Below, in pieces: positions 1 through 64,000 of a DNA stretch of 64,000 nucleotides. The notes beneath the pieces were generated by a model, which saw only the letters and a list, made by a program, of their open reading frames with translations, did no database searches and had not been told where the DNA came from. Within the stretch, counting starts at the first letter, position 1; each line of letters opens with the position of its first letter. This DNA is from Verrucomicrobiota bacterium (GTDB lineage Bacteria > Verrucomicrobiota > Verrucomicrobiia > Opitutales > Cerasicoccaceae): assembly GCA_039818205.1 (NCBI GenBank), contig JBCBUK010000003.1:1-64000 (forward strand), given 5' to 3'. The position numbers and the translations under genes were made by a program.

Positions 1-353
1 TCATTTATTCAGGAACAGGGAGCATATTTTGCCCTTCATATAACCAAAGCCCCTTGGTTAAAAAGGAGATATTGGAAAGGTACAGGGAGAACTATATCGC
101 GCAGGAACTCAGGATAGGCAGAATGCTATTCGCTAGCCTGTCCGCCCCACCGGTAATCAATGATCTAGAGCATAGGGCGAGAATAATCGATTTTCTTGCT
201 TCGATGGCTGGAACGTCGAAAGAAAAAATAGAGCTTCTCCATCAAAACCGTGACCAGAGTTCGATTGAGAATTTAATTCGTGAGCGCTGGCGAAATCCTG
301 AGGAACAGGTTGCAAACTCAAGTATAGATCAGGGTCCGAAGATTGATCAATGA
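1..353 (+). CDS. 3' end of a hypothetical protein, truncated by the window start
   Basis: The frame of track ORF 54..353 is open back to position 3 (IYSGTGSIFCPSYNQSPLVKKEIL...). AT-richer than flanking genes. Confidence 0.55.
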   Translation, partial: IYSGTGSIFCPSYNQSPLVKKEILERYRENYIAQELRIGRMLFASLSAPPVINDLEHRARIIDFLASMAGTSKEKIELLHQNRDQSSIENLIRERWRNPEEQVANSSIDQGPKIDQ

Positions 354-826
354 TAGGATTTGTGAGCTCCGTGCGTATGATGATCATTTGGATGCGCGTA
401 CGTAGAGGCTCTCTTGCGGATCCGTACGAATCCGGCGAGTTCTGCATTGGGAAATGCCTTGAGAATGGTGAGAGTTATGAATGCACGGTAGTGTCCCGCT
501 TTTCACGCTAACATTTTTTAGGAAGCAGTCGGGTCAGCGTGCTGGGGGAGCAGGGCAATTTCTGCTCGTAGCAGTTGCCCCGCTGGGCGGACGAAGCATT
601 CCGCTCGTTCAGCTTCCCGCTCTTTTGGAGAGATGGATATATCCGAATTCAGACTAGTGAATTTCTTGAGTGCACGGCCTGAGCTATTCGAAAAGTGTTA
701 CGGCGCAGTTCCCGGGAAGAGAAAAGACACTGTATTATGTTGAAAGCCAGCTTCCAAAGAGATGAACTAACGTAAACAACGGCCTGGGTGAAGCCCGATA
801 TCATTTCAGCGTTAGGAGAAAGGCAT

Positions 827-1597
827 ATGAGAAATACATTTCCACTCGATCAAGGTGAGATCAAGAAGCGCCGGTTGGCAAGTTTTGCCAAATCGAACGT
901 TTGTCTGGCAGCTGGAATCCTCGGTGTCACGGTTCTATTGTCTCCAATTGCTGCGCTAGGCAAAGTTGCTCTGGTTATCGGTGGTGCCTATGGCCTCCGA
1001 TGGGTTTGGAAACTTCAGAAGGACAAGCTAGAAGCGAATGTTCTCCGTGAACTCATTGAAGAGAGCAACAAGATGCAAGATGATGCCCTCAAGGCGGCGA
1101 TGAAAGAGTTACAGGCGTCCGGGCGGAGCAATTATTCAGTTACTCTTGGGCGCTTCTTGGTGTTGAAGCAGGCTATCGAAAGAAAAATTCACGAAGATTC
1201 TAAAATCACTCCGGAAAAAACAGAGATTGAGAATCTGGTTGATGAGATTTCATTTAGCGTGAAGGAGAACATTTTTAAGATCGTCAAGATCGAGGAAAGA
1301 ACCGCGTCGATTCTGGTCTCTCCAAATGCTGATGAGTTAATTGAAACGGACAACGTTCGTCGAAAGTATTTGCGACAGATTGTGAACGCATTCGATACGC
1401 TAAACGATACCTACATCAATTTGGAGACGCTGTTGAGGCCGGGAAGGTTCAAGGAGAGTCCGGAAGATCCAGTGGACTCCGTGATTGAAAAGCTTCGAGT
1501 TGAGAATGAATTAGCTAAGACCGTGGAGGAGCGTTTAGATTTCGAGTTTCCGGTTGATGATGATCCTGTGCGCGATCGAGATGTGCTACCGGAATAG
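827..1597 (+). CDS. Hypothetical membrane protein with two N-terminal TM helices and a helical/coiled-coil C-terminus
   Basis: 269-aa track ORF from 788; ATG at 827 follows AGGAGAAAGG; hydrophobic hairpin followed by a charged helical region. Confidence 0.75.
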   Translation: MRNTFPLDQGEIKKRRLASFAKSNVCLAAGILGVTVLLSPIAALGKVALVIGGAYGLRWVWKLQKDKLEANVLRELIEESNKMQDDALKAAMKELQASGRSNYSVTLGRFLVLKQAIERKIHEDSKITPEKTEIENLVDEISFSVKENIFKIVKIEERTASILVSPNADELIETDNVRRKYLRQIVNAFDTLNDTYINLETLLRPGRFKESPEDPVDSVIEKLRVENELAKTVEERLDFEFPVDDDPVRDRDVLPE

Positions 1598-1685
1598 GGT
1601 TCTGAATTGGGCTTGGCTCTCGTCACCCGAAAGTCGTTCGTCGTTCGGACGGCGGCCAGCTCCGCCTTAGGCAAGAGACGGAAGA

Positions 1686-1724
1686 GGGCATCATCGAGGC
1701 TCCCGTAACGGCTCGATGATGCCC
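1686..1724. terminator. 13-bp perfect hairpin between convergent genes
   Basis: GGGCATCATCGAG-N13-CTCGATGATGCCC; no clear U-tract. Confidence 0.5.
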
Positions 1725-1775
1725 GCAGCACCTATAGGCTTTTAACGGCTCCGGCCCGTGCGGGCCAGCGGCTCC

Positions 1776-2522
1776 TTAACCTTCCGAAAGATCGGCTTCA
1801 ACCACGCCGTTGGCGAAGCCAGCATAAGCCCCTCCGATCTGTTTGGCCATGCTGTCGGGATAGACATGGAAACCGTCACCTGCCAGCGCTTCTATGATCG
1901 CCTCGGGAACCAACTGCGGGGGTTCGGCAATCTCGGTCAATCCAGCGGCATCGCCCATCTCTGTCGCGATCGGACCGGGATGGACGCTCAGCACCCGAGT
2001 ACCTTGTTCACGAAGAAGCCAATGAAGTGATTGGGAAATCGAGTAGGCTGCTGCCTTCGAAGCGGAATAGGTTCCGAAATCAGGAAAGGTCTTCATCGAA
2101 ACCACCGAATTCATCTGGACCAAGGCTCCTCCTCCATTTCGCTTCAAAATCGGAGCAAAGGCCTGAGCCACGCGGACCAATCCATAAAGATTGACGTTTA
2201 GCTCAAAGTCGAGCGAGTCGAAGGTGTCTTCGGAGAGCGCGGTACTAGTTCTCAAAACCCCTCCATTGTTGATGACGATGTCCACGTCGCCCGCCTGAAG
2301 CGCGGCCGCATTCACTGACTCCGTACTGGCGAGGTCGAGGGCCACCGGGACCACCCGTTCACCGTATTTCTCCACAAGAGCCGATGCTGAATCCGGATCA
2401 CGGACTGCAGCGTAGACTTTGGTGGCTCCCCGATCGAGGAAGGTTTCGGCAATTACTCGCCCAATGCCGCGATTAGCACCGGTGATAAGGACGTTTTTGT
2501 TTTCTATGCTTGTTGTATTCAT
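1776..2522 (-). CDS. SDR family oxidoreductase
   Basis: TGANRGIG Rossmann motif, NNGG (NNAG-like), catalytic YSASK. Confidence 0.95.
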   Translation of the reverse strand: MNTTSIENKNVLITGANRGIGRVIAETFLDRGATKVYAAVRDPDSASALVEKYGERVVPVALDLASTESVNAAALQAGDVDIVINNGGVLRTSTALSEDTFDSLDFELNVNLYGLVRVAQAFAPILKRNGGGALVQMNSVVSMKTFPDFGTYSASKAAAYSISQSLHWLLREQGTRVLSVHPGPIATEMGDAAGLTEIAEPPQLVPEAIIEALAGDGFHVYPDSMAKQIGGAYAGFANGVVEADLSEG

Positions 2523-2550
2523 GGTCTTCTCGTGTGTTTTTGGTTTAAAT

Positions 2551-2566
2551 TAGACCGAACGGTCTA
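2551..2566. promoter_or_regulatory. TetR (NemR-type) operator upstream of the SDR gene
   Basis: TAGACC-GAAC-GGTCTA matches the NemR box TAGACCnnnnGGTCTA. Confidence 0.8.
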
Positions 2567-2583
2567 GGATGTTGGCAAAAAAA

Positions 2584-3174
2584 TCAACTAGGCTTCAATA
2601 GGCTGATCGCGCTTCGAACTGTTCCTTTGAGGACTTCGTCCGAGCGTTGAACTCTGCCGACCAGGGCCAGCCCTTGAGTTAGGCAGACGAGCATCTTGGC
2701 CGCTTCTGAAACATTGAGGTCGGCCCGCACCTCGTTATCCTTCCGGGCCTGATTGAGGACATCAAAAAAGATTCCTTCCATGTGCCGAAGCTTCTGCGCA
2801 AGAATCGCTGCGACTTGCTCGTCGTTGGTATCGAAGTCGGCGACGTTATTGCCGATCAGGCAGCCAACGCTTCCCGGATTGGAATGCTGATCTGCCCACA
2901 GATCGAGTAATTCGACGAGGTTCCCGAATGCCGATCCCTCCCTTTTTAAGCGCTGTTCAATCTCGCTCGCAACCTTCTCAGAGTAGAGCTCCAGGGCTTG
3001 CAGGAAAAGCGCCCGCTTGTTGCCGAAGGTATCGTAAAGGCTCTTCTTTCCAATGCCCATCCGTCGAATCAACTCGGAGAGGGAAGCCGCCTCATAGCCT
3101 CGCGCCCAGAATACCTCCATCGCCGCGGTCAGCGCGACGTCGGTATCAAATTGCTTCTCGGGACCAGGCTTCAT
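2584..3174 (-). CDS. TetR/AcrR family regulator, NemR/ComR-like
   Basis: N-terminal HTH (FWARGYEAASLSELIRRMGIGKKSLYDTFGNK), GCLIGN motif. Likely leaderless ATG at 3174; the track starts at 3192. Confidence 0.93.
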   Translation of the reverse strand: MKPGPEKQFDTDVALTAAMEVFWARGYEAASLSELIRRMGIGKKSLYDTFGNKRALFLQALELYSEKVASEIEQRLKREGSAFGNLVELLDLWADQHSNPGSVGCLIGNNVADFDTNDEQVAAILAQKLRHMEGIFFDVLNQARKDNEVRADLNVSEAAKMLVCLTQGLALVGRVQRSDEVLKGTVRSAISLLKPS

Positions 3175-3193
3175 GGCGTTAACTCTAGCCACT

Positions 3194-3209
3194 TAGACCG
3201 TTCGGTCAA
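3194..3209. promoter_or_regulatory. TetR autoregulatory operator overlapping a sigma70-type promoter
   Basis: TAGACC-GTTC-GGTCAA (one mismatch to the palindrome). Minus strand reads TTGACC-N16-TAGAGT-N7-ATG. Confidence 0.75.
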
Positions 3210-3450
3210 GGTTTTTATTTTAGAATTATTTTTCGAGTACGCGCGCTAGGAGGAAGATCCGTGGAAGTTCTGGCTGAGCCCATCACACTGGCCCAATGTC
3301 GCTGAGCGGTTTCTCGGTCAATGATACCCGAAAACCACATGAAAAAGGCCGTCGCACGAACGAACAGATCGTTCACAGTCTTTACGCCGGCGAATGTATT
3401 ACCATCGAAGCCGCCTGCCGAGGGCAAGGTATGGGCATGCAGCACTAGCT

Positions 3451-4563
3451 CTATTCGAAGGTCAGATAGATGGGTTTCGTAACCGGCCCAAGCGGAAGGT
3501 CTTGATTTGCTGGGTCGATAACTGCGGCGACGATCGCGAGGCTCAGTTTGTCTTCGTCGATGCTAAACGGCTTCGTTGGATCTGCGCTAAAGCTATAATC
3601 CTTAACGCTAGTGAAATCAAACTTGTCCGTAATGTCGATCGGTTCACCAGTCATGTCGAGATCAGCAAATTGGAATTCAACGGCGTTATTCGCCGGGAAC
3701 GGCTCTCGGCGAAGCGCTTCGAGCTGATGGTGCAGCTTTTCGTTGTAGGCCGTAACGGGTTGAATAAATCCTTTCGCAATGACCACGCGGACCTGTTGCC
3801 CTTTGGTGCCTGAAACGGTGATTTTAGGACCCCCATGTGAATAGGTGCCTACGGAGCCTGGTTTCAATCCATTGACCGTTAGTTTGGCCTGAGCGTCGCG
3901 CGGTTGTTGAGACGCAATGCCTTGTGAGCCCGCCTGGTTTGCGGTTGAGAATAATTGTCCCTTGGCTTTGGTGCCGTCGTCAAATGTTACGACAAAGGTT
4001 GAGCCAATCAACTCAGCGCCGGAGACTCCGCCCACATCCCACTTTGGCACTGCAGCTTGATCGAGGGGGTACTTCTTGGTGCCTGCTATTGAGTTCGGAT
4101 CCATGTCGACCGAGAAGCCAAGGGTCTCTCCCGGGTTAAACCCGTTGTCCTTTTCTGGATCAAATATGATGCCTAAGCCTCGATAGCCCTTGGTGCCGCC
4201 TTCGCCAATGTAAGATTTCTTATGGGAATCGGGAGGAACCACTCCGGTCGACTCGTCCTTGTTCATTTGAAGGGGTTTCGCCGCACTGTCTCCGGCGATG
4301 CCTTCGGGGTCGAAGACGGAATCCGGAAAGAGCGCATTCGAGACATCCATTTTGAACTCGATGATTTTTTTGGTCCCCGTGTTCGATAGCTGGAACGAGT
4401 TCTTCCCGTAGTTTGACTGCTGAACCTTGTCCGACCACGGCATGATTTTTAGAACCGCTTCGCCAGTAGCGTCAGTCGTTCCCGTGGCTTTGTGGCCATC
4501 TTGGTCAGCGGCTGCGGCGCTACTTAAAAGTATCAAAAGTGACAGGTGGAAAAATAACTTCAT
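3451..4563 (-). CDS. Secreted hypothetical protein, beta-rich
   Basis: Sec signal peptide MKLFFHLSLLILLSSAAAA; Gly/Asp/Pro-rich beta-type sequence. Confidence 0.8.
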   Translation of the reverse strand: MKLFFHLSLLILLSSAAAADQDGHKATGTTDATGEAVLKIMPWSDKVQQSNYGKNSFQLSNTGTKKIIEFKMDVSNALFPDSVFDPEGIAGDSAAKPLQMNKDESTGVVPPDSHKKSYIGEGGTKGYRGLGIIFDPEKDNGFNPGETLGFSVDMDPNSIAGTKKYPLDQAAVPKWDVGGVSGAELIGSTFVVTFDDGTKAKGQLFSTANQAGSQGIASQQPRDAQAKLTVNGLKPGSVGTYSHGGPKITVSGTKGQQVRVVIAKGFIQPVTAYNEKLHHQLEALRREPFPANNAVEFQFADLDMTGEPIDITDKFDFTSVKDYSFSADPTKPFSIDEDKLSLAIVAAVIDPANQDLPLGPVTKPIYLTFE

Positions 4564-4950
4564 GGCAGTCTGGTTTTCGATAGGTGGAGTGGACGTTTTT
4601 GATGAGCTGGATGCTCGACTAAGAGTTTAAGCAAGAGTCGCAATAGGCATGCTATGTGTGACACGCCATGATTTGGGTATGTATCAATAATTCGACGAGC
4701 GTAAACAAGATTCGGATTGTTGAGTCCCTCCAGTTCTGGGGGGACCGATGAATAAACGGCTCGATGGGTAATCGCTGGCAAATGGGCATACCAGTCGTGT
4801 GACGCAGCTCGAATCGCGTCGTTGTTCGAGCACGGGCCTGGAAGCCGTCACGTTCGCCTCGATGGTGTCTTCGCAACGACTTTCAACCATGCGAGAAAGT
4901 CCATATTTCTTGTCTTCCTGTTGCTGAGCGGGAGCGGGCTTCTTTAAAAC

Positions 4951-7900
4951 CTACTCGTTGTAGATCCTAACCTCGTAGATCCGGGCCGACTTATCACCAT
5001 TTGTGGCGGTGGCCAGCAGTTTCACCTTTGAGATGTCCATCTGATCGAAGCGGTGAATGCGGCGACGTTGGTAATTGTTTTTGACCCGATCGATAGTTTT
5101 CCAATCTGATCCGTCGAAGATCTGAAGCTCGTAGTCGCGCACAACTTCCGGCGGCATCCGATCTTCGGGGAGGAACTCCCATGATGAGTGGCGTTGGTCA
5201 TTCAGGTCGGTGTCAAATGTCAGGTAGATGGCGTTGGCTGCTTGCGGTTCATCCATCTCGATTTGCAACCATTGCGGCATGGGTTGTTCGGGATCGGAAG
5301 CCCACATGTGCATCTCTTCTCCAACAATACGCGATACTCCGCTAGTGACGTTTGCTGCGGTATAGGCTGGTGACTTCTCGCTGGAGGCTGTGATGTTGGT
5401 ACTTCGGGCGAGGTCTGCTTCGTCTTCGTTTTTGAACCCGATAATGTATTGATCATCTTTGAGGAGCTGTTGTTGCAGCTCCTTGATGTGGTTCTGGTAG
5501 AGTTCCCGTGGGTCGATTCCCTTTTCGGCGCATATCGCCGCAGCGGTGCCCGCGGCCTGGCCCAACACACCAGTTGTCCCTTGAACACGAACGTTGCCCA
5601 GAGCGGTATGTGTGCATGAAACATTGCGCCCCGCGAAAAGTAGATTTTCGATATTCTTCGAATAGAGAATGCGGAAGGGGAGACGATTAAGCGGTGCCAT
5701 TGTGTTAAAGTCGAACGGGCCATCTTCAGAAAAAATCCCCTTGGGGTGATGGATGTCCAGAGACCATCCACCGGTAGCGATTGCATCGGGAAATGGCTCC
5801 GGCTTGAGCACATCGTGCTCCGTCAGAATGTGATCTCCAACGAGTCGGCGTGTTTCACGTTTGGCGTTACCGATCGGTAGAATCGTCATTTTGTAGTGGG
5901 TCGCTTTATCTTTCAGAGACGAATAGTTCTTAACCCAGTTCCAATAGCTCAGGTTCAACCGCAGCAATTGGTCACGCGCGTTTTCGGGATCCCAGAGGTC
6001 GTCCACTCGGTTGTCGTTTTCGTGCCACCAGCGCCCGTAGGTATGGCTTCCTTCGAAGTCATTGCGCGCCTCAATGTTTTTCCCATTGGGGCGGAGGTCC
6101 CAAAGCCATTCTGGCCCGGTGTATGGCTGAGCTTCCTTCATCTTCTTGGTGTTGTAGCTAAGCGTATGGCCAGTCATGATGCACCCGCTCATGGTGATGT
6201 TGTCCGCGAACTCCGGGGCGTGGGTTTCTCCAAATTCGGAGCTGGCTTCCCGGCCAATTCGATATTGAGCGCCAGCATAGTAGCCGAGCCAACCGTCACC
6301 TGTGCAGTCGATGAATTGATCTGCCGTATACCGGGTGCGGCTGCCATCGATCATGTTGAATGCTCTGACCGCCTTGATTCGATGGCCATCCCGCTCCACT
6401 TCATTGACATGGGTGTTTAGGAATATTGTCAGATTCGGTTCTTTGGCGGCGATGATTTCTGCTCCTTGGCTCCATTTGCCATGGAAGTTGTAGGCACGTT
6501 CACGTCCAATCTCTTCATTGAGTCCGCTTTCGCGAGAAACTGGATGGCCATGATTGGCCGGGCCGGAAACGATCACTCCGAGTTCGAGGCTGTTGTTTCC
6601 TCCAATCATCGGACGATCTTGGATCAGCGCGGTTTTAGCGCCGGTGCGAGCCGAGGCAATCGCGGCATTAATTCCGGCGACACCAGCTCCAACAACCACT
6701 ACGTCAAAGTTGCCCATGTCTTTCGCGGCGGTTGAGGCTCCAGTGTAGCGAGCTCGCTCTATCTTGTAGGCGGTCACATCACTAGACGGTTGGTAATCCA
6801 TGTCCTGGGTCAGAACGATTGCGTCACAGCGCCCATAGAAGCCGGTGAGATCTTTCAGGGCCAAATGAAGCTCGCCCGCCGCCAGCGTATGGGTTCCGCC
6901 ATCTTCCCAAACCCATTGTCCGCTTGGGCCTGCTCCGAATACTTTTTCCAGGGAATGATCGCCTAGAACTATTTGAAATTTTCCTGGCGCATGCTCGTCG
7001 AGCCAGTTGCGTGTGCGCACCCACAGTTGATAGGTTCCCGGTTCTGGCACGTTGATTGTTGTGCTAGCGTCTTCAACGGGATTGCCAATGCCTGCGGCTA
7101 ATAGATATGGCGAGCCCATCTGAGGAACGAACTGCGTGTCCATCCACCAGCCGCCATAGTCATCGAAATCTTCAGCATCGATCCAGAGTGTGCCAGGGAC
7201 CACGGCTTTCGCCTGGCGCTTCTTGGTCTTGGAGAAATACCCCGCAAAGTTACTGGCCTCACGCTCGATCTCATATTTGCCATCATGGTAAGAGTTGTAG
7301 ATGATCTCAGCTGGCACTGCGGTTGCGGTAACTTGCGCTTCGTCAATGGTGCCGGAGAGCGGATGCCGCTGCTTTACTGAGCCCGCATACAAGGGGGATT
7401 TGCTGATCGAAATCTGTTTCGGAGAATCGAGTTTCAGTTCGTTGTCGAGTTCGCCGTTCACAAACAGTTTCATGGTCTGACCATCAAAGGTCCCGCCGAT
7501 GTGTTGCCATTGCCCATTGGGCCAAGAGGACTCGTTTGACGAGACTGTCTTCTGCTTGCCATCGAACCAAAGCGTAAAAGAAACCGCTTTCTTGGGGCCG
7601 AAATGCAATGCATAGGCTCCTTGTTTGGCTAAAATTGTAGGCTTCTCGGGGAAACGTGGTGCCCATGGCTTTACCCAAGCTTCCAGAGTTATCTCGTCTT
7701 GGATGTCCAGGCTAGCATCGTTGCCGAAATCAACAAAGCCGCCCCGTTCGATCTGCAAAGCAGAGTTGCGAACACCTGCTTTCCAGCTCGCTTTCCTCAG
7801 TGCGCCGTCATTGGTGTTTTCGGAACTATCGGTAACGATCATCTCGGTACCGTCGTCGAAATGCCACTGACCCCGAATATCGAGGTCGTCAGATGCCAAC

Positions 7901-7965
7901 CCCGTGAGGGTCAACATGAGTGCAGTTACAAGGGAGAATGTGATTTCGGAAAATCTGGTCTTCAT
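4951..7965 (-). CDS. Secreted FAD-dependent oxidoreductase with N-terminal LamG-like and C-terminal discoidin (F5/8)-like domains
   Basis: Signal peptide from ATG 7965; LamG motifs ([15 protein letters not shown]); FAD motif [28 protein letters not shown]; terminal ARIYEVRIY. Confidence 0.88.
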
Positions 7966-8281
7966 GATACTGGGTGCGCGGGGGCAACGGTAAGATTTCG
8001 AGCGACCATGATACATCCAATAGACGGAATGTGCTACATCCGTTCGCGTAGATATATGTGGCAACTTGCGCCAAATTTCTTTGTCCCTGGATCCTCCACT
8101 AAGCTATTTTCCAGTAGCTCGGTGGGTGCACCGCACGACCCGAACGCGTATCGTGTAGCCGCCTCCGGTGAGCGTTCTCGAATGACTTGCCCTCGGATTA
8201 ATCGATGATCAGGCAAGGCATCGAGGGCGCATGATAACGATGGCCAATTCTTGAACGATGGACGGGGCTCTTTCCCCGCAA

Positions 8282-8749
8282 TTAATCGACCGATTGGCGA
8301 AAGTCTGGGCGGCGAATCGTTCCGCCCGAGTCAGCGATATAAACGCCCACCGCAACCGCGATGACACAAAAGAGGATAACCGCGATGGTGGCGTAGGGAA
8401 GCCAGGCTTGTTTCTTCCATGCGATGAGTAGAGCCGTGATAGAGACCACCGCTAAAAGATAGAGGAGCTTCGACCAATCGTGAGCAACATGCTCATGGTG
8501 CTCCAAGGCGTCATGCGCATCGGCATCCAGTAGGGGAGCGATCGGCCCATTTTCATACCGTTCATAGGCGTCCTCACCGGATCCCATGACGACTCCCGTT
8601 ATCAACGCACCAATCAGAGCAATGATGACACCGCTGATCTGCGTGGTTCGATTCTTCGTAACCAATCCGATTATCAGTGGCACGAGTGCGGCCAGTGGAA
8701 AAAGGAAGACAAAGTGATTCAGCGCAAGGTGAAGCTTCTCGGGAGTCAT
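8282..8749 (-). CDS. DUF2231-like four-TM membrane protein
   Basis: HLALNHF N-terminal motif, EHHE, C-terminal SGGTIRRP. Confidence 0.7.
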   Translation of the reverse strand: MTPEKLHLALNHFVFLFPLAALVPLIIGLVTKNRTTQISGVIIALIGALITGVVMGSGEDAYERYENGPIAPLLDADAHDALEHHEHVAHDWSKLLYLLAVVSITALLIAWKKQAWLPYATIAVILFCVIAVAVGVYIADSGGTIRRPDFRQSVD

Positions 8750-8858
8750 GGGATCAGGTGAGTATCATCTGTTGTCTTGGAGAACAATGCCAATTGTTAG
8801 GATGGTTTAGGGCGGCAGCCGCGTTCGGCATGGCGACCAGAATGCTCAGTCGATTCGG

Positions 8859-11093
8859 CTAGAAGTCGAAACGCGCACCGGCGTAAAACGTCCGCCCATC
8901 AAGAGGCTCGATGCCACCGCTTCCGCCGCGAACCCGCGAGTAGTATTGCTCGTCGAATACGTTGCTCACCCCGCCTAGAATCGTAAAGTCGCCGACCCCG
9001 TCGATGGAGAACGCGTCGATCTCAACCGTCAGATCCCAGACAATATAGGCGGGAATGACGGTCGGGTTCACCGTAGGCAGCGCTGGGGCACCAAGGTTGC
9101 CGGTGTTGTTGTTGGCGTCGTTCCAAAACTGCTCATCGACGAATTGCCCGGTAAACGCGAGCTTAAGCTGGTCCTGCCAATCCCAGACGACCCCGGTTTT
9201 AACCAGGTAGTCGGGCGAATAGCTGGGACGGTTACCATTGAATTGTCCGCTGGTGAATTCGGCGTTTAGCAGTTGGACGTTCGCAAATAAGGTTAGGTCT
9301 CCGAATGACTCGCGCAGGTGGGAGCCTTGTTGGGCATCGATAAACGCCGTAAGGCTTAGGTCAACCGCAGCCTCGGCTCCATAGTATAGTGCGTCTCCAG
9401 CGTTGTTTACGAGCGTGTTGCCAGCACCGAGATTCAAGGTTTCCACGATGCCGGTGTTGAAGTTGACGAATACGCTGGCGTCGTAGGCAAACCATGAACT
9501 GTAGCTGCCACGTGCTCCGAGTTCGCCCTGGTAGTTGTAGGCAACGCTGGAATCGGCATTACGTACGCGAGTGCTTGTCGGGTTGCCAATGTCAGTATAC
9601 AGTTTTGGCGTGTAGGAGGTCGCGAAGCTCGTATAGATTTGGTTGGTGTTGAACACGTCGTAGGTTAAACCGAGTGAGCCCAAGGGGGCGACCGACGTGA
9701 TCGTTTCGTCAAACAATGGCCGATTAAAAGTTCCGGTTATTGGATTGATTGCGCCGAAGTTGAAGTCCTCGCGGGTGCTGATCGTCGGGAGGTCCAAGCG
9801 GAACGCTGGAATGACTGCCAGGTCGCCGAAGCGAAAAATGTTTTCAGCAAAGGCGGCTCCGTAGATTGTTTCACTTTGAACCTCAAAGACTGCTGTGCCG
9901 GTGATTCCCGTTCCGACACCATTTTCCCGGCGATTCGGTGCTTGTGCATAGTAGAAGGTGATGCCCGCGGTGAAAGTGTTGATACCATCGGTGAAGCTGG
10001 TTTCATAGTCCTTGCGCAAGCGAGCATCGAGACCAGTGAAGTAAAACTCCCTCTTATCAAGATTCGTGTAGGGAATCGCTGAGGTCGGTGCAGCAAATGG
10101 TGGTGAAGGACGATAGAAAACCGTACTGCCACTGGCGCGACGGGAAAAGCGATCCTGGTAGCCCGTCCATGCTTTCACATCAATCAAGCCGTCTTCGATT
10201 TCATACTGATAGTTGAGGGACGGGTAGTAGCGCTTGATCCAGATCCGGTCGATGGCACGCGTCGTGATGGTTGGGTCGACTTGGAACTGAAAAGCGGTCA
10301 ACCGTCCGGGCTCGCCGATGTTGGCATCGTAGGCATCGAAGTACACATAGATGCGTTGGCGCTCATCAATTTGATAGGCCGCGCTCGCGCTGCCGGAGAG
10401 GGTGCGATAGTCGGCGTTATTGCGAACGCCGTTGGCCCCGCGGGCGGCGAAATCAACGCCGTAACCCCAAGGGCCTTTCGTACCACTGGCTTCGATATAA
10501 GTTGAATAGGCGCCGTAGCTGCCTCCAGTGCCCTGCACAGAACCGCCCAGTTCCGTGTCGGTTCGCGGGTTCTTCGTAATGTAGTTGATGACCGGCCCTG
10601 GTTGCGGTCCGTAGAGTAGGGCACCGCCGCCGCGGATAAACTCAATGCGTTCAACGGATTCAATTGGCGGAATGTAGTAAACCGTGGGGTAGCCAAACCA
10701 GTCGCTTGAAACAGGAATTCCGTCCTTGAGCGTGAGGACGGAAACGGATTCGTGGGGATCTCCGATGCCGCGGTAGCTGATATTTATCCGGGCGGGAATT
10801 GGCTCTTCAGCCACGTTCAATCCTGGAGTGGTAATGAATGCCTCGCGCAGATTGTTTTGCACGATCTCAGGCATTTCCTCAAGAGCGACGTTGGTGGTTT
10901 TCTTGGCACCATAGATTTTGGCTCCATCAATTTCGGGAAGGAATAACTCGCTGCTCGGGGCAACTGGTGCCTCCATCACCACTTCCTCAAGTTCTTGAAT
11001 GGGTTCTTGGTAATCGGTTTGCGCTAGGCAGGCGTGTTGGGCAAGGAAAAGCGAGGCTCCAGCGGTGACTGAAGTCTTTACCGTTTTTAACAT
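8859..11093 (-). CDS. TonB-dependent receptor, FecA-like
   Basis: Plug motifs (LKDGIPV, IERIEFIRGGGALLYG-like, PVINYITK); C-terminal NVFDEQYY...GARFDF with terminal Phe. Confidence 0.92.
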   Translation of the reverse strand: MLKTVKTSVTAGASLFLAQHACLAQTDYQEPIQELEEVVMEAPVAPSSELFLPEIDGAKIYGAKKTTNVALEEMPEIVQNNLREAFITTPGLNVAEEPIPARINISYRGIGDPHESVSVLTLKDGIPVSSDWFGYPTVYYIPPIESVERIEFIRGGGALLYGPQPGPVINYITKNPRTDTELGGSVQGTGGSYGAYSTYIEASGTKGPWGYGVDFAARGANGVRNNADYRTLSGSASAAYQIDERQRIYVYFDAYDANIGEPGRLTAFQFQVDPTITTRAIDRIWIKRYYPSLNYQYEIEDGLIDVKAWTGYQDRFSRRASGSTVFYRPSPPFAAPTSAIPYTNLDKREFYFTGLDARLRKDYETSFTDGINTFTAGITFYYAQAPNRRENGVGTGITGTAVFEVQSETIYGAAFAENIFRFGDLAVIPAFRLDLPTISTREDFNFGAINPITGTFNRPLFDETITSVAPLGSLGLTYDVFNTNQIYTSFATSYTPKLYTDIGNPTSTRVRNADSSVAYNYQGELGARGSYSSWFAYDASVFVNFNTGIVETLNLGAGNTLVNNAGDALYYGAEAAVDLSLTAFIDAQQGSHLRESFGDLTLFANVQLLNAEFTSGQFNGNRPSYSPDYLVKTGVVWDWQDQLKLAFTGQFVDEQFWNDANNNTGNLGAPALPTVNPTVIPAYIVWDLTVEIDAFSIDGVGDFTILGGVSNVFDEQYYSRVRGGSGGIEPLDGRTFYAGARFDF

Positions 11094-11309
11094 AGATTAA
11101 AAAGTCATTAAGAGTGTTGCGTAAGTCTATATACTACAGGGGCTAGTGGTATATCCTATTAATCTCGTCAAGTCTTAGTCAAACCCGTGTGTTTTTTTAC
11201 GAATCTTTAGGGTGTATGGTTCTTTAGCGAATCGACGAGGCTAAAAATGGCTTCCCAAGGATCGGCAAAGCTTGACCCTGGCTTCATTTCGCGACCTTGT
11301 CGGCCGGAC

Positions 11310-12176
11310 ATGGATTTAGAAAAGATCATTACCCATCCTGGTGGATCGCATCGCGATGAATTCCTTGCGTGCTGCTTGCTCATTGGTGAGTGCTCGGTGC
11401 CAATTGAGCGACGCGACCCCAGTGTGGAGGAGCTGGCTGATCCGCGCATTGCCGTGGTCGATATCGGGCATCAGCACGATCCTGAGCTCAGTAATTTTGA
11501 TCACCACCAATTTCCACGTGACTCCACGCCGACCTGTGCGCTTTCCTTGGTCCTGCAGAAGCTCGAACTTTATGAGCCTGCCCGCCAGTTTTGCGATTGG
11601 TTGGAGTCGACCGAACACTTTGACTGCCGCGGCGCGAAAGAAACTGGTGAATGGATTGGGGTAACTCCCGAACAAATGCGGCGACTCGATTCGCCAATTG
11701 ATCCAACGATCCTACGTTTGTTCGCCAGACAAGAGCGTCACCAGCCTGGTGAGCCTCTCTGGGAGATCATGCGATCGATGGGTGAGGAATGGTCCAGCTA
11801 TGTGCGCGGGATGGCGGAGCAAGTCAAGTTCTTGGCTGATCGCGGTGAGCTTTGGACTTTGGACCAGAACGGCCAATCGTTCGAAGTCTTTGCGATCCTA
11901 GATCGTAATGCACCGCTGGGGGATGCTGCGAGTGGCGTTGGCTTCCACTTGAAAGCCATTGGAAAGGACGAGTCCGTGGTCGCGATTGCCTACCCGGATA
12001 ATCGCAGCCAGGGACACGGCCTTCGTCGCTTTAATGATCACCCGTCAATGGAGTTTACCCAGTTGGAGGAGGAGCCCGATGTGCACTTTACCCACAAGCG
12101 AGGTTTTATCGCAAAAACATCCGCCGAATCACCAGAGCGCCTGCAGGAACTGCTGATGAAGGCTCGGATCGGTTAG
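11310..12176 (+). CDS. MYG1 family (DHH-like) hydrolase
   Basis: THPGGSHRDEFLAC, VVDIG, FDHHQ and FTHKRGFI motifs. Confidence 0.85.
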   Translation: MDLEKIITHPGGSHRDEFLACCLLIGECSVPIERRDPSVEELADPRIAVVDIGHQHDPELSNFDHHQFPRDSTPTCALSLVLQKLELYEPARQFCDWLESTEHFDCRGAKETGEWIGVTPEQMRRLDSPIDPTILRLFARQERHQPGEPLWEIMRSMGEEWSSYVRGMAEQVKFLADRGELWTLDQNGQSFEVFAILDRNAPLGDAASGVGFHLKAIGKDESVVAIAYPDNRSQGHGLRRFNDHPSMEFTQLEEEPDVHFTHKRGFIAKTSAESPERLQELLMKARIG

Positions 12177-12205
12177 GTCGCAGCGTCCGCTGAGACCAGA
12201 CTCAA

Positions 12206-12757
12206 TTAGTCGTCGAGTGTGGAATGTTGCTCGGCGATATCTAGATGGACTTCACGGAAGAGAAGCCATTGATCGTTTTCGATGGCCGGGTCCATATTGC
12301 GGACAATGTTCAGGCTGATCTGGAGCTTCTTCAGGGCGGTGTCGAAACGACTCTTCGTGGTGTTGAATTCTTCGATCGAGTATTTCCGTAGGTCGCCCGT
12401 GAACCATGGCTCGATCCGGATGCATTCGTAGAGTTTTTGACAAAGGTCCGGCATTTCAGCGATCGGCTTATAGGCCTGGGGGTAGTGGACTGTGCGGAGA
12501 TAGTCCATGTCCATGAGAACGGCGTCTCCGCCTGGAATTTTTCCGTAGAAAATTTCGTCAGGGAAGGATTGGGGAATACGCGTCTTCCAGTCCCATACGG
12601 CTTGGACTCGGGGGCTCCATCCGCCTCCTTTGGGCTTTTTTTCCGAGAGGTTTGTATTGTCCCAAAGGGATGGATGCGGGGAGTTTTCACTCCCAAAAAC
12701 CGTTACGATCTTGTGCTTAAGCACAAACTCAGTTGCTTGCTCAAAGGTCTTAATCAT
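12206..12757 (-). CDS. AlkZ-related winged-helix protein (hypothetical)
   Basis: WDWKTRIP, YGK and FDTALKKLQ motifs resemble AlkZ-like family members. Confidence 0.6.
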   Translation of the reverse strand: MIKTFEQATEFVLKHKIVTVFGSENSPHPSLWDNTNLSEKKPKGGGWSPRVQAVWDWKTRIPQSFPDEIFYGKIPGGDAVLMDMDYLRTVHYPQAYKPIAEMPDLCQKLYECIRIEPWFTGDLRKYSIEEFNTTKSRFDTALKKLQISLNIVRNMDPAIENDQWLLFREVHLDIAEQHSTLDD

Positions 12758-12828
12758 GGTCGCTCAAGAATTGTTGAAGCGCATGATTTAACCTGGGGAG
12801 CTTGTTCCGTCAATCACCCTGTTTTAAG

Positions 12829-12850
12829 TGAAAATGAGTCGCAGTCCAAA
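12829..12850 (+). promoter_or_regulatory. Fur-like box, copy 1
   Basis: TGAAAATGAGTCGCAGTCCAAA; one of five related 22-mers. Confidence 0.6.
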
Positions 12851-12902
12851 TAAATTCACCTTTGCTGTTGACGGAGAAGGGCGGTAGCGGCATTTCTTTA
12901 TA

Positions 12903-12924
12903 TGAGAATGAGACGCAGTACTGA
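12903..12924 (+). promoter_or_regulatory. Fur-like box, copy 2, upstream of the pseudopilin gene
   Basis: TGAGAATGAGACGCAGTACTGA. Confidence 0.6.
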
Positions 12925-13004
12925 ATTGTTGGGTTTTAGGAAAAATCGAATATTTCGGGGACGGTTCGGTGAAAGAGATGGCAGATTTTACGAAGGAAAA
13001 CGGG

Positions 13005-13835
13005 ATGAAAGAGAAACATTTAGGCTTTTCGCTGATTGAATTATTGGTGTCCATGACAGTCGTTTCCGTATTAGCGGCGATCACTGTGGTGGGAGTGGGG
13101 CATGTGCGGACGGCGGTTCATCGAACCGCGGAGGTTACCGGTGCGCGCCAATTGATTTCCGCCTATTTGATTTATCCACAGGATAATGGCGGGCGATTGA
13201 TGCCGGCGGTTCCCGATAGTCGCGAGATTGCACTGAATCCGGTCAGAGATCACGCGGGCAATGCCATCCTCAATGGAGCGGTTGCCTCTCGATATCCGTT
13301 TCGAATCCTCCCTTACTTGGGCGATGTTCGGTCGTTGTATTCGGGGCAATTTGCTGAGCATCTGGACGATCTTCGGTCAAGCGGTGATCCACAGTACGGC
13401 ATTAGTCTGTACCCGTCGCTGGGGCTCAACTCGGAATACATGGGTGGGAATTATGATGATCGCAGGACGCATCCGGAGACGGGGTTCTATCCAGGTTTAG
13501 CGGTCACCCGCTTGGAGCAGGTAATGGATCCCAGTAAGCAGATTGTGTTTGTCTCATCGACCTATGGTAAAGAGCCCGGGAGTTCGGCAGACTACGTTGG
13601 TTTTCACCGCGTGGAGGCTCCTAAGGGGCTTCGGACGAGTTGGTCGAGTTACAACGAGGAGTTACCGGCCCAGATGGGGTATATTCACTTGCGTTATGAG
13701 AGGCAGGCGCTCGTCGCGCATCTGGACGGGAGCGTAGGATTCATGGACGAGGAATCGCTGGGAGATATGCGGCGTTGGTCCAATCAGGCACGCCTCGAGA
13801 ATGACGAGAACTTCCGTCCGTCTCGCAGCCGGTAG
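13005..13835 (+). CDS. Prepilin-type N-terminal cleavage/methylation protein (PVC H-X9-DG pseudopilin)
   Basis: G|FSLIELLV class III signal; C-terminal HLRYERQALVAHLDGSV motif. Confidence 0.88.
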   Translation: MKEKHLGFSLIELLVSMTVVSVLAAITVVGVGHVRTAVHRTAEVTGARQLISAYLIYPQDNGGRLMPAVPDSREIALNPVRDHAGNAILNGAVASRYPFRILPYLGDVRSLYSGQFAEHLDDLRSSGDPQYGISLYPSLGLNSEYMGGNYDDRRTHPETGFYPGLAVTRLEQVMDPSKQIVFVSSTYGKEPGSSADYVGFHRVEAPKGLRTSWSSYNEELPAQMGYIHLRYERQALVAHLDGSVGFMDEESLGDMRRWSNQARLENDENFRPSRSR

Positions 13836-13876
13836 CGAGGCTCAGGTCGCCCTCGCGATTTTGCAGTTTGGCGTTG

Positions 13877-14353
13877 TCAGTCGTGTTTGTCGCAGTGGCC
13901 GCTCTCTGCGTGCTGGTCGCAACTGGCAGTCACGCGGACAGAAATTTCGTTGGCGCTGAAACCGAGGCTCTTGCTCAGAAAGCGTTCGCGAAGGTCAAGG
14001 CAGTCGTCCTTCATCGGAACGGTTTTCCCGCAGTCCTGGCAAACAATATAGACTCGCGCTCCGACCGGAGACCCGACTTCGAAGACCTGTTTGTCGCCAT
14101 CGCTTTCGGCCTTCCTTAAAAGACCGCAATTCTCCATCAGACCAATGGTCCGGTAGATGGTGGCCAAGGAGATGAGTTCGTCTTCGCGCCTGGCTTCAGC
14201 AAGAAGCGCGTCGGCGTCGAAGGTTCGATTCAGGCGTAGCATCGCCTTCAGGATTACCCGTCGCGGAATAGTCAGTCGTTGGCCGGACCGACGTAATTGT
14301 GCCTCCCATTCTTCGAGCGTTTCCGTCGTATCTGAACGAGGGGAGGCAGGCAT
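13877..14353 (-). CDS. Fur family transcriptional regulator, atypical (lacks the His-rich motif)
   Basis: GQRLTIPRRVIL, ISLATIYRTI, CQDCG and C-terminal Cys residues. Confidence 0.85.
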   Translation of the reverse strand: MPASPRSDTTETLEEWEAQLRRSGQRLTIPRRVILKAMLRLNRTFDADALLAEARREDELISLATIYRTIGLMENCGLLRKAESDGDKQVFEVGSPVGARVYIVCQDCGKTVPMKDDCLDLRERFLSKSLGFSANEISVRVTASCDQHAESGHCDKHD

Positions 14354-14354
14354 G

Positions 14355-14762
14355 TCAGGCGGCGGTCATCGTTTGGCTTTTGTAGCTAAAGGTGAGCTGA
14401 ACCACATTCCCGTCGAATACTGTATCATACCGCACGCGGTCCATGGCTTGTTCGCACAATCCTTGAAGGTCTGGTTGATCGAGTTGCAGTGGGAAATTGT
14501 CAGCTAGCTCATCTCCTGAGCGAACCGAAATGACGATATTCGATTCGATCCAGCTTCTAAGTGGCTGTAGCACCTGGCGATTGCGAGGCGATGCCGACTT
14601 GAGAAGGCGAAAAAAGCACTTCACGCATTGGCTGGGCGCTGCCGGAGATTGGGTCATAGCGTACAGATCCAGCAAGCTATCCGCTTCTCGTGCGAATGGG
14701 TCGCAAAGTTGCTTTAATATTTGCTCAGGAAGCACTGGCTGTGCTGGCTGCGAACTAGACAT
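14355..14762 (-). CDS. Hypothetical protein with CxxC, apparently coupled to the Fur gene
   Basis: ATG at 14762; CVKC motif; stop codon 1 nt from the Fur start. Confidence 0.75.
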   Translation of the reverse strand: MSSSQPAQPVLPEQILKQLCDPFAREADSLLDLYAMTQSPAAPSQCVKCFFRLLKSASPRNRQVLQPLRSWIESNIVISVRSGDELADNFPLQLDQPDLQGLCEQAMDRVRYDTVFDGNVVQLTFSYKSQTMTAA

Positions 14763-14776
14763 GATTTGATGCTTTA

Positions 14777-14798
14777 GGCGAATGAGACGCAGTCGCAA
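14777..14798 (+). promoter_or_regulatory. Fur-like box, copy 3, upstream of the CxxC-protein/Fur operon
   Basis: GGCGAATGAGACGCAGTCGCAA, about 15 nt upstream of the ATG at 14762. Confidence 0.7.
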
Positions 14799-14813
14799 GG
14801 AAAAACTGAGCAC

Positions 14814-14845
14814 AAAAAAGCCCGACTAACGATTATTAGCCGAGC
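14814..14845 (-). terminator. Rho-independent terminator after the HiPIP-like gene
   Basis: Minus strand GCTCGGCTAA-TAATCG-TTAGTCGGGC followed by a T run. Confidence 0.75.
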
Positions 14846-14872
14846 TGATTTGAAAAATGAAACTCTTTATCG

Positions 14873-15067
14873 CTACTCTGTGCGGAATTCGCCGCACCAA
14901 TCGCTTGCTTTCGTTTCTGGGAAACGGCTTTCGAAACGGGTTTCGGCGTCGACATTAAATACGATGGCTTGGGGTGAGCGGACGCGGCATTCGCCTTGGC
15001 CGGATGATGTTTCGTTCCAGTAGGCGCAGGCGCTGCAGGTTTTGGTTTGGGTGGTTGTAGTGTCCAT
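14873..15067 (-). CDS. Small four-Cys protein, HiPIP-like
   Basis: CSACAYW...GECR...DWCGEF; 64 aa; own terminator. Confidence 0.75.
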   Translation of the reverse strand: MDTTTTQTKTCSACAYWNETSSGQGECRVRSPQAIVFNVDAETRFESRFPETKASDWCGEFRTE

Positions 15068-15148
15068 ATAAAATCCTCGGTTGAAGTTATGATTTAAGGT
15101 AGCACAAACCGGAGAATTAGAAAGCCCAAGGTTGCTTAAGTCATTAGA

Positions 15149-15196
15149 TGTAAATGATATGCAGTCGCAAGTCTCTGCGAATTTGTCTCATTCGCA
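15149..15196. promoter_or_regulatory. Two opposed Fur-like boxes, copies 4 and 5
   Basis: TGTAAATGATATGCAGTCGCAA (+, 15149-15170) and TGCGAATGAGACAAATTCGCAG (-, 15175-15196). Confidence 0.65.
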
Positions 15197-15206
15197 TCAA
15201 GCTTGT

Positions 15207-16163
15207 TTACCGGGTGTAGACGACAAAGTCTGCCCTGCCGATGTCGCTCGAGTCAAACTGCGCTGGGTCGGTCTTCTGGACAATGCTGATGGTGATGACT
15301 TTTGCCCCGGGAAGTCTGTGCTTAATCCGGGCCGTTGTTCCGCCCTTGTTAGCAACATGAAAGTCGCCCGCGATCAATACGACGATCGAGTGTTCGGCGG
15401 TGGCATTGGCGACGCTTTCGGCCATGGTGGCGTCCCAGAGTTGTTGGGCGCGGAAGTATGCATCCGTGTCGATTGTATGCGATGAGTAGCTGGTCATCAG
15501 GTTTACGAAGCGTTCATGGTAGGGTGAGTCATCAACCTCGGGATCTGGAACCACGAATGGCTGCGGCGCAGTTGTCGGGATTTCCTTGAGGATTTCATGG
15601 CTTTCGAGGCGCGCGAGTCGAACGTAGGATCGCGGTGCGTTGGCGGCGATCAGGTCGCCTCCGGCGTTGTGGTTGGATTTGGCTGCGTCAACGATTGGGA
15701 GATACCAGTTGGACCAGTTCTCCAAGCTGCCGCCCCAGCCCTTTGAGTCAGTTGTTTCAAAAAGAGTCTCGGAGTTGATCCTGTCCGTGAGGTATAGATC
15801 GACAAAGGCTTGCTCGTGTCGTTCGAACATTTCCATGGCGACGGCCGTATCTGGGAAGTGTTCGAAAATGTCGGTCACAAGTTTCAGTTCTAGTTGGTGG
15901 GCGATCGGGTTTGTGTGTTCTTCACCGACAAGGACAATGTTGGATTGCAGCGCCTGGTCACGGAGGAGTTTCCAACTGGAAGTCTGGCCGTTTTGTCCAT
16001 TGTAGACTACCCATTCTGGTAGGTTTAGCGGCGCTTGGGGCTCTTTTGATTGGTCGACTGAGCTGCAGGCAGATCCTACCAATAGCATCAGGAGCGCGGT
16101 CGTTAATACAGCTGGTCGCAGCGTGTCGTTGGGTCGTGTTCCATCGATTGAATGGTCGTTCAT
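15207..16163 (-). CDS. ChaN family lipoprotein (haem/iron uptake associated)
   Basis: Lipobox-like GSAC; IVLVGEEH, AMEMFE, AQQLWDATMA and AGDFH motifs. Confidence 0.88.
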   Translation of the reverse strand: MNDHSIDGTRPNDTLRPAVLTTALLMLLVGSACSSVDQSKEPQAPLNLPEWVVYNGQNGQTSSWKLLRDQALQSNIVLVGEEHTNPIAHQLELKLVTDIFEHFPDTAVAMEMFERHEQAFVDLYLTDRINSETLFETTDSKGWGGSLENWSNWYLPIVDAAKSNHNAGGDLIAANAPRSYVRLARLESHEILKEIPTTAPQPFVVPDPEVDDSPYHERFVNLMTSYSSHTIDTDAYFRAQQLWDATMAESVANATAEHSIVVLIAGDFHVANKGGTTARIKHRLPGAKVITISIVQKTDPAQFDSSDIGRADFVVYTR

Positions 16164-16291
16164 TGAACAAACCTAATGACGGTGAATGCATGGATGTCGA
16201 ATCTACATGCTGGATTTCTTGAACGATCTATTGGGGTCGGAGTTGACCTCCTAATCAGGGCTTGTCTATTTTGGTATGCCTTGAGTTTCTC

Positions 16292-17974
16292 ATGAAGTAT
16301 ATGATTTTTTCCCGTTCTGCTTTTTTCGTATTTCTGTGCATTTGGTCCTCGATGGCCGCGCTACGTGCAGATCCACCCAATGTCCTGTTTATCATGGTCG
16401 ATGACCTGGGCTATGGGCATTGTGCATTTAATAACGAAACGTTAACAGTGGATGAGTTTGATCCCTACTTTGTGCAGATCGTTGCCGAACGAGATCACTA
16501 CAGTCCGGAGCAGGCGCTTGAGTTTTCAAAGCGTGCCATGCCTACCTTGAGTCGTCTAGGAGATGAGGGCATTATTTTCACGCGGGCATATTCTCCAAGT
16601 AGTCTTTGTGCAGCTGCTCGTTTAGCCGTAGCAACGGGCAAGGAATTACCGCAGCAGGGAATCTACACGAACATGGACGTGGAGGCGAAGGGCCTGCAGC
16701 CAGGAACGCATCTTGGCCAGCTTTTTCAAGAGGCGGGCTACGGTACGGCCCATATCGGTAAGTGGCACATTGCCAAGCGGGATGATTCGATGATTCGCGA
16801 TGCGCTCGATCGCCACGGCATCGAGGCGGAGCACGATTTTTGGTATATCCGGGCAAACTTGCCGGACGTCTATGATGAGATCTGGCGCGATGGTTACTAC
16901 GGTTCGGTTCGGCCCGAGCAGAATCCGTTAGCCAATGGTTTTGACCACTACTACGGGTACAATACGTGGGCGAGTCAGTTTTATGATTCTACCTTGGTCT
17001 GGGACGGTTATGAACACGCTGGCCGACAGCCGGGGTATAACACTGACGTCTTCACCGATAAGGCGATCGATTTTATGCGCGATCGAATCGACAAGAAGAA
17101 GCCGTTTTATGTTCAGCTGCACTATCATGCGGTTCATGATTTTCTGGAGCCCAATGCGCCCGATCCATATTTCAAGTTTTTCCATTCGGAGTCTTACGAC
17201 CTGACAAACTTTTACGCTCACGTTTATGCGATTGATCGCAACGTCGAGCGGATTGTTGATTTCTTGGAGAAAGAAAAGGTACTCCAGAATACGATAATTG
17301 TCTTTACCTCGGACAATGGAGCAATGTCAGGTGGTCCTTCGGTGTTGCCTGGAAACGCACCCTATGCGGGGCACAAAGGAACTTGGCAGCAAGGAGGTAC
17401 CCGGGTGCCGCTCCTGTTTTATTGGCCGGAGGGCATTGCGGGTGAACGCCGTTTGGATCAGATGGTGTCCACGATGGATATCTTGCCAACGTGTTTGCAG
17501 GCGGCCGGCATCCAATTGCCTGATGACATCGATGCGGTCAGCCTATTGGGTATCTTGTCGTCCGAGGATGACTCAAGCGTAAGGGATCAGATGATTTGGT
17601 CGGGCATTCACGCGCGGCGTTGGGGTTATTTGATTAATACATCCTTTAAGAATCATTACACCGAGCTCCCGTTTGCCCCAGGCGGTTTCGCGATAATTGA
17701 TGGCGACTACATGTTGCGCTTCGAAGGCTCGGTTGGGCCGGAGGTCTATCACGAGTGCCCGGAGGGCCGTGGTGGTATCTATTCGCTCTACAATTTGCGG
17801 GAAGATCCTGGTGAACGCAATGACCTCAAGGATCAAATGCCAGAGCTCGTTGACACCCTGTTGGCTGCTTATCGAGCGCAATCTGCTGACTTTCAAGCAC
17901 CGATCGTTTGGGACCAAGAGAAGTGGCTTGAAATCGGTGGCATTGGGGCTGAGTCAAGCGCAGCGGCTCAGTAA
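16292..17974 (+). CDS. Secreted formylglycine-type (S1) sulfatase, YdeN-like
   Basis: PNVLFIMVDDLGYG, CAAAR signature, GKWH, FTSDNG, LYNLREDPGERNDL. Confidence 0.92.
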   Translation: MKYMIFSRSAFFVFLCIWSSMAALRADPPNVLFIMVDDLGYGHCAFNNETLTVDEFDPYFVQIVAERDHYSPEQALEFSKRAMPTLSRLGDEGIIFTRAYSPSSLCAAARLAVATGKELPQQGIYTNMDVEAKGLQPGTHLGQLFQEAGYGTAHIGKWHIAKRDDSMIRDALDRHGIEAEHDFWYIRANLPDVYDEIWRDGYYGSVRPEQNPLANGFDHYYGYNTWASQFYDSTLVWDGYEHAGRQPGYNTDVFTDKAIDFMRDRIDKKKPFYVQLHYHAVHDFLEPNAPDPYFKFFHSESYDLTNFYAHVYAIDRNVERIVDFLEKEKVLQNTIIVFTSDNGAMSGGPSVLPGNAPYAGHKGTWQQGGTRVPLLFYWPEGIAGERRLDQMVSTMDILPTCLQAAGIQLPDDIDAVSLLGILSSEDDSSVRDQMIWSGIHARRWGYLINTSFKNHYTELPFAPGGFAIIDGDYMLRFEGSVGPEVYHECPEGRGGIYSLYNLREDPGERNDLKDQMPELVDTLLAAYRAQSADFQAPIVWDQEKWLEIGGIGAESSAAAQ

Positions 17975-18248
17975 TCGTAAACTTACTTTGCTTCGCAAAG
18001 TAGGTCTGTGTTTGTGCGTACACAGCAACGAGAGCTGCCGTGTAATTGCAGCTCTCGTTTGTTGTTGTGTTAACCCCAATAAGAAATTGTTGGTGGACTG
18101 AAAAACTGGAAGCAATTTTAGCTATGATTCTCGAAGTGCCTGAGTTCGGGCAGTTTACCAAGAAGATATTTAATACTGTAAATTCTTTGCGCTCGGTGTC
18201 AAATGAATAATACCAAAATATACAAGAATAAGTCTTTTGGGCTTGGGT

Positions 18249-19172
18249 TCAGTTTCTCGGTGTTCGGCGGGACGGTTCACTGGCCTCTTGGATCAGTTCT
18301 CCGTTGTCGGTTCGTATGTTGCGCAGGGTCATTTCCTGTCGGCGGTATTCCAGTGGTGTTCGTTGATAAACCCGCCTGAAGTGTCGGTTGAAATTTGATA
18401 TGTTGTTGAATCCTGAGTGGAAAGCGATGTCGGTCACGGTGCGGTTGGTATCCAGAAGCGCGCGCGCAGCATGTCCGAGGCGTAGTCGTTTAAGATACTC
18501 TTGGTAGGTCATGCGCAGATGCTTCTGGAAAAACCGACTGAGCGACTGCGGGTGGAGCGCTGCGACTCGTGATGCGTCTTCGAGGCTTACCGTCTCGTCC
18601 CAGTGAGACTCTAGGTAGTTGAGGACGCGTTGTAGACGGTCGATCCGTGTTGGGTTGATTTTTTCTGCGTAGGTAACGCTCGCTAAGAATTCCCGATCGC
18701 GGTCAATGCTCAACAGGTGTAGTGCGTCAATTAACCGGGTGATCCTGGACGGGCCTGGTGACGCGTTGAGGGATTCTGCCATTAGCCGTTGAACCGCTTT
18801 GGCGGTTTTCGATTTGAAGCTGAGCCCGCGGTTCGCTTCTTCAAGTAGGCTGCTGATTTCTGAGAACTCACGGAGCTGAAGGAACTCGCTGCCAAACATC
18901 TCCAGTTTGAACTGGATGCAGATCGAGCGGGCGCGACTGCGACAAGTATTTCTAAAGTGGTGAGGGAGATTTTCACCAATAAGAACAAGATCGCCGGCTT
19001 TGAACGGTCGGATGGAATCGCCAACTAGACGTTGGCCATCGCTCTCGATAATCCATGTGAGCTCGATCTCTGGGTGGTAGTGATAGTCATGTCGAAACTC
19101 CGGGACGTCGTAGCTTTCGCAGGTGAACGATGAACCTGGCGACGGGGGAACAGTACCAAGATATGGTTTCAT
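18249..19172 (-). CDS. AraC family regulator with cupin sensor domain
   Basis: YHYHPEIEL and LPH cupin motifs; C-terminal IAFHSGFNNISNFNRHF. Confidence 0.93.
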   Translation of the reverse strand: MKPYLGTVPPSPGSSFTCESYDVPEFRHDYHYHPEIELTWIIESDGQRLVGDSIRPFKAGDLVLIGENLPHHFRNTCRSRARSICIQFKLEMFGSEFLQLREFSEISSLLEEANRGLSFKSKTAKAVQRLMAESLNASPGPSRITRLIDALHLLSIDRDREFLASVTYAEKINPTRIDRLQRVLNYLESHWDETVSLEDASRVAALHPQSLSRFFQKHLRMTYQEYLKRLRLGHAARALLDTNRTVTDIAFHSGFNNISNFNRHFRRVYQRTPLEYRRQEMTLRNIRTDNGELIQEASEPSRRTPRN

Positions 19173-19206
19173 TGTCTAATGGGGTAGGGGAATGCTGGTA
19201 GTCTGA

Positions 19207-19244
19207 TTGTGAAGAAAGTATCATCACTTGTGAAGTGAATATTG
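19207..19244 (+). promoter_or_regulatory. Direct repeat with 21-bp period, probable AraC activator site upstream of GH16
   Basis: TTGTGAAGaaagTATca at 19207 and TTGTGAAGtgaaTATtg at 19228. Confidence 0.6.
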
Positions 19245-19374
19245 GTTTTTTGTAGCCATAGAATGGTATGGTTCCTCATCTCCCAATTTACCCCTGGGCT
19301 CCCCCTTTTCCCGAGATCTAGCGGATGCGCGATGCAAGCCGCTCGGTCTTACTGAACCCAAACCCGTCTCGTAT

Positions 19375-20640
19375 ATGAAACTGAAATACCTCAAGAATCT
19401 CGTTGTACCTCAACGAAGCCTCAAGCTGTTGGCTGCCTGCCTATTCGGATCCTTGCTTTCTAATTCGGCACACGCTGGCCCGCCCCCGGCACCTGCTGGC
19501 TATCAATGGGAACCCGTTTGGGCCCTGACTGACGAGTTCAATGACAACTCGATCAACGGCAACAAGTGGCTCAAATACAACCCAAAGTGGGTTGGGCGTT
19601 CGCCGGGCAGATTTAAAGAGTCGCAAGTGTCCGAGAGTGGTGGCTATCTGCGATTGAAAAATACCAAGGTTGCTGACACGAGCCAAGAAGTATGGGTGCA
19701 TACGGGCTTCCTGGCATCGAAGACGCATAACTTTGTCGCTGGCTACTATTCCGAGTGTCGCCTAATGGCTGCCAAAGACGGAACGGTTACCGGGTTTTGG
19801 ATGTCGGGAACTGGTACGGAGATCGACGTTCAGGAAGCGGTAGGGTTTCCGGCAAATGGCAACAATAACCTCCCATTCCGGATGCGGATGAATACGCATT
19901 CAACCGTGAATGGGGATTGGGCCACCGATATCGCGACTCCCAGGGATCACATTATCAGCACGGCTGTTGGCGATGCTTTTCATACCTACGGTGTTTGGTG
20001 GAAAGACAATCGAAACATCAACTTCTACTACAATGGCAATTATGTGACTTCAGTGGTTTCCGGGCGCCCTTTCAATGTGCCTATGCAGCTTAATATCAAT
20101 ACCGAGACGCAAAACTGGATTGGTGACCCAACGCCATGGCGGCTGAACAACAACAACCTGAATACCACCTTGGTTGATTTTGTGAGGACCTGGAAGCTGG
20201 TGCCTGTAGGTGGAGCGCCCATTGGTAAGACCATTTCGCTCAAGGCTGTTGCCAATAACAAATTTGTCGCTTCGGACTCTGGCTTGAATGCGACTCAATG
20301 GCCATTGGCGGCCAACCGGACAGCGGTTGGTGCTTGGGAGAAGTTCCGGGTGGTTGATGCTGGCGGGGGCTATGTCTACCTCGTTGCGAATGGAAATAAC
20401 AAGTACGTCTACTCAAATGGCTCGATCGGAACCTGGCCCCTGATTGCCGCATCCACGGTCACGGGTTCCTGGGGTAAGTATAAGTGGGTCAACAATAGTG
20501 ATGGAACCATCTCGCTCCAATGTATCGCTAACGGAAAATACGTATGTGCTGATGTCGGCGCTGATCCGACGAATGCGCGCCTTTTGACCAATCGTACGGC
20601 AATTGGTGCCTGGGAGAAATTTAATTGGCAGCAGCAGTAG
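19375..20640 (+). CDS. GH16 glycoside hydrolase (beta-porphyranase/agarase-like) with C-terminal fascin-like CBM92 beta-trefoil
   Basis: Signal peptide; TDEFN; catalytic EIDVQE; FHTYGVWW; three repeats ending WEKF, WGKY and WEKF. Confidence 0.88.
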   Translation: MKLKYLKNLVVPQRSLKLLAACLFGSLLSNSAHAGPPPAPAGYQWEPVWALTDEFNDNSINGNKWLKYNPKWVGRSPGRFKESQVSESGGYLRLKNTKVADTSQEVWVHTGFLASKTHNFVAGYYSECRLMAAKDGTVTGFWMSGTGTEIDVQEAVGFPANGNNNLPFRMRMNTHSTVNGDWATDIATPRDHIISTAVGDAFHTYGVWWKDNRNINFYYNGNYVTSVVSGRPFNVPMQLNINTETQNWIGDPTPWRLNNNNLNTTLVDFVRTWKLVPVGGAPIGKTISLKAVANNKFVASDSGLNATQWPLAANRTAVGAWEKFRVVDAGGGYVYLVANGNNKYVYSNGSIGTWPLIAASTVTGSWGKYKWVNNSDGTISLQCIANGKYVCADVGADPTNARLLTNRTAIGAWEKFNWQQQ

Positions 20641-20667
20641 GGTAGCTGCTTCCAACGGTAATGATAG

Positions 20668-20695
20668 GGCCAGTGGGTATTCCACTGGCCTTTTT
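20668..20695 (+). terminator. Rho-independent terminator after GH16
   Basis: GGCCAGTGG-GTATT-CCACTGGCC-TTTTT. Confidence 0.85.
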
Positions 20696-20829
20696 ATTTC
20701 GTCGTGGGCTGGCTGCTTCGTATTTGATCGAGATGGAGTCGGTCAGTTGTATCGAGGTCGGGGCTAGAAATGGCTCCCCGGCTCCCATATTTCCTTGCTT
20801 TTCGGGCGATACCGGACATCCTGCGCTCT

Positions 20830-20982
20830 ATGAATTTTCGTTTGCTTGGACTTGTGGCGATCATCGCCCTGCTAACCGGTTGCTCCGCCTCGGTGCCGGT
20901 TCGTCCATACATGTTTATTAAGAAGGAGCAGGCTCCAAACGCTCCACACGCCGAATCCTCCTCGGACGAGGCCAACGCGTAA
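20830..20982 (+). CDS. Small lipoprotein, 50 aa
   Basis: MNFRLLGLVAIIALLTG|C, canonical signal II lipobox. Confidence 0.7.
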   Translation: MNFRLLGLVAIIALLTGCSASVPVRPYMFIKKEQAPNAPHAESSSDEANA

Positions 20983-21085
20983 GAGGTCCCCACCGCCTGT
21001 GCGGTAAGTTACAAATTTCTCCCCAGACTCGATCTAGTGGGCGGAATTTTTGTATCCACGAAGCCGCTCGAGCTTAGTTCCCGGA

Positions 21086-21604
21086 TTAGTAGCTGGCCGG
21101 AATTCCCGCCAAATTCTCCCAACCGTTTAGCGAGAAAAACAGGACGTTTTCTTGGGTGTCTTTGAACAGCAAATATTCTGCGTCCGGATCATGTCCCACG
21201 AAGATAAGCCCAACTTCTTCATTGATAATGTCACCCACGGTATGGATCGTGCCGTCAACCACGATGCGGCTTTGCTCGCCCGCAAGGCGGATGCTGGAGA
21301 TTGTGATGCGGGTCAGGAGCTCTTCAGGGCTCTCTCTGGTGTTTAGATCTGGCAAATTTTCAGTTGCGAAGATCTTCAGCGTGGGTTCCTCGGCAAAAAT
21401 CGCAGCGTCAGGTGCAATCGAAGCCACCGCGACTTGCTGCATCATATAATAGGCGACGCCACAAACCATGGAGAAAAAGGCGACTCCAATTAAAATACGC
21501 TTCCCGTAGAGGCGGTAAGAATCCTGAGGCAATTCCGGTCCATAGCTCAACGGCGCACGTTCATGTGCGTCACGGTAGTCGCTTGGGTGATAGTGGGACC
21601 GCAT
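21086..21604 (-). CDS. Hypothetical bitopic membrane protein, weakly GspB/PilP-like C-terminal beta domain
   Basis: Single TM helix; ISSIRLAG...IVVDGTIHTVGD. Confidence 0.65.
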   Translation of the reverse strand: MRSHYHPSDYRDAHERAPLSYGPELPQDSYRLYGKRILIGVAFFSMVCGVAYYMMQQVAVASIAPDAAIFAEEPTLKIFATENLPDLNTRESPEELLTRITISSIRLAGEQSRIVVDGTIHTVGDIINEEVGLIFVGHDPDAEYLLFKDTQENVLFFSLNGWENLAGIPASY

Positions 21605-21917
21605 TGCTTGCCAGGTTTTACTCTACAGTATTGTTGTAATCCCATATCAGTAATTTACTGTAGGTTTGCAAGAATTGAACGCGAATATTTGCCTATTTTT
21701 TGCTGAAATGATAAAAATGAGGGGTCATCCTGCAGGGTTTTGGGACCTTATTCCCTGTTTTGGTCTACTGCCTTGCGTGCTTGTTCGTGGCGGGTCTGAG
21801 TGAAAAGGCAGATCAACGGTCACCGACTAGTAATTTGCGTCACCAGAATCCTGGAGCACCCAGATGCTTTATGAGCCAATATCACGCATCGCCCGCTGTG
21901 AGGCACCGCAGTGGTTT

Positions 21918-23093
21918 CTACTCGTAGTAGGGTTCGACGAAGTTCTCGTACTCTGGTCCTGGGACGATTACCTCGTCACCAAGGCGGGGATTGCCATCGG
22001 CAATCCAGAATCCTGCTGAGCGGCCCTCCTGCTCGCCTGAGGGCAAGAGCACACCGGTTGTTTGCATCTCGTAATTGCGGGTGATCATTGGTCGATCGGC
22101 CCGAATGTAACGAGTTTGGAGCCAGCAGACTGCAATTCCACGAACCGGATCCACGGACACGAGTTTCCCAATGGACATGTTGGGAGTTGGGGGTGGGGGG
22201 AGCTCTTCCTCCCACTTTGCGATGTCGAATTTTTGGATCGTGATCTTGTTGGGAAGTTCTGGCTTACTATTTCGGCCCCCGCCACGACCCTTACTTGAGA
22301 ATGCAAAATTGCGGTTACTGCCGAAGCGATCCTGTAAATATTGACGAAATTCTGGCGTCTGTTGAAGCATGGCGACCTCTTCCTCGGTCAGCGGCTTATT
22401 CAGATCAATTGTGACCTCACTTGGATCCAGTTCGGGTTCTTCTTCGCTAGACCCGAAAAGAAAGTCGAACAGTCCACCTGAGCTTTCTTCCTCTTCTTCC
22501 GCTGCGAGTTCTTCGGATTGGGAATCTTCAAGGTCGGACTCGTCGACAACGCCATCCTCGTTAATCACGACGGTTTTCCGCTCAGTGCCATAGGCATCGA
22601 CTACATCGAAAATCGATGGAGCCATTACGGGTTTCGATTCCGGTTGAGGCACGTTTTTCGCCTCCACGCGAAAGAAAGGAGCCAGTTGTCCATCTTGGTT
22701 CTCGAGCTTTCGAAAGCCAAGCGGGACCAGCTCAACCTCGGAGGGCAAATTGTTCACCGGTGCTAGGTTCTCTGGATTGACCAGGACACCATCCACCATC
22801 GTAACGATTTCCGGCCAGTTGCCACGCGGAGCACTTGATTGGGGCGTCGCCGGTTGTGTGGCCTCGCTTGGATCGGGGCCGAAAATGCTTGGGGCGACCA
22901 CTTGGCCATCAGTCGTCTGAACGACCTCTCCGTTGATAATCGTCTTGTAGCCTTTGGTGATGTAGCCTGGCCCGACGGGAACCACCTCCTCAGGATTGGT
23001 GGATTCCTGGGCATTCAGCGCGGAAATCCCAACGCATGCGGATAGCATGAGGGTGCCGAGAAGTTGGCCGGGAAACGCTTCGAGCTTTGGCAT
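21918..23093 (-). CDS. Secreted hypothetical protein, acidic and Pro-rich
   Basis: Signal-like N-terminus; 391-aa ORF downstream of rpoD. Confidence 0.75.
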   Translation of the reverse strand: MPKLEAFPGQLLGTLMLSACVGISALNAQESTNPEEVVPVGPGYITKGYKTIINGEVVQTTDGQVVAPSIFGPDPSEATQPATPQSSAPRGNWPEIVTMVDGVLVNPENLAPVNNLPSEVELVPLGFRKLENQDGQLAPFFRVEAKNVPQPESKPVMAPSIFDVVDAYGTERKTVVINEDGVVDESDLEDSQSEELAAEEEEESSGGLFDFLFGSSEEEPELDPSEVTIDLNKPLTEEEVAMLQQTPEFRQYLQDRFGSNRNFAFSSKGRGGGRNSKPELPNKITIQKFDIAKWEEELPPPPTPNMSIGKLVSVDPVRGIAVCWLQTRYIRADRPMITRNYEMQTTGVLLPSGEQEGRSAGFWIADGNPRLGDEVIVPGPEYENFVEPYYE

Positions 23094-23218
23094 AAGGAAT
23101 ACTCTATCACTTGGGCTGACCGGCGATCAAGACGTCCTTTTGACTTGGACTGCTACAAAATTGACAAAAAAGCACGGAGATTGCTCCGTGCTTTCGGTAA
23201 AGGCTTTGTAGGTTTGGG

Positions 23219-25096
23219 CTACTTCTTGAAGTGCTCGAAACCAGGACCGCTGGTGTCCATCTCGCCTTCGAAAAAGCCATGGAGCTGGCGGATACGGGTT
23301 GGGTGACGCATCTTGCGAAGCGCCTTCGCTTCAATTTGGCGAATCCGCTCGCGGGTCACCTTAAACTGACGGCCAACTTCTTCCAGAGTCCGACTGTAGC
23401 CGTCAACCAGGCCAAAACGCAGCGATAGAACGCGGCGTTCGCGCTCGGTGAGGGAATCGAGGACGTCCATGATCTTTTCCCGTAGGAGCGAGTAAGCGGT
23501 CATGTCGTATGGATTCTCGGCACCCTTATCTTCGATAAAGTCACCGAAGTTGGTGTCGTCGGAGTCACCCACTGGGCTCTGCAGCGAAATGGGCTGCTGA
23601 GCCATCTTCATGATCGCTTGAACGCGCTCAACCGGCAGGTCCATTTCGTCAGCGACTTCTTCCGGAGTTGGCTCGTGGCCGAGTTCCTGAAGGAGCTGTT
23701 TCTGAACCTGCATGACCTTGTTCAAGGTCTCGATCATGTGGACTGGAATCCGAATCGTCCGGGCTTGGTCAGCAATCGATCGGGTGATCGCTTGGCGAAT
23801 CCACCAGGTCGCATAGGTCGAGAACTTGTAGCCGCGGCGATACTCAAATTTTTCAACTGCTTTCATCAGTCCCATGTTTCCTTCTTGGATCAGGTCGAGG
23901 AAGGAGAGGCCACGGTTGGTGTATTTCTTCGCGATTGAGATTACGAGACGAAGGTTGGCTTCGACCATTTCGGTCTTTGCGCGGTGGGCCTCACGCATGT
24001 TGCGCCGCACATCGCGGATAAGCTCCAGCATCTCGCGGGGCTCAAAGCGATACATTTGCTCGATGTCGTGCAGGCGCTTCTTGATCGTCGCCGGATCGTG
24101 CTTCTTGTGCTTGCGCTGTTGAACCTTCTTCGAGATCTCGAGGTGGTCGAGGTGATCTTCGATTTCGCGCAGTGTCGGAGAAAGGTTATCAAGGAACTCC
24201 TCGAACACCTTCATTTTGAAGCAGAACTTCTTAAAAATTGGCTTTAGTTGTCCTTCGTACTTTTTGAAACGGGTAATCGACCGTTTGCGGTTCGGCGTGT
24301 CGCCTTCGTACTTTTGGATGTCGGCCCAGGCCTTCTCGCAGCGTGCTTCCAGGTCTTCGGCCTTTTCGATTAAGCCTGGGAGCGCCTTGAAATAGGCTTC
24401 GCGGCTCTCGATTTTCTTGTCGAGGACGACGCGATCGAAGCGCTCATCGCGGTCGATCAACTTCTTTGCGAGGTCAATCTGATATGTCGTGGTCAAGCCA
24501 ACGGAAAATAGCACGTCAAGTGCCTTGGATTCCGCCTTTTCGATGCGCTTGGAAATGGAGACTTCCTGTTCGCGAGTGAGCAGTGGAACTTGGCCCATCT
24601 GCTTCAAATACATGCGAACCGGGTCATCAAGGATGTCCTGGTTAGCCTGGCGACTTTCTTCCTCTTCTTCCTCCTCGAGACGGGCCTTGTAGTTTTCGAC
24701 TTCCTCATTGTCGAGGATGTCGATCTCCAGGTTCTCCAGAATTGAGATGACGTTTTCAATTTCTTCCGGGTTGTTAATGCTCTCCGGAAGCGCGTCATTG
24801 ATGTTCTGTACCGTCAAATATCCCTGCTCCTTGGAGGTGCGGATCAGGATACGGATCTTATCGTTGAGGTGGGCGGTTGCGTCCGTTGATGCTGGGACTG
24901 CGCTGGGGGAAGCGGATTCGGTCTTTTTGCTCACTTGGTTCTGTTCTGGTTTTGAGTCTGCTAAAGTTTCAGCTTTCTTGGTTGATTCGTGTGCTTTGGT
25001 GGCTGCCTTCACCTTCGCCTTTGACGCGGCGGCGGTTTGAGGTTTCGTCGATTTGGTGGATCGACTCTTTGCGGTCTTTTTAGGTTTTGACGGCAT
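23219..25096 (-). CDS. rpoD: RNA polymerase primary sigma factor
   Basis: [56 protein letters not shown], region 4 HTH. Confidence 0.98.
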
Positions 25097-25113
25097 GATT
25101 TGGATGGTGGTGG

Positions 25114-26964
25114 CTAATAATTGGAAGGTATTTCAACTTTTGGGGGAACTTGCTTGAGCTGTCGCAATTTTCTACGTTCTTCATAGAGGGCACGAGTCTC
25201 ATCAGAACTCGAACCACGCACATTTAGAATGCGCTCCTCCAGGAATCGTTGTGCTCGCTCGATGTATTGGTCAAATAAGCGCTGAATGCACTCATTGACT
25301 GCTTGGATGGGGCTATCAAACGAGATGTCGCGACTAACCAATTGGTAAATATAATTTCGTTCGTCATCATTTTCAAGCAGGGGTTCCAAAGTTTCGACGC
25401 CATCCCAATCGTCATTTTCAGCCTCGGCTAAAGCTAAACCTAAAAGACGTCCGTCGCGAATGTTCTGGTCAAGCCATTCATGATCAATGATTTGCGCATA
25501 GTATTGAGTCAATTCAGGCTGATGTAAAGCGATGGACAATAAGACTGACTCGGCGCTTGTCAATTTCTCATTGGTATTTGGCGTATCTTCTGAGGTGTTT
25601 TCCTGGGTTGGCGGTTGTGACTGTAAATCCCGGCGTCGGCGTCGCTGAAAATCGCTTTCCAGCGCGCTGCGGTCTGTCCTCGTGAGATGAGCGAGCTCGT
25701 CCAAATATTCCTCACGAACAATCGCCGAGTCGCAACCCGATATTGCAGCTAAGACCGTTTCTAGGGCCGATGCCTTCTCGCGTGGGCTCGTTTGGCCCGG
25801 GTCCGGTAGAAGCGAACGGACTGAGAATTGAATTGCCGTCAGGCGATTCTCGCGGAGCTGCTCCAGTGCCTGGGCTCCCTGTTCCCGAAGGAGATCATCT
25901 GGGTCTTGGCCAGCGGGTAGGGGGAGAAAGTGAACCTCGAGCCCGGCTGCGAGGGCTAAGGGGAGCATACGCAGTGCGCCTTTTTGACCCGCTCGGTCGC
26001 CGTCCAGGAGCACTTCGACCGTGGACGTGTACCGCCGGAGCAGAGCCATTTGCTGGTCGGTAATGGCCGTTCCTTGGGGCGCGACGGCGGCATGGACGCC
26101 CTGCTCAAAGCAGCGGAGGCAATCCAACTGGCCTTCGACCAAAATAAATGACTCCTTTTCGCCCACGTGCTGGCGGGCGTGATCCAGGCCGAAGAGGACC
26201 CCGCTCTTGTAAAAAATCGGCGTTTCGGGCGAGTTCACGTATTTTGCCTCGCGCGACGGATCGTCTTCTGGGGTCAGATCCGTTTGGCGCGCGGTGAATG
26301 CGATGACTCGGCCTTGGACATCCCGAATCGGGATCATCAGGCGGCCGCGAAATCGGGCGCGTGCTCTGGAGGCATCGCGAGCATCGTCATAGAGGTACAA
26401 CAGACCGCTGGCTTTGAGGGACTCCAGGGAAAATCCTTTGCTGCCGATAAATTTGACGAAGCCCTCGCCGGTGGACGGCGCCAGTCCAATTTTGAAATCG
26501 TCAGCGAGCTCCGGAGTGAATTTGCGCCGTTCGGCCCAATATTCACGCATAAACTTGGCTTCTGGATGGTCCGCGTGGAATGCCCGATGAAAATAGTCGG
26601 TTGCAGCTTCGTGGAGCGTGAAGAGCTCCTTGCGGAGAGACGCGCGTTCGGGCGGCATCCCGTCGCTGTCATACTCCAAGGACACGTTGTAGCGGTTGGC
26701 GAGGAATTCGACGGCGTCGTTGAAGCCCAGGTTTTCCTTGAGCATCACGAAGCGGAATAAGTCGCCGGCATTGCCGCTGGAATAATCGTGGAAGACGTTC
26801 TTCTCCGGGTGGATGTAGAAACTGGGCGTCTTCTCGGTGTTAAATGGAGACAAGCCGCGCCATTGGGCGCCAGCCCGTTTCATTTGGGTATAGGCTCCCG
26901 CAACGTCTACCAGATTTACCTGCTGGCGGATGGATTCTATACAGCTGCGCGCAATCCGAGGCAT
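25114..26964 (-). CDS. dnaG: DNA primase
   Basis: [33 protein letters not shown] (VEGQLD, DGDRAG, DPDD); upstream of rpoD. Confidence 0.97.
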
Positions 26965-27040
26965 AACTCTTAAACCTGGCAGATAACACCTTAGACGCCA
27001 AGTCCGCACGGGAGTTTTTTGCTCACGCGGAACTCACAGG

Positions 27041-27049
27041 TTATTCACA
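27041..27049 (+). promoter_or_regulatory. DnaA box upstream of dnaG
   Basis: TTATTCACA matches TTATNCACA. Confidence 0.45.
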
Positions 27050-27124
27050 ATGGCCATAGCAATAAACACTGTGCGAACTGATTTTGAATTTTAACTTTCG
27101 CCGATATGCTTTTGTCTTTCGAAT

Positions 27125-27580
27125 ATGAGCATCAATCGGAATAGTTTGGTCGGTCTTCGAGAGATTTCTGAAGAGACGGTTCGTGAGATCTGCGAGTTGG
27201 CGGTTTCTTCAGACCAACAGCAATTTGTAGCGCCGAACGGCATGTCGATTGCCCAAGCTCATTTCTCGGACAAGGCATGGTTTCGTGCGATCTACGCCGA
27301 CGAAACCCCTGTAGGATTTGTTATGCTTGAGGATGATCGGGCGAAGCCAGAGTACTATCTATGGCGATTTATGATCGATGCCCGGTATCAGCAAAATGGG
27401 TTTGGTAAGCGTGCAATGGAGCTGCTGATTGATCATGTGAAGACACTGCCAGGAGCCATCGAACTACTGACCAGCGTGGAACAAGCTCCCGGGGGACCGC
27501 AGTCGTTTTATGAGAAACTTGGTTTCCGCCTAACTGGAGCGTACGAAGACGGCGAAGCTATGATGCGTCTGCCAATTTGA
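27125..27580 (+). CDS. GNAT N-acetyltransferase, spermine/spermidine acetyltransferase-like
   Basis: RFMIDARYQQNGFG (motif A) and FYEKLGF. Confidence 0.9.
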   Translation: MSINRNSLVGLREISEETVREICELAVSSDQQQFVAPNGMSIAQAHFSDKAWFRAIYADETPVGFVMLEDDRAKPEYYLWRFMIDARYQQNGFGKRAMELLIDHVKTLPGAIELLTSVEQAPGGPQSFYEKLGFRLTGAYEDGEAMMRLPI

Positions 27581-27591
27581 ACCGCATCACC

Positions 27592-28848
27592 TTAGGGCTT
27601 ATAGAGCCAGAACTGACGGGTTTCATTCTGGAACTGACGCGCTTGGTTTGCCCACTGGGCAACGAAGGTGGCAACGTCAACATCGCCGCCTTTGGTGGTG
27701 ATCTCATTCCACCAGGCTTCGCTGCCGACATGGATATTAAACAGGCGTTGCTGGGCCTCAGTTGCCTTCGAGAATGGATTGCCATCCGGGCTCCATTTGC
27801 AGGCGAGCTTCATCATGTAAAAACTGATCGCGGTGGGCTGTAGCTGATTCCAGTCTTTGACCACGATGTATACGCCAGGGACATCCTTGCCGCTGCCCGT
27901 CTTTCCGTTGGTGACGTGAAAGTCTAGGCCGTCGATGTCGCAAGATTCCAATGCATGACGAACCAAGCCAGGCGAGCGTCCCGGGTAGGACAGTAACCGA
28001 AAGGGATACTGTGTCCCCACGCCGTGCCTGAAGCCGCCCAGCTGAGCGCCAAGGCCAGTCATCGAGTATCCCATCGCGGCCGAAAGGTCAGGGATCGCGG
28101 GTGAAGTGGGTATCCAGCTGAGGCCGGTTGATGGCCACATCATTGAGCGTTTCCAGCCCCCCATGGGCACGACATAGAGTTTGCCCTTTTTGCGGTCCTG
28201 GTCGCTGATGTCGAGGATGCCTGGCTGTTTTTTCGCAAAAATCGCAAGTTCGCCGATCGTTAGTCCGTGCACGTAAGGTACTGGGAAGGTGCCAACGTAG
28301 GACTCGAATTGAGGATCAAGTGGCGGGCCATCAACCTTGAGTCCACCCAGGGGGTTGGGGCGATCCAGGATCATCACGTCCACCCCTTGTTCAAAGCAGG
28401 CTTCCATTGTGTAGCGCATCGCGCTGACATAGGTGTAGCTGCGAACGCCAAGGTCTTGTAGGTCCACCACCATGATGTCGATGCCATCAAGCATTTCCCA
28501 GGATGGTTTGCGGAACTTATCGTAAAGTGAATAGGCGGTCAGGCCAGTGGGGCCGTGGGTCTTGGTTTTCACATACTCATTGGCGGCCGCCTTGCCGTCG
28601 ACGCCATGTTCTGGGCCATAGAGCGCGACCAAATTGACCGCGGGTGCGTCATTGAGCACCTTCCAGGTCGGGACGCCATTGCGGTTAACGCCTGCGGGGT
28701 GGGTTAATAGCCCGACCCGCTTGCCTTGCAACTGTTTGAAGCCCGTTTTCTCCAGGGTGTCGATCCCAAGGTCAATTTTGGGCGCAGCGTTGAGCATCGT
28801 CATGCCGGCGAAGAGCAGGAAGGTGAGCAGTAGTTGGAGTTTGCGCAT
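27592..28848 (-). CDS. Exo-beta-N-acetylmuramidase NamZ family (DUF1343)
   Basis: GPEHG, DLQDLGVRSYTY, LDRPNPLGG and HGLTIGELA motifs; signal peptide from ATG 28848. Confidence 0.9.
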   Translation of the reverse strand: MRKLQLLLTFLLFAGMTMLNAAPKIDLGIDTLEKTGFKQLQGKRVGLLTHPAGVNRNGVPTWKVLNDAPAVNLVALYGPEHGVDGKAAANEYVKTKTHGPTGLTAYSLYDKFRKPSWEMLDGIDIMVVDLQDLGVRSYTYVSAMRYTMEACFEQGVDVMILDRPNPLGGLKVDGPPLDPQFESYVGTFPVPYVHGLTIGELAIFAKKQPGILDISDQDRKKGKLYVVPMGGWKRSMMWPSTGLSWIPTSPAIPDLSAAMGYSMTGLGAQLGGFRHGVGTQYPFRLLSYPGRSPGLVRHALESCDIDGLDFHVTNGKTGSGKDVPGVYIVVKDWNQLQPTAISFYMMKLACKWSPDGNPFSKATEAQQRLFNIHVGSEAWWNEITTKGGDVDVATFVAQWANQARQFQNETRQFWLYKP

Positions 28849-28849
28849 G

Positions 28850-29572
28850 CTAGGTAGAGGATTTGCGGGCGGCTTGTTCGGCCTCAGCTTCACGGAGGCG
28901 GACTTTATGGTATTGCGTGCGGAGGTCGAACATCTTCGCACTAGCACGTCGTGCACCAAACTGGTAAATCACGCTGAATGCGAAGCCGAAAAAATAGCCT
29001 ATCACCGCGCCGCCGACAAAGGTGGCCTTGAAGCCCAGGCCTACGAGGGCTGGAAGCGACATGCCCGTTTGTTCGGAAAGCGTTGCCATCGAATCGGCCA
29101 TGGTATTCGGCCCGACGATGCTCAAAAATGCCTCTTTGAGATTTTCGGTAATCAGCTTTGAAAAATCGAGGACCGAGTCGCCAGGTATCGGTGCTCCAAA
29201 GAGCGAAAAAATGTGCAGTCCAATAAAGCACGCAGCGAGATACAAGGGGCCTGCGGTGATCGGGTTCGTGATAAACTGCGTGCTCACGATCATCATGAGG
29301 TTGCAGCGGAAGACCATCGCGAGCAGGAAGGCGGTGGGCACTTGGATGCCGTAAATGGGCAACATTGACAGAATACAGCCGACGTAGATCGCCGGGACAA
29401 CATCCTCGCGGCGAAATGACCACAAATATGAGCGGCGGCGAGCGGTATCGGCGAACCAACCCAATACCGGATACCGATGGATCGTCGCTCGTCGGGGGAG
29501 GGGACGCAGCCACTTTTTGGCCCGCCGGATCCGCCGAAAATACTCGTGTTTATGTTTTTCGTCTGCCGTCAC
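28850..29572 (-). CDS. DUF2062 domain membrane protein
   Basis: LWSFRREDV, PIYGIQ and TNPIT motifs. Start uncertain: GTG at 29572 or track start at 29629. Confidence 0.85.
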   Translation of the reverse strand: MTADEKHKHEYFRRIRRAKKWLRPLPRRATIHRYPVLGWFADTARRRSYLWSFRREDVVPAIYVGCILSMLPIYGIQVPTAFLLAMVFRCNLMMIVSTQFITNPITAGPLYLAACFIGLHIFSLFGAPIPGDSVLDFSKLITENLKEAFLSIVGPNTMADSMATLSEQTGMSLPALVGLGFKATFVGGAVIGYFFGFAFSVIYQFGARRASAKMFDLRTQYHKVRLREAEAEQAARKSST

Positions 29573-29654
29573 ATTGCTTTGTGTAAACGGACAGTCTGCG
29601 AAGGTTCCTAAGCCTTTTACAATACCCAACCGATTTGATTGGAAAAATTATTGG

Positions 29655-30071
29655 TCATCCTTGCTCGGGAGCCATATGCGGACTCCGGCTTTTGGGGCGA
29701 AACTCCTCTCGATGCTTGTTGAGAAACGTGAGCGCAAGTACGCCAATCACGGTGCCAACGGGTATCGCAAGCAAAAGAAAAATGGAACCGATCTTCAGGA
29801 AATTATAGAACCATGGCGCGCGGTAATGGTAGACGAGCAATGCCATGGCCAGGAGGATCATGCCCGCCAGGCTCATGGTGCCGCCAATCATTTGAAAGGA
29901 CATTGCGACGCTTACCTGCTCGGTCAGTTCTACGGGTTCAGTGGAATCCCCATCGGCAATCTCGTTGAATGCGCTGATCATGGAGAGGGCGACCATGCTG
30001 ACGCCGAAAAGCAGGCCGAGTTGAAGCCAGGCTCCGACGATTGCGCAGATTTTGCCAGTTGGATGGCTCAC
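29655..30071 (-). CDS. Hypothetical membrane protein
   Basis: Three to four TM segments; PVGTVIG. Confidence 0.7.
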   Translation of the reverse strand: MSHPTGKICAIVGAWLQLGLLFGVSMVALSMISAFNEIADGDSTEPVELTEQVSVAMSFQMIGGTMSLAGMILLAMALLVYHYRAPWFYNFLKIGSIFLLLAIPVGTVIGVLALTFLNKHREEFRPKSRSPHMAPEQG

Positions 30072-30072
30072 T

Positions 30073-30342
30073 CTAGACCTCCCGATACCAAACGCGGATA
30101 AACTGATGCCAATTCGAGAAGCCGTCTCCGGTTGATCTCAGGCTCTGGTCTTCAGATCCACTTTCGTTTTCTGCGTGGATGTTGGGGAGCACCACTGTCT
30201 CAATATTAATCACGACTACGCCGTGGTGGCCGATCCAGTTGTTGGCCCGCTCGACAGCCTCGGAGAGTTCTTCGAAGCTCGCTTCGCGGAATATTCCACC
30301 GCGATCTTCAACGGTGGGGACAAAGTCTTTGTATTTGATCAT
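30073..30342 (-). CDS. Hypothetical protein, 89 aa
   Basis: Compact ORF coupled to the next gene; KDFVP...ANNWI...NIETVVLPN...QFIRVWY. Confidence 0.75.
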   Translation of the reverse strand: MIKYKDFVPTVEDRGGIFREASFEELSEAVERANNWIGHHGVVVINIETVVLPNIHAENESGSEDQSLRSTGDGFSNWHQFIRVWYREV

Positions 30343-30500
30343 GACGTCGTGACTGGAAGGTGAAAGCTTGGCGTAGTTGAGTCAAACTTGATCGGATTTA
30401 GACGGAAATCGTGAACGTGGATAAGTCAATAACCTGCTGATTACCAAATAAAAGGGTTGTCAATTGGGCCAAAATACCGCATTTGTTATTAAAATCCTTC

Positions 30501-31859
30501 ATGCGACTCGACCGATACATTTCTAAATCCCGTATCATTGATATTGTGAGCGGCGATTTCGAAGGAGCGCTCAAGGAACTGTTGGAGGTCTGCAAGTTAC
30601 CCGAGGAGGCTGGCATGACCAAAAAGCAGCTTCTGGGCGAGCTTATCGAACGTGAACAAACCATGACGACCTACCTGGGCAGTGGTATATGTTTGCCGCA
30701 TGTTCGGATTCCGATGAAGCGACCTTACCAGTTCGCGATTGGTCGCTGCCCTCGTGGTTTAGAGTTTGATGGTCACGAGGAGTATCGCGACATCCGTCTG
30801 GTCTTCTTGTTGCTCGCCTCGGAGAAAGAGAAGTCCTACCTGAATGTCCTCGCGTCGCTCGCGCGAACCTTTCAGGAGCCCGGCCTGGTCGACAAGCTTA
30901 CGAAGTCCCCAGACATCGAAGCCTTGCGGGAAGGGGTTGCTGAGGGCTTCGGCGGTGGTTCTGCCAAGCAAGGGACGAAGGATAACAAATTTAATCGGCT
31001 GATCCTGCGCGAGGCGGTCAAGGTGGCCAAGGGCTCGCAGAGTTCTGCGATCATGGTTTTTGGCGATACCTTTGTTGGCGGCGTGGATTTGACTGAGTCA
31101 TTCGGTGACACAAAAACGCTTTTGGTTACTCAGGCCGCCTCGGAGGTTTCCTACGACAACAACAAAGTGACTACAGTCATTCCGGCGCGGTCCTTCGGCA
31201 ATAGCCGCTTGTCGCAACTGCGCAGCGCGATGCTGATTGGGCTCACCCGAGGTATCATTAAGCACAACGAGCGCCTTTGCTGTGTGGGTGGCCTTCCGCA
31301 TAGTAATCAGTTTGACACCCTCGTTGTCGTTGATGTTGAGCGCGAGTTTCAGAGTGTTTTGACGCGGCAGACGGATATGTTGCCCAGTGCGGTTAAGCCG
31401 GAGGTCCTTGAGCGGGTCCTTGGCATTGCCACTGAGCTTTCGGTTGAAGGTCGAGAGGGTAAGCCGGTTGGATCATTGTTCATCCTTGGAGACTCCCAGC
31501 AAGTGAAGCCGCATACCAAACAGCTCGTTCTTAATCCGTTCTTTGGCTACGAAGAAGAAGAGCGAAATATTTTGAATCCGTTTATGGACGAAACGGTTAA
31601 GGAATTCTCCCTGCTCGACGGCGCCTTCATCATCCGTGGAGATGGTGTGCTGGAAGCCGCGGGCACCTTGATCCATGCTAATGAACTGCCTCAGCAACTT
31701 CCCAGCGGTCTGGGAACGCGTCACGCCGCCGCTGCTTCCATTTCGATGGCGACCGATTGCATCGCACTCGTGGTTTCCGCGAGTTCGGGGCAGGTGACAC
31801 TGTTTCGCCGCGGACAGATGCTGCCACTGATTGAGCGCAACGCCAGCCGAGAACTTTAG
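30501..31859 (+). CDS. PTS EIIA domain fused to a DacZ/CdaZ-type diadenylate cyclase
   Basis: EIIA (Ntr/Fru-type) motif GICLPHVR; DAC motifs EGREGKPVG, LDGAFII and GLGTRHAAA. Confidence 0.9.
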   Translation: MRLDRYISKSRIIDIVSGDFEGALKELLEVCKLPEEAGMTKKQLLGELIEREQTMTTYLGSGICLPHVRIPMKRPYQFAIGRCPRGLEFDGHEEYRDIRLVFLLLASEKEKSYLNVLASLARTFQEPGLVDKLTKSPDIEALREGVAEGFGGGSAKQGTKDNKFNRLILREAVKVAKGSQSSAIMVFGDTFVGGVDLTESFGDTKTLLVTQAASEVSYDNNKVTTVIPARSFGNSRLSQLRSAMLIGLTRGIIKHNERLCCVGGLPHSNQFDTLVVVDVEREFQSVLTRQTDMLPSAVKPEVLERVLGIATELSVEGREGKPVGSLFILGDSQQVKPHTKQLVLNPFFGYEEEERNILNPFMDETVKEFSLLDGAFIIRGDGVLEAAGTLIHANELPQQLPSGLGTRHAAAASISMATDCIALVVSASSGQVTLFRRGQMLPLIERNASREL

Positions 31860-31922
31860 CCACTACTTTTCATTCCGATATAATATATATTGCTGAAACC
31901 CTAACCCCGTTTAAATAGTCAA

Positions 31923-33326
31923 ATGAATATCTTGTTGCTTCGCCGACGGGCGCATTGCGTGATTGCGCTGTGCCTGACAGCTGCGTCGCCTACTGCTTTT
32001 TCCGCATATACCGAGTATTCCGCCACTGCTCACGAACGCCATCTCGAGATGGAGGAATACTTCGAGGACCACGCAGATATGACTCTGCCTGAAAGTTTCG
32101 ATGCCTGGTGGAACTATCGGTACATGCTTGGGGACGGAGCCGTCCGTGATGATCTAGCCCGTGAGGGCATAACCGTCTCCATGAAATTCGTTACCGATAG
32201 TCTCGGAAACGTATCTGGTGGACGAGACCAGGGTTTCACCTACACTGGATCGCTCGGCTTTGATGCGGAGGCTAGTTTGGAAAAACTCATTGGATTTAAA
32301 GGGTCCGACTTTTATGTGTCGGCCGTTTGGCGGTCTGGTTCAAGTCTGTCAAATAAGTATATCGGCAACGTTTTCCAAACGCAGCAGGTCTTCGGCGGAC
32401 AGAATTTGCGCTTATATGCCTTCAACTTGCGGCAGCGATTTATGGATGACCAGTTGGTGTTCCGGATTGGGCGGATTGCGCAAGGTGACGAGTTCTTGTC
32501 CCGGCCTATTTATTGGAGCTATGTGCAGAATGCCTTCGATGGAAACCCGGTTTCTATCTTTCTAAACTCACCCGTTTATGCCTATCCGAATTCAACTTGG
32601 GGCGCGTTTGTTCGCTTCAAGTCGAACAAGGATCCGTTCTACATCCAAGGGGGCGTCTATGGTGGTCGCAAGAGTCCACCGCAAAATCGAAACAGTGCAC
32701 ACGGCTTGGACTGGAGCTTTGACTATGAGGACGCCTATTTTATCGCCCAGGGCGGTTGGACGCCCGAGCTGGAGATTGGCGGGCAGTCGGGTTTGGCAGG
32801 AAATTATTCAATGGGTGGCTACTATGTGACCGGAGATCACGAGAAGCTGCTGCAGCCCGCGACTGTGGCGGGTGTCCCGCGCCGGGTCCGCATCAAAGAG
32901 GGTTTGTGGGGCTTGTATTGGATGGTCGATCAGATGGTCTATTCCAATGGCGTGAATTCCAAGGGGGCGAAGACGGGAATAACGCCTTGGTTTGTCGTGA
33001 GTCTTGCGCCCGACGAGGAGGTCAACCGTATGCCGTTTTCCTTCTATGGCGGTGTGCGATTCGATGCAGTGATCCCAAGCCGGCGGGATGACTTCCTGGC
33101 TCTGGGTTATGTCTACGGAAAATTTAGCGACGACCTGAATCAGTCACAGGCTCGTTCGGGAATACCGGCGCAAAACTTCGAGTCAGTGATCGAACTCACC
33201 TATATGATCCAGCTCAATCAGTGGCTTACTTTTCAGCCGGATATTCAATACATCATCAACCCTGGTGCCGCAGGGCGCTACGGTGATGCTGTTGTGCTGG
33301 GTTTCCAGTCCTCGGTGGAGTTCTAA
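31923..33326 (+). CDS. OprB family carbohydrate porin
   Basis: YPNSTWG, ELTY...FQPDIQYIINPG, terminal Phe. Confidence 0.9.
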   Translation: MNILLLRRRAHCVIALCLTAASPTAFSAYTEYSATAHERHLEMEEYFEDHADMTLPESFDAWWNYRYMLGDGAVRDDLAREGITVSMKFVTDSLGNVSGGRDQGFTYTGSLGFDAEASLEKLIGFKGSDFYVSAVWRSGSSLSNKYIGNVFQTQQVFGGQNLRLYAFNLRQRFMDDQLVFRIGRIAQGDEFLSRPIYWSYVQNAFDGNPVSIFLNSPVYAYPNSTWGAFVRFKSNKDPFYIQGGVYGGRKSPPQNRNSAHGLDWSFDYEDAYFIAQGGWTPELEIGGQSGLAGNYSMGGYYVTGDHEKLLQPATVAGVPRRVRIKEGLWGLYWMVDQMVYSNGVNSKGAKTGITPWFVVSLAPDEEVNRMPFSFYGGVRFDAVIPSRRDDFLALGYVYGKFSDDLNQSQARSGIPAQNFESVIELTYMIQLNQWLTFQPDIQYIINPGAAGRYGDAVVLGFQSSVEF

Positions 33327-33341
33327 TTGCCTGGCAGACGC

Positions 33342-34520
33342 TTACTCGTTTTCTTTAGCCCATCTTTTGTAGGCGTCAGACTCGACGAATTTTGCGTAGC
33401 TCGGGTCTTCCTCGAACTCGTAGTCATCGAAAGTAACAAAGTATTTATCGCCGATGATTTTGAGAGTCGCAACGGCATCGTCAAACTTGCCACCAGCGAT
33501 TTGGGATTCGCCGAGTGAGAAGTAGGCGTCGGAATAGTCGGGTTCAATCGCGATAGCGTTTTGGGCGCTCTTGATGGCGCCATCATAATCTTTCATTACC
33601 ATGCGAGTGTTGGTTTCGAGTGTCAGCAGGGCGGCATCCGGAACGCCACCGGAATACTTTTCAATCTGATTAAGGCATTTGAGGACGGAGTCGTAGTCCT
33701 CTTCAGCGAAGTAGACGTCCAACATCATCAAGGCCATTCCGGGCTCGTTACCAAAAAACTGCTTCAGGTCCTTGAGGGCTTTGGGGTATAGTTCGCCCTC
33801 CATATCGAGGGTGCCAATCTGGTAAGCCGCCAGGCAGGCACTCTTCTGGGAGCGAACCGTGTCATTGGCTTTCATGTATTTCTTTGTGAACGCATCGTAG
33901 TCGCCGGATCGTGCGTCATTGAGTAGGTCGACAAGGAGGTTTGCATTTTTGCCAAGGCCTTTTTCCTGACCCAGCAGCATCTTCGTTACCGACTGGTTGG
34001 GCGTGGCAAATGCGGCTAGATTACGAATGCTGGTCGTGTAGGGCTCGCCAGCATGCAGTTGATACATGTCGACGATTTTCAGCTTGCCGGCTTTATTCGG
34101 GCGAATGAACAAGTCGAGGTAGTTAAGGCCAGAGTCGCCGTCGATGCGGACTAGGGCATTGTAGCCTTTGCCAAACTTGCGCCAGCGGATGAGCTTGGCT
34201 GTGCTGTCGGCCGGGAAGTTGGCCAAGAACATTTCGCCGAAATCTTCCTGGGACTGGAGGAAGCCGACTTTGAAACCCCTGCGAAATCCATCACCTTCGG
34301 GAAGACCGTCGAGAGCGGTGTCGATGATTGCTTCGAGATCGATGTCTTCATGGATGGTCTCGCTATTGCCGTAGTTGAAGCTATCAACGAAATTCTCACT
34401 GACCGCGAGGTATTCGGCAGAGGGCTCGGAGACCTTGTCCTCGTCGGCCATTGCTGACAGCTGGCCAAGGATAATCGAGAGGGCGAGGAAAAGGAATGGG
34501 CGTGGGTTGAGTGTATTCAT
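33342..34520 (-). CDS. Secreted TPR-repeat protein
   Basis: Signal peptide; C-terminal TPR (AIKSAQNAIAIEPDYSDAYFSLG). Confidence 0.8.
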   Translation of the reverse strand: MNTLNPRPFLFLALSIILGQLSAMADEDKVSEPSAEYLAVSENFVDSFNYGNSETIHEDIDLEAIIDTALDGLPEGDGFRRGFKVGFLQSQEDFGEMFLANFPADSTAKLIRWRKFGKGYNALVRIDGDSGLNYLDLFIRPNKAGKLKIVDMYQLHAGEPYTTSIRNLAAFATPNQSVTKMLLGQEKGLGKNANLLVDLLNDARSGDYDAFTKKYMKANDTVRSQKSACLAAYQIGTLDMEGELYPKALKDLKQFFGNEPGMALMMLDVYFAEEDYDSVLKCLNQIEKYSGGVPDAALLTLETNTRMVMKDYDGAIKSAQNAIAIEPDYSDAYFSLGESQIAGGKFDDAVATLKIIGDKYFVTFDDYEFEEDPSYAKFVESDAYKRWAKENE

Positions 34521-34620
34521 GGTAGATACCGGAATTTCAGATTCTTTAAGACGCTGTATCAAGGTTGAAATTGTCGGTAACCCTATTTAGTAGACCGAGT
34601 CATTGACGCTGGTTGGGGAC

Positions 34621-34647
34621 AAAAAAAGCGCCCCTAAGTAGGGGCGC
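34621..34647 (-). terminator. Rho-independent terminator after glnII
   Basis: Minus strand GCGCCCCT-ACTT-AGGGGCGC-TTTTTTT. Confidence 0.88.
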
Positions 34648-34675
34648 CGGAAAAGAGTCAACTGTCGCTGAGGTC

Positions 34676-35698
<1,023 letters not shown>

Positions 35699-35793
35699 AG
35701 TGTGTGTTTTTGTTTTAAGATATGGCAGTGAAGCCGCCCGGAAGAACGGCGGGTCCTGACTATCGGGTTTTTAGATGAAAAGGCACGCAGAAA

Positions 35794-35810
35794 AGCACCT
35801 CATGTGCCAA
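35794..35810 (-). promoter_or_regulatory. Sigma54 (-24/-12) promoter for glnII
   Basis: Minus strand TTGGCAC-ATGAG-GTGCT with exact GG-N10-GC spacing. Confidence 0.75.
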
Positions 35811-36044
35811 ATAAGTAATTTTTCCAGATCGTAGCGCCATATTGCCACACTTTGACTAAAATTGCACAGCAATCATGCGGTCTATGAATGAAATTCATCA
35901 ACAGACTTAGCCAAACGCTCCAAATTGGCAATTCCTGAACGATTCTCAAAGGGGGGCAAACGATTGTGACGGGACTTTTGAGTTCCTATATAGGCCAATC
36001 AGATGTATGCAGTTCGCCTAATCTTTGCATCTCAATCTGTGACT

Positions 36045-36533
36045 ATGAAAAAAAACTCGTCCGAGCCATCCGATGAGAAATCTCAACGTTCTTCTTCGAA
36101 AAAGTTAATTTTTTGGAGATGGTTTTGGCTAGGCTTCCTCGCCATATCGCTGGGGTATGCGTGGCATTCGTTTTATGTTCCGCCTTACGAAATGGATTGG
36201 GTCGAGGACGTGACCGCAGCCAACGATTTGGCGACCAAATCGGACAAAAATGTCATGCTCTTTTTCACGGCGAAATGGTGCGCGCCCTGCCGTATTATGA
36301 AGCGGGAGGTATTTGCTGACGATGAAGTGCAGAGCTTGATCAGAGCGGAGATCGTTCCGGTCATGATCTACACTGATTCTCCTGGAGGGGAGGACCTGAT
36401 TGATCAGTATCGAATTGGAACGACACCGGTCACCATATTTACCGACGGCCAAGGCAATGTCCTCGACTACGCGGTTGGCGGTGTAAGCAAGCCGGATTTT
36501 TTGGCGTTGCTGGGCCGGGTCGCGGCTCGTTGA
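36045..36533 (+). CDS. Membrane-anchored thioredoxin family protein
   Basis: N-terminal TM helix; FTAKWCAPC. Confidence 0.88.
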   Translation: MKKNSSEPSDEKSQRSSSKKLIFWRWFWLGFLAISLGYAWHSFYVPPYEMDWVEDVTAANDLATKSDKNVMLFFTAKWCAPCRIMKREVFADDEVQSLIRAEIVPVMIYTDSPGGEDLIDQYRIGTTPVTIFTDGQGNVLDYAVGGVSKPDFLALLGRVAAR

Positions 36534-36541
36534 TATCTGGA

Positions 36542-37345
36542 CTAGTGGGTGGAGAGCTCGTATTCCTCGCCAACACCGGAGGCGGGGTCGAATACGTCGA
36601 TGCGAAGGTTGTGGCAACCGTTGCGCAGTGGCGCGAATTGCTGATCGACGAGTTCCGGAGAGTTACAGTCCTTGCTCAAGTGGGCGAGGCAGACTTGGCG
36701 CCAACGAGGGCGTTCAGCTTGTGCTAAAAACTCAAAGGCCGCGTCGTTTGAGAGGTGCCCGTGACGGCCACGAATCCGCTGTTTCGTGCTCCAAGGCCGT
36801 TTTTCGCATTGCTCGAGGAGCTCTAGGTCGTGATTTGCCTCCAATACTAAAAGGTCGCAATCCCGAACCTTTTCCTGAACGAGGTTAGAGGCGTAGCCGA
36901 GGTCCGTTAGCCAAGCGACTTTTCGGTAGGGGTTGAACAGGCTTCCATCGCCCGACTCAAATACATAGCCAACGGGATCGTGGGCGTCATGCGGTATCGA
37001 GAACGGCGAGATTTGCAGGTCGGCAAATTGAAAATTTCGCCCGGTCTCGAATAGGCCCCACCTAACTTGGCGATTTAATTTGGACTGGGCGGCGCGGGCC
37101 GTATCCCGGTTGGCAAAGACTTTGACCTTGGGTAAGCGGCTAATTGCTTTGAGCCCGGCGGTGTGGTCGCCGTGTTCATGGGTGATGAAAACGGCATCGA
37201 TAGAATCCAGACTCTCGCCAACAGAAGACAGCATTTCACGCAGTCGCCGCCCGGAGAATCCGGCGTCAACGAGCACCTTACAATGCGGCGTGGTCAGGAG
37301 TGCCGCGTTCCCCGAACTACTGCTGCCCAGAATGCGGAAACGCAT
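36542..37345 (-). CDS. MBL-fold metallo-hydrolase, YycJ/WalJ-like
   Basis: GSSSSGN, THEHGDH, PHDA, EANHD, GHLSN and HLS motifs. Confidence 0.92.
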   Translation of the reverse strand: MRFRILGSSSSGNAALLTTPHCKVLVDAGFSGRRLREMLSSVGESLDSIDAVFITHEHGDHTAGLKAISRLPKVKVFANRDTARAAQSKLNRQVRWGLFETGRNFQFADLQISPFSIPHDAHDPVGYVFESGDGSLFNPYRKVAWLTDLGYASNLVQEKVRDCDLLVLEANHDLELLEQCEKRPWSTKQRIRGRHGHLSNDAAFEFLAQAERPRWRQVCLAHLSKDCNSPELVDQQFAPLRNGCHNLRIDVFDPASGVGEEYELSTH

Positions 37346-37534
37346 GGATGGAGCATGGAGTTGCGTTGATTCCGATCAAGCAAGAATCTCTTGGTAGGGT
37401 GGAATAATTTCTGCACGGCGGCGCGGATTGGAGGCGCTCAATTGCGATTCGTGGCGCAAATTATCAAAATTTATGCGCTGGGTCGCCTAGATTTTTTGAA
37501 TGCGTCTTGGTATCCTTTCGGTGCTATGGGGTAA

Positions 37535-37550
37535 ATTGGATTAATCCAAT
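37535..37550. promoter_or_regulatory. Perfect 16-bp palindrome, candidate operator
   Basis: ATTGGATTAATCCAAT. Confidence 0.45.
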
Positions 37551-37606
37551 CTTAGTCTATTGGTAACTGAAGTATTCTAGGGGGGTATCTCGGGATGAGA
37601 TACCGG

Positions 37607-37637
37607 AAAAAACCGCCGGGTGTAGCCCGGCGGTTTT
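37607..37637 (-). terminator. Terminator after the nitroreductase gene, potentially bidirectional
   Basis: AAAACCGCCGGG-TGTAG-CCCGGCGGTTTT. Confidence 0.85.
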
Positions 37638-37672
37638 ACTTTGTGCAATTGTTTTCCAGTAGCCGGGTTTCC

Positions 37673-38275
37673 CTAGAAGGAGTTCTCGATCACGACTTCG
37701 TCGTATGGCAATTGACCGGGCTTCGGCCATGGGTCTTTGGTACCTTTACCAACGGCGATCATGAAGGAGATGACGTGGTCGCTTGGCAGATTGATAATCT
37801 CCGCGACTTTTTCAAAATCGAAGCCATCCATTGGGCAGGATTCATAACCCATGGCTTTGGCGGCGAGCATGATGGTATTTCCCGCTAGGCCGCAACTACG
37901 CATGCATTCGTCGCGCTGGACCTGGTCCTTGCCGTTGTAGTAGTCGTGGATGGCCGGAAGCATGAATTCTTGGACTGCCGATGGGGCATCTTTCCAATAG
38001 CGAACCGGTTGTTTCTCCCATGCTTTGGTATCAGCGCACATGATGATCAGCAGCGAGGCGTCCGTTACCTGAGCCTGGTCCCAGGCGACGTCCCGAATCT
38101 TTTGACGAACCTCGGGGTCTTTGACGACCAGGAAGCGCCAATGTTGGAGGTTGAAGGCAGTTGGAGCCTGCATAGCGGCGGTCATCAGCTGCTTCTCTTC
38201 TTCCTCGGTGAGGCGGTGTTCTGGGTCGTAGTGCTTTACGGCACGGCGGGTATTGATCGCGTCTAGAGTATTCAT
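37673..38275 (-). CDS. Nitroreductase family protein
   Basis: RRAVKHY, APTAFNLQHWRF and CPMDGFD motifs. Confidence 0.93.
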   Translation of the reverse strand: MNTLDAINTRRAVKHYDPEHRLTEEEEKQLMTAAMQAPTAFNLQHWRFLVVKDPEVRQKIRDVAWDQAQVTDASLLIIMCADTKAWEKQPVRYWKDAPSAVQEFMLPAIHDYYNGKDQVQRDECMRSCGLAGNTIMLAAKAMGYESCPMDGFDFEKVAEIINLPSDHVISFMIAVGKGTKDPWPKPGQLPYDEVVIENSF

Positions 38276-38362
38276 GAAGGTTAGCTAAATTCGATTTATC
38301 TCGACGTCAAGTTATTGGGTTAATGTTTGTGTTACTTTCTTGTGAGCAGCGGATCTACCGAC

Positions 38363-38395
38363 AAAAGAATGCTCAGCGGTTGCTGAGCATTCTTT
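38363..38395 (-). terminator. Terminator after the carbonic anhydrase gene
   Basis: AAAGAATGCTCAGC-GGTT-GCTGAGCATTCTTT. Confidence 0.85.
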
Positions 38396-38454
38396 CAATT
38401 ACTGACTTCGAACCGAACGAAGAGATCAGTTGAAACGCTGGCGAGATCCAATAG

Positions 38455-39135
38455 TTACTTAACGATGGTTACAGCGCCGTCATCGAGGGAGTACATTGTG
38501 CCGACGATCATGATATCACCGTTCTTCTCCATTTCGGCGATGATTGGGCTGATCTCCCGAATGTCGTCGATGGTGTTGAGGACATTGGCCCGGATCACTG
38601 CATCGACGTATTTTGCGTTCTTCGAGGAGCGACTACCGTACTCGGTGCCGACGGATTCGATGGCTGGGTCAATCTTGTCCAAAAGCTGGGTCAAGTTGCC
38701 GAGCTCAACATCATCGATGGCACCTTTGACGGCACCGCAGGATTCGTGGCCCATGACCATGATCAGCTTGGAGCCTGCGACTTTGGTGGCAAATTCAAGG
38801 CTGCCCACCATGTCCCTGTCTTCAACGTTGCCAGCGACCCGGCCGACGAAAATGTCACCGATACCCTGGTCAAACACCAGCTCGACAGGAACTCGTGAGT
38901 CCAAGCAGGACACGACCACGGCAATGGGGTATTGTCCGGTGGATGTTTCTTCGGCTTCGTTCAACAAGTCGCGATGCGTTCCATGACCGTTTTGAAAGCG
39001 TTCATTGCCCTCCATCAGTTCTTCGAGAACTTGGGCTGGCGTCATTGACTTCTGTTCTCCAAGAGAACGGGCGTGTGCTTGGGTAGCGACGCCGGCAATT
39101 AAAGTTACTATAGCTAGGATGGTGAGTTTTTTCAT
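38455..39135 (-). CDS. Beta-class carbonic anhydrase with signal peptide
   Basis: CLDSRV and GHESCGAV zinc motifs; MKKLTILAIV... signal peptide. Confidence 0.93.
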   Translation of the reverse strand: MKKLTILAIVTLIAGVATQAHARSLGEQKSMTPAQVLEELMEGNERFQNGHGTHRDLLNEAEETSTGQYPIAVVVSCLDSRVPVELVFDQGIGDIFVGRVAGNVEDRDMVGSLEFATKVAGSKLIMVMGHESCGAVKGAIDDVELGNLTQLLDKIDPAIESVGTEYGSRSSKNAKYVDAVIRANVLNTIDDIREISPIIAEMEKNGDIMIVGTMYSLDDGAVTIVK

Positions 39136-39309
39136 ATCGCGGTAAGAAAAAACGGAAATCACGGAGTCTCAACCGGTCGCACGCGATTTTAAGATTTGTC
39201 TGCTACCGTTTGCGATAGTTAACAAATTGGAATAGGTCGACGCAGATTGCCGGATCTCGGGAGATTCGGATAACTCTTGGCTTCACGGCGAGTCAACAAC
39301 CACGCGAGA

Positions 39310-40656
39310 CTAGCTAGTCTGCTCTTGCTCCTTCTTTTCGGCGCGCCCGGCGATTGCAAGAAAGGTGCCTCCCACGATGAAGAGCAGGGCGACGGAGCTC
39401 ATGCCGAGGCGAGTCGAAAACGTTGGGTCTTCTGGGTTGTTGAAAACTCGGGCGACGGTTCCAGCCAGGGCGGGACCCATCACGGCCGCGCTCTTGCCGA
39501 TCATGCTATAGAAACCAAAGAAGGAGACTTCGCGTCCGGCTGGGATCAGGGTCGTAAAGTAACTGCGTGAAAGCGCCTGGGTACCTCCTTGGACCATCCC
39601 GATTAAAGCCGCGAGTATGAACATTTCCGATAGCTCGAATCCAAAGATGTAAACAGGTTTGGTGCTGAGGAATGCGCCGTAGGTGGTCACGCACATGTAA
39701 AGAACGATTGCGACAAAGATGATTCGGCGGGGTCCAAATTTCCCTCCAAGCCAACCGAACAGGATCGCACAGGGGACCCCAAAAACCTGAACGATAAAAA
39801 AGGCGGAAATGATTTGGCTGTCAGTGAAGCCGATCGTCGTTCCGTAGTTCGAAGCGGTCATAATGATCGTGTTGACGCCGTCGATGTAGAACAGATAGGC
39901 CACGAGGAACCACACTATTCCCTGATAGCCGAGGATCTCCTTCAGCGTTTGCCACGTGTCTTTGGCGCCGATCACGATCATCGCGCCCAGCGGCGGCCGG
40001 TCCGGACGCGGTTTCTCTTTGATGTTCAGCGCCAGCGGTATGGTGAACGCGGCCCACCAAAATGCTGCGACCAGAAACATCAAACGGCTACCTGCTAAGG
40101 CGTCATCGAGGCCTAGGCTCGCGTATTTTGTCGTCGCAAAAAGAGTGATCAATAGCAGGACGAATCCAGCGGCATAACCGAATGAGAATCCAAGTCCGCT
40201 AACGAAGTGCCGCTTCTCGGGCGTCGACACCGTCGCGAGCATGGAATCGAAAAAGATGTTGCTGGAGTAAAAGCCGATCGTGCCAACGATGTAGATCAAG
40301 CTGGCGAGCATGTATTGGCCTTCGCTCACGAAATAGCAACCTGCCGTCGCAATGATTCCAATTGCGGCGAAGTTGATCAGGAGCTTTTTGCGTAAGCCAC
40401 CAAGCTCGCCAATGCTTCCGAGAAAAGGCGCCAGCACGGCGACGCTAAAACTCGCGATGGCAACCGTCATGTTGAACCAAAACGTTTGGCGATCGTCCGT
40501 CAGGTGGGATCCAAAGAAGCTGTTGTAGAGCCGCGGAAAGATGAGTGCGAGGACGACCATCGCGTAGCCCGTGTTTGCCCAGTCATAGAAAGCCCAGGAA
40601 ATGGTTTCCTTGAGCTTGGGTTGGCGTGGTTTCGAGCTTAGTGGCGCGTCACTCAT
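39310..40656 (-). CDS. MFS transporter, UMF1/Atg22-like
   Basis: WAFYDWAN, YIDGVNT, GGTQALSRS and FFGFYSMIGK motifs. Confidence 0.9.
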   Translation of the reverse strand: MSDAPLSSKPRQPKLKETISWAFYDWANTGYAMVVLALIFPRLYNSFFGSHLTDDRQTFWFNMTVAIASFSVAVLAPFLGSIGELGGLRKKLLINFAAIGIIATAGCYFVSEGQYMLASLIYIVGTIGFYSSNIFFDSMLATVSTPEKRHFVSGLGFSFGYAAGFVLLLITLFATTKYASLGLDDALAGSRLMFLVAAFWWAAFTIPLALNIKEKPRPDRPPLGAMIVIGAKDTWQTLKEILGYQGIVWFLVAYLFYIDGVNTIIMTASNYGTTIGFTDSQIISAFFIVQVFGVPCAILFGWLGGKFGPRRIIFVAIVLYMCVTTYGAFLSTKPVYIFGFELSEMFILAALIGMVQGGTQALSRSYFTTLIPAGREVSFFGFYSMIGKSAAVMGPALAGTVARVFNNPEDPTFSTRLGMSSVALLFIVGGTFLAIAGRAEKKEQEQTS

Positions 40657-40740
40657 AGGTGCAGATGGGAGCGATGCTGACGCAGGCTACTCGTGGTCGC
40701 CAGCTTAAAACCAAGGTCTCGATCGGCATTACTTGGGGCG

Positions 40741-41427
40741 TCAAAGCTCCTCTTCTTCGATGATTTCGACACCCTTTTCTGCGATTGTTAGTCCGACCAG
40801 TCGGCCAATGAAAACCGCAACATACAAGACCCCAGATAGTGCGGTCATGATTGCAACAATTCGCGCGGAGTTGCTGACCGGAACAATGTCTCCATAGCCC
40901 AGCGTGGTGAGCGTGACAAAGCTGAAGTAGAGGAAGTCGACTGGAGTGCTGACACCGTTTTGGTCAAAGCCATTGCTGATCTGAATGCTGCCCGGTTGCG
41001 CCATTTCAATGAAGGCGAATACGACCGCCCAATTGACCCCCATGAGCAGGTAGACCGCGATGCCGCCGCAGACGACGTCGTCGTCAATCACCTTGGCTCG
41101 CAACACCGATTTCAAAATTGATACGTTAATGAAGACGTAAAAGGTGAGCTGAAAGGGCAGGGCATAAATGTAGTCGAACTGCCCAATAGTCGCTGCGGCA
41201 CCAACCGCATAGCCCACCACTCCGAGAATAGCCGCAACGATGAGCGTGCGCCGGTGAAACGCGACTGCGCGTAAGCTGAGCACAAGCGTGACGATTGTCA
41301 GAAAGCCCAAGATGGAGTGGCCCCAGTCATCTTCTGCCAGAATCGGTAGGACAAAGATCATTCCCATGAGCGCGCATAGCAACATGAAGTAGGCATGCTT
41401 TCGGGGCTTTCGCGCTTGTTCCATCAT
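40741..41427 (-). CDS. Potassium channel family protein
   Basis: YFSFVTLTTLGYGDIVP selectivity filter. Confidence 0.9.
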   Translation of the reverse strand: MMEQARKPRKHAYFMLLCALMGMIFVLPILAEDDWGHSILGFLTIVTLVLSLRAVAFHRRTLIVAAILGVVGYAVGAAATIGQFDYIYALPFQLTFYVFINVSILKSVLRAKVIDDDVVCGGIAVYLLMGVNWAVVFAFIEMAQPGSIQISNGFDQNGVSTPVDFLYFSFVTLTTLGYGDIVPVSNSARIVAIMTALSGVLYVAVFIGRLVGLTIAEKGVEIIEEEEL

Positions 41428-42218
41428 CGTGGTAACAGTTCTATGTGCTGATCGAGGCGCAGATCAAGCAAGGTCTTCGCGCAGCCGCCGTTGACCGCGA
41501 TTTCCAGGTGCCCACCACTTCCAATATAGGCCACGGGCTGCCCATGAGGGACATCGCCAAATGTCCGGCCAATTACAACGTGCCTTGGGTGTAGTGATAC
41601 CACCATTTCTGCGAGGTCATAGCGCGGGGACAATTCACGCTCGTGAAGGTTAGTGATCGCATTGCCGTAGTGGTCAATGTAGAGGATTTGTCCGTACGCT
41701 GATTTGGATTCGTAGCTTGGGATCGGCCAGTCGGTAGGGTCGAGCTGGGGATGGGCCGGGCCCACCTGGTCAAGATTGGCCAGCCCTGCCGCAAGGCGGG
41801 CTCCAACCGGTGCAAAGATATCGCGCCCGTGGAAGGTGTGGGAGACGCATTCGCGAAACAGCGTGGCATTGGTGATATCATGACACTGAATGACTGCGTT
41901 GCCCAACCATCCAAACAAGCCGTTGTCGGGACCGACAAAGAATCGGCCATCGGCTTCCAGCGCGATCGGAGGTCGATCCGTTCCCACGCCTGGGTCCACG
42001 ACCACGACGAAAACTGTACCGGTTGGAAATTCCCGCCAGCACTGGCTCAAAATGAATGCCGCGGAGCGAATGTCGCCGGGATTGATTGTATGGCAAATGT
42101 CCACGATCGGCAGTGATGCATCGATCGAGAGTGCCACGGCTTTCATGGCCGCGACATACCAATCTCGGTCTCCGAAATCTGTGAGTAAAGCGAGCGTGTC
42201 TTTAGGAAAAAACCGCAA
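41424..42218 (-). CDS. SAM hydrolase (DUF62) family protein
   Basis: LTDFG, VVDPGVGTDR, GPDNG and TFHGRDIF motifs, consistent with the Asp-Arg-His hydrolase triad. Confidence 0.9.
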   Translation of the reverse strand: MRFFPKDTLALLTDFGDRDWYVAAMKAVALSIDASLPIVDICHTINPGDIRSAAFILSQCWREFPTGTVFVVVVDPGVGTDRPPIALEADGRFFVGPDNGLFGWLGNAVIQCHDITNATLFRECVSHTFHGRDIFAPVGARLAAGLANLDQVGPAHPQLDPTDWPIPSYESKSAYGQILYIDHYGNAITNLHERELSPRYDLAEMVVSLHPRHVVIGRTFGDVPHGQPVAYIGSGGHLEIAVNGGCAKTLLDLRLDQHIELLPR

Positions 42219-42294
42219 CCGGTTGGAGTCAAGGCCTTCGGAGCGCTATCGGAATGCAATCGACAAAGCTCAGATGTTCGACTACGTCGTTTTC

Positions 42295-43848
42295 ATGAAT
42301 CAGATTGGAAGGTTGGGCCGCCCCGCGGGTTATGTTCTGGGGCTTTGGCTGCTCTCATTGATGTTGAGCCCTTGTTGGGGCCAATCATCCCTCAGCGCGC
42401 TTTCACCGGAAATGCGGGTTGCGGCTGGGATGCAGAAGCTACTGCCAGACATGAAGTTCAATAAGCGGCTCTCAACGCCATCTGACGAAGACCACCTGCT
42501 GTTGTTCTCGAATGGAAACCAGTTGGCCCTCGTAGCCTGGACTGAGGGTGAGGCCAAGCGCATCCTGGCTCCGGCGAGCCCCATGGATTTTCTCGTCTAC
42601 AACACCGATGGTAAGCCACTCGGGTCAATATTGGCCCAGGGATTCGTGCTTGAGATCATCCTTTCTCAAGAGCCGGGAATCTATGTGCCGAAAGGAGCGA
42701 ATGCATTGCTGATGATAGCGGCGCTTGCGGAACGAGTTGAGCCTCGCATCCGGGTGAAGGGGCCCGCGTTTTTGGAGCTCACTTGTGATTTTGTGAATCC
42801 CCTGAATGAGCCGTTGATTCTAAGCACGCCCGGTGAGCCAAGTGTGGCCATCAAACCAGGTAAATCATACACCGTACGACAGGACGTGATCGTCGGGCGC
42901 GATGCGGAGCCTATTCGCCTGCAGGTTGGCGCTTCCGGGATCTATCAAGACGTTACGATTGAGGTGGAAAATCCATTGCTGGTCGATGTCCGCGCAGATT
43001 TGCCCGGCCGGCTGACGGTCGATCTGATCAATCCGGCAGGAACCGCCCTGCAAGGGCGCATGAGCCTCTCGCTGGTTGGTGATAGCCGAGCGCCGTTCGT
43101 TTTCCCCGTCGAAATGAAGCGAGGAGAGAGTATCGAGTCGATCCAGGTTCCAATGACAATCAATCTGCCGCTTCCCAAGCCAATTGAGGTGAGTATTAAT
43201 GAGTCGATTGGCGACCCACGGGAAGATGTCGAACTCACCCGGACATCGCCACTGCAGTTTGCTCCAATTGCTGGCTTTGAGGCCGCGGGTGAGGGCAAAC
43301 CGGTTAATTGGATGCTGAAGAAGAGTGGAGAATCGTTTGCGGACCTTCGGGCCGGCAATCCTCCGGGTGGTGCTCCGTGGGGTGAAAACTCAACGTTGAT
43401 CTTAGCTTACACGTTTGAAAATGCGGGTGCCTCCTTGGCCATAGCTCCCGCCAATCCGATTGCCGGGTCGATTACGCAGCTGCCCAACAGCGTTGGTATG
43501 TGGATCCGAGGAGATGGTTCCGGTAATTTGGTATCCATGCGCTGGCGCGACGGGCAAGGAAACCGGTTTAGCTCGCGACCGCGTCCGATGAGCTGGAAGG
43601 GGTGGCGCTACGAGACCTTTGCTCTCGACTCTAAAATGGTTCCGCCGATCCGGTGGGAGAGCCTCCTAACGGTTGATTCGGTTTCGCCAAGCTCGGGTGC
43701 GGCCATGGTGTGCGGCCCGGTGCTAAACTATGGATTTGATCAGTTAAGCAAACAAGCCGAGGCGGAAGTCAGCGTTGAAGTTGAGGACGATGTCACCTTC
43801 GGCAATCCGGTAAAGCTAGACCGGAGTCAATTGGCACCCGTTCAATGA
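42295..43848 (+). CDS. Secreted hypothetical protein with C-terminal CBM11/FlaA-like beta-sandwich
   Basis: Signal peptide after ATG 42295; GMWIRGDGSGN...WKGWRY. The track's extension to 41890 overlaps the opposite-strand gene. Confidence 0.7.
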   Translation: MNQIGRLGRPAGYVLGLWLLSLMLSPCWGQSSLSALSPEMRVAAGMQKLLPDMKFNKRLSTPSDEDHLLLFSNGNQLALVAWTEGEAKRILAPASPMDFLVYNTDGKPLGSILAQGFVLEIILSQEPGIYVPKGANALLMIAALAERVEPRIRVKGPAFLELTCDFVNPLNEPLILSTPGEPSVAIKPGKSYTVRQDVIVGRDAEPIRLQVGASGIYQDVTIEVENPLLVDVRADLPGRLTVDLINPAGTALQGRMSLSLVGDSRAPFVFPVEMKRGESIESIQVPMTINLPLPKPIEVSINESIGDPREDVELTRTSPLQFAPIAGFEAAGEGKPVNWMLKKSGESFADLRAGNPPGGAPWGENSTLILAYTFENAGASLAIAPANPIAGSITQLPNSVGMWIRGDGSGNLVSMRWRDGQGNRFSSRPRPMSWKGWRYETFALDSKMVPPIRWESLLTVDSVSPSSGAAMVCGPVLNYGFDQLSKQAEAEVSVEVEDDVTFGNPVKLDRSQLAPVQ

Positions 43849-43883
43849 TTGGGCCATTTCGGTTGGTAGGGTTCTGATAGGTA

Positions 43884-45104
43884 ATGCCTAAACTAACCGA
43901 CAAACAGCGAACCCGAGCATTCATCTGGATGCTCCTCTCCGTACCACTTGGAGGGGCTGGAGTGGACATGTATCTGCCATCGCTTCCGGTCATGGCTCAC
44001 GATATGGCGGCGACTGATTTCGCAATCCAGTCGACGGTTTTGATCTATTTAATCGCTTACGGGCTCGGGCAGATTTTTGCGGGCCCATTGGTTGATGGCT
44101 TTGGTCGACGGATTCCCGCAATTCTGGGGGCCTTGCTCATGGCGGTCGCGAGCGTTGGTATTACCCAAGCGGATTCGATTGCCTTGGTTTTGGTTTTGCG
44201 CGTGTTTCAGGGAATTGGTGGCGCATTAACTGCGGTAGCAGCACGCTGCGTGGTTCCAGATTGCTACGCGGGCATTGAGCGGGTTAAGGCGGCAAACTGG
44301 ATGTCAATCGCTTGGGCATGTGGTCCGATTCTTTCGCCGGTTCTCGGCGGCTATTTACAGGAGTGGTTCAACTGGCACGCGACGTTTTGGGCGCTGGGCG
44401 GCTGGTCGATCCTGGTTATGGTGACCGCTTGTGTGCTGCTGCCAGAGACGCATCCACAAGGCCGTGATTATAGCCTTCGCTTTGATTTTGGCGGGCCGAA
44501 GGCAATGTTGAGTGATCGCACCTACCTCTATGCATCGTTGGCAATGGGCGGTGTGATTACGGTGATCTATTCGTTTGAGGTGTTGGCGCCGTTCTATATC
44601 GAGATCGATTTTAAGCATTCACCGATCTATTACAGTCGCGTTCAGTTGTGTCTCGGCCTCCTCTGGCTCGCCGGAAATTTGGCCAATCGTTTCCTGCTCA
44701 AAGTCGCTGGTGACCAGCTTCGTATTTACCTCGCAACATTGATCGGAGTTGGGGTTGCTGCCGGGATGATTGTCGGGGATCTAAGCGGATTCTACAGCTT
44801 GTTGTGGATCGCAATACCTTCCAGTATCATCTACTTTAGTGCCGCTACAATCTGGCCAAATTTATATGCCATCTGCCTGGGGCGATTTCCCAATGCTGGC
44901 GGATCGGCCAATGGATTAGTCAGCGGCATGTTCAACCTGATCAGTGCGCTGTTCTCGGTGAGCGGTGCCTTGCTGCATTCGGCGACTGCGTGGCCGCTCT
45001 GGACCCTCTATCTCGTGGGGCTTGGGGCCGCGGGTGCCATATTTGTGTTTGCGCTTCGTTCAACGCTGCAGGCCGGGATCGCCAAGATTGAAGAGGTCCG
45101 TTGA
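43884..45104 (+). CDS. Bcr/CflA-type MFS efflux transporter
   Basis: DMYLPSLP, GPLVDGFGRR, LRVFQG and LPET motifs. Confidence 0.9.
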   Translation: MPKLTDKQRTRAFIWMLLSVPLGGAGVDMYLPSLPVMAHDMAATDFAIQSTVLIYLIAYGLGQIFAGPLVDGFGRRIPAILGALLMAVASVGITQADSIALVLVLRVFQGIGGALTAVAARCVVPDCYAGIERVKAANWMSIAWACGPILSPVLGGYLQEWFNWHATFWALGGWSILVMVTACVLLPETHPQGRDYSLRFDFGGPKAMLSDRTYLYASLAMGGVITVIYSFEVLAPFYIEIDFKHSPIYYSRVQLCLGLLWLAGNLANRFLLKVAGDQLRIYLATLIGVGVAAGMIVGDLSGFYSLLWIAIPSSIIYFSAATIWPNLYAICLGRFPNAGGSANGLVSGMFNLISALFSVSGALLHSATAWPLWTLYLVGLGAAGAIFVFALRSTLQAGIAKIEEVR

Positions 45105-45113
45105 GGACGATAT

Positions 45114-45145
45114 AAAACCCTGCTGGGCCGTAAGCCCAGCAAGGT
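45114..45145 (-). terminator. Terminator after the Cys-rich micro-ORF
   Basis: Minus strand ACCTTGCTGGGC-TTACG-GCCCAGCAGGGT followed by TTTAT. Confidence 0.75.
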
Positions 45146-45156
45146 CGATATGTTGG

Positions 45157-45231
45157 TTACTTGCAGCCACAACCGCAGCAACCACATTCGCAGCCCGTAC
45201 AGGCCTGCGGATTCGTTGTGTTTTCAATCAT
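45157..45231 (-). CDS. Metallothionein-like micro-peptide, 24 aa, MIENTTNPQACTGCECGCCGCGCK
   Basis: Translated by hand, ATG to TAA; 7 Cys in the last 14 residues; A-rich leader, upstream operator and downstream terminator. Not in the ORF track. Confidence 0.72.
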   Translation of the reverse strand: MIENTTNPQACTGCECGCCGCGCK

Positions 45232-45247
45232 TGTTTTATCTGATTTT

Positions 45248-45267
45248 ATATAGATATCTGTCTATAT
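45248..45267. promoter_or_regulatory. ArsR-type operator upstream of the micro-peptide
   Basis: ATATAGA-TATCTG-TCTATAT, a 7-6-7 inverted repeat. Confidence 0.75.
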
Positions 45268-45281
45268 GTTGGTTAAAATAG

Positions 45282-45590
45282 TTAGCAGCAATCGCACAGC
45301 TTATGTGCCTTCTTTTGATTTGGAGCAATTTTCACGAGGAGCTCCCCGCAGCAGTTAACCACGGCTGACTGGTTAACCTGGTAGTATACCATTTTGCCGT
45401 GCTGCTCGCGGTTCACCAATCCAGCCTCTTCCAGAATTGCAAGGTGATGACTGGCGGTCGGTTGCGTGACCTGCGCCTGCTCGGCGATCTCGCCAACCGA
45501 CTTTGATTGGCAGCAGCAGAAACGTAAAATCCGCTGTCGCGTAACATCCCCAAGGGCTTTCCCAAACACGGCTGCTTGTGTTTCATTCAT
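45282..45590 (-). CDS. ArsR/SmtB family metalloregulator, Cys-rich
   Basis: ALGDVTRQRIL and QPTASHHLAILEEAGLV HTH; CCC, NCCG and terminal CDCC. Confidence 0.93.
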   Translation of the reverse strand: MNETQAAVFGKALGDVTRQRILRFCCCQSKSVGEIAEQAQVTQPTASHHLAILEEAGLVNREQHGKMVYYQVNQSAVVNCCGELLVKIAPNQKKAHKLCDCC

Positions 45591-45596
45591 AACAAC

Positions 45597-45624
45597 ATCA
45601 TATAGATGTTTATCTATGAGTCAA
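45597..45624 (-). promoter_or_regulatory. Leaderless sigma70-type promoter of the ArsR gene with embedded operator
   Basis: Minus strand TTGACT-N16-TATGAT-N6-ATG; operator ATATAGA-TGTTTA-TCTATGA at 45600-45619. Confidence 0.75.
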
Positions 45625-45802
45625 GGGAGTAGCCTCGATTTTCTTTGAGCCGTTTTGCGGAGACCGAGACTCGCAGCATGAAGAGTGGCTCCGATCACCC
45701 AGTGGAACAATTAGGAGAAGATCGGGACTTAAAAGGCGTATTAAATCTAAGTATTTTTATCCGCGTAGTCCGTGGGACCAAGTTCGCCTGATTGCGTGGT
45801 CA

Positions 45803-46564
45803 ATGATGATGTTCGTTGGTTTTCCAGCGCATGGTGAACGTCCGATGCCAGTTGACGAGATCAAGTCTGCGATCTTGGCCTCTCCGGATCTCCGCGTCTT
45901 TAGTGGGCTTAATCTGAAAGATAAAACCGATGGCTTGCAGCGGTGGATTACGACCTTTCCAAAAATGGCGGCGATCCCGGGACCGTTAACCGAAGACTTT
46001 CCCAGCGATCAGCACACCCTTTCGTTTTTCCGCGTCAATTATTTGATCATCGAGGATAGCCGGATTGAGGCCAGCGTCGTTGAAGAGGCCTTAAAGTTCT
46101 CAGATTGCCACTACGTTTGGGTGCGAAATTCGGTTCTGTTGGGAGGCCACGAGGACGCGCTTGATGTCGTGCGTGGTAGCCACCTGATATTTGAGAACGT
46201 CGAATTTATATCTCGAGGTGCGAGGGCGGTCACCATTAAGGGTGGGGTAGATACCGTCTATTTTCTCGACTGCCACTTTTCCGGCTCGGCTAAGGCGGGG
46301 GCTTTTATTGAGCTGGGTGACTGGACGGACTACGACAAGAATGATCATCCTCCGACCAGCAATATTGTTGTTCCCGAGGGTAATACGTTCGATTGCCCGA
46401 CAATTGTCGTGAGGCGAGGTAGTAGCCGGCGATACCATACGAGCCAGACGATTCGGCCGATTCGCACCTACTATATTGAGGCAGTTGAGGCCAGTAGTCG
46501 GGTCGAGAGATTGCCCAGTTGGATGATGTCCATCTACTTTGGAATCCAAGACCTCGTCAAATAG
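45803..46564 (+). CDS. Hypothetical protein with probable parallel beta-helix segment
   Basis: Repeats such as EEALKFS, EDALDVVRG and AVTIKGG; start uncertain. Confidence 0.65.
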   Translation: MMMFVGFPAHGERPMPVDEIKSAILASPDLRVFSGLNLKDKTDGLQRWITTFPKMAAIPGPLTEDFPSDQHTLSFFRVNYLIIEDSRIEASVVEEALKFSDCHYVWVRNSVLLGGHEDALDVVRGSHLIFENVEFISRGARAVTIKGGVDTVYFLDCHFSGSAKAGAFIELGDWTDYDKNDHPPTSNIVVPEGNTFDCPTIVVRRGSSRRYHTSQTIRPIRTYYIEAVEASSRVERLPSWMMSIYFGIQDLVK

Positions 46565-47292
46565 CCTAAATTATACTCGCGCTAGGATTTGCGGTGAGGT
46601 CTATGGTGGTCGAATTCGAACGATTCCGGCTCTCGCCGAAAAGAAATTGGTTCCCTAACCCTCAAACGCTTTTGGCAATGCCGGTTAGGAATTCGGTATC
46701 CTTAGGACGAAGCCGCTTAGAGGAGCAAGTTTTTCGGGAAAAATACCGTGCGCAAAATATACACAGGGTTTTCGCAATCCAGATTTTACCGTTTTCGCGC
46801 ACGGGTTATCATGAGGATATATTCTCAAGCGTTGTGGTGTCATTTGGCCGTATGCCTTTTGTTGGCGTGGTTAGCTGCCGGACTGATTGGCCCTGGGGCA
46901 CTAGGGCATGAAGTCTATCCTATTTGTAAATAGCGTTACATTTGGCAGCGAAATACTTTGATTTGGTAAGATATTAATTAGGGTTTAATTCCTATTTATT
47001 GGGTCATTTGTGATTAGACTCGATGCTTAACTAATATTAAGAATAAGCTCAGCTTGCGTGTCTTGATGGTAAAATGCACAAGTGACGCAATGGATTGAAA
47101 TAAACTCTTGTAAAAAGGCTCTAGAATATAGATTTCATGCGACATTCAGGTGCGAATCAGCTTGTGTAGCCGGACTATTAACTGACGTTAATTGACAATG
47201 AATTCCTTGTAAAAAAAATATTGTCATCAAATTTGCTTTGAATTTTTTCATAACATAATGATCCTTTATCAATAGGGTCACCTGACTATAAA

Positions 47293-47757
47293 ATGACATC
47301 ATCGATGAATAACTTGAACCCAAAACAGCCTATTGGACTTACCCTGGTCGAGGTGATGATCGGAATGACCATCTTGGGTATCGTCATTGGATCTAGTCTT
47401 TTGGCGGTCGTTCAGGTTAGGGAATTGAATTATCGTTCCGACGCGACGCGGGGAGCCTACACGGCTCTCAATGGTGAGCTTGAGAATTTGCGCACCCAAA
47501 CATTCGCGCAGCTTTCGGCGAGTGTTACGTCAGCAGATGCGAACGCGACATCAAGCACTTCGACATCGACTAGCTCAATTAATGGGGTCTCTTACAACGT
47601 TTCTCGAACGCTGCAGTTCGAGGATTCGGCGAAGGAGATCGTCCTCGCAAACGTAATGATCACATGGACTTTCGGCGATCGAGAATCGAGCATCACCGGT
47701 CGCTCTCTATTTACCATCAATGGATTATCAGACAAAAAGTTTAGCACGGCCAACTAG
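47293..47757 (+). CDS. Minor pilin/pseudopilin, PilV/GspI-like
   Basis: G|LTLVEVMIG class III signal; ELENLR. Confidence 0.85.
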   Translation: MTSSMNNLNPKQPIGLTLVEVMIGMTILGIVIGSSLLAVVQVRELNYRSDATRGAYTALNGELENLRTQTFAQLSASVTSADANATSSTSTSTSSINGVSYNVSRTLQFEDSAKEIVLANVMITWTFGDRESSITGRSLFTINGLSDKKFSTAN

Positions 47758-48268
47758 GTTATTGCGCAAAGGGTTTTCTTTTCCCGAGTTAATTATCGCG
47801 ATGGCGATCTTCGGTTTGGTAGCTGGCGGAGTTTCAGCGACTTTTATTGCATTCAGTCAAGGGCTTCGCCTCTCCATGATACACGCTGAACAGGCTGCGG
47901 ATGCTCGCTACGCCTTCGAGTGGATCAACAAAAAGCTACACTCAATCAGCGAGCCCCATATCGCTTCATCTGCTAGTTTTGAATTTACAACCGCGGATTT
48001 GGATGGGACCGCAGAGCGCATCAGGATTCATTATGACTCCAATGATGATGAGCTTAAGAGCACAGAAGATGGTAGTACAAGAGTACTCCTTGAAAATGTC
48101 AGTTCCGCCAGCTTCACCTACTATGATCGCTTTGGTGCGGTTACCAATACGTTGATTGACATCAACGCTGCCAAATTGGTGATCAACACTGAAGTCGCCA
48201 CGAAAGCCGGGGCAAACGATGTTAAGACTGAGACCTCAATAATTACTTTTCGTAATCGCACCTTTTAG
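47720..48268 (+). CDS. Minor pilin/pseudopilin, PilW/GspJ-like
   Basis: G|FSFPELIIAM; LLENV...FTYYD...FRN. Confidence 0.85.
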   Translation: MDYQTKSLARPTRLLRKGFSFPELIIAMAIFGLVAGGVSATFIAFSQGLRLSMIHAEQAADARYAFEWINKKLHSISEPHIASSASFEFTTADLDGTAERIRIHYDSNDDELKSTEDGSTRVLLENVSSASFTYYDRFGAVTNTLIDINAAKLVINTEVATKAGANDVKTETSIITFRNRTF

Positions 48269-48270
48269 CC

Positions 48271-49668
48271 ATGAAAAATCGATCAGAGAATGGTTCTGTC
48301 ATTGTATTGGCAATGATCTTTGGAACAGTCGCCGTATTGGCGATAACCTACCTTGGTAGTTCACTCGCTACCGAATACAAGACGACTGTTCGATACGGTC
48401 TTGGATACACCGCCTTTCACTTGTCCGAATCCGGTGTGGAATTGGCGATGTATGCGATCACGAACGAAGAGCTAGGCGATTCTGATTGGCCGAGTACGGG
48501 TGATCAGACTTGGACTTTCACCGATAACACCCCCGTTGGGCAGTATGCTTCCAATACCCGGGTCCGTGTTATCAATAATGGTGATGGAAGTTATCTAATA
48601 ACGGCTCTTGGAAGCGTCGACCTCGGATCCAATCCAGTTCAGCGAGCGGTTGAAACCGTGGTGCAACAGGGGTTAACCGAGGAACAGGAGGAAGATGGGA
48701 CGGGCTCAGGCGCCTTTGACTATGGCTTGGTCGCTAAAGATGCGATCAAACTGAACCACAATAACCCTGGCATGAAGATCGCCAGCTACGATAGTGACGT
48801 CGATTTCGGTGTGCCCGAATTTGGAGTCAACACAGGCTTTGACGTGACCGTTGCAACGCCATCGACTACCGATAATGCGATTAAAGTTAACAATGCCTAC
48901 ATCACCGGATCAATCCGCAGTGGTGGTGGTAGCATTGACTATTCTAATAGCCACCCGCATGACCCGTTCCAAAACGCGATTGTCCTGGGCCCAGACTCAA
49001 CCCAAGCACATGGGGTTGACCTGAATCGTCTTTCAATCGACTTCGACGGTGAAGTGCCTGATCCAGATTTGCCCACCCAGGAAGGCTATAACGTTTTAAG
49101 CTTCGACCAAAATTATTGGCAAAACAACCAAGATATCGAAATCGGTTCCACGAATAGTTCCACCTGGGTTTCCACCGAACGCGTTAACACAAATGCACAG
49201 GGTACGCTGACAATTCGCGGTGAGGTTGTGATTGATGCACAACGCAACCTGAACCTGGCCGCTGATATCGTTATCGAGCCCGGAGCAACCCTGATCGTTA
49301 TGGCAGGGGAGAACATCCATGTGAATGCCAGCAGTATTGCCCAGCAGTACCCGTCTCAGTTTCAGTTGATCGCAAAATCGAACCGAGACGTCGTGCTGAA
49401 TAACTTTGATGTATTCACCGGTGTGGTGAATGCGCCGAACTCAAATGTTCGTCTGGCCGGGGTAGGTGGAACGCCCAAAAGCCAGTTTCGTGGCGCGGTT
49501 ATCGGCAAGAATATTGAGGTCACGAACGGGACCGAGTTCTACTATGATGTGAACCTGGGTGATGGTGGCTTCGACAATTCTGAAGATGGCGGCCTGGGCA
49601 CCGTTCCAGTCGGTGAACTGGAGCTAGTGAGCTGGGCAGAAGTTTCGCCTTCCCGGGCATTTGATTAA
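48271..49668 (+). CDS. PilX/GspK-like pilin with large C-terminal beta-solenoid domain
   Basis: G|SVIVLAMI without Glu5; AFHLSESGVE; FTGVVNAPNSNV...FRGAVIG...YYD; terminal SWAE. Confidence 0.82.
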   Translation: MKNRSENGSVIVLAMIFGTVAVLAITYLGSSLATEYKTTVRYGLGYTAFHLSESGVELAMYAITNEELGDSDWPSTGDQTWTFTDNTPVGQYASNTRVRVINNGDGSYLITALGSVDLGSNPVQRAVETVVQQGLTEEQEEDGTGSGAFDYGLVAKDAIKLNHNNPGMKIASYDSDVDFGVPEFGVNTGFDVTVATPSTTDNAIKVNNAYITGSIRSGGGSIDYSNSHPHDPFQNAIVLGPDSTQAHGVDLNRLSIDFDGEVPDPDLPTQEGYNVLSFDQNYWQNNQDIEIGSTNSSTWVSTERVNTNAQGTLTIRGEVVIDAQRNLNLAADIVIEPGATLIVMAGENIHVNASSIAQQYPSQFQLIAKSNRDVVLNNFDVFTGVVNAPNSNVRLAGVGGTPKSQFRGAVIGKNIEVTNGTEFYYDVNLGDGGFDNSEDGGLGTVPVGELELVSWAEVSPSRAFD

Positions 49669-49716
49669 GATCCCGGAGCACACTGCTCTGCTCAAGTAAT
49701 CATTACTGAACCAATG

Positions 49717-49744
49717 ATCCGCTTCATTCTGGAGCGGATTTTTT
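49717..49744 (+). terminator. Terminator after the pilin operon
   Basis: ATCCGCTTCA-TTC-TGGAGCGGAT-TTTTT. Confidence 0.8.
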
Positions 49745-49928
49745 ATGCCTTTAAGATTCTCTGTTTGGGTGATCTTTGCTCGAGAGTTTATCGCTAGGTT
49801 GAACCCGTTGGGGCTCTCGAACTCTCGAGCTATTAAGTATGATTCGAAAAAGCCACATAGTCTGCAACCAGTGTTGCTTCACTGGACGCACATGGGTGTG
49901 GCACCTCGATTGTAAACCCTTGCTTTGC

Positions 49929-50016
49929 TGGCGGATGGGGAGGGATTCGAACCCCCGGAGGCTTGCACCTCAAAAGTTTTCAAGACTTCCGCATTCGGCC
50001 ACTCTGCCACCCATCC
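49929..50016 (-). tRNA. tRNA-Ser(TGA)
   Basis: GGATGGG acceptor stem, anticodon loop CTTGAAA, long variable arm, GGTTCGAATCC T-arm, encoded CCA; 88 nt. Confidence 0.97.
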
Positions 50017-50172
50017 GGAACAAGCCGCATATATGAAAGTGCTCCCGCGAAAAGCGCAAGTATTGTTTTTGACCTCATCATTTACGGGGCCTGATGGATA
50101 ATTGTTCGAAAAAAATCGAATTTTCGTGGCCGCGGGATGTCAGGTTTGATTCATTGAAGCGACTTACCCGCT

Positions 50173-50985
50173 ATGAATTTCTTTAACTATACGTTACCAG
50201 CGTTATATTTTGGCGTTTCTGCCCTGGTTATCACCGGATGTGGGGGCAAGGCGGAGCAGGCAGAAAAGCCCGCACCAAAAACGTCCGCTCAATGGGCTGA
50301 TCATTCGCAGCGCAGTCACGGCCTCGAGACTTGGTGGGGCAAACAGGTGGTTGCTATGGACATGGACGTCGTGTTTGGCGGCTCGCCAATTGTTGATGGT
50401 GTATTTACCTTCGAAGCACATGGGCCGAAGGCGAAGTATGAGGCCCCGGAGGGGCTTGTCGTATTTGATGGCAAAGAGGCGCACGTTTCAGTCAATCCAG
50501 CTGATTGGCCAATGGCTCGTTTTCATGTTTTGACCTGGCCTTGGTTTTTGATCGCTCCGGTTAAAATGACGGGTGAGGGCATTGAGCTCAGCGATAAGAA
50601 ATACATCATGCTCAATGGTAAGGAGTACCTGACCTTTAAGCAGACTTTCGCGGCCGGCGTGGGAGACACTCCCGACGACTGGTACCGTTATTTCATTGAT
50701 CCCTCCACTGGACGCGTGGAAGCCCTCAGCTACATCGTTACCTACGGGAAGGATGCAGAGAAGGCTGAGGAACAGCCGTCTATTGTCTTTTACAAAAACT
50801 ACCAATCGTTTGATGGCGTCGAATTCGCGACGAAATACGAGTTCTGGTATTGGGATGAAAAAACCGGAAAGCTCGTCGGCGATGCTCCTAAAGGCGAAGC
50901 CACGGTGAACTCTGTTACCTTCTTGGAATCGGCTGACTTCGCTATTCCAGAGGGCGCTCAAATTCAAGCGCTGCCGGGGAGTTGA
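50173..50985 (+). CDS. Lipoprotein, DUF6503-like
   Basis: Lipobox ITGC; HGLETW and GDTPDDWY motifs. Confidence 0.78.
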   Translation: MNFFNYTLPALYFGVSALVITGCGGKAEQAEKPAPKTSAQWADHSQRSHGLETWWGKQVVAMDMDVVFGGSPIVDGVFTFEAHGPKAKYEAPEGLVVFDGKEAHVSVNPADWPMARFHVLTWPWFLIAPVKMTGEGIELSDKKYIMLNGKEYLTFKQTFAAGVGDTPDDWYRYFIDPSTGRVEALSYIVTYGKDAEKAEEQPSIVFYKNYQSFDGVEFATKYEFWYWDEKTGKLVGDAPKGEATVNSVTFLESADFAIPEGAQIQALPGS

Positions 50986-51043
50986 TTTTGAGAACGATCT
51001 CGGGCGTCGGGAACACATGGTGCCCCGAGGTCATGTTAAGTGG

Positions 51044-53566
51044 CTACACCGCCAGCGACCCCTCGAAGCGCTGTTGTTGCTGCGGGGTGAGAGGCGGGAG
51101 TTCGGCGAGTCGAATGATGCCGAAGTTCGATAGAACATATTGGCGGGCGAGCTCTTTGAAATCCATCCAGCGGTCCCAGTAGTAATCTGGGGCAAAGGCT
51201 ATGTGGTTAAGGATGCTGCGCCATTCAAGAGAAGCCCGCTCGATGTCGCCTTGGCGCAGTTCGTCGCCCAGAAAGCGGTTAGTTGAATCCGGGGATTCGC
51301 GCAGGGTCGCAATCACCTCAGCGGCGCCATTGCCGTAGCCCGGGGGAACACCAGCCTCTAGATAACCAGGGCAGGTAATGCCGCGATAAGTTAACCGGCA
51401 TAGATTGCCCAGGCGCCCGCTGGTATTGTCGAAGTGCTCGAAACGGTGGCCCGCGCGCAAGTTCGCAACATCAAACAACAGATCGTTAAGGTCATAGGTA
51501 CTGTCTTCGAGCGCAGCGGCGATGGCCAAGCCTTCTCCGTGATTAAAGAAACTGAAAATCACCCCGCGTCGGGTCGGGCGTTTTTTGCGGTCGATCAATC
51601 CGATCTTCAACCAGTTTTCCGCCGCGGTGCGTCTGGCGTGATCCTGCTCACCACTAGCAATTTCAGCAAAGCTCGGAAACGGATCTGGGGCGACCTCGCG
51701 TTGGGGTGGGTTAAGGAGCGCCTGGCCCTCGGAGTCGACCCGGGCAAATACGACGGCCTTTGAGTAGTCCAGGCGCGCTGAAATCAAATCGTTTTGTTCG
51801 AGCATCTCAACGACGCGACCGCCCTGAGTCAAATAGGGCAACAGTGGTGCGTAAACCTCTTCTAAACGTTCGATCGTGCAAAGACGCCCAGGTGTGCGTG
51901 CATCGGGCATCTCCTTTAGAAAGTGTTCCTTGAGCGCTCGATGAAACCATTTCACCAGCGAGACCCGACCTTTTCGTTCTTCCTGGGGAAAGGTCGCTAG
52001 CGGTACCTGACGACCATACCGTCGTCGGCCTTGGCCTTTTATGCGGCAGAGATTACCGTAGGCCACAGCCTGTAAGCTTTCCGGTGTTTCCAGGGCTGGT
52101 TTCCATTCCCCCTCGACATAAAGCAGGGTGTCCTCCAATGCGATTTTACTGGGTGCGCGCAAGCGCTCCCATTCGCCGGTGGAACCGCGCATTTGTTTGA
52201 TCTTTTTCTTTTCGGGTTCTCGAAAATGGAATTCACCCAAGGAATCGTTGCTGGTGGGAGCAGACGATTTTGCCGGCTTGCTTTGCGTCTTGGCTGGTGC
52301 CTTTTGAGGGGGCTTCTCTTTGCCTAGGCGCCGCAAGCCTAAGCGAAGTCGTTGCTCAGTAAACAAGCGTTCGACTAACTGATCCGCCGCCTTTACTGGC
52401 GAGTCTCCATCCTTGTCGGCTTCGTGCATGACCGCCAGGAAACTTGGCCAATCAACGGTGCTGGCCCGCTTCAAACTCAGTGGGCGTGCCTCGGAGAGGC
52501 GCGGTTTGTTCGGGGCGACCAGGACAAATCCTTTGTCGTCCAATCCGCGCCGACCGGCTCGGCCAAACATCTGAAGGAGCTCATCGGGGCGGACTTGAAA
52601 ACTGCGCCCGCTGTGCCGGTATTCCCGCTCGGTTACGAGCACGCTGCGCATGGAGAAATTGATTCCCGCGGCCAGGCCCGTAGTCGCGACGATGACGCGG
52701 AGCTGCCCGGCCTTAGCCAGCGGTTCGATCAGTCCGGCACGCTGGCGGTAGTTCAGCCCGCTGTGGTGAAAGGCAATGCGGTTGCGGAGGATCTTCGATA
52801 AGTCGTCCCCGGCAATTGCGCGCTGCTCGGCTGTGAGCTCCAGCCACTCGGGCAAGGGCAGGGCCGCACTGAGCTTTGCTGCGAGGGTTTCCGCTTCTCG
52901 GCGCTGCGGGGCAAAAACCAGAATCGGTCCAAAGTCCTCGGCTAGCGCCCGGGCAATCATCCGGGGCCAAAATCCGCGGACGTGATTCGATGCAACGTCG
53001 GGCAGTGCTTGCAATTGAACCTCGTCTTGGGGGACAGGGCGTTGTTTGTGCTCAACGAGTACGGCGTCGCGCCCGATCTGCCGAAGCCAATTGACCAGTT
53101 TTTCCGGGTTGGCCACACTTCCAGAGAGTAGGAGGAGCTGAGTGCCCGGGGGTGCCAGGGCGATCGCGAGCTCGTAATTGATGCCGCGCCGGGCATCGGC
53201 AAGCATCTGATATTCATCAATAACCAGAAGGCCAGGGCCTCGGCCTTGGAGAAACTTGGCTTTCTGGGTCTCCAGGGTGGCCACCACGACTGAGGCATCC
53301 AGTTTGTCGGCGACGTCGCCCGTACAGAGGCCAACGTTCCAGCCCTTGCCTCGCCATTCATAGAGCTTGTCATTGGCGAGCGCCCGGGTTGGCACTGTGT
53401 AGATAGCCTGGCTTCGGAGACCGCGCTCCACCAGCAATTCGAAAATATAGGTTTTCCCCGCGCCGGTCGGAGCGTTGACGACGACATCCCGTCCTGCGAG
53501 CAGGTGATTTACCGCGTCTTGCTGCCAAAGATCAGGAATCCTGAGATGATTAGGGATACCTTCCAC
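51044..53566 (-). CDS. Ski2/HelY-like DEAD/DEAH box helicase
   Basis: APTGAGKT, PTRALAN, IDEY, HHSGL and QMFGRAGRRG motifs. Start uncertain: GTG at 53566 or track start at 53620. Confidence 0.92.
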   Translation of the reverse strand: MEGIPNHLRIPDLWQQDAVNHLLAGRDVVVNAPTGAGKTYIFELLVERGLRSQAIYTVPTRALANDKLYEWRGKGWNVGLCTGDVADKLDASVVVATLETQKAKFLQGRGPGLLVIDEYQMLADARRGINYELAIALAPPGTQLLLLSGSVANPEKLVNWLRQIGRDAVLVEHKQRPVPQDEVQLQALPDVASNHVRGFWPRMIARALAEDFGPILVFAPQRREAETLAAKLSAALPLPEWLELTAEQRAIAGDDLSKILRNRIAFHHSGLNYRQRAGLIEPLAKAGQLRVIVATTGLAAGINFSMRSVLVTEREYRHSGRSFQVRPDELLQMFGRAGRRGLDDKGFVLVAPNKPRLSEARPLSLKRASTVDWPSFLAVMHEADKDGDSPVKAADQLVERLFTEQRLRLGLRRLGKEKPPQKAPAKTQSKPAKSSAPTSNDSLGEFHFREPEKKKIKQMRGSTGEWERLRAPSKIALEDTLLYVEGEWKPALETPESLQAVAYGNLCRIKGQGRRRYGRQVPLATFPQEERKGRVSLVKWFHRALKEHFLKEMPDARTPGRLCTIERLEEVYAPLLPYLTQGGRVVEMLEQNDLISARLDYSKAVVFARVDSEGQALLNPPQREVAPDPFPSFAEIASGEQDHARRTAAENWLKIGLIDRKKRPTRRGVIFSFFNHGEGLAIAAALEDSTYDLNDLLFDVANLRAGHRFEHFDNTSGRLGNLCRLTYRGITCPGYLEAGVPPGYGNGAAEVIATLRESPDSTNRFLGDELRQGDIERASLEWRSILNHIAFAPDYYWDRWMDFKELARQYVLSNFGIIRLAELPPLTPQQQQRFEGSLAV

Positions 53567-53733
53567 TCTGAATTTGAAGTAAAAGGAGTTCGTGAAGCAA
53601 AAGCAACGCCAACTTATCAACGGAGCCGTTACAGCTGCATGACAGCGACCGCTCGTGTCACTGATGCGTCAAATTGTCCATCATGCAAAATACGTGTCTT
53701 TACTTTTTGTGAAACATATATTAAGCACGATTT

Positions 53734-54468
53734 ATGAGCTGGTACTACGCAGACGCTGGGAATTCGATTGGCCCAATCACGGACGAGGAGCTCTATCAGC
53801 TCCGGGTGAATGGCATCGTGCACGAGAATACCATGGTCTGGCAGAATGGCTGGCCAGAGTGGGTCCCCTACGGTCAGGCCCCCGGATATGTGCCCTTAGC
53901 CTCGTCACCGGCTGCAGCTCCTCCGGCAGCGGCGACACCGCCGCCGACAGCGGTTCCCTTGCAGCCCGAAGCCATGCCTGCCAGTCCGCCGGTAGCAATT
54001 CCCGGATCAGAAACTGGAGAGGTAGAAGTATCGCAAGAGTTGGCCAAGGCCGCAGGTGTCTTTCAAGGCGGAGCGCGTTGGTATTACTGGATCGCTGGAT
54101 TGTCGCTCGTCAACTCAGCGATCGCGCTTTTTGACGGGGGCACGTATTTTGTCGTCGGTCTCGCGGTGTCGATTATCGTGGATCAAATCGGATACGGCCT
54201 ATCGGAGACGATGGGGCAGGCGGCAATGTATGGCGCTTTTGGAGTCAACCTGGTGATCTCAGCGATTGTAGCTGCATTCGGCTATTTCTCCCTCAAAGGC
54301 GTTCGCTGGCTGATGATCGTGGGGATCGTTCTCTACGTGGGCGATGGGTTGATTTTTCTCCTGTTCCAAGATTGGCTCTCGGTTGCATTTCACGCCTACG
54401 CGACCTTCTGCTTGGTTAATGGAACTATAGCCCTCGGCAAGTTGAATGCTGCCGGTATCAAACTCTAG
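53734..54468 (+). CDS. GYF_2 (DUF4339) domain membrane protein
   Basis: WYY...GP...TMVWQNGWPEW; Pro-rich linker; C-terminal TM bundle. Confidence 0.85.
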   Translation: MSWYYADAGNSIGPITDEELYQLRVNGIVHENTMVWQNGWPEWVPYGQAPGYVPLASSPAAAPPAAATPPPTAVPLQPEAMPASPPVAIPGSETGEVEVSQELAKAAGVFQGGARWYYWIAGLSLVNSAIALFDGGTYFVVGLAVSIIVDQIGYGLSETMGQAAMYGAFGVNLVISAIVAAFGYFSLKGVRWLMIVGIVLYVGDGLIFLLFQDWLSVAFHAYATFCLVNGTIALGKLNAAGIKL

Positions 54469-54518
54469 AACTGGATTCAACGCTCATGAGATTGAGGGCG
54501 GAGGCGGTTTGTCGAGAT

Positions 54519-55007
54519 CTACTGGGCTCCGAATGATAAACCGCCACTGGCATATTCGCTCCCAAAGGTGAGCGACAGATTCGCGACCTGATAGGCACCC
54601 GATTGAATCTGCTGGGATGTCAGCGGAGAGAGCGGGTGAATAAATGCTCCATAAACGAATCCATTACTGACTGCGTAGCGGGCGTCTAGTGCACTGTGGA
54701 AGTTGGCGTTCAACATGGCATCTTTCTGGGCGTCGGTCAGCTCGCTGGCCTCAGCAATTTCTGTAATGAAACGCATGCGGTCGTGATTCTCATCGGTGAA
54801 GCAATAGAGCACGACATCATTAACGGTGAAGCGCATGGCATTGCCGTCACGCTCAACGTTTTCCGCAAACGATTGGATTTCCTTTTCCAATCGACCGGTG
54901 TCCATGCTTGAGTTTCCGAAATTGCCGAGAAAGCCAGTGCTTGCGATCATGATAACGATTAAGGTGGAGATGATGCCCAGGTAGCGGGCAAAATAGGCAT
55001 GTTTCAT
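54519..55007 (-). CDS. Hypothetical exported protein, YbjN/chaperone-like fold
   Basis: N-terminal TM/signal; DRMR and ANFHSALDARYA motifs. Confidence 0.7.
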   Translation of the reverse strand: MKHAYFARYLGIISTLIVIMIASTGFLGNFGNSSMDTGRLEKEIQSFAENVERDGNAMRFTVNDVVLYCFTDENHDRMRFITEIAEASELTDAQKDAMLNANFHSALDARYAVSNGFVYGAFIHPLSPLTSQQIQSGAYQVANLSLTFGSEYASGGLSFGAQ

Positions 55008-55109
55008 TGAGCGAAAGAATACGTTTTCGGGCAGACTTGTCAAAGATGATGCCAATGAAATTAATCCAACTGTATCTGATTGCGTGGCTCAGTATCGGCA
55101 GCTTTCGAT

Positions 55110-56225
55110 CTAGTCGAAGATCAACAGACAATAGGTTGAAAACAGAATCAAATGGATGAGGCCTTGGACAACGTTGGTTCGCGGAGCGGAGAAATTCACC
55201 GCCGATACTGCGAGGGTCAGAACCAGGAGAATTTCACCGACTGGTGATAGCCCGAGGACGACTTTTTTACCAGTAAACATGCCGATCAAAAGCACTGCCG
55301 GAACGGTTAACCCGATGGTTGCCAGGGCTGAGCCCAGGCAGATATTCATCGAGCGCTGCAAGCGGTTCTGCAGCGAAGCCTTGATGGCCGCCATCGCTTC
55401 CGGCGCCAGAACCAATATCGCCACGAGGAATCCGCCGAGTGCCGCGGGAGCCCCGGCGTTGGCAATCCCGTGGTCGATAATGACCGCAATCTTCTTCGAA
55501 AGCAGCACGATTGGCACCATCGAAAGAACCAGGAGGGCAACGTGGTAGGGGATGCTGCGAATCTCCAAGTTTCCGTGGTCATCATGGTCGTCGCCGTCAC
55601 CGTTCGTGGGTGCCATAAAAAACGGACGATGCCGCATCGTTTGAATTGCCAAAAACGCACCGTAGAGTGCTGCGGTCGCAACGATGATAAAAATCGCTTG
55701 GCTGGTGGAGAAGGTCCCCGGCTCGGTTGCTTTGGTAAAGTTGGGCAGCAACAGACCCAGAACAGCGAGCGGAATCAAGACGCTTAGAAAGACGTTCGCG
55801 CCCTGCAGGTTAAACTCCTGCTGATGGTGTTTCAGTCCACCGATAAACAGACACAATCCGACAAGCCCGTTCAGCACAATCATGACGACCGCAAACATCA
55901 TATCCCGGCCGAGCGTTGGATTTTCCGAACCCGTGAGCATCACTGCGGAGACCATGATGACCTCGATGGTGATCACGGAAAGTGTCAGAATTAATGTGCC
56001 GTAGGGTTCGCCGAGTTTGATGGCGAGGCAGTCGGCATGTTTCACGACACCGAAGGACGACCAAAGCATCACGGCAAACAGCCAGACGAATAGGAACAGA
56101 GTCAGCGGAAGGTTGCTGAGATCCGCAAGCCAGCCCTTGCCAAAGAGCAAAAATAGCCCAGCAGAGATCAGCCCGATGATCAAGCTCAGCTCCGCACGAT
56201 AGAATGGTTTGAAGCTATCCGACAT
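55110..56225 (-). CDS. chaA: Calcium:proton antiporter, ChaA-like
   Basis: LGEPYGTLILTLSVITIEV, APE and GSALATIGLTVPAV motifs. Confidence 0.88.
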   Translation of the reverse strand: MSDSFKPFYRAELSLIIGLISAGLFLLFGKGWLADLSNLPLTLFLFVWLFAVMLWSSFGVVKHADCLAIKLGEPYGTLILTLSVITIEVIMVSAVMLTGSENPTLGRDMMFAVVMIVLNGLVGLCLFIGGLKHHQQEFNLQGANVFLSVLIPLAVLGLLLPNFTKATEPGTFSTSQAIFIIVATAALYGAFLAIQTMRHRPFFMAPTNGDGDDHDDHGNLEIRSIPYHVALLVLSMVPIVLLSKKIAVIIDHGIANAGAPAALGGFLVAILVLAPEAMAAIKASLQNRLQRSMNICLGSALATIGLTVPAVLLIGMFTGKKVVLGLSPVGEILLVLTLAVSAVNFSAPRTNVVQGLIHLILFSTYCLLIFD

Positions 56226-56332
56226 GAGTAGTAGTTTTGTGGTCTCAGACTATGAGCGTCGGAGAACGCGGCAATGCCTATTCCGCGGAATTCAATAATT
56301 GGTATCGGTCCCAACTGGCAATTCACAGGATG

Positions 56333-57595
56333 CTAGGCAGACGGCCGATTCCCTGGAGCTTCGTCTTCGCGTTTGATAAACGGCGAGCGGGTGCCGGTGT
56401 GTACTTTGGCTTTCGGGAAGCAGATTCGGGAGACCGCTTCGTCGAAATCTTTCACGCCGCGCAGAATTTCGACCTCGAGCCGCAGGTAGAAAAACGGTGC
56501 CTGTTCGGGGACCCATTCCGGGCGGAGGCGCACGGCGTCTTTCTCGGTGGTGATCACGAGGTCGACTTGGGCTTCGTTGGCTTGATCGAAGTAGTGTTCG
56601 ATCTCCCATGGTGTGAACATGTGGTGATCCAGGAAGCGGCGGTTGAAAACGATTTTTGCGCCGAGTTTGATCAGAAAGGCTTCGAAGCTCTCGGGTGTCG
56701 CGATGCCACTGAATGAGGCCACGCGTTTGCCCTCAAGAAAACTGAGCGGGTGTTCTTCTTCGGTGAAGACCGATTGAATGTATTTGGGCTGGTGCGTGCA
56801 TTCGATGAACTCGGTGTCCGGCTTGTGTTGGCGAATCAAGGCTTCCAGCTCGGGGTCGGGCTCGCCGTCGCTCTTGGTGAGGAAGACGTAGGACGCCCGC
56901 TGAAGGTGCTTGATCGGTTCCCGCAAGATGCCTCGCGGAAGCATGTTCTGATTTCCGAAGGGATTGTTCTTATCGACCATCAACAGATTTAGCTGGCCGC
57001 GCAGCGGTAGGTATTGGAAGCCGTCGTCGAGCAACAGGGTGTCGGCGCCAAATTCACGAATAGCATATTCGCCCGCCTTGACGCGGTTTTTGTCGACCAG
57101 CACGACCACGCCCGGTAGGTTTCGCGCTAGCATATAGGGTTCATCACCAGCAACATGTGAGTCGAGCAGGACGTTCTCACCGTCGCTGACGATCTTGGGT
57201 GGTGGCGCCTTACGATGAGTCAGCCAGCGGATAAATCGTTTGTAGAGGGGCTCCTTTTTACTGCCATAGCCCCGGCTGAGAATTGCGACTTTACGGCCTC
57301 GCTCGTGCAACGAGCGCGCAAATTTCTCCACCACGGGCGTTTTCCCGGTGCCGCCAACGGTCAGATTCCCCACGACCACGACCAGACAGCCGAGGGGTTG
57401 GTCGCGCAGGACCCGTTTGCGATAAAGGAAGGTGCGGGTCTGGACAATCCCGCTGAACACTTGAGAAAGGGACTTTAGAAACGCACCGTACATACTCTCG
57501 ATGCGCCCATGACGCCGGTCAAACGCAACGTCGATGGTAAACTCCTCCAGGCGCTCCAGGCGGTGTTTCCATCGCTCCTTGAATGACAGGTCCAT
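56333..57595 (-). CDS. lpxK: Tetraacyldisaccharide 4'-kinase
   Basis: [35 protein letters not shown] and TTEKD motifs. Confidence 0.95.
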
Positions 57596-57801
57596 TGGTT
57601 TCCAGTCACTCCGTTAACCGGACAAATGTAAAGCGGAATTCGCGGGATCGGAGTCGGTGCTGGCGGTCACGACTCGCCAGGATCGGCTTAAATTGCTGAG
57701 AAATCGCGTCGTTCCTGGCAACTGCGTAAATTTGGGCTGGCCTGAGTACGAGCATCTGGTACAAAACGAATTTTTCTTTCGGCCAGACAAAGATTACGAT
57801 T

Positions 57802-59043
57802 ATGGCATCTGCTGACACCGCGAACGACGAAAAGCTCACTAAGCAAAGCAAACCCGGCCAGGCTGACGGCCAGCGCCCACAGGACCTTGAGATTAAGGAC
57901 GCCTCCTTGATTTTCAACGCGGTGTGGCAGGAGCTCGAGGATCAGTTCGGGCGTGATCATTTGAATTTTCCGCGAGAGGTTCACTGGCTCAATGGAGCGC
58001 CCGGCGCTGGTAAAGGCACCCACACGCGTACGCTCATGGAGTATCGCGACCTTACGGAGGTGCCCGTTGTCGTCAGTGAGTTACTCAACAGTCCGGAAGC
58101 GCGCAAGCGTATCGACGCTGGCATGCTCGTTGGTGACCGCGAGGTGACTTCGCTCGTCTTTCACAAGCTGCTCGATCCGCGTTACGAGAGCGGAGTGGTG
58201 GTCGACGGCTATCCACGTTCGAAGACTCAGGTTGAGTGTTTGAAGCTCCTCTACCGCAAGTTGAATGACCTGCGGGCCGAGTTTCGGGATACCTTGTTGA
58301 GCTCCCGTTTCCGCAAGCCGCAGTTCCATATTATCGTGCTCTTTATTGAAGAGGATGAGAGTATTAAGCGGCAACTCCTGCGGGGCGTTAAGGCGGCGGA
58401 ACACAATCGCGAGGTCGAGGCCTCGGGGATGGGAAAGATCAAAGAGATCCGGAAAACTGACCTGAGTGAAGATGCGGCGCGTCGCCGTTATCGGACTTTT
58501 AAGGACGTTACCTACGAGGCGCTTAAATCCCTCCGTGAGGTTTTCCACTACCACTACGTCAACGCGTTTGGTTCGATTAAGGAAGTGCGGGCCCGCGTTA
58601 TTGATGAGCTAAAATATCAAAGCACGCTGGAGCTTGAGCACAACACATTTGATACGGTCGCGCGGATTCCATTGGCGAGCCAGATCATCATGCATGCCCG
58701 CCAAGAGCTGGTTAAGCGATTGGACAACTATCAGCAGCAGGAGCCTGAATTGTTCCAGCAGGTGGTGGGCTTGGTCGGCGATAAGTTTATGCCCATTATT
58801 GAGCGCCACTCGATTTCGGGTTACGCAATCATCAACAGTGAGAGCGAGCTGTTTGACCACCCTTTGGCTTCGGCCATGCTCTTGGATATCTTTTCCGAGC
58901 GCGGGTATCATGCGACTGTTGACATCCAGCGCGAAGAGATTCCGTGCAAGATCGATCCGAAAACCTTTAAAATGGAAACCCGGATTAAAAGAGTCGTTCG
59001 GGTGCATGTGCGCTTCCCTGGTTCGGAGATTCGCCGCGGTTAA
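57802..59043 (+). CDS. Adenylate kinase-like nucleoside monophosphate kinase with C-terminal extension
   Basis: P-loop GAPGAGKGT, GMLVGD and VDGYPR motifs; 413 aa. Confidence 0.88.
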   Translation: MASADTANDEKLTKQSKPGQADGQRPQDLEIKDASLIFNAVWQELEDQFGRDHLNFPREVHWLNGAPGAGKGTHTRTLMEYRDLTEVPVVVSELLNSPEARKRIDAGMLVGDREVTSLVFHKLLDPRYESGVVVDGYPRSKTQVECLKLLYRKLNDLRAEFRDTLLSSRFRKPQFHIIVLFIEEDESIKRQLLRGVKAAEHNREVEASGMGKIKEIRKTDLSEDAARRRYRTFKDVTYEALKSLREVFHYHYVNAFGSIKEVRARVIDELKYQSTLELEHNTFDTVARIPLASQIIMHARQELVKRLDNYQQQEPELFQQVVGLVGDKFMPIIERHSISGYAIINSESELFDHPLASAMLLDIFSERGYHATVDIQREEIPCKIDPKTFKMETRIKRVVRVHVRFPGSEIRRG

Positions 59044-59058
59044 CAATCCTTTTAAACT

Positions 59059-59646
59059 ATGCGTTGGTTTGCTTTATTCATCACCCTCCTTTGTGCGAAC
59101 GCTCTTCTGGCGAATTTGCCGCTTCGGGATTGCACGCTCAGTGTTTCCGCCTCCGGAGTCCCGGTTCCGCAGGAGCGCCTGAAGCCCTACCTGCGTGGTA
59201 ATTTGGTGGTGCTCAATGCCCGAGGATTTATCTTTGAGCCACCGGCAGCAAAGAGCATTAAGGCTGAGCCAACTGATGACATTAGCACTCCGTTTCGTAC
59301 GGCAATAAATTACCACCGCGCGATTCGAACCCAAGGTCCGGAGGAGATCGCTCGCTACTGGCATCCATCTTATCGGAAACAAATGCAGGCATATTTTTCG
59401 CGTCCAGAGATCCTCTCGGGTGCCAAGGAAAAGCTGAGTGCGACTGACAATATTGATAGCATGGGCATGCTCGAGTTGGATAACCGCGCGGTGATGTATG
59501 TCCGCTATGGTGGGAGGACTCAGGCCTTCGTCTGCGTCAAAGTCGGCGACGAGTATCTACTCGTGAACGATCCGGGAACTAAGACCTTGAATCAGATCGC
59601 CTGCGCCGCATTCGATTCTGGTCGGGTCGAGATGGCGTCCAACTAG
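59059..59646 (+). CDS. Secreted hypothetical protein
   Basis: Signal peptide MRWFALFITLLCANALLA. Confidence 0.72.
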   Translation: MRWFALFITLLCANALLANLPLRDCTLSVSASGVPVPQERLKPYLRGNLVVLNARGFIFEPPAAKSIKAEPTDDISTPFRTAINYHRAIRTQGPEEIARYWHPSYRKQMQAYFSRPEILSGAKEKLSATDNIDSMGMLELDNRAVMYVRYGGRTQAFVCVKVGDEYLLVNDPGTKTLNQIACAAFDSGRVEMASN

Positions 59647-60593
59647 CGGCGAGATAGCTCGCGGGAAGAGGCATACAGGCGTTCGCTCAAGCGCAGGATT
59701 TTTTTGCGATAGACGATTCCATCGCGCCACTGTTCGGGGATATCTCGAATACCATAATATGCGCCGGCCAATTGGCCATATACGGCCGCCGTCGTGTCAG
59801 CATCTTCGCCGAGGTTCACGGCTGCCAATACGCCATCGGGAAAATTATCGGTACAGGCAAATGCCCAAAGAGCGGCTTCCAGGCACTGGGCAACGCCGCT
59901 GGAGCCACGGATGGCAGGCGGTGCCTTTTCCCAGTAGGAACCGCGGGCAACGATTTCAATCTCACCACATAACGGTTGGCTGAGCCAGATTCCTTGAACG
60001 GGCGCGAATCCCGGCTGCAAGAGGACTTCCTTTTCAACGCCATTGGCGGCGCCGACGATGAGGCCTCCAAAGTATCGGCAGGCATCAATACAGATTCTAG
60101 CTGCGTGCGTAAGCTTACTACTTTGCCCAGAGTAGGCGATCGCCTCTTTGGGGGAGTGAGCATAGTAAAGTGGAACCGGCGATAGCCGCATGATTGATCC
60201 GTTGGTCATGCTACGCTCGGTGGAAAGCCCAGCGAACGGTGCGCCCTCGGCTTCGTAGTATTCGATGGCTGCTTGGGTGGTTTTCCCAATGCCAAAGGCG
60301 TCATCTCGACTACTCCAATATCCAGCGCGCCACCATTGGCGGAAGCGATCGATGGCATCCGCAGGATTGAAGCCGTTTCGGGCTATGAGGCTCTCGGCCA
60401 GACACATTGCCAGTGCGGTGTCGTCCGTCCACTCTCCGGGTTCGACTTGAAACAATCCGCCGCCTCGAAAATTGTTTACCGGGGTGAACATGCCCGGGGC
60501 TAACCCTTCGACCGAAGCACCAAGCGCATCACCCACTGCTAAACCAAGCAGGGAGCCGTAGTAGCGCTCCAGCGGATCTACTTTCATAGACAT
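59643..60593 (-). CDS. ADP-ribosylglycohydrolase, DraG/ARH family
   Basis: GLAVGDALG, WTDDT, NGSIMR, TH and GEDADTTAA motifs. Confidence 0.93.
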   Translation of the reverse strand: MSMKVDPLERYYGSLLGLAVGDALGASVEGLAPGMFTPVNNFRGGGLFQVEPGEWTDDTALAMCLAESLIARNGFNPADAIDRFRQWWRAGYWSSRDDAFGIGKTTQAAIEYYEAEGAPFAGLSTERSMTNGSIMRLSPVPLYYAHSPKEAIAYSGQSSKLTHAARICIDACRYFGGLIVGAANGVEKEVLLQPGFAPVQGIWLSQPLCGEIEIVARGSYWEKAPPAIRGSSGVAQCLEAALWAFACTDNFPDGVLAAVNLGEDADTTAAVYGQLAGAYYGIRDIPEQWRDGIVYRKKILRLSERLYASSRELSRR

Positions 60594-60883
60594 CTTGGTA
60601 TAAGATGGACTGAAATTGCGGATAGTTCAAGAGTAAGAATTTTGGCTCAATGTGACGCAGTGCAGCCGTTCGTCTGGGGTTCACGTGCGTTGTTTACGAG
60701 GAATTGCAGCGAACCGGTTTCTGCGAGATTCGGCCGATGAGCGGAATTTTTTCAATTTGGGTTATCCCATGAGAACAGGATGCCATAATGCGCAAAATTT
60801 CATGGAAAAATGGGGACTCAGTATCATTTCTTGTTGAATTCGTAGTCGATTTGCGGAATGAATCCATTGCCGTCTGACCAGCC

Positions 60884-63800
60884 ATGAGTGAAGCCATTGA
60901 GAAACTACCCCGATTCGATCCCGAGCACCCGCCCGTTGCCGTCTCTACCGAGACGGCGCAATCGCTAGATGACCTCGCTGGAGCGGGGCGTTTTGTCGAA
61001 GCCTATCAGTTGATCAACGAGCAAGCGCCCGCGCTTTACTGGAACGACCTAGATGCCCGCTTGGACGCCTCCTACGTGTATGCCCGCCTCGGTGCGGATC
61101 GCCTGAGTGATCTTATCGACTTGTGGACCTACCGGTGCCATCGTGAGAACGCCCGCACGATTGTTCGGATGGCGCATTATTATCAATCGCGGAGAGGTCC
61201 ATTTTATGCGCATCAGCTTTTGAGCGAAGCGAAGCTGGATCAATATGATGAGATCGGGCAGGGGCGAATACTACGAACTCAGGGCTGGATGTGTCTTGAA
61301 TTTGACGATACCACGCGGGCCGAGACCCAGATTGAGCAGGCCTATGCTTTGGACGGGAATGAACACCGCCACTGGCATGCCCGCTCAACCGTTGCATACA
61401 AAAAAGAGAAGTATGAGCAGGCGCGTGAGGAAGCCGGGAAATCGCTCCAGGCCAATCCAAATTATTTGCCTGCTCGTTTCATCTTGGCCGGTGCCCTCGA
61501 TCGGCTCGAAGAAATGGATGAGATGGAGCGGGTCTTGGGTGACGGTTTGTCCTCGAGCCAAGACCGACAGTTAGCCATTCAACTCCTGCGTTATTTCAAG
61601 GAGTTGCGTCGCTTCGACGAGGCTCTCGAAATTATCCGTCTCATCGATCAATGGTCCCCCATACGCCAGAAGGATTTGGTCGAATGGGTTCATGGTGAGT
61701 ATGCCGACATTCATTACGACCTGGGCCAGTATGAACTCGCTCAGGAGCATGCGGGGAAGGGTAACGTTACCTATTATCAAAAATTTGCCGAACGCTTGGG
61801 TTCAATGACGGAGTCTCCTAAACGGTGCCGTATTGATGTGCCTTCCGTGCGCCAGCTGCGGCGGACTTGTGGGCCAGCAACATTGACTGCACTGGCGCGC
61901 TATTGGGGGCGATCCGTTGAGCAATCTGATATCATTGAGGACATCTGGCATGATGGTACCTTTGATTGGCGGGAGCGCAGGTGGGCTGAAGAGCAGGGCT
62001 TTGTCGTTCGAGAATTTCGCGCTGATTGGCCGAGTACCCAGCGACTGATTGATGCCGGTTATCCGTTTGCCATCATGACTGCGGGCGCAGACTTTTCTCA
62101 TTTGCAGGCTATCATTGGCTACGACGCAGTTCGCGAATGCGTCGAGGTTCGAGAGCCCGGAGCGTTTCACCACATTGATTATATTCAGGACAAGTTTTTC
62201 TCGTCGAACGCCTGGGTTGGCCCACGTGGTCTTGTCTTTGCTCCCGAAGAAGATGCTCAGGCTTTGATCGAAATGGATCTTCCGGATCAAACGATGTACG
62301 ATCAGTGCTACGAAATGAACCGTGCGCTTGAAGATCATGATCGAGATCGTGCCGCCCGGCTTTTGGAAGATATTGAGCGGGATTCACCGGAGTCGCTCCT
62401 GTTCCATTCAGCAAGCCGCCGTCTTGCCAGTTACGATGCCGACAACGTTCGGGCGTTGGATTCGGTCCGCGCACTGCGCAAGCTATTTCCCGAGGCAACG
62501 CGTTTGCAGTTGTCAGAGATTGGCTACATGCAGACTCAGTCGTCCTGGTCGGATCGGCTAGAACTTCTCCGAGAACTAACCCAGGGTGACAAAGTGCATC
62601 CGGTGGTGCGCCTTGAATTAGCGCGACACTTGATGGATGATGTTCGGTGTAGCGATGAGGCCGAGAAGGTGCTTTGGCGTTGTCAGCGGGAGCACCCAGA
62701 GTCCGCGGCAATCCTCCATGCCTTAGGTGATCTAAAGTGGAATCGTGGAGATCGCGAATCCGCCTTTGATGCCTATCGTTTTGCCTTTACGCTCGATTAC
62801 CTGAACGAGGGGCGGGCGCGGGCATTTTTTCAGGCTGCTCGGTTTTTTCAACAACACCTGATTGCCTTAGCGTTGCTGCAGGAACGGTTTGAGCGCTTTG
62901 GCGGATCTTCCGGCGATCCGGCAATCACGCTTGCAGATATGTTGCGCCTGCTCGACCGCGATAAGGAATCCTTGGAGGTTTTTGATGACGCTTTGAAACG
63001 CCGCCCAAACGATGCCGATCTGCTTGCTGCCTACGCGTCGCGGTGTATCGATTGGAACCGACTCACCTTGGCCTCTGAACTGTTGGACGATGCAAAGGGA
63101 AATATTCATGAACTCAGTTGGCTTGAGCTCTCAGCGCGTTTGGCCACCGCGAGAGGAGAACATGAACAGGCACTTGCTTTGTATGGCAAAGCGGTTGCTT
63201 TGAGTGAGCAACGAGTTGACTTGCAGAGTGCCTACGTGGCGGTCGTTCATCGGCTGCAAGGAAAGCAGCAGGTGATTGAGTATCTTGAGTCCTTGGCAGA
63301 TCGTTTTCCCTATCATAATGAGATTAATGAAATGTACATTACCTGGCTCAGGGATGTGTATTTTGATCGAGCCGATGCCGCCTGTCGAAAACTCTTAGAG
63401 CGGCACCCAAATAATCACTGGGCACGTCGTGAGCTGGCAATCTCGCTCGAAAATCAGGGGCAGCTCGCAGAAGCGATTGACGTAGCTGTCGAAGCCAAAA
63501 ACAACGACCGGCACGCGGCCGCATCGTACACCGTCCTTGGAAACCTTTACGAGAAGGATCAGCAGTTTGAAGAGGCTGCCAATTGCTACCGTCAGGCGAT
63601 TCAGCTCGAGGTGGACAACGGCTTTGCGATCAATCACCTGTGCGACATGGCGCTTAACGAAGCGCAGGAACGGGATACGCTGGCCTTTATTTGGAACGAG
63701 ATCGAGACCCAAACCTTGTTTGGAGACGGTCTGATGGAGTTTCGTCGGCATGCGAGCGGCGTCTGGGATTCGGACGATTTACTGGCTCGGCTAAAGAGCG

Positions 63801-64000
63801 CCCTTAATGCCCGTTCTGATTTGTGGCACTGCCACTCGGCTTTGGTTATCCAATATCTGGATATGGGGCAGGCCGGCGAAGCCTTGGCTGCTGCGGAGGC
63901 GTGTTGCGAACAGTTCCCACTGGTCCCCGGTTCGTTCGCGAACCTTTCAAGAGTCGCAAAACATCAACAGGATCTTTCCCGCCAGATCGAAGCCCTGGAG
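60884..64000 (+). CDS. Large TPR protein with internal C39-family cysteine peptidase domain, truncated by the window end (>1039 aa)
   Basis: Frame from ATG 60884 (MSEAIEKLPRFDP...) reads in frame at the segments translated by hand and at the window end. VPSVRQLRRTCGPATL near 61840-61885, HLQAIIGYD near 62100, many TPR-like helices. Absent from the track, consistent with no stop codon in the window. Confidence 0.87.
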   Translation, partial: MSEAIEKLPRFDPEHPPVAVSTETAQSLDDLAGAGRFVEAYQLINEQAPALYWNDLDARLDASYVYARLGADRLSDLIDLWTYRCHRENARTIVRMAHYYQSRRGPFYAHQLLSEAKLDQYDEIGQGRILRTQGWMCLEFDDTTRAETQIEQAYALDGNEHRHWHARSTVAYKKEKYEQAREEAGKSLQANPNYLPARFILAGALDRLEEMDEMERVLGDGLSSSQDRQLAIQLLRYFKELRRFDEALEIIRLIDQWSPIRQKDLVEWVHGEYADIHYDLGQYELAQEHAGKGNVTYYQKFAERLGSMTESPKRCRIDVPSVRQLRRTCGPATLTALARYWGRSVEQSDIIEDIWHDGTFDWRERRWAEEQGFVVREFRADWPSTQRLIDAGYPFAIMTAGADFSHLQAIIGYDAVRECVEVREPGAFHHIDYIQDKFFSSNAWVGPRGLVFAPEEDAQALIEMDLPDQTMYDQCYEMNRALEDHDRDRAARLLEDIERDSPESLLFHSASRRLASYDADNVRALDSVRALRKLFPEATRLQLSEIGYMQTQSSWSDRLELLRELTQGDKVHPVVRLELARHLMDDVRCSDEAEKVLWRCQREHPESAAILHALGDLKWNRGDRESAFDAYRFAFTLDYLNEGRARAFFQAARFFQQHLIALALLQERFERFGGSSGDPAITLADMLRLLDRDKESLEVFDDALKRRPNDADLLAAYASRCIDWNRLTLASELLDDAKGNIHELSWLELSARLATARGEHEQALALYGKAVALSEQRVDLQSAYVAVVHRLQGKQQVIEYLESLADRFPYHNEINEMYITWLRDVYFDRADAACRKLLERHPNNHWARRELAISLENQGQLAEAIDVAVEAKNNDRHAAASYTVLGNLYEKDQQFEEAANCYRQAIQLEVDNGFAINHLCDMALNEAQERDTLAFIWNEIETQTLFGDGLMEFRRHASGVWDSDDLLARLKSALNARSDLWHCHSALVIQYLDMGQAGEALAAAEACCEQFPLVPGSFANLSRVAKHQQDLSRQIEALE

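What the first reader, a model, noticed from the sequence alone, without database searches (positions are those of the whole stretch)
45114..45624. ArsR-controlled 24-aa metallothionein-like micro-peptide: a two-gene metal(loid) sequestration module
Seen: a minus-strand ORF below the track cutoff encodes MIENTTNPQACTGCECGCCGCGCK, with 7 Cys in Cys-X-Cys and Cys-Cys arrangement. It lies just downstream of a Cys-rich ArsR, carries its own copy of the palindrome found in the ArsR promoter (ATATAGA-N6-TCTATAT versus ATATAGA-N6-TCTATGA), and is followed by a terminator. No efflux pump, reductase or methyltransferase is in the unit. Known: SmtB/SmtA is the model ArsR-metallothionein pair, but SmtA is about twice as long and uses His as well as Cys; vicinal Cys near the C-terminus marks As(III)-sensing AfArsR-type regulators. 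Inference: a minimal gene-encoded, phytochelatin-like thiol chelator, possibly for arsenite, that standard annotation would miss.
Basis: partly seen in the sequence, partly recalled or inferred. Interest (0 to 1): 0.9.

Follow-up and report, generated by a model that had tools for sequence, protein, structure and literature searches.

The report
ArsR-controlled 24-residue cysteine peptide gene
A tiny unannotated gene for a 24-residue peptide with seven cysteines sits behind its own metal-sensing repressor and is conserved in five marine Verrucomicrobia, so it is very probably a real, minimal metallothionein-like metal(loid) sponge, most likely for arsenic, although no binding has been tested.

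Summary
Window 45157-45231 (-) encodes MIENTTNPQACTGCECGCCGCGCK, 50 nt downstream of a 102-aa ArsR/SmtB repressor with 8 Cys, and is followed by a strong terminator hairpin.

The same two-gene unit occurs in all 5 genomes that carry an ArsR orthologue, out of 401 sampled genomes of the order. Each has a 20-25-aa peptide with 7-9 Cys, no His and no aromatic residues. Cys codons vary synonymously. Four of the five have a near-perfect Shine-Dalgarno site.

Each locus holds exactly two ATAGA-N6-TCTAT operators: one inside the arsR promoter and one in the arsR-peptide spacer. In the 4.85-Mb genome this operator occurs exactly only 3 times, and this is the only such Cys-rich short ORF.

Flanking genes differ in every genome, so the unit is self-contained. 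None of the five peptides is in a 15-billion-protein collection. No Pfam or NCBIfam family matches.

The nearest ArsR relatives (41-60% identity) all precede arsenic genes: arsM, arsI, arsO-like or arsK-like in 30 of 30 examined. This favours trivalent arsenic as the effector. The peptide-linked ArsRs, however, carry a unique C-terminal CxCC tail, so other soft metals remain possible.

Translation, induction and binding are untested. Earlier notes of this scan describe analogous ArsR-linked cysteine micropeptides on other DNA.

The parts
45597..45624 (-). arsR promoter: -35 TTGACT, 16-nt spacer, -10 TATGAT. Only 6 nt separate the -10 from the arsR ATG, so the mRNA is probably leaderless (inferred).
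   Evidence: 10 of 12 consensus matches. The same geometry can be read by eye in the four orthologous loci printed.
45602..45617 (.). Operator O1, an ATAGA-N6-TCTAT inverted repeat that fills the promoter spacer and overlaps the -10.
   Evidence: 2 matches in the window, 0.00 expected; a site with at most 1 mismatch lies 12-14 nt before the arsR ATG in 4 of 5 loci and overlaps the ATG in G517.
45282..45590 (-). arsR: a 102-aa ArsR/SmtB-family repressor. Cys lie at 25-27 (after alpha2), 80-81 (mid-alpha5) and 99, 101, 102 (C-terminal tail).
   Evidence: AlphaFold2 model with pLDDT 93 and the winged-helix order H-H-H-H-E-E-H. Cys columns.
45250..45265 (.). Operator O2, a second ATAGA-N6-TCTAT copy in the 50-nt arsR-sORF spacer, ending 19 nt before the sORF ATG.
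   Evidence: an intergenic site with at most 1 mismatch is present in 5 of 5 loci, 19-33 nt before the sORF ATG.
45157..45231 (-). Short ORF of 24 codons plus stop, encoding MIENTTNPQACTGCECGCCGCGCK (7 Cys, 29%; no His, no aromatic residues).
   Evidence: Orthologues in G008, G059, G512 and G517. The peptide profile finds it at E 1.2e-6.
45110..45146 (-). Intrinsic terminator: a 14-bp GC-rich hairpin followed by UUUUAUAU. It ends the unit and faces the convergent MFS gene that stops at 45104.
   Evidence: -25.9 kcal/mol, z -4.85. Hairpin plus T-run can also be read after the sORF in G008, G059 and G517 (sequences, by eye).

Best explanation
This is a self-contained two-gene sensor-and-sponge module.

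Without inducer, the ArsR dimer sits on two identical 5-6-5 palindromes. O1 lies inside its own promoter. O2 lies between arsR and the peptide gene. Together they keep both genes off, with O2 acting either as the operator of a weak internal promoter or as a roadblock against read-through.

When a thiophilic metal(loid) binds the repressor's cysteines (C80/C81 in alpha5 plus the C-terminal CxCC tail, and perhaps C25), the repressor leaves the DNA. The 24-residue, 7-Cys peptide is then made. It chelates the same species through its thiolates. That lowers the free concentration and lets ArsR rebind, which is negative feedback.

The most likely ligand is trivalent arsenic: As(III) with three thiolates each, so up to two per peptide, or methylarsenite with two each. 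Sb(III) is possible.

Shown here: the gene pair, its conservation, the two conserved operators, the terminator, and the arsenic context of the sister ArsRs.

Inferred: translation, induction, the ligand, the stoichiometry and the role of O2.

My odds: the sORF is a real protein-coding gene, about 0.9; its product is a metal(loid)-thiolate chelator under ArsR control, about 0.7; the ligand is arsenic, about 0.45. The confidence given for this explanation (0.45) is for the full statement, arsenic included.
For: 1. Conservation of the pair. ArsR orthologues were found in 5 of 401 sampled genomes of the order and in 1 of 401 of the class sample, the window's own genome. All 5 have a 20-25-aa ORF with 7-9 Cys starting 50-66 nt after the arsR stop.

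2. Selection on the protein.
- 6 Cys columns are invariant across the 5 peptides.
- Cys codons mix TGC and TGT between orthologues.
- 4 of 5 have an AAGGAGGTGA-like ribosome-binding site.
- The window's copy lacks one, but such motifs are not enriched before long ORFs in this genome at all: 13% against 15% at random positions.

3. Co-occurrence. A profile of the peptides hits 4 of the 5 carriers (G517 missed) and none of the other 396 genomes of the order sample. It hits none of 400 other genomes of the phylum sample.

4. Regulation.
- Each locus has exactly two operator sites with at most 1 mismatch, in the same two places.
- The window count is 2 against 0.00 expected.
- The whole genome has only 3 exact sites. 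The third lies beside an integrase-like fragment.

5. Composition. The peptides are 29-38% Cys, with Cys-X-Cys and Cys-Cys motifs and no His or aromatic residues. The sORF is the only one of its kind in the genome.

6. Arsenic link.
- In a tree of 51 ArsRs, the 5 peptide-linked ones and 40 relatives form one clade with 100/99 support.
- Of those relatives' downstream genes, 30 were submitted to NCBIfam: 23 ArsM (20 above the curated cut-off, 3 cut by contig ends), 5 ArsI/CadI, 1 ArsO-like and 1 ArsK-like.
- The vicinal pair C80/C81 is shared: 5 of 5, and 36 and 45 of 45.

7. Independence. Flanking genes differ in all 5 genomes. No arsM or arsI remnant is present.

8. No alternative arsenite pump was found. 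ACR3, ArsB and ArsK were not detected in this 99.97%-complete genome, nor ACR3 or ArsB in G059 and G517.
Against: - There are no expression or binding data of any kind.
- The window's own copy has no Shine-Dalgarno site, unlike the other four.
- The peptide-linked ArsRs are not nested inside the arsenic-linked clade. They sit unresolved at its base, and their monophyly appears in only 24% of bootstrap trees.
- Their sensory cysteines differ from those of the arsenic-linked relatives. The CC after alpha2 is invariant in the arsenic-linked relatives (45 and 44 of 45) but is kept in only 3 and 2 of 5 here. The C99/C101/C102 tail is present in 5 of 5 here against 1, 0 and 0 of 45 there. The effector may therefore have changed.
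- A 7-Cys peptide would also bind Cu(I), Cd, Zn or Hg. The known peptides closest in size and Cys count are fungal Cu and Cd metallothioneins (passages of PMC13107397).
- Two of the five carriers have ACR3 more than 1 Mb away from the module, so the module is not simply a pump substitute.
- Of 45 relative loci, only 30 downstream genes were classified.
- The internal promoter at O2 is weak by eye, so the role of O2 is unclear.
Confidence: 0.45

Rival explanations
1. Same architecture, but the sensed and sequestered species is a soft metal cation (Cu(I), Cd(II), Zn(II), Hg(II) or Pb(II)). The module would then be a minimal SmtB-SmtA-like metallothionein system rather than an arsenic one.
For: - The peptide-linked ArsRs have a CxCC tail found in 5 of 5 against 0-1 of 45 arsenic-linked relatives, and they have relaxed the CC pair that is invariant in those relatives.
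- Peptides of similar size and Cys count are known as fungal Cu(I) and Cd metallothioneins: 7 Cys binding about 6 Cu(I), and an 8-Cys small metallothionein (passages of PMC13107397).
- By sequence, SmtB, CadC, CzrA and CmtR are about as close to this ArsR as CgArsR is.
Against: - All 30 classified downstream genes of the nearest ArsR relatives are arsenic genes. None is a cation pump or a known metallothionein.
- The alpha5 CC pair is shared with those relatives.
- No His ligands are present in the peptide.
Confidence: 0.25
2. The peptide is an accessory of the sensor rather than a bulk detoxifier. It could be a metallochaperone or buffer that hands the metal(loid) to or from the ArsR CxCC tail, or that sets the induction threshold. 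This would work like ArsD or SrnQ-type partners (both recalled, not searched here).
For: - Peptide and ArsR orthologue co-occur strictly across 401 genomes.
- The ArsR tail motif (C-x-C-C) resembles the peptide's own motifs and is specific to the peptide-linked ArsRs.
- The regulon appears to consist only of the pair itself.
Against: - In four carriers the strong ribosome-binding site on the peptide gene contrasts with a probably leaderless arsR. That suggests the peptide is made in excess over the repressor, as expected for a sponge.
Confidence: 0.12
3. The module is a thiol buffer against non-metal thiol-reactive stress (reactive sulfur species, electrophiles, oxidants). The ArsR would act as a BigR/SqrR-like Cys-based redox sensor.
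For: - Vicinal Cys pairs can form di- or polysulfide links.
- There is a weak NCBIfam similarity to BigR (E 1e-8, 35 bits, far below the cut-off of 155).
Against: - BigR-type neighbours (sulfur-oxidation or sulfite genes) are absent.
- The relatives' partners are arsenic genes.
- A 7-Cys peptide is an inefficient redox buffer compared with low-molecular-weight thiols (general knowledge).
Confidence: 0.08
4. The short ORF is a regulatory or precursor element. It could be a cysteine-responsive ribosome-stalling attenuator, as in the mycobacterial polycysteine leaderless sORFs, or the precursor of a modified or secreted peptide (RiPP or metallophore).
For: Polycysteine sORFs acting as attenuators are documented (abstract of bioRxiv 10.1101/834739). 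Cys-rich short precursors exist among RiPPs (recalled).
Against: - Here the sORF is the last gene. It is followed directly by a terminator and a convergent gene, so nothing lies downstream to attenuate.
- No maturase, radical-SAM enzyme, protease or exporter is conserved next to it in any of the 5 loci.
- No signal peptide-like segment is visible.
Confidence: 0.05
5. It is not a gene: a chance ORF in the 3' untranslated region of arsR.
For: It is very short. The window's copy has no Shine-Dalgarno site. The peptides appear in no protein collection.
Against: - The frame, ATG, stop and 6 Cys columns are conserved across ArsRs only 46-76% identical.
- There are synonymous Cys codon changes and strong ribosome-binding sites in 4 of 5.
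- It is unique in the genome.
- No Rfam family matches except a chance hit on the terminator (16.5 bits against a 46.6 cut-off).
Confidence: 0.03

Closest known systems
SmtB-SmtA of Synechococcus PCC 7942, and the related BxmR-BmtA and AzuR-NmtA pairs: an ArsR/SmtB repressor controlling a bacterial metallothionein gene
   Same: An ArsR/SmtB-family repressor binds an inverted repeat in the promoter region and gates a small Cys-rich sequestering protein. There is no pump in the unit. (Passages of PMC12193353; search listing of PMC8790569.)
   Different: - SmtA is 56 aa and uses His as well as Cys (PMC12193353 passage). Here the peptide has 20-25 aa and no His.
- There is no match to PF02069.
- The genes are in tandem with two operators, not divergent (the divergent smt arrangement is recalled).
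- The phylum is Verrucomicrobiota.
- The nearest ArsR relatives are arsenic-linked, not zinc-linked.
Small fungal metallothioneins: Neurospora crassa and Agaricus bisporus Cu-MTs (7 Cys) and the 8-Cys small MT of Heliscus lugdunensis
   Same: They have the same order of size and Cys count (7-8 Cys) and Cys-X-Cys motifs. They are all-thiolate binders: about 6 Cu(I) per 7 Cys (passages of PMC13107397).
   Different: They are eukaryotic, with no sequence relationship shown, and have different regulation. Their lengths of about 24-26 aa are recalled, not seen in a call.
MymT, the small copper metallothionein of Mycobacterium
   Same: A small bacterial Cys-rich metal-binding protein outside the BmtA family (named in PMC12193353). 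That it was first missed by annotation is recalled.
   Different: It is about twice as long and is not under an ArsR-family repressor (both recalled). There is no sequence similarity evidence.
ArsR-arsM and ArsR-arsI operons, such as ArarsRMC of Arsenicibacter rosenii, and the known As(III)-ArsR site types (R773, AfArsR, CgArsR, SpArsR, ArArsR)
   Same: An autoregulated ArsR with Cys-based sensing precedes the effector gene on one strand. The ArsR here belongs to a clade whose other members precede arsM, arsI, arsO-like or arsK-like genes. (PMC11868830 read, parts 1-2 of 3: main text.)
   Different: - The effector is a 24-aa peptide, not an enzyme or pump.
- The Cys positions (25-27, 80/81, 99/101/102) do not correspond in description to any of the five site types listed in that paper. 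I did not align those proteins.
- The paper lists intracellular chelation of As(III) as a eukaryotic strategy.
Phytochelatins and eukaryotic metallothioneins as arsenite chelators
   Same: The proposed chemistry is the same: thiolate sequestration of As(III) inside the cell (listing and abstract of PMC8041291; statement in PMC11868830).
   Different: Phytochelatins are made enzymatically from glutathione. Here the chelator is ribosomally encoded and under a dedicated repressor.
Polycysteine leaderless sORF attenuators of mycobacteria (bioRxiv 10.1101/834739)
   Same: Unannotated, very short, Cys-rich ORFs (abstract).
   Different: Those are the first cistron of cysteine-metabolism operons and act through ribosome stalling. 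This one is the last cistron, followed by a terminator, and is under ArsR operators.

Membership tests
ArsR/SmtB family of metalloregulators (the regulator gene) | Winged helix-turn-helix domain matching the family models above threshold | tested here: met
   PF01022 HTH_5 at E 5e-14, 52.3 bits against a cut-off of 22. NF033788 at 79.3 bits against a cut-off of 55.
ArsR/SmtB family of metalloregulators (the regulator gene) | alpha1-alpha2-alpha3-alpha4-beta-beta-alpha5 fold | tested here: met
   AlphaFold2 model with mean pLDDT 93: H3-13, H16-24, H32-38, H45-55, E59-64, E67-72, H74-88, plus a short H93-98.
ArsR/SmtB family of metalloregulators (the regulator gene) | Autoregulation through an inverted repeat in its own promoter | tested here: met
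   This is shown at sequence level only. ATAGA-N6-TCTAT fills the -35/-10 spacer and is conserved in 5 of 5 loci. Binding is not testable here.
ArsR/SmtB family of metalloregulators (the regulator gene) | Release from DNA on binding a metal(loid) | not testable with these tools
   Needs EMSA or reporter assays.
AfArsR-type (type 2) As(III) site | Three Cys (a vicinal pair plus a third a few residues later) at the ends of the antiparallel C-terminal helices (definition from PMC11868830) | tested here: inconclusive
   A vicinal pair is present, but in mid-alpha5 (C80/C81). Further Cys come 18-21 residues later, in the tail. AfArsR itself was not aligned.
Metallothioneins (functional class; the classical criteria are recalled from general knowledge) | Low molecular weight and high Cys content with Cys-X-Cys and Cys-Cys motifs | tested here: met
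   20-25 aa, with 7 of 24, 9 of 25, 7 of 20, 8 of 22 and 8 of 21 Cys.
Metallothioneins (functional class; the classical criteria are recalled from general knowledge) | Absence or scarcity of aromatic residues | tested here: met
   None of the five peptides contains F, W, Y or H (sequences).
Metallothioneins (functional class; the classical criteria are recalled from general knowledge) | High metal content in metal-thiolate clusters | not testable with these tools
   Needs metal titration of the peptide.
BmtA/SmtA bacterial metallothionein family (Pfam PF02069) | Match to the family model; Cys plus His ligands | tested here: not met
   No Pfam or NCBIfam family at E up to 1. PF02069 is not found anywhere in the genome, while the control rings in Synechococcus. 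There is no His.
Polycysteine sORF attenuators | The sORF precedes the regulated cistrons on the same mRNA | tested here: not met
   The sORF is the last gene. A terminator and a convergent gene follow.
RiPP precursor peptides | A conserved neighbouring maturation enzyme or exporter | tested here: not met
   The flanks of the 5 loci share no family and include no maturase-like family.

The most novel reading that the evidence does not exclude
Bacteria possess ribosomally encoded, repressor-gated arsenic chelators. This 20-25-residue poly-Cys peptide would be the smallest prokaryotic metallothionein. It would also be a stand-alone 'sense and sponge' answer to As(III) or methylarsenite in genomes where no arsenite pump was detected. 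The ArsR's own CxCC tail, found only in peptide-linked ArsRs, may exchange the metalloid with the peptide.

Taken with earlier unchecked notes of this scan on other phyla, this would make intracellular chelation a recurrent and overlooked prokaryotic arsenic strategy. A recent paper assigns that strategy to eukaryotes (PMC11868830).
Probability: 0.4. Interest if true: 0.8.

Novelty: new variant of a known kind. Interest (0 to 1): 0.65.

Why it matters
If the peptide binds arsenic or another soft metal, three things follow.

- It adds a new, non-homologous and extremely small family to the few known bacterial metallothioneins.
- It shows that gene callers systematically miss such genes. None of the five peptides is in a 15-billion-protein collection.
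- It gives prokaryotic arsenic biology a sequestration branch beside efflux and methylation.

The module has about 510 bp, two genes and two operators. It is also an attractive minimal part for biosensing or bioaccumulation.

It is easy to test, because a 24-mer can be synthesised. One carrier's ArsR (P0002) carries the name of a described species in a public source.

Tried and rejected
- RNA evidence: no RNA holder listed. There is only one DNA run, which may be the source of this DNA.
- Complex prediction of ArsR with the peptide: not attempted, because the peptide is below the tool's 30-residue chain size.
- Metagenome and genome-collection scans with ArsR patterns: 65 loci were returned.
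  - One (L012) is the G059 locus again.
  - None of the others has the peptide.
  - That scan, with loose thresholds, also listed seven other small Cys-containing ORFs (L004, L006, L027, L040, L045, L052, L072). None lies directly behind arsR. The one in L052 is the in-frame tail of its ArsR. They were not followed further.
- arsM or arsI scar hypothesis: rejected (best E 0.18).
- Wider regulon: rejected. The genome has 3 exact operator sites and 51 sites with at most 1 mismatch. I checked two sites outside the module. One lies beside an integrase-like fragment and one inside an ORF.
- Synteny or insertion site:
  - A 5-kb DNA search in 5 related genomes matched only the module itself in G008 (69% identity over 378 nt).
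  - The beta-helix neighbours of G000 and G008 are not similar.
  - There is no clear compositional anomaly.
- Rfam: nothing.
- PDB: no close relative of the ArsR, best E 1.3e-12 on the HTH core only.
- More carriers: the whole families of G512 (1 of 15) and G059 (2 of 7) gave none beyond those known.
- About 33 further ArsR clusters (P0004-P0035 and others) have a Cys-rich C-terminal tail.
- Literature: searches listed no paper that, by its title or the start of its abstract, describes an ArsR-controlled Cys micropeptide gene in prokaryotes. One search was a search for ArsR site types. Subscription journals are not covered.
Full report
**1. Observation**

On the minus strand the window holds, in order, the following elements.
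- A sigma-70-like promoter, TTGACT-16-TATGAT, at 45624-45597.
- arsR at 45590-45282, encoding 102 aa.
- A 50-nt spacer.
- A 24-codon ORF at 45231-45157 encoding MIENTTNPQACTGCECGCCGCGCK.
- A 14-bp hairpin with a U-run at about 45146-45110. It folds at -25.9 kcal/mol with z = -4.85, and 0 of 200 shuffles fold as well.

The regulator is a clear ArsR/SmtB member. It matches HTH_5 at 5e-14 and NF033788 at 79.3 bits against a cut-off of 55. The peptide matches no Pfam or NCBIfam family at E up to 1.

The palindrome ATAGA-N6-TCTAT occurs twice in the window, at 45602-45617 inside the promoter spacer and at 45250-45265 in the arsR-sORF spacer. None is expected by chance. In the whole 4.85-Mb genome it occurs exactly three times. 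The third site lies beside an integrase-like fragment.

A six-frame scan of the genome finds only this one ATG-ORF of 12-45 aa with at least 6 Cys and at least 28% Cys.

**2. Is the short ORF a gene?**

ArsR orthologues are rare.
- 8 of 61 close relatives have some ArsR at E up to 1e-10, but only two are clear orthologues: G008 at 76% identity and G059 at 46%.
- The class sample gave 1 of 401, the window's own genome only.
- The order sample gave 5 of 401: G000, G008, G059, G512 and G517.
- Complete searches of the families of G512 and G059 added none.

All five orthologous loci carry a poly-Cys ORF starting 50-66 nt after the arsR stop:

| Genome | Peptide |
|---|---|
| G008 | MKETTKSKCSCQCGCCECGCDKCGC |
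| G059 | MSEENQAPCTCSCGCCCSCK |
| G512 | MSKEDIKNCCCDCDCNCDCNCK |
| G517 | MSDENIKKDECCCDCGCKCCC |

Several features point to a translated gene.
- Six Cys columns are invariant.
- Cys codons switch between TGC and TGT among orthologues.
- Four of the five have an AAGGAGGTGA-like ribosome-binding site at the right distance.
- The opposite strand is open only because Cys codons have no stop in reverse complement. It has no start or ribosome-binding site.

The window's copy has no Shine-Dalgarno site, only an A-rich leader. In this genome, however, such motifs are no more frequent before 2348 long ORFs than at random positions: 13% against 15%. This is a crude test that uses the first ATG of each ORF.

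A profile of the five peptides recovers four carriers (G517 missed). It finds nothing in the other 396 genomes of the order sample, nor in 400 other genomes of the phylum sample.

None of the five peptides is in a collection of about 15 billion predicted proteins, whereas the ArsR is.

I conclude that the ORF is a real, unannotated gene (about 0.9).

**3. Regulation**

In each of the five loci exactly two sites match the operator with at most one mismatch.
- One lies 12-14 nt before the arsR ATG. In G517 it overlaps the ATG, and a degenerate copy lies in the promoter spacer.
- The other lies in the arsR-sORF spacer, 19-33 nt before the sORF ATG.

By eye, on the sequences printed, the arsR promoters share the layout TTkACw-16 nt-TAyGwt. 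The operator fills the spacer, and only 6-9 nt separate the -10 from the ATG. arsR is therefore probably leaderless, which fits its lack of a ribosome-binding site in all five.

The -35 and -10 elements around O2 are weak. O2 may control a weak internal promoter, or it may block read-through from the autoregulated arsR promoter. Either way the peptide gene is under the repressor's control. Which mechanism applies is an inference that needs a transcript map. No RNA run was available.

**4. A self-contained unit**

The flanking genes differ in every carrier:

| Genome | Flanking genes |
|---|---|
| G000 | MFS transporter and beta-helix protein |
| G008 | Heparinase-like and beta-helix proteins |
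| G059 | HAD/ACT phosphatase and SDR |
| G512 | CMD-family protein and outer-membrane efflux protein |
| G517 | MIP channel, GAF and 2TM proteins |

The two beta-helix neighbours are not similar. A 5-kb DNA search in related genomes matched only the module itself. No arsM or arsI remnant is present. The patchy distribution (1 of 6 genomes of the window's genus, 1 of 7 in the genus of G512) suggests an accessory module that is often lost or transferred.

**5. Which ligand?**

By sequence the ArsR has no close solved relative. The collection scans returned 45 relatives at 41-60% identity: L011 and L016-L059.

In a tree of 51 ArsRs, these relatives and the five peptide-linked ArsRs form one clade with 100/99 support, apart from other ArsRs of the same genomes. 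Of the 45 relative loci, 40 different sequences entered the tree; identical or short ones were dropped. The five peptide-linked ArsRs sit unresolved at the base, next to a 40-member clade supported at 92/97.

Of the 45 relative loci I submitted 30 downstream ORFs to NCBIfam. The 15 left out were:
- four near-duplicates (L031, L049, L056, L057);
- five where my script found only a short ORF (L023, L033, L034, L043, L046);
- six cut by the contig end or with no downstream ORF found (L025, L038, L047, L054, L058, L059).

| Family | Number | Note |
|---|---|---|
| ArsM | 23 | 20 above the curated cut-off, 3 truncated by contig ends |
| ArsI/CadI | 5 | All above the cut-off |
| ArsO-like | 1 | Below the cut-off |
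| ArsK-like | 1 | Below the cut-off |

The clade is therefore an arsenic-associated ArsR lineage. It shares the vicinal pair C80/C81, which the model places in mid-alpha5.

The peptide-linked ArsRs are distinct in two ways.
- The CC after alpha2 is invariant in the relatives (45 and 44 of 45) but is kept in only 3 and 2 of 5 here.
- A C99-x-C101-C102 tail is present in 5 of 5 here against 1, 0 and 0 of 45 in the relatives.

A wider protein search found 536 homologues at E up to 1e-20. Nearly all of the 34 closest clusters (P0002-P0035, 55-76% identity apart from P0003 at 46%) end in a Cys-rich tail. Their gene context could not be fetched.

ACR3, ArsB and ArsK were not detected in this genome, which is 99.97% complete. 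ACR3 and ArsB were also not detected in G059 and G517. G008 and G512 have ACR3 far from the module.

I therefore favour trivalent arsenic (about 0.45), with soft metal cations as the main rival (about 0.25).

**6. Comparison with what is known**

The module works like SmtB-SmtA, a repressor plus a sequestering Cys protein. The peptide is not a member of that family: there is no PF02069 match, it has no His, and it is half the size.

In size and Cys count it resembles the small fungal Cu and Cd metallothioneins.

It is not a polycysteine attenuator, because it is the last cistron and is followed by a terminator. It is not a RiPP precursor either, because no partner enzyme is present.

A recent paper on ArsR types lists efflux, transformation and 'intracellular chelation (in eukaryotes)' as the ways to detoxify As(III) (PMC11868830). 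My literature searches listed no paper that, by its title or the start of its abstract, describes an ArsR-controlled Cys micropeptide gene in prokaryotes. Subscription journals are not covered.

Earlier AI notes of this scan describe analogous ArsR-linked Cys micropeptides in other phyla. They are unchecked leads and not independent support, but they suggest the theme recurs.

**7. Verdict**

This is a real, conserved, unannotated micro-gene under a dedicated ArsR. Its most likely role is a minimal metallothionein-like sponge, probably for arsenic. I class it as a new variant of a known kind. Function, ligand and expression remain to be shown.

Noticed in passing
L011, L016-L059 (metagenome and genome loci): An ArsR lineage has a CC(C) motif right after alpha2 and a CC pair in mid-alpha5. 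It precedes arsM, arsI, arsO-like or arsK-like genes in 30 of 30 downstream genes examined. By position, its Cys arrangement does not match the five As(III)/MAs(III) site types described in PMC11868830, so it may be a further uncharacterised arsenic-sensing site.
   Followed up: partly
whole genome G000: No ACR3, ArsB or ArsK was detected in this 99.97%-complete genome. It has one ArsC-family gene (C18:39797-40123). It also has an ArsM-like frame hit in two pieces (C3:104474-105184), each piece scoring about 108 bits against the family cut-off of 263.
   Followed up: partly
whole genome G000; L002, L003, L078, L079 upstream of the sORF: Shine-Dalgarno-like motifs are not enriched before long ORFs in this genome (13% against 15% at random positions). 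Yet the peptide genes of the four other carriers have near-perfect AAGGAGGTGA sites.
   Followed up: partly
window 45591-45602 and the matching stretches of L002, L003, L078, L079: In all five loci only 6-9 nt separate the arsR -10 hexamer from the ATG, and no ribosome-binding site is present. arsR is therefore probably translated from a leaderless mRNA.
   Followed up: no
G000 contig C12:1663-1678: The third and only other exact ATAGA-N6-TCTAT site of the genome lies in an AT-rich spacer next to an integrase-like ORF fragment. Its relation to the ArsR is unknown.
   Followed up: partly
L079:232-852 (-): In G517 a MIP-family channel gene lies about 650 nt upstream of the module on the other strand. 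From recall, channels of this family are a route of arsenite entry in other bacteria.
   Followed up: no
window 47293-49668 (+): The first two of three consecutive ORFs (47293-47757, 47720-48268) start with short hydrophobic N-terminal segments that look like prepilin or pseudopilin signals; the third (48271-49668) starts with a hydrophobic stretch. This is from the translations only and was not checked against any family.
   Followed up: no
L052:196-501: One arsM-linked ArsR relative also ends in a Cys-containing tail (KDCCSDK). A C-terminal CC is therefore compatible with an arsenic context.
   Followed up: no
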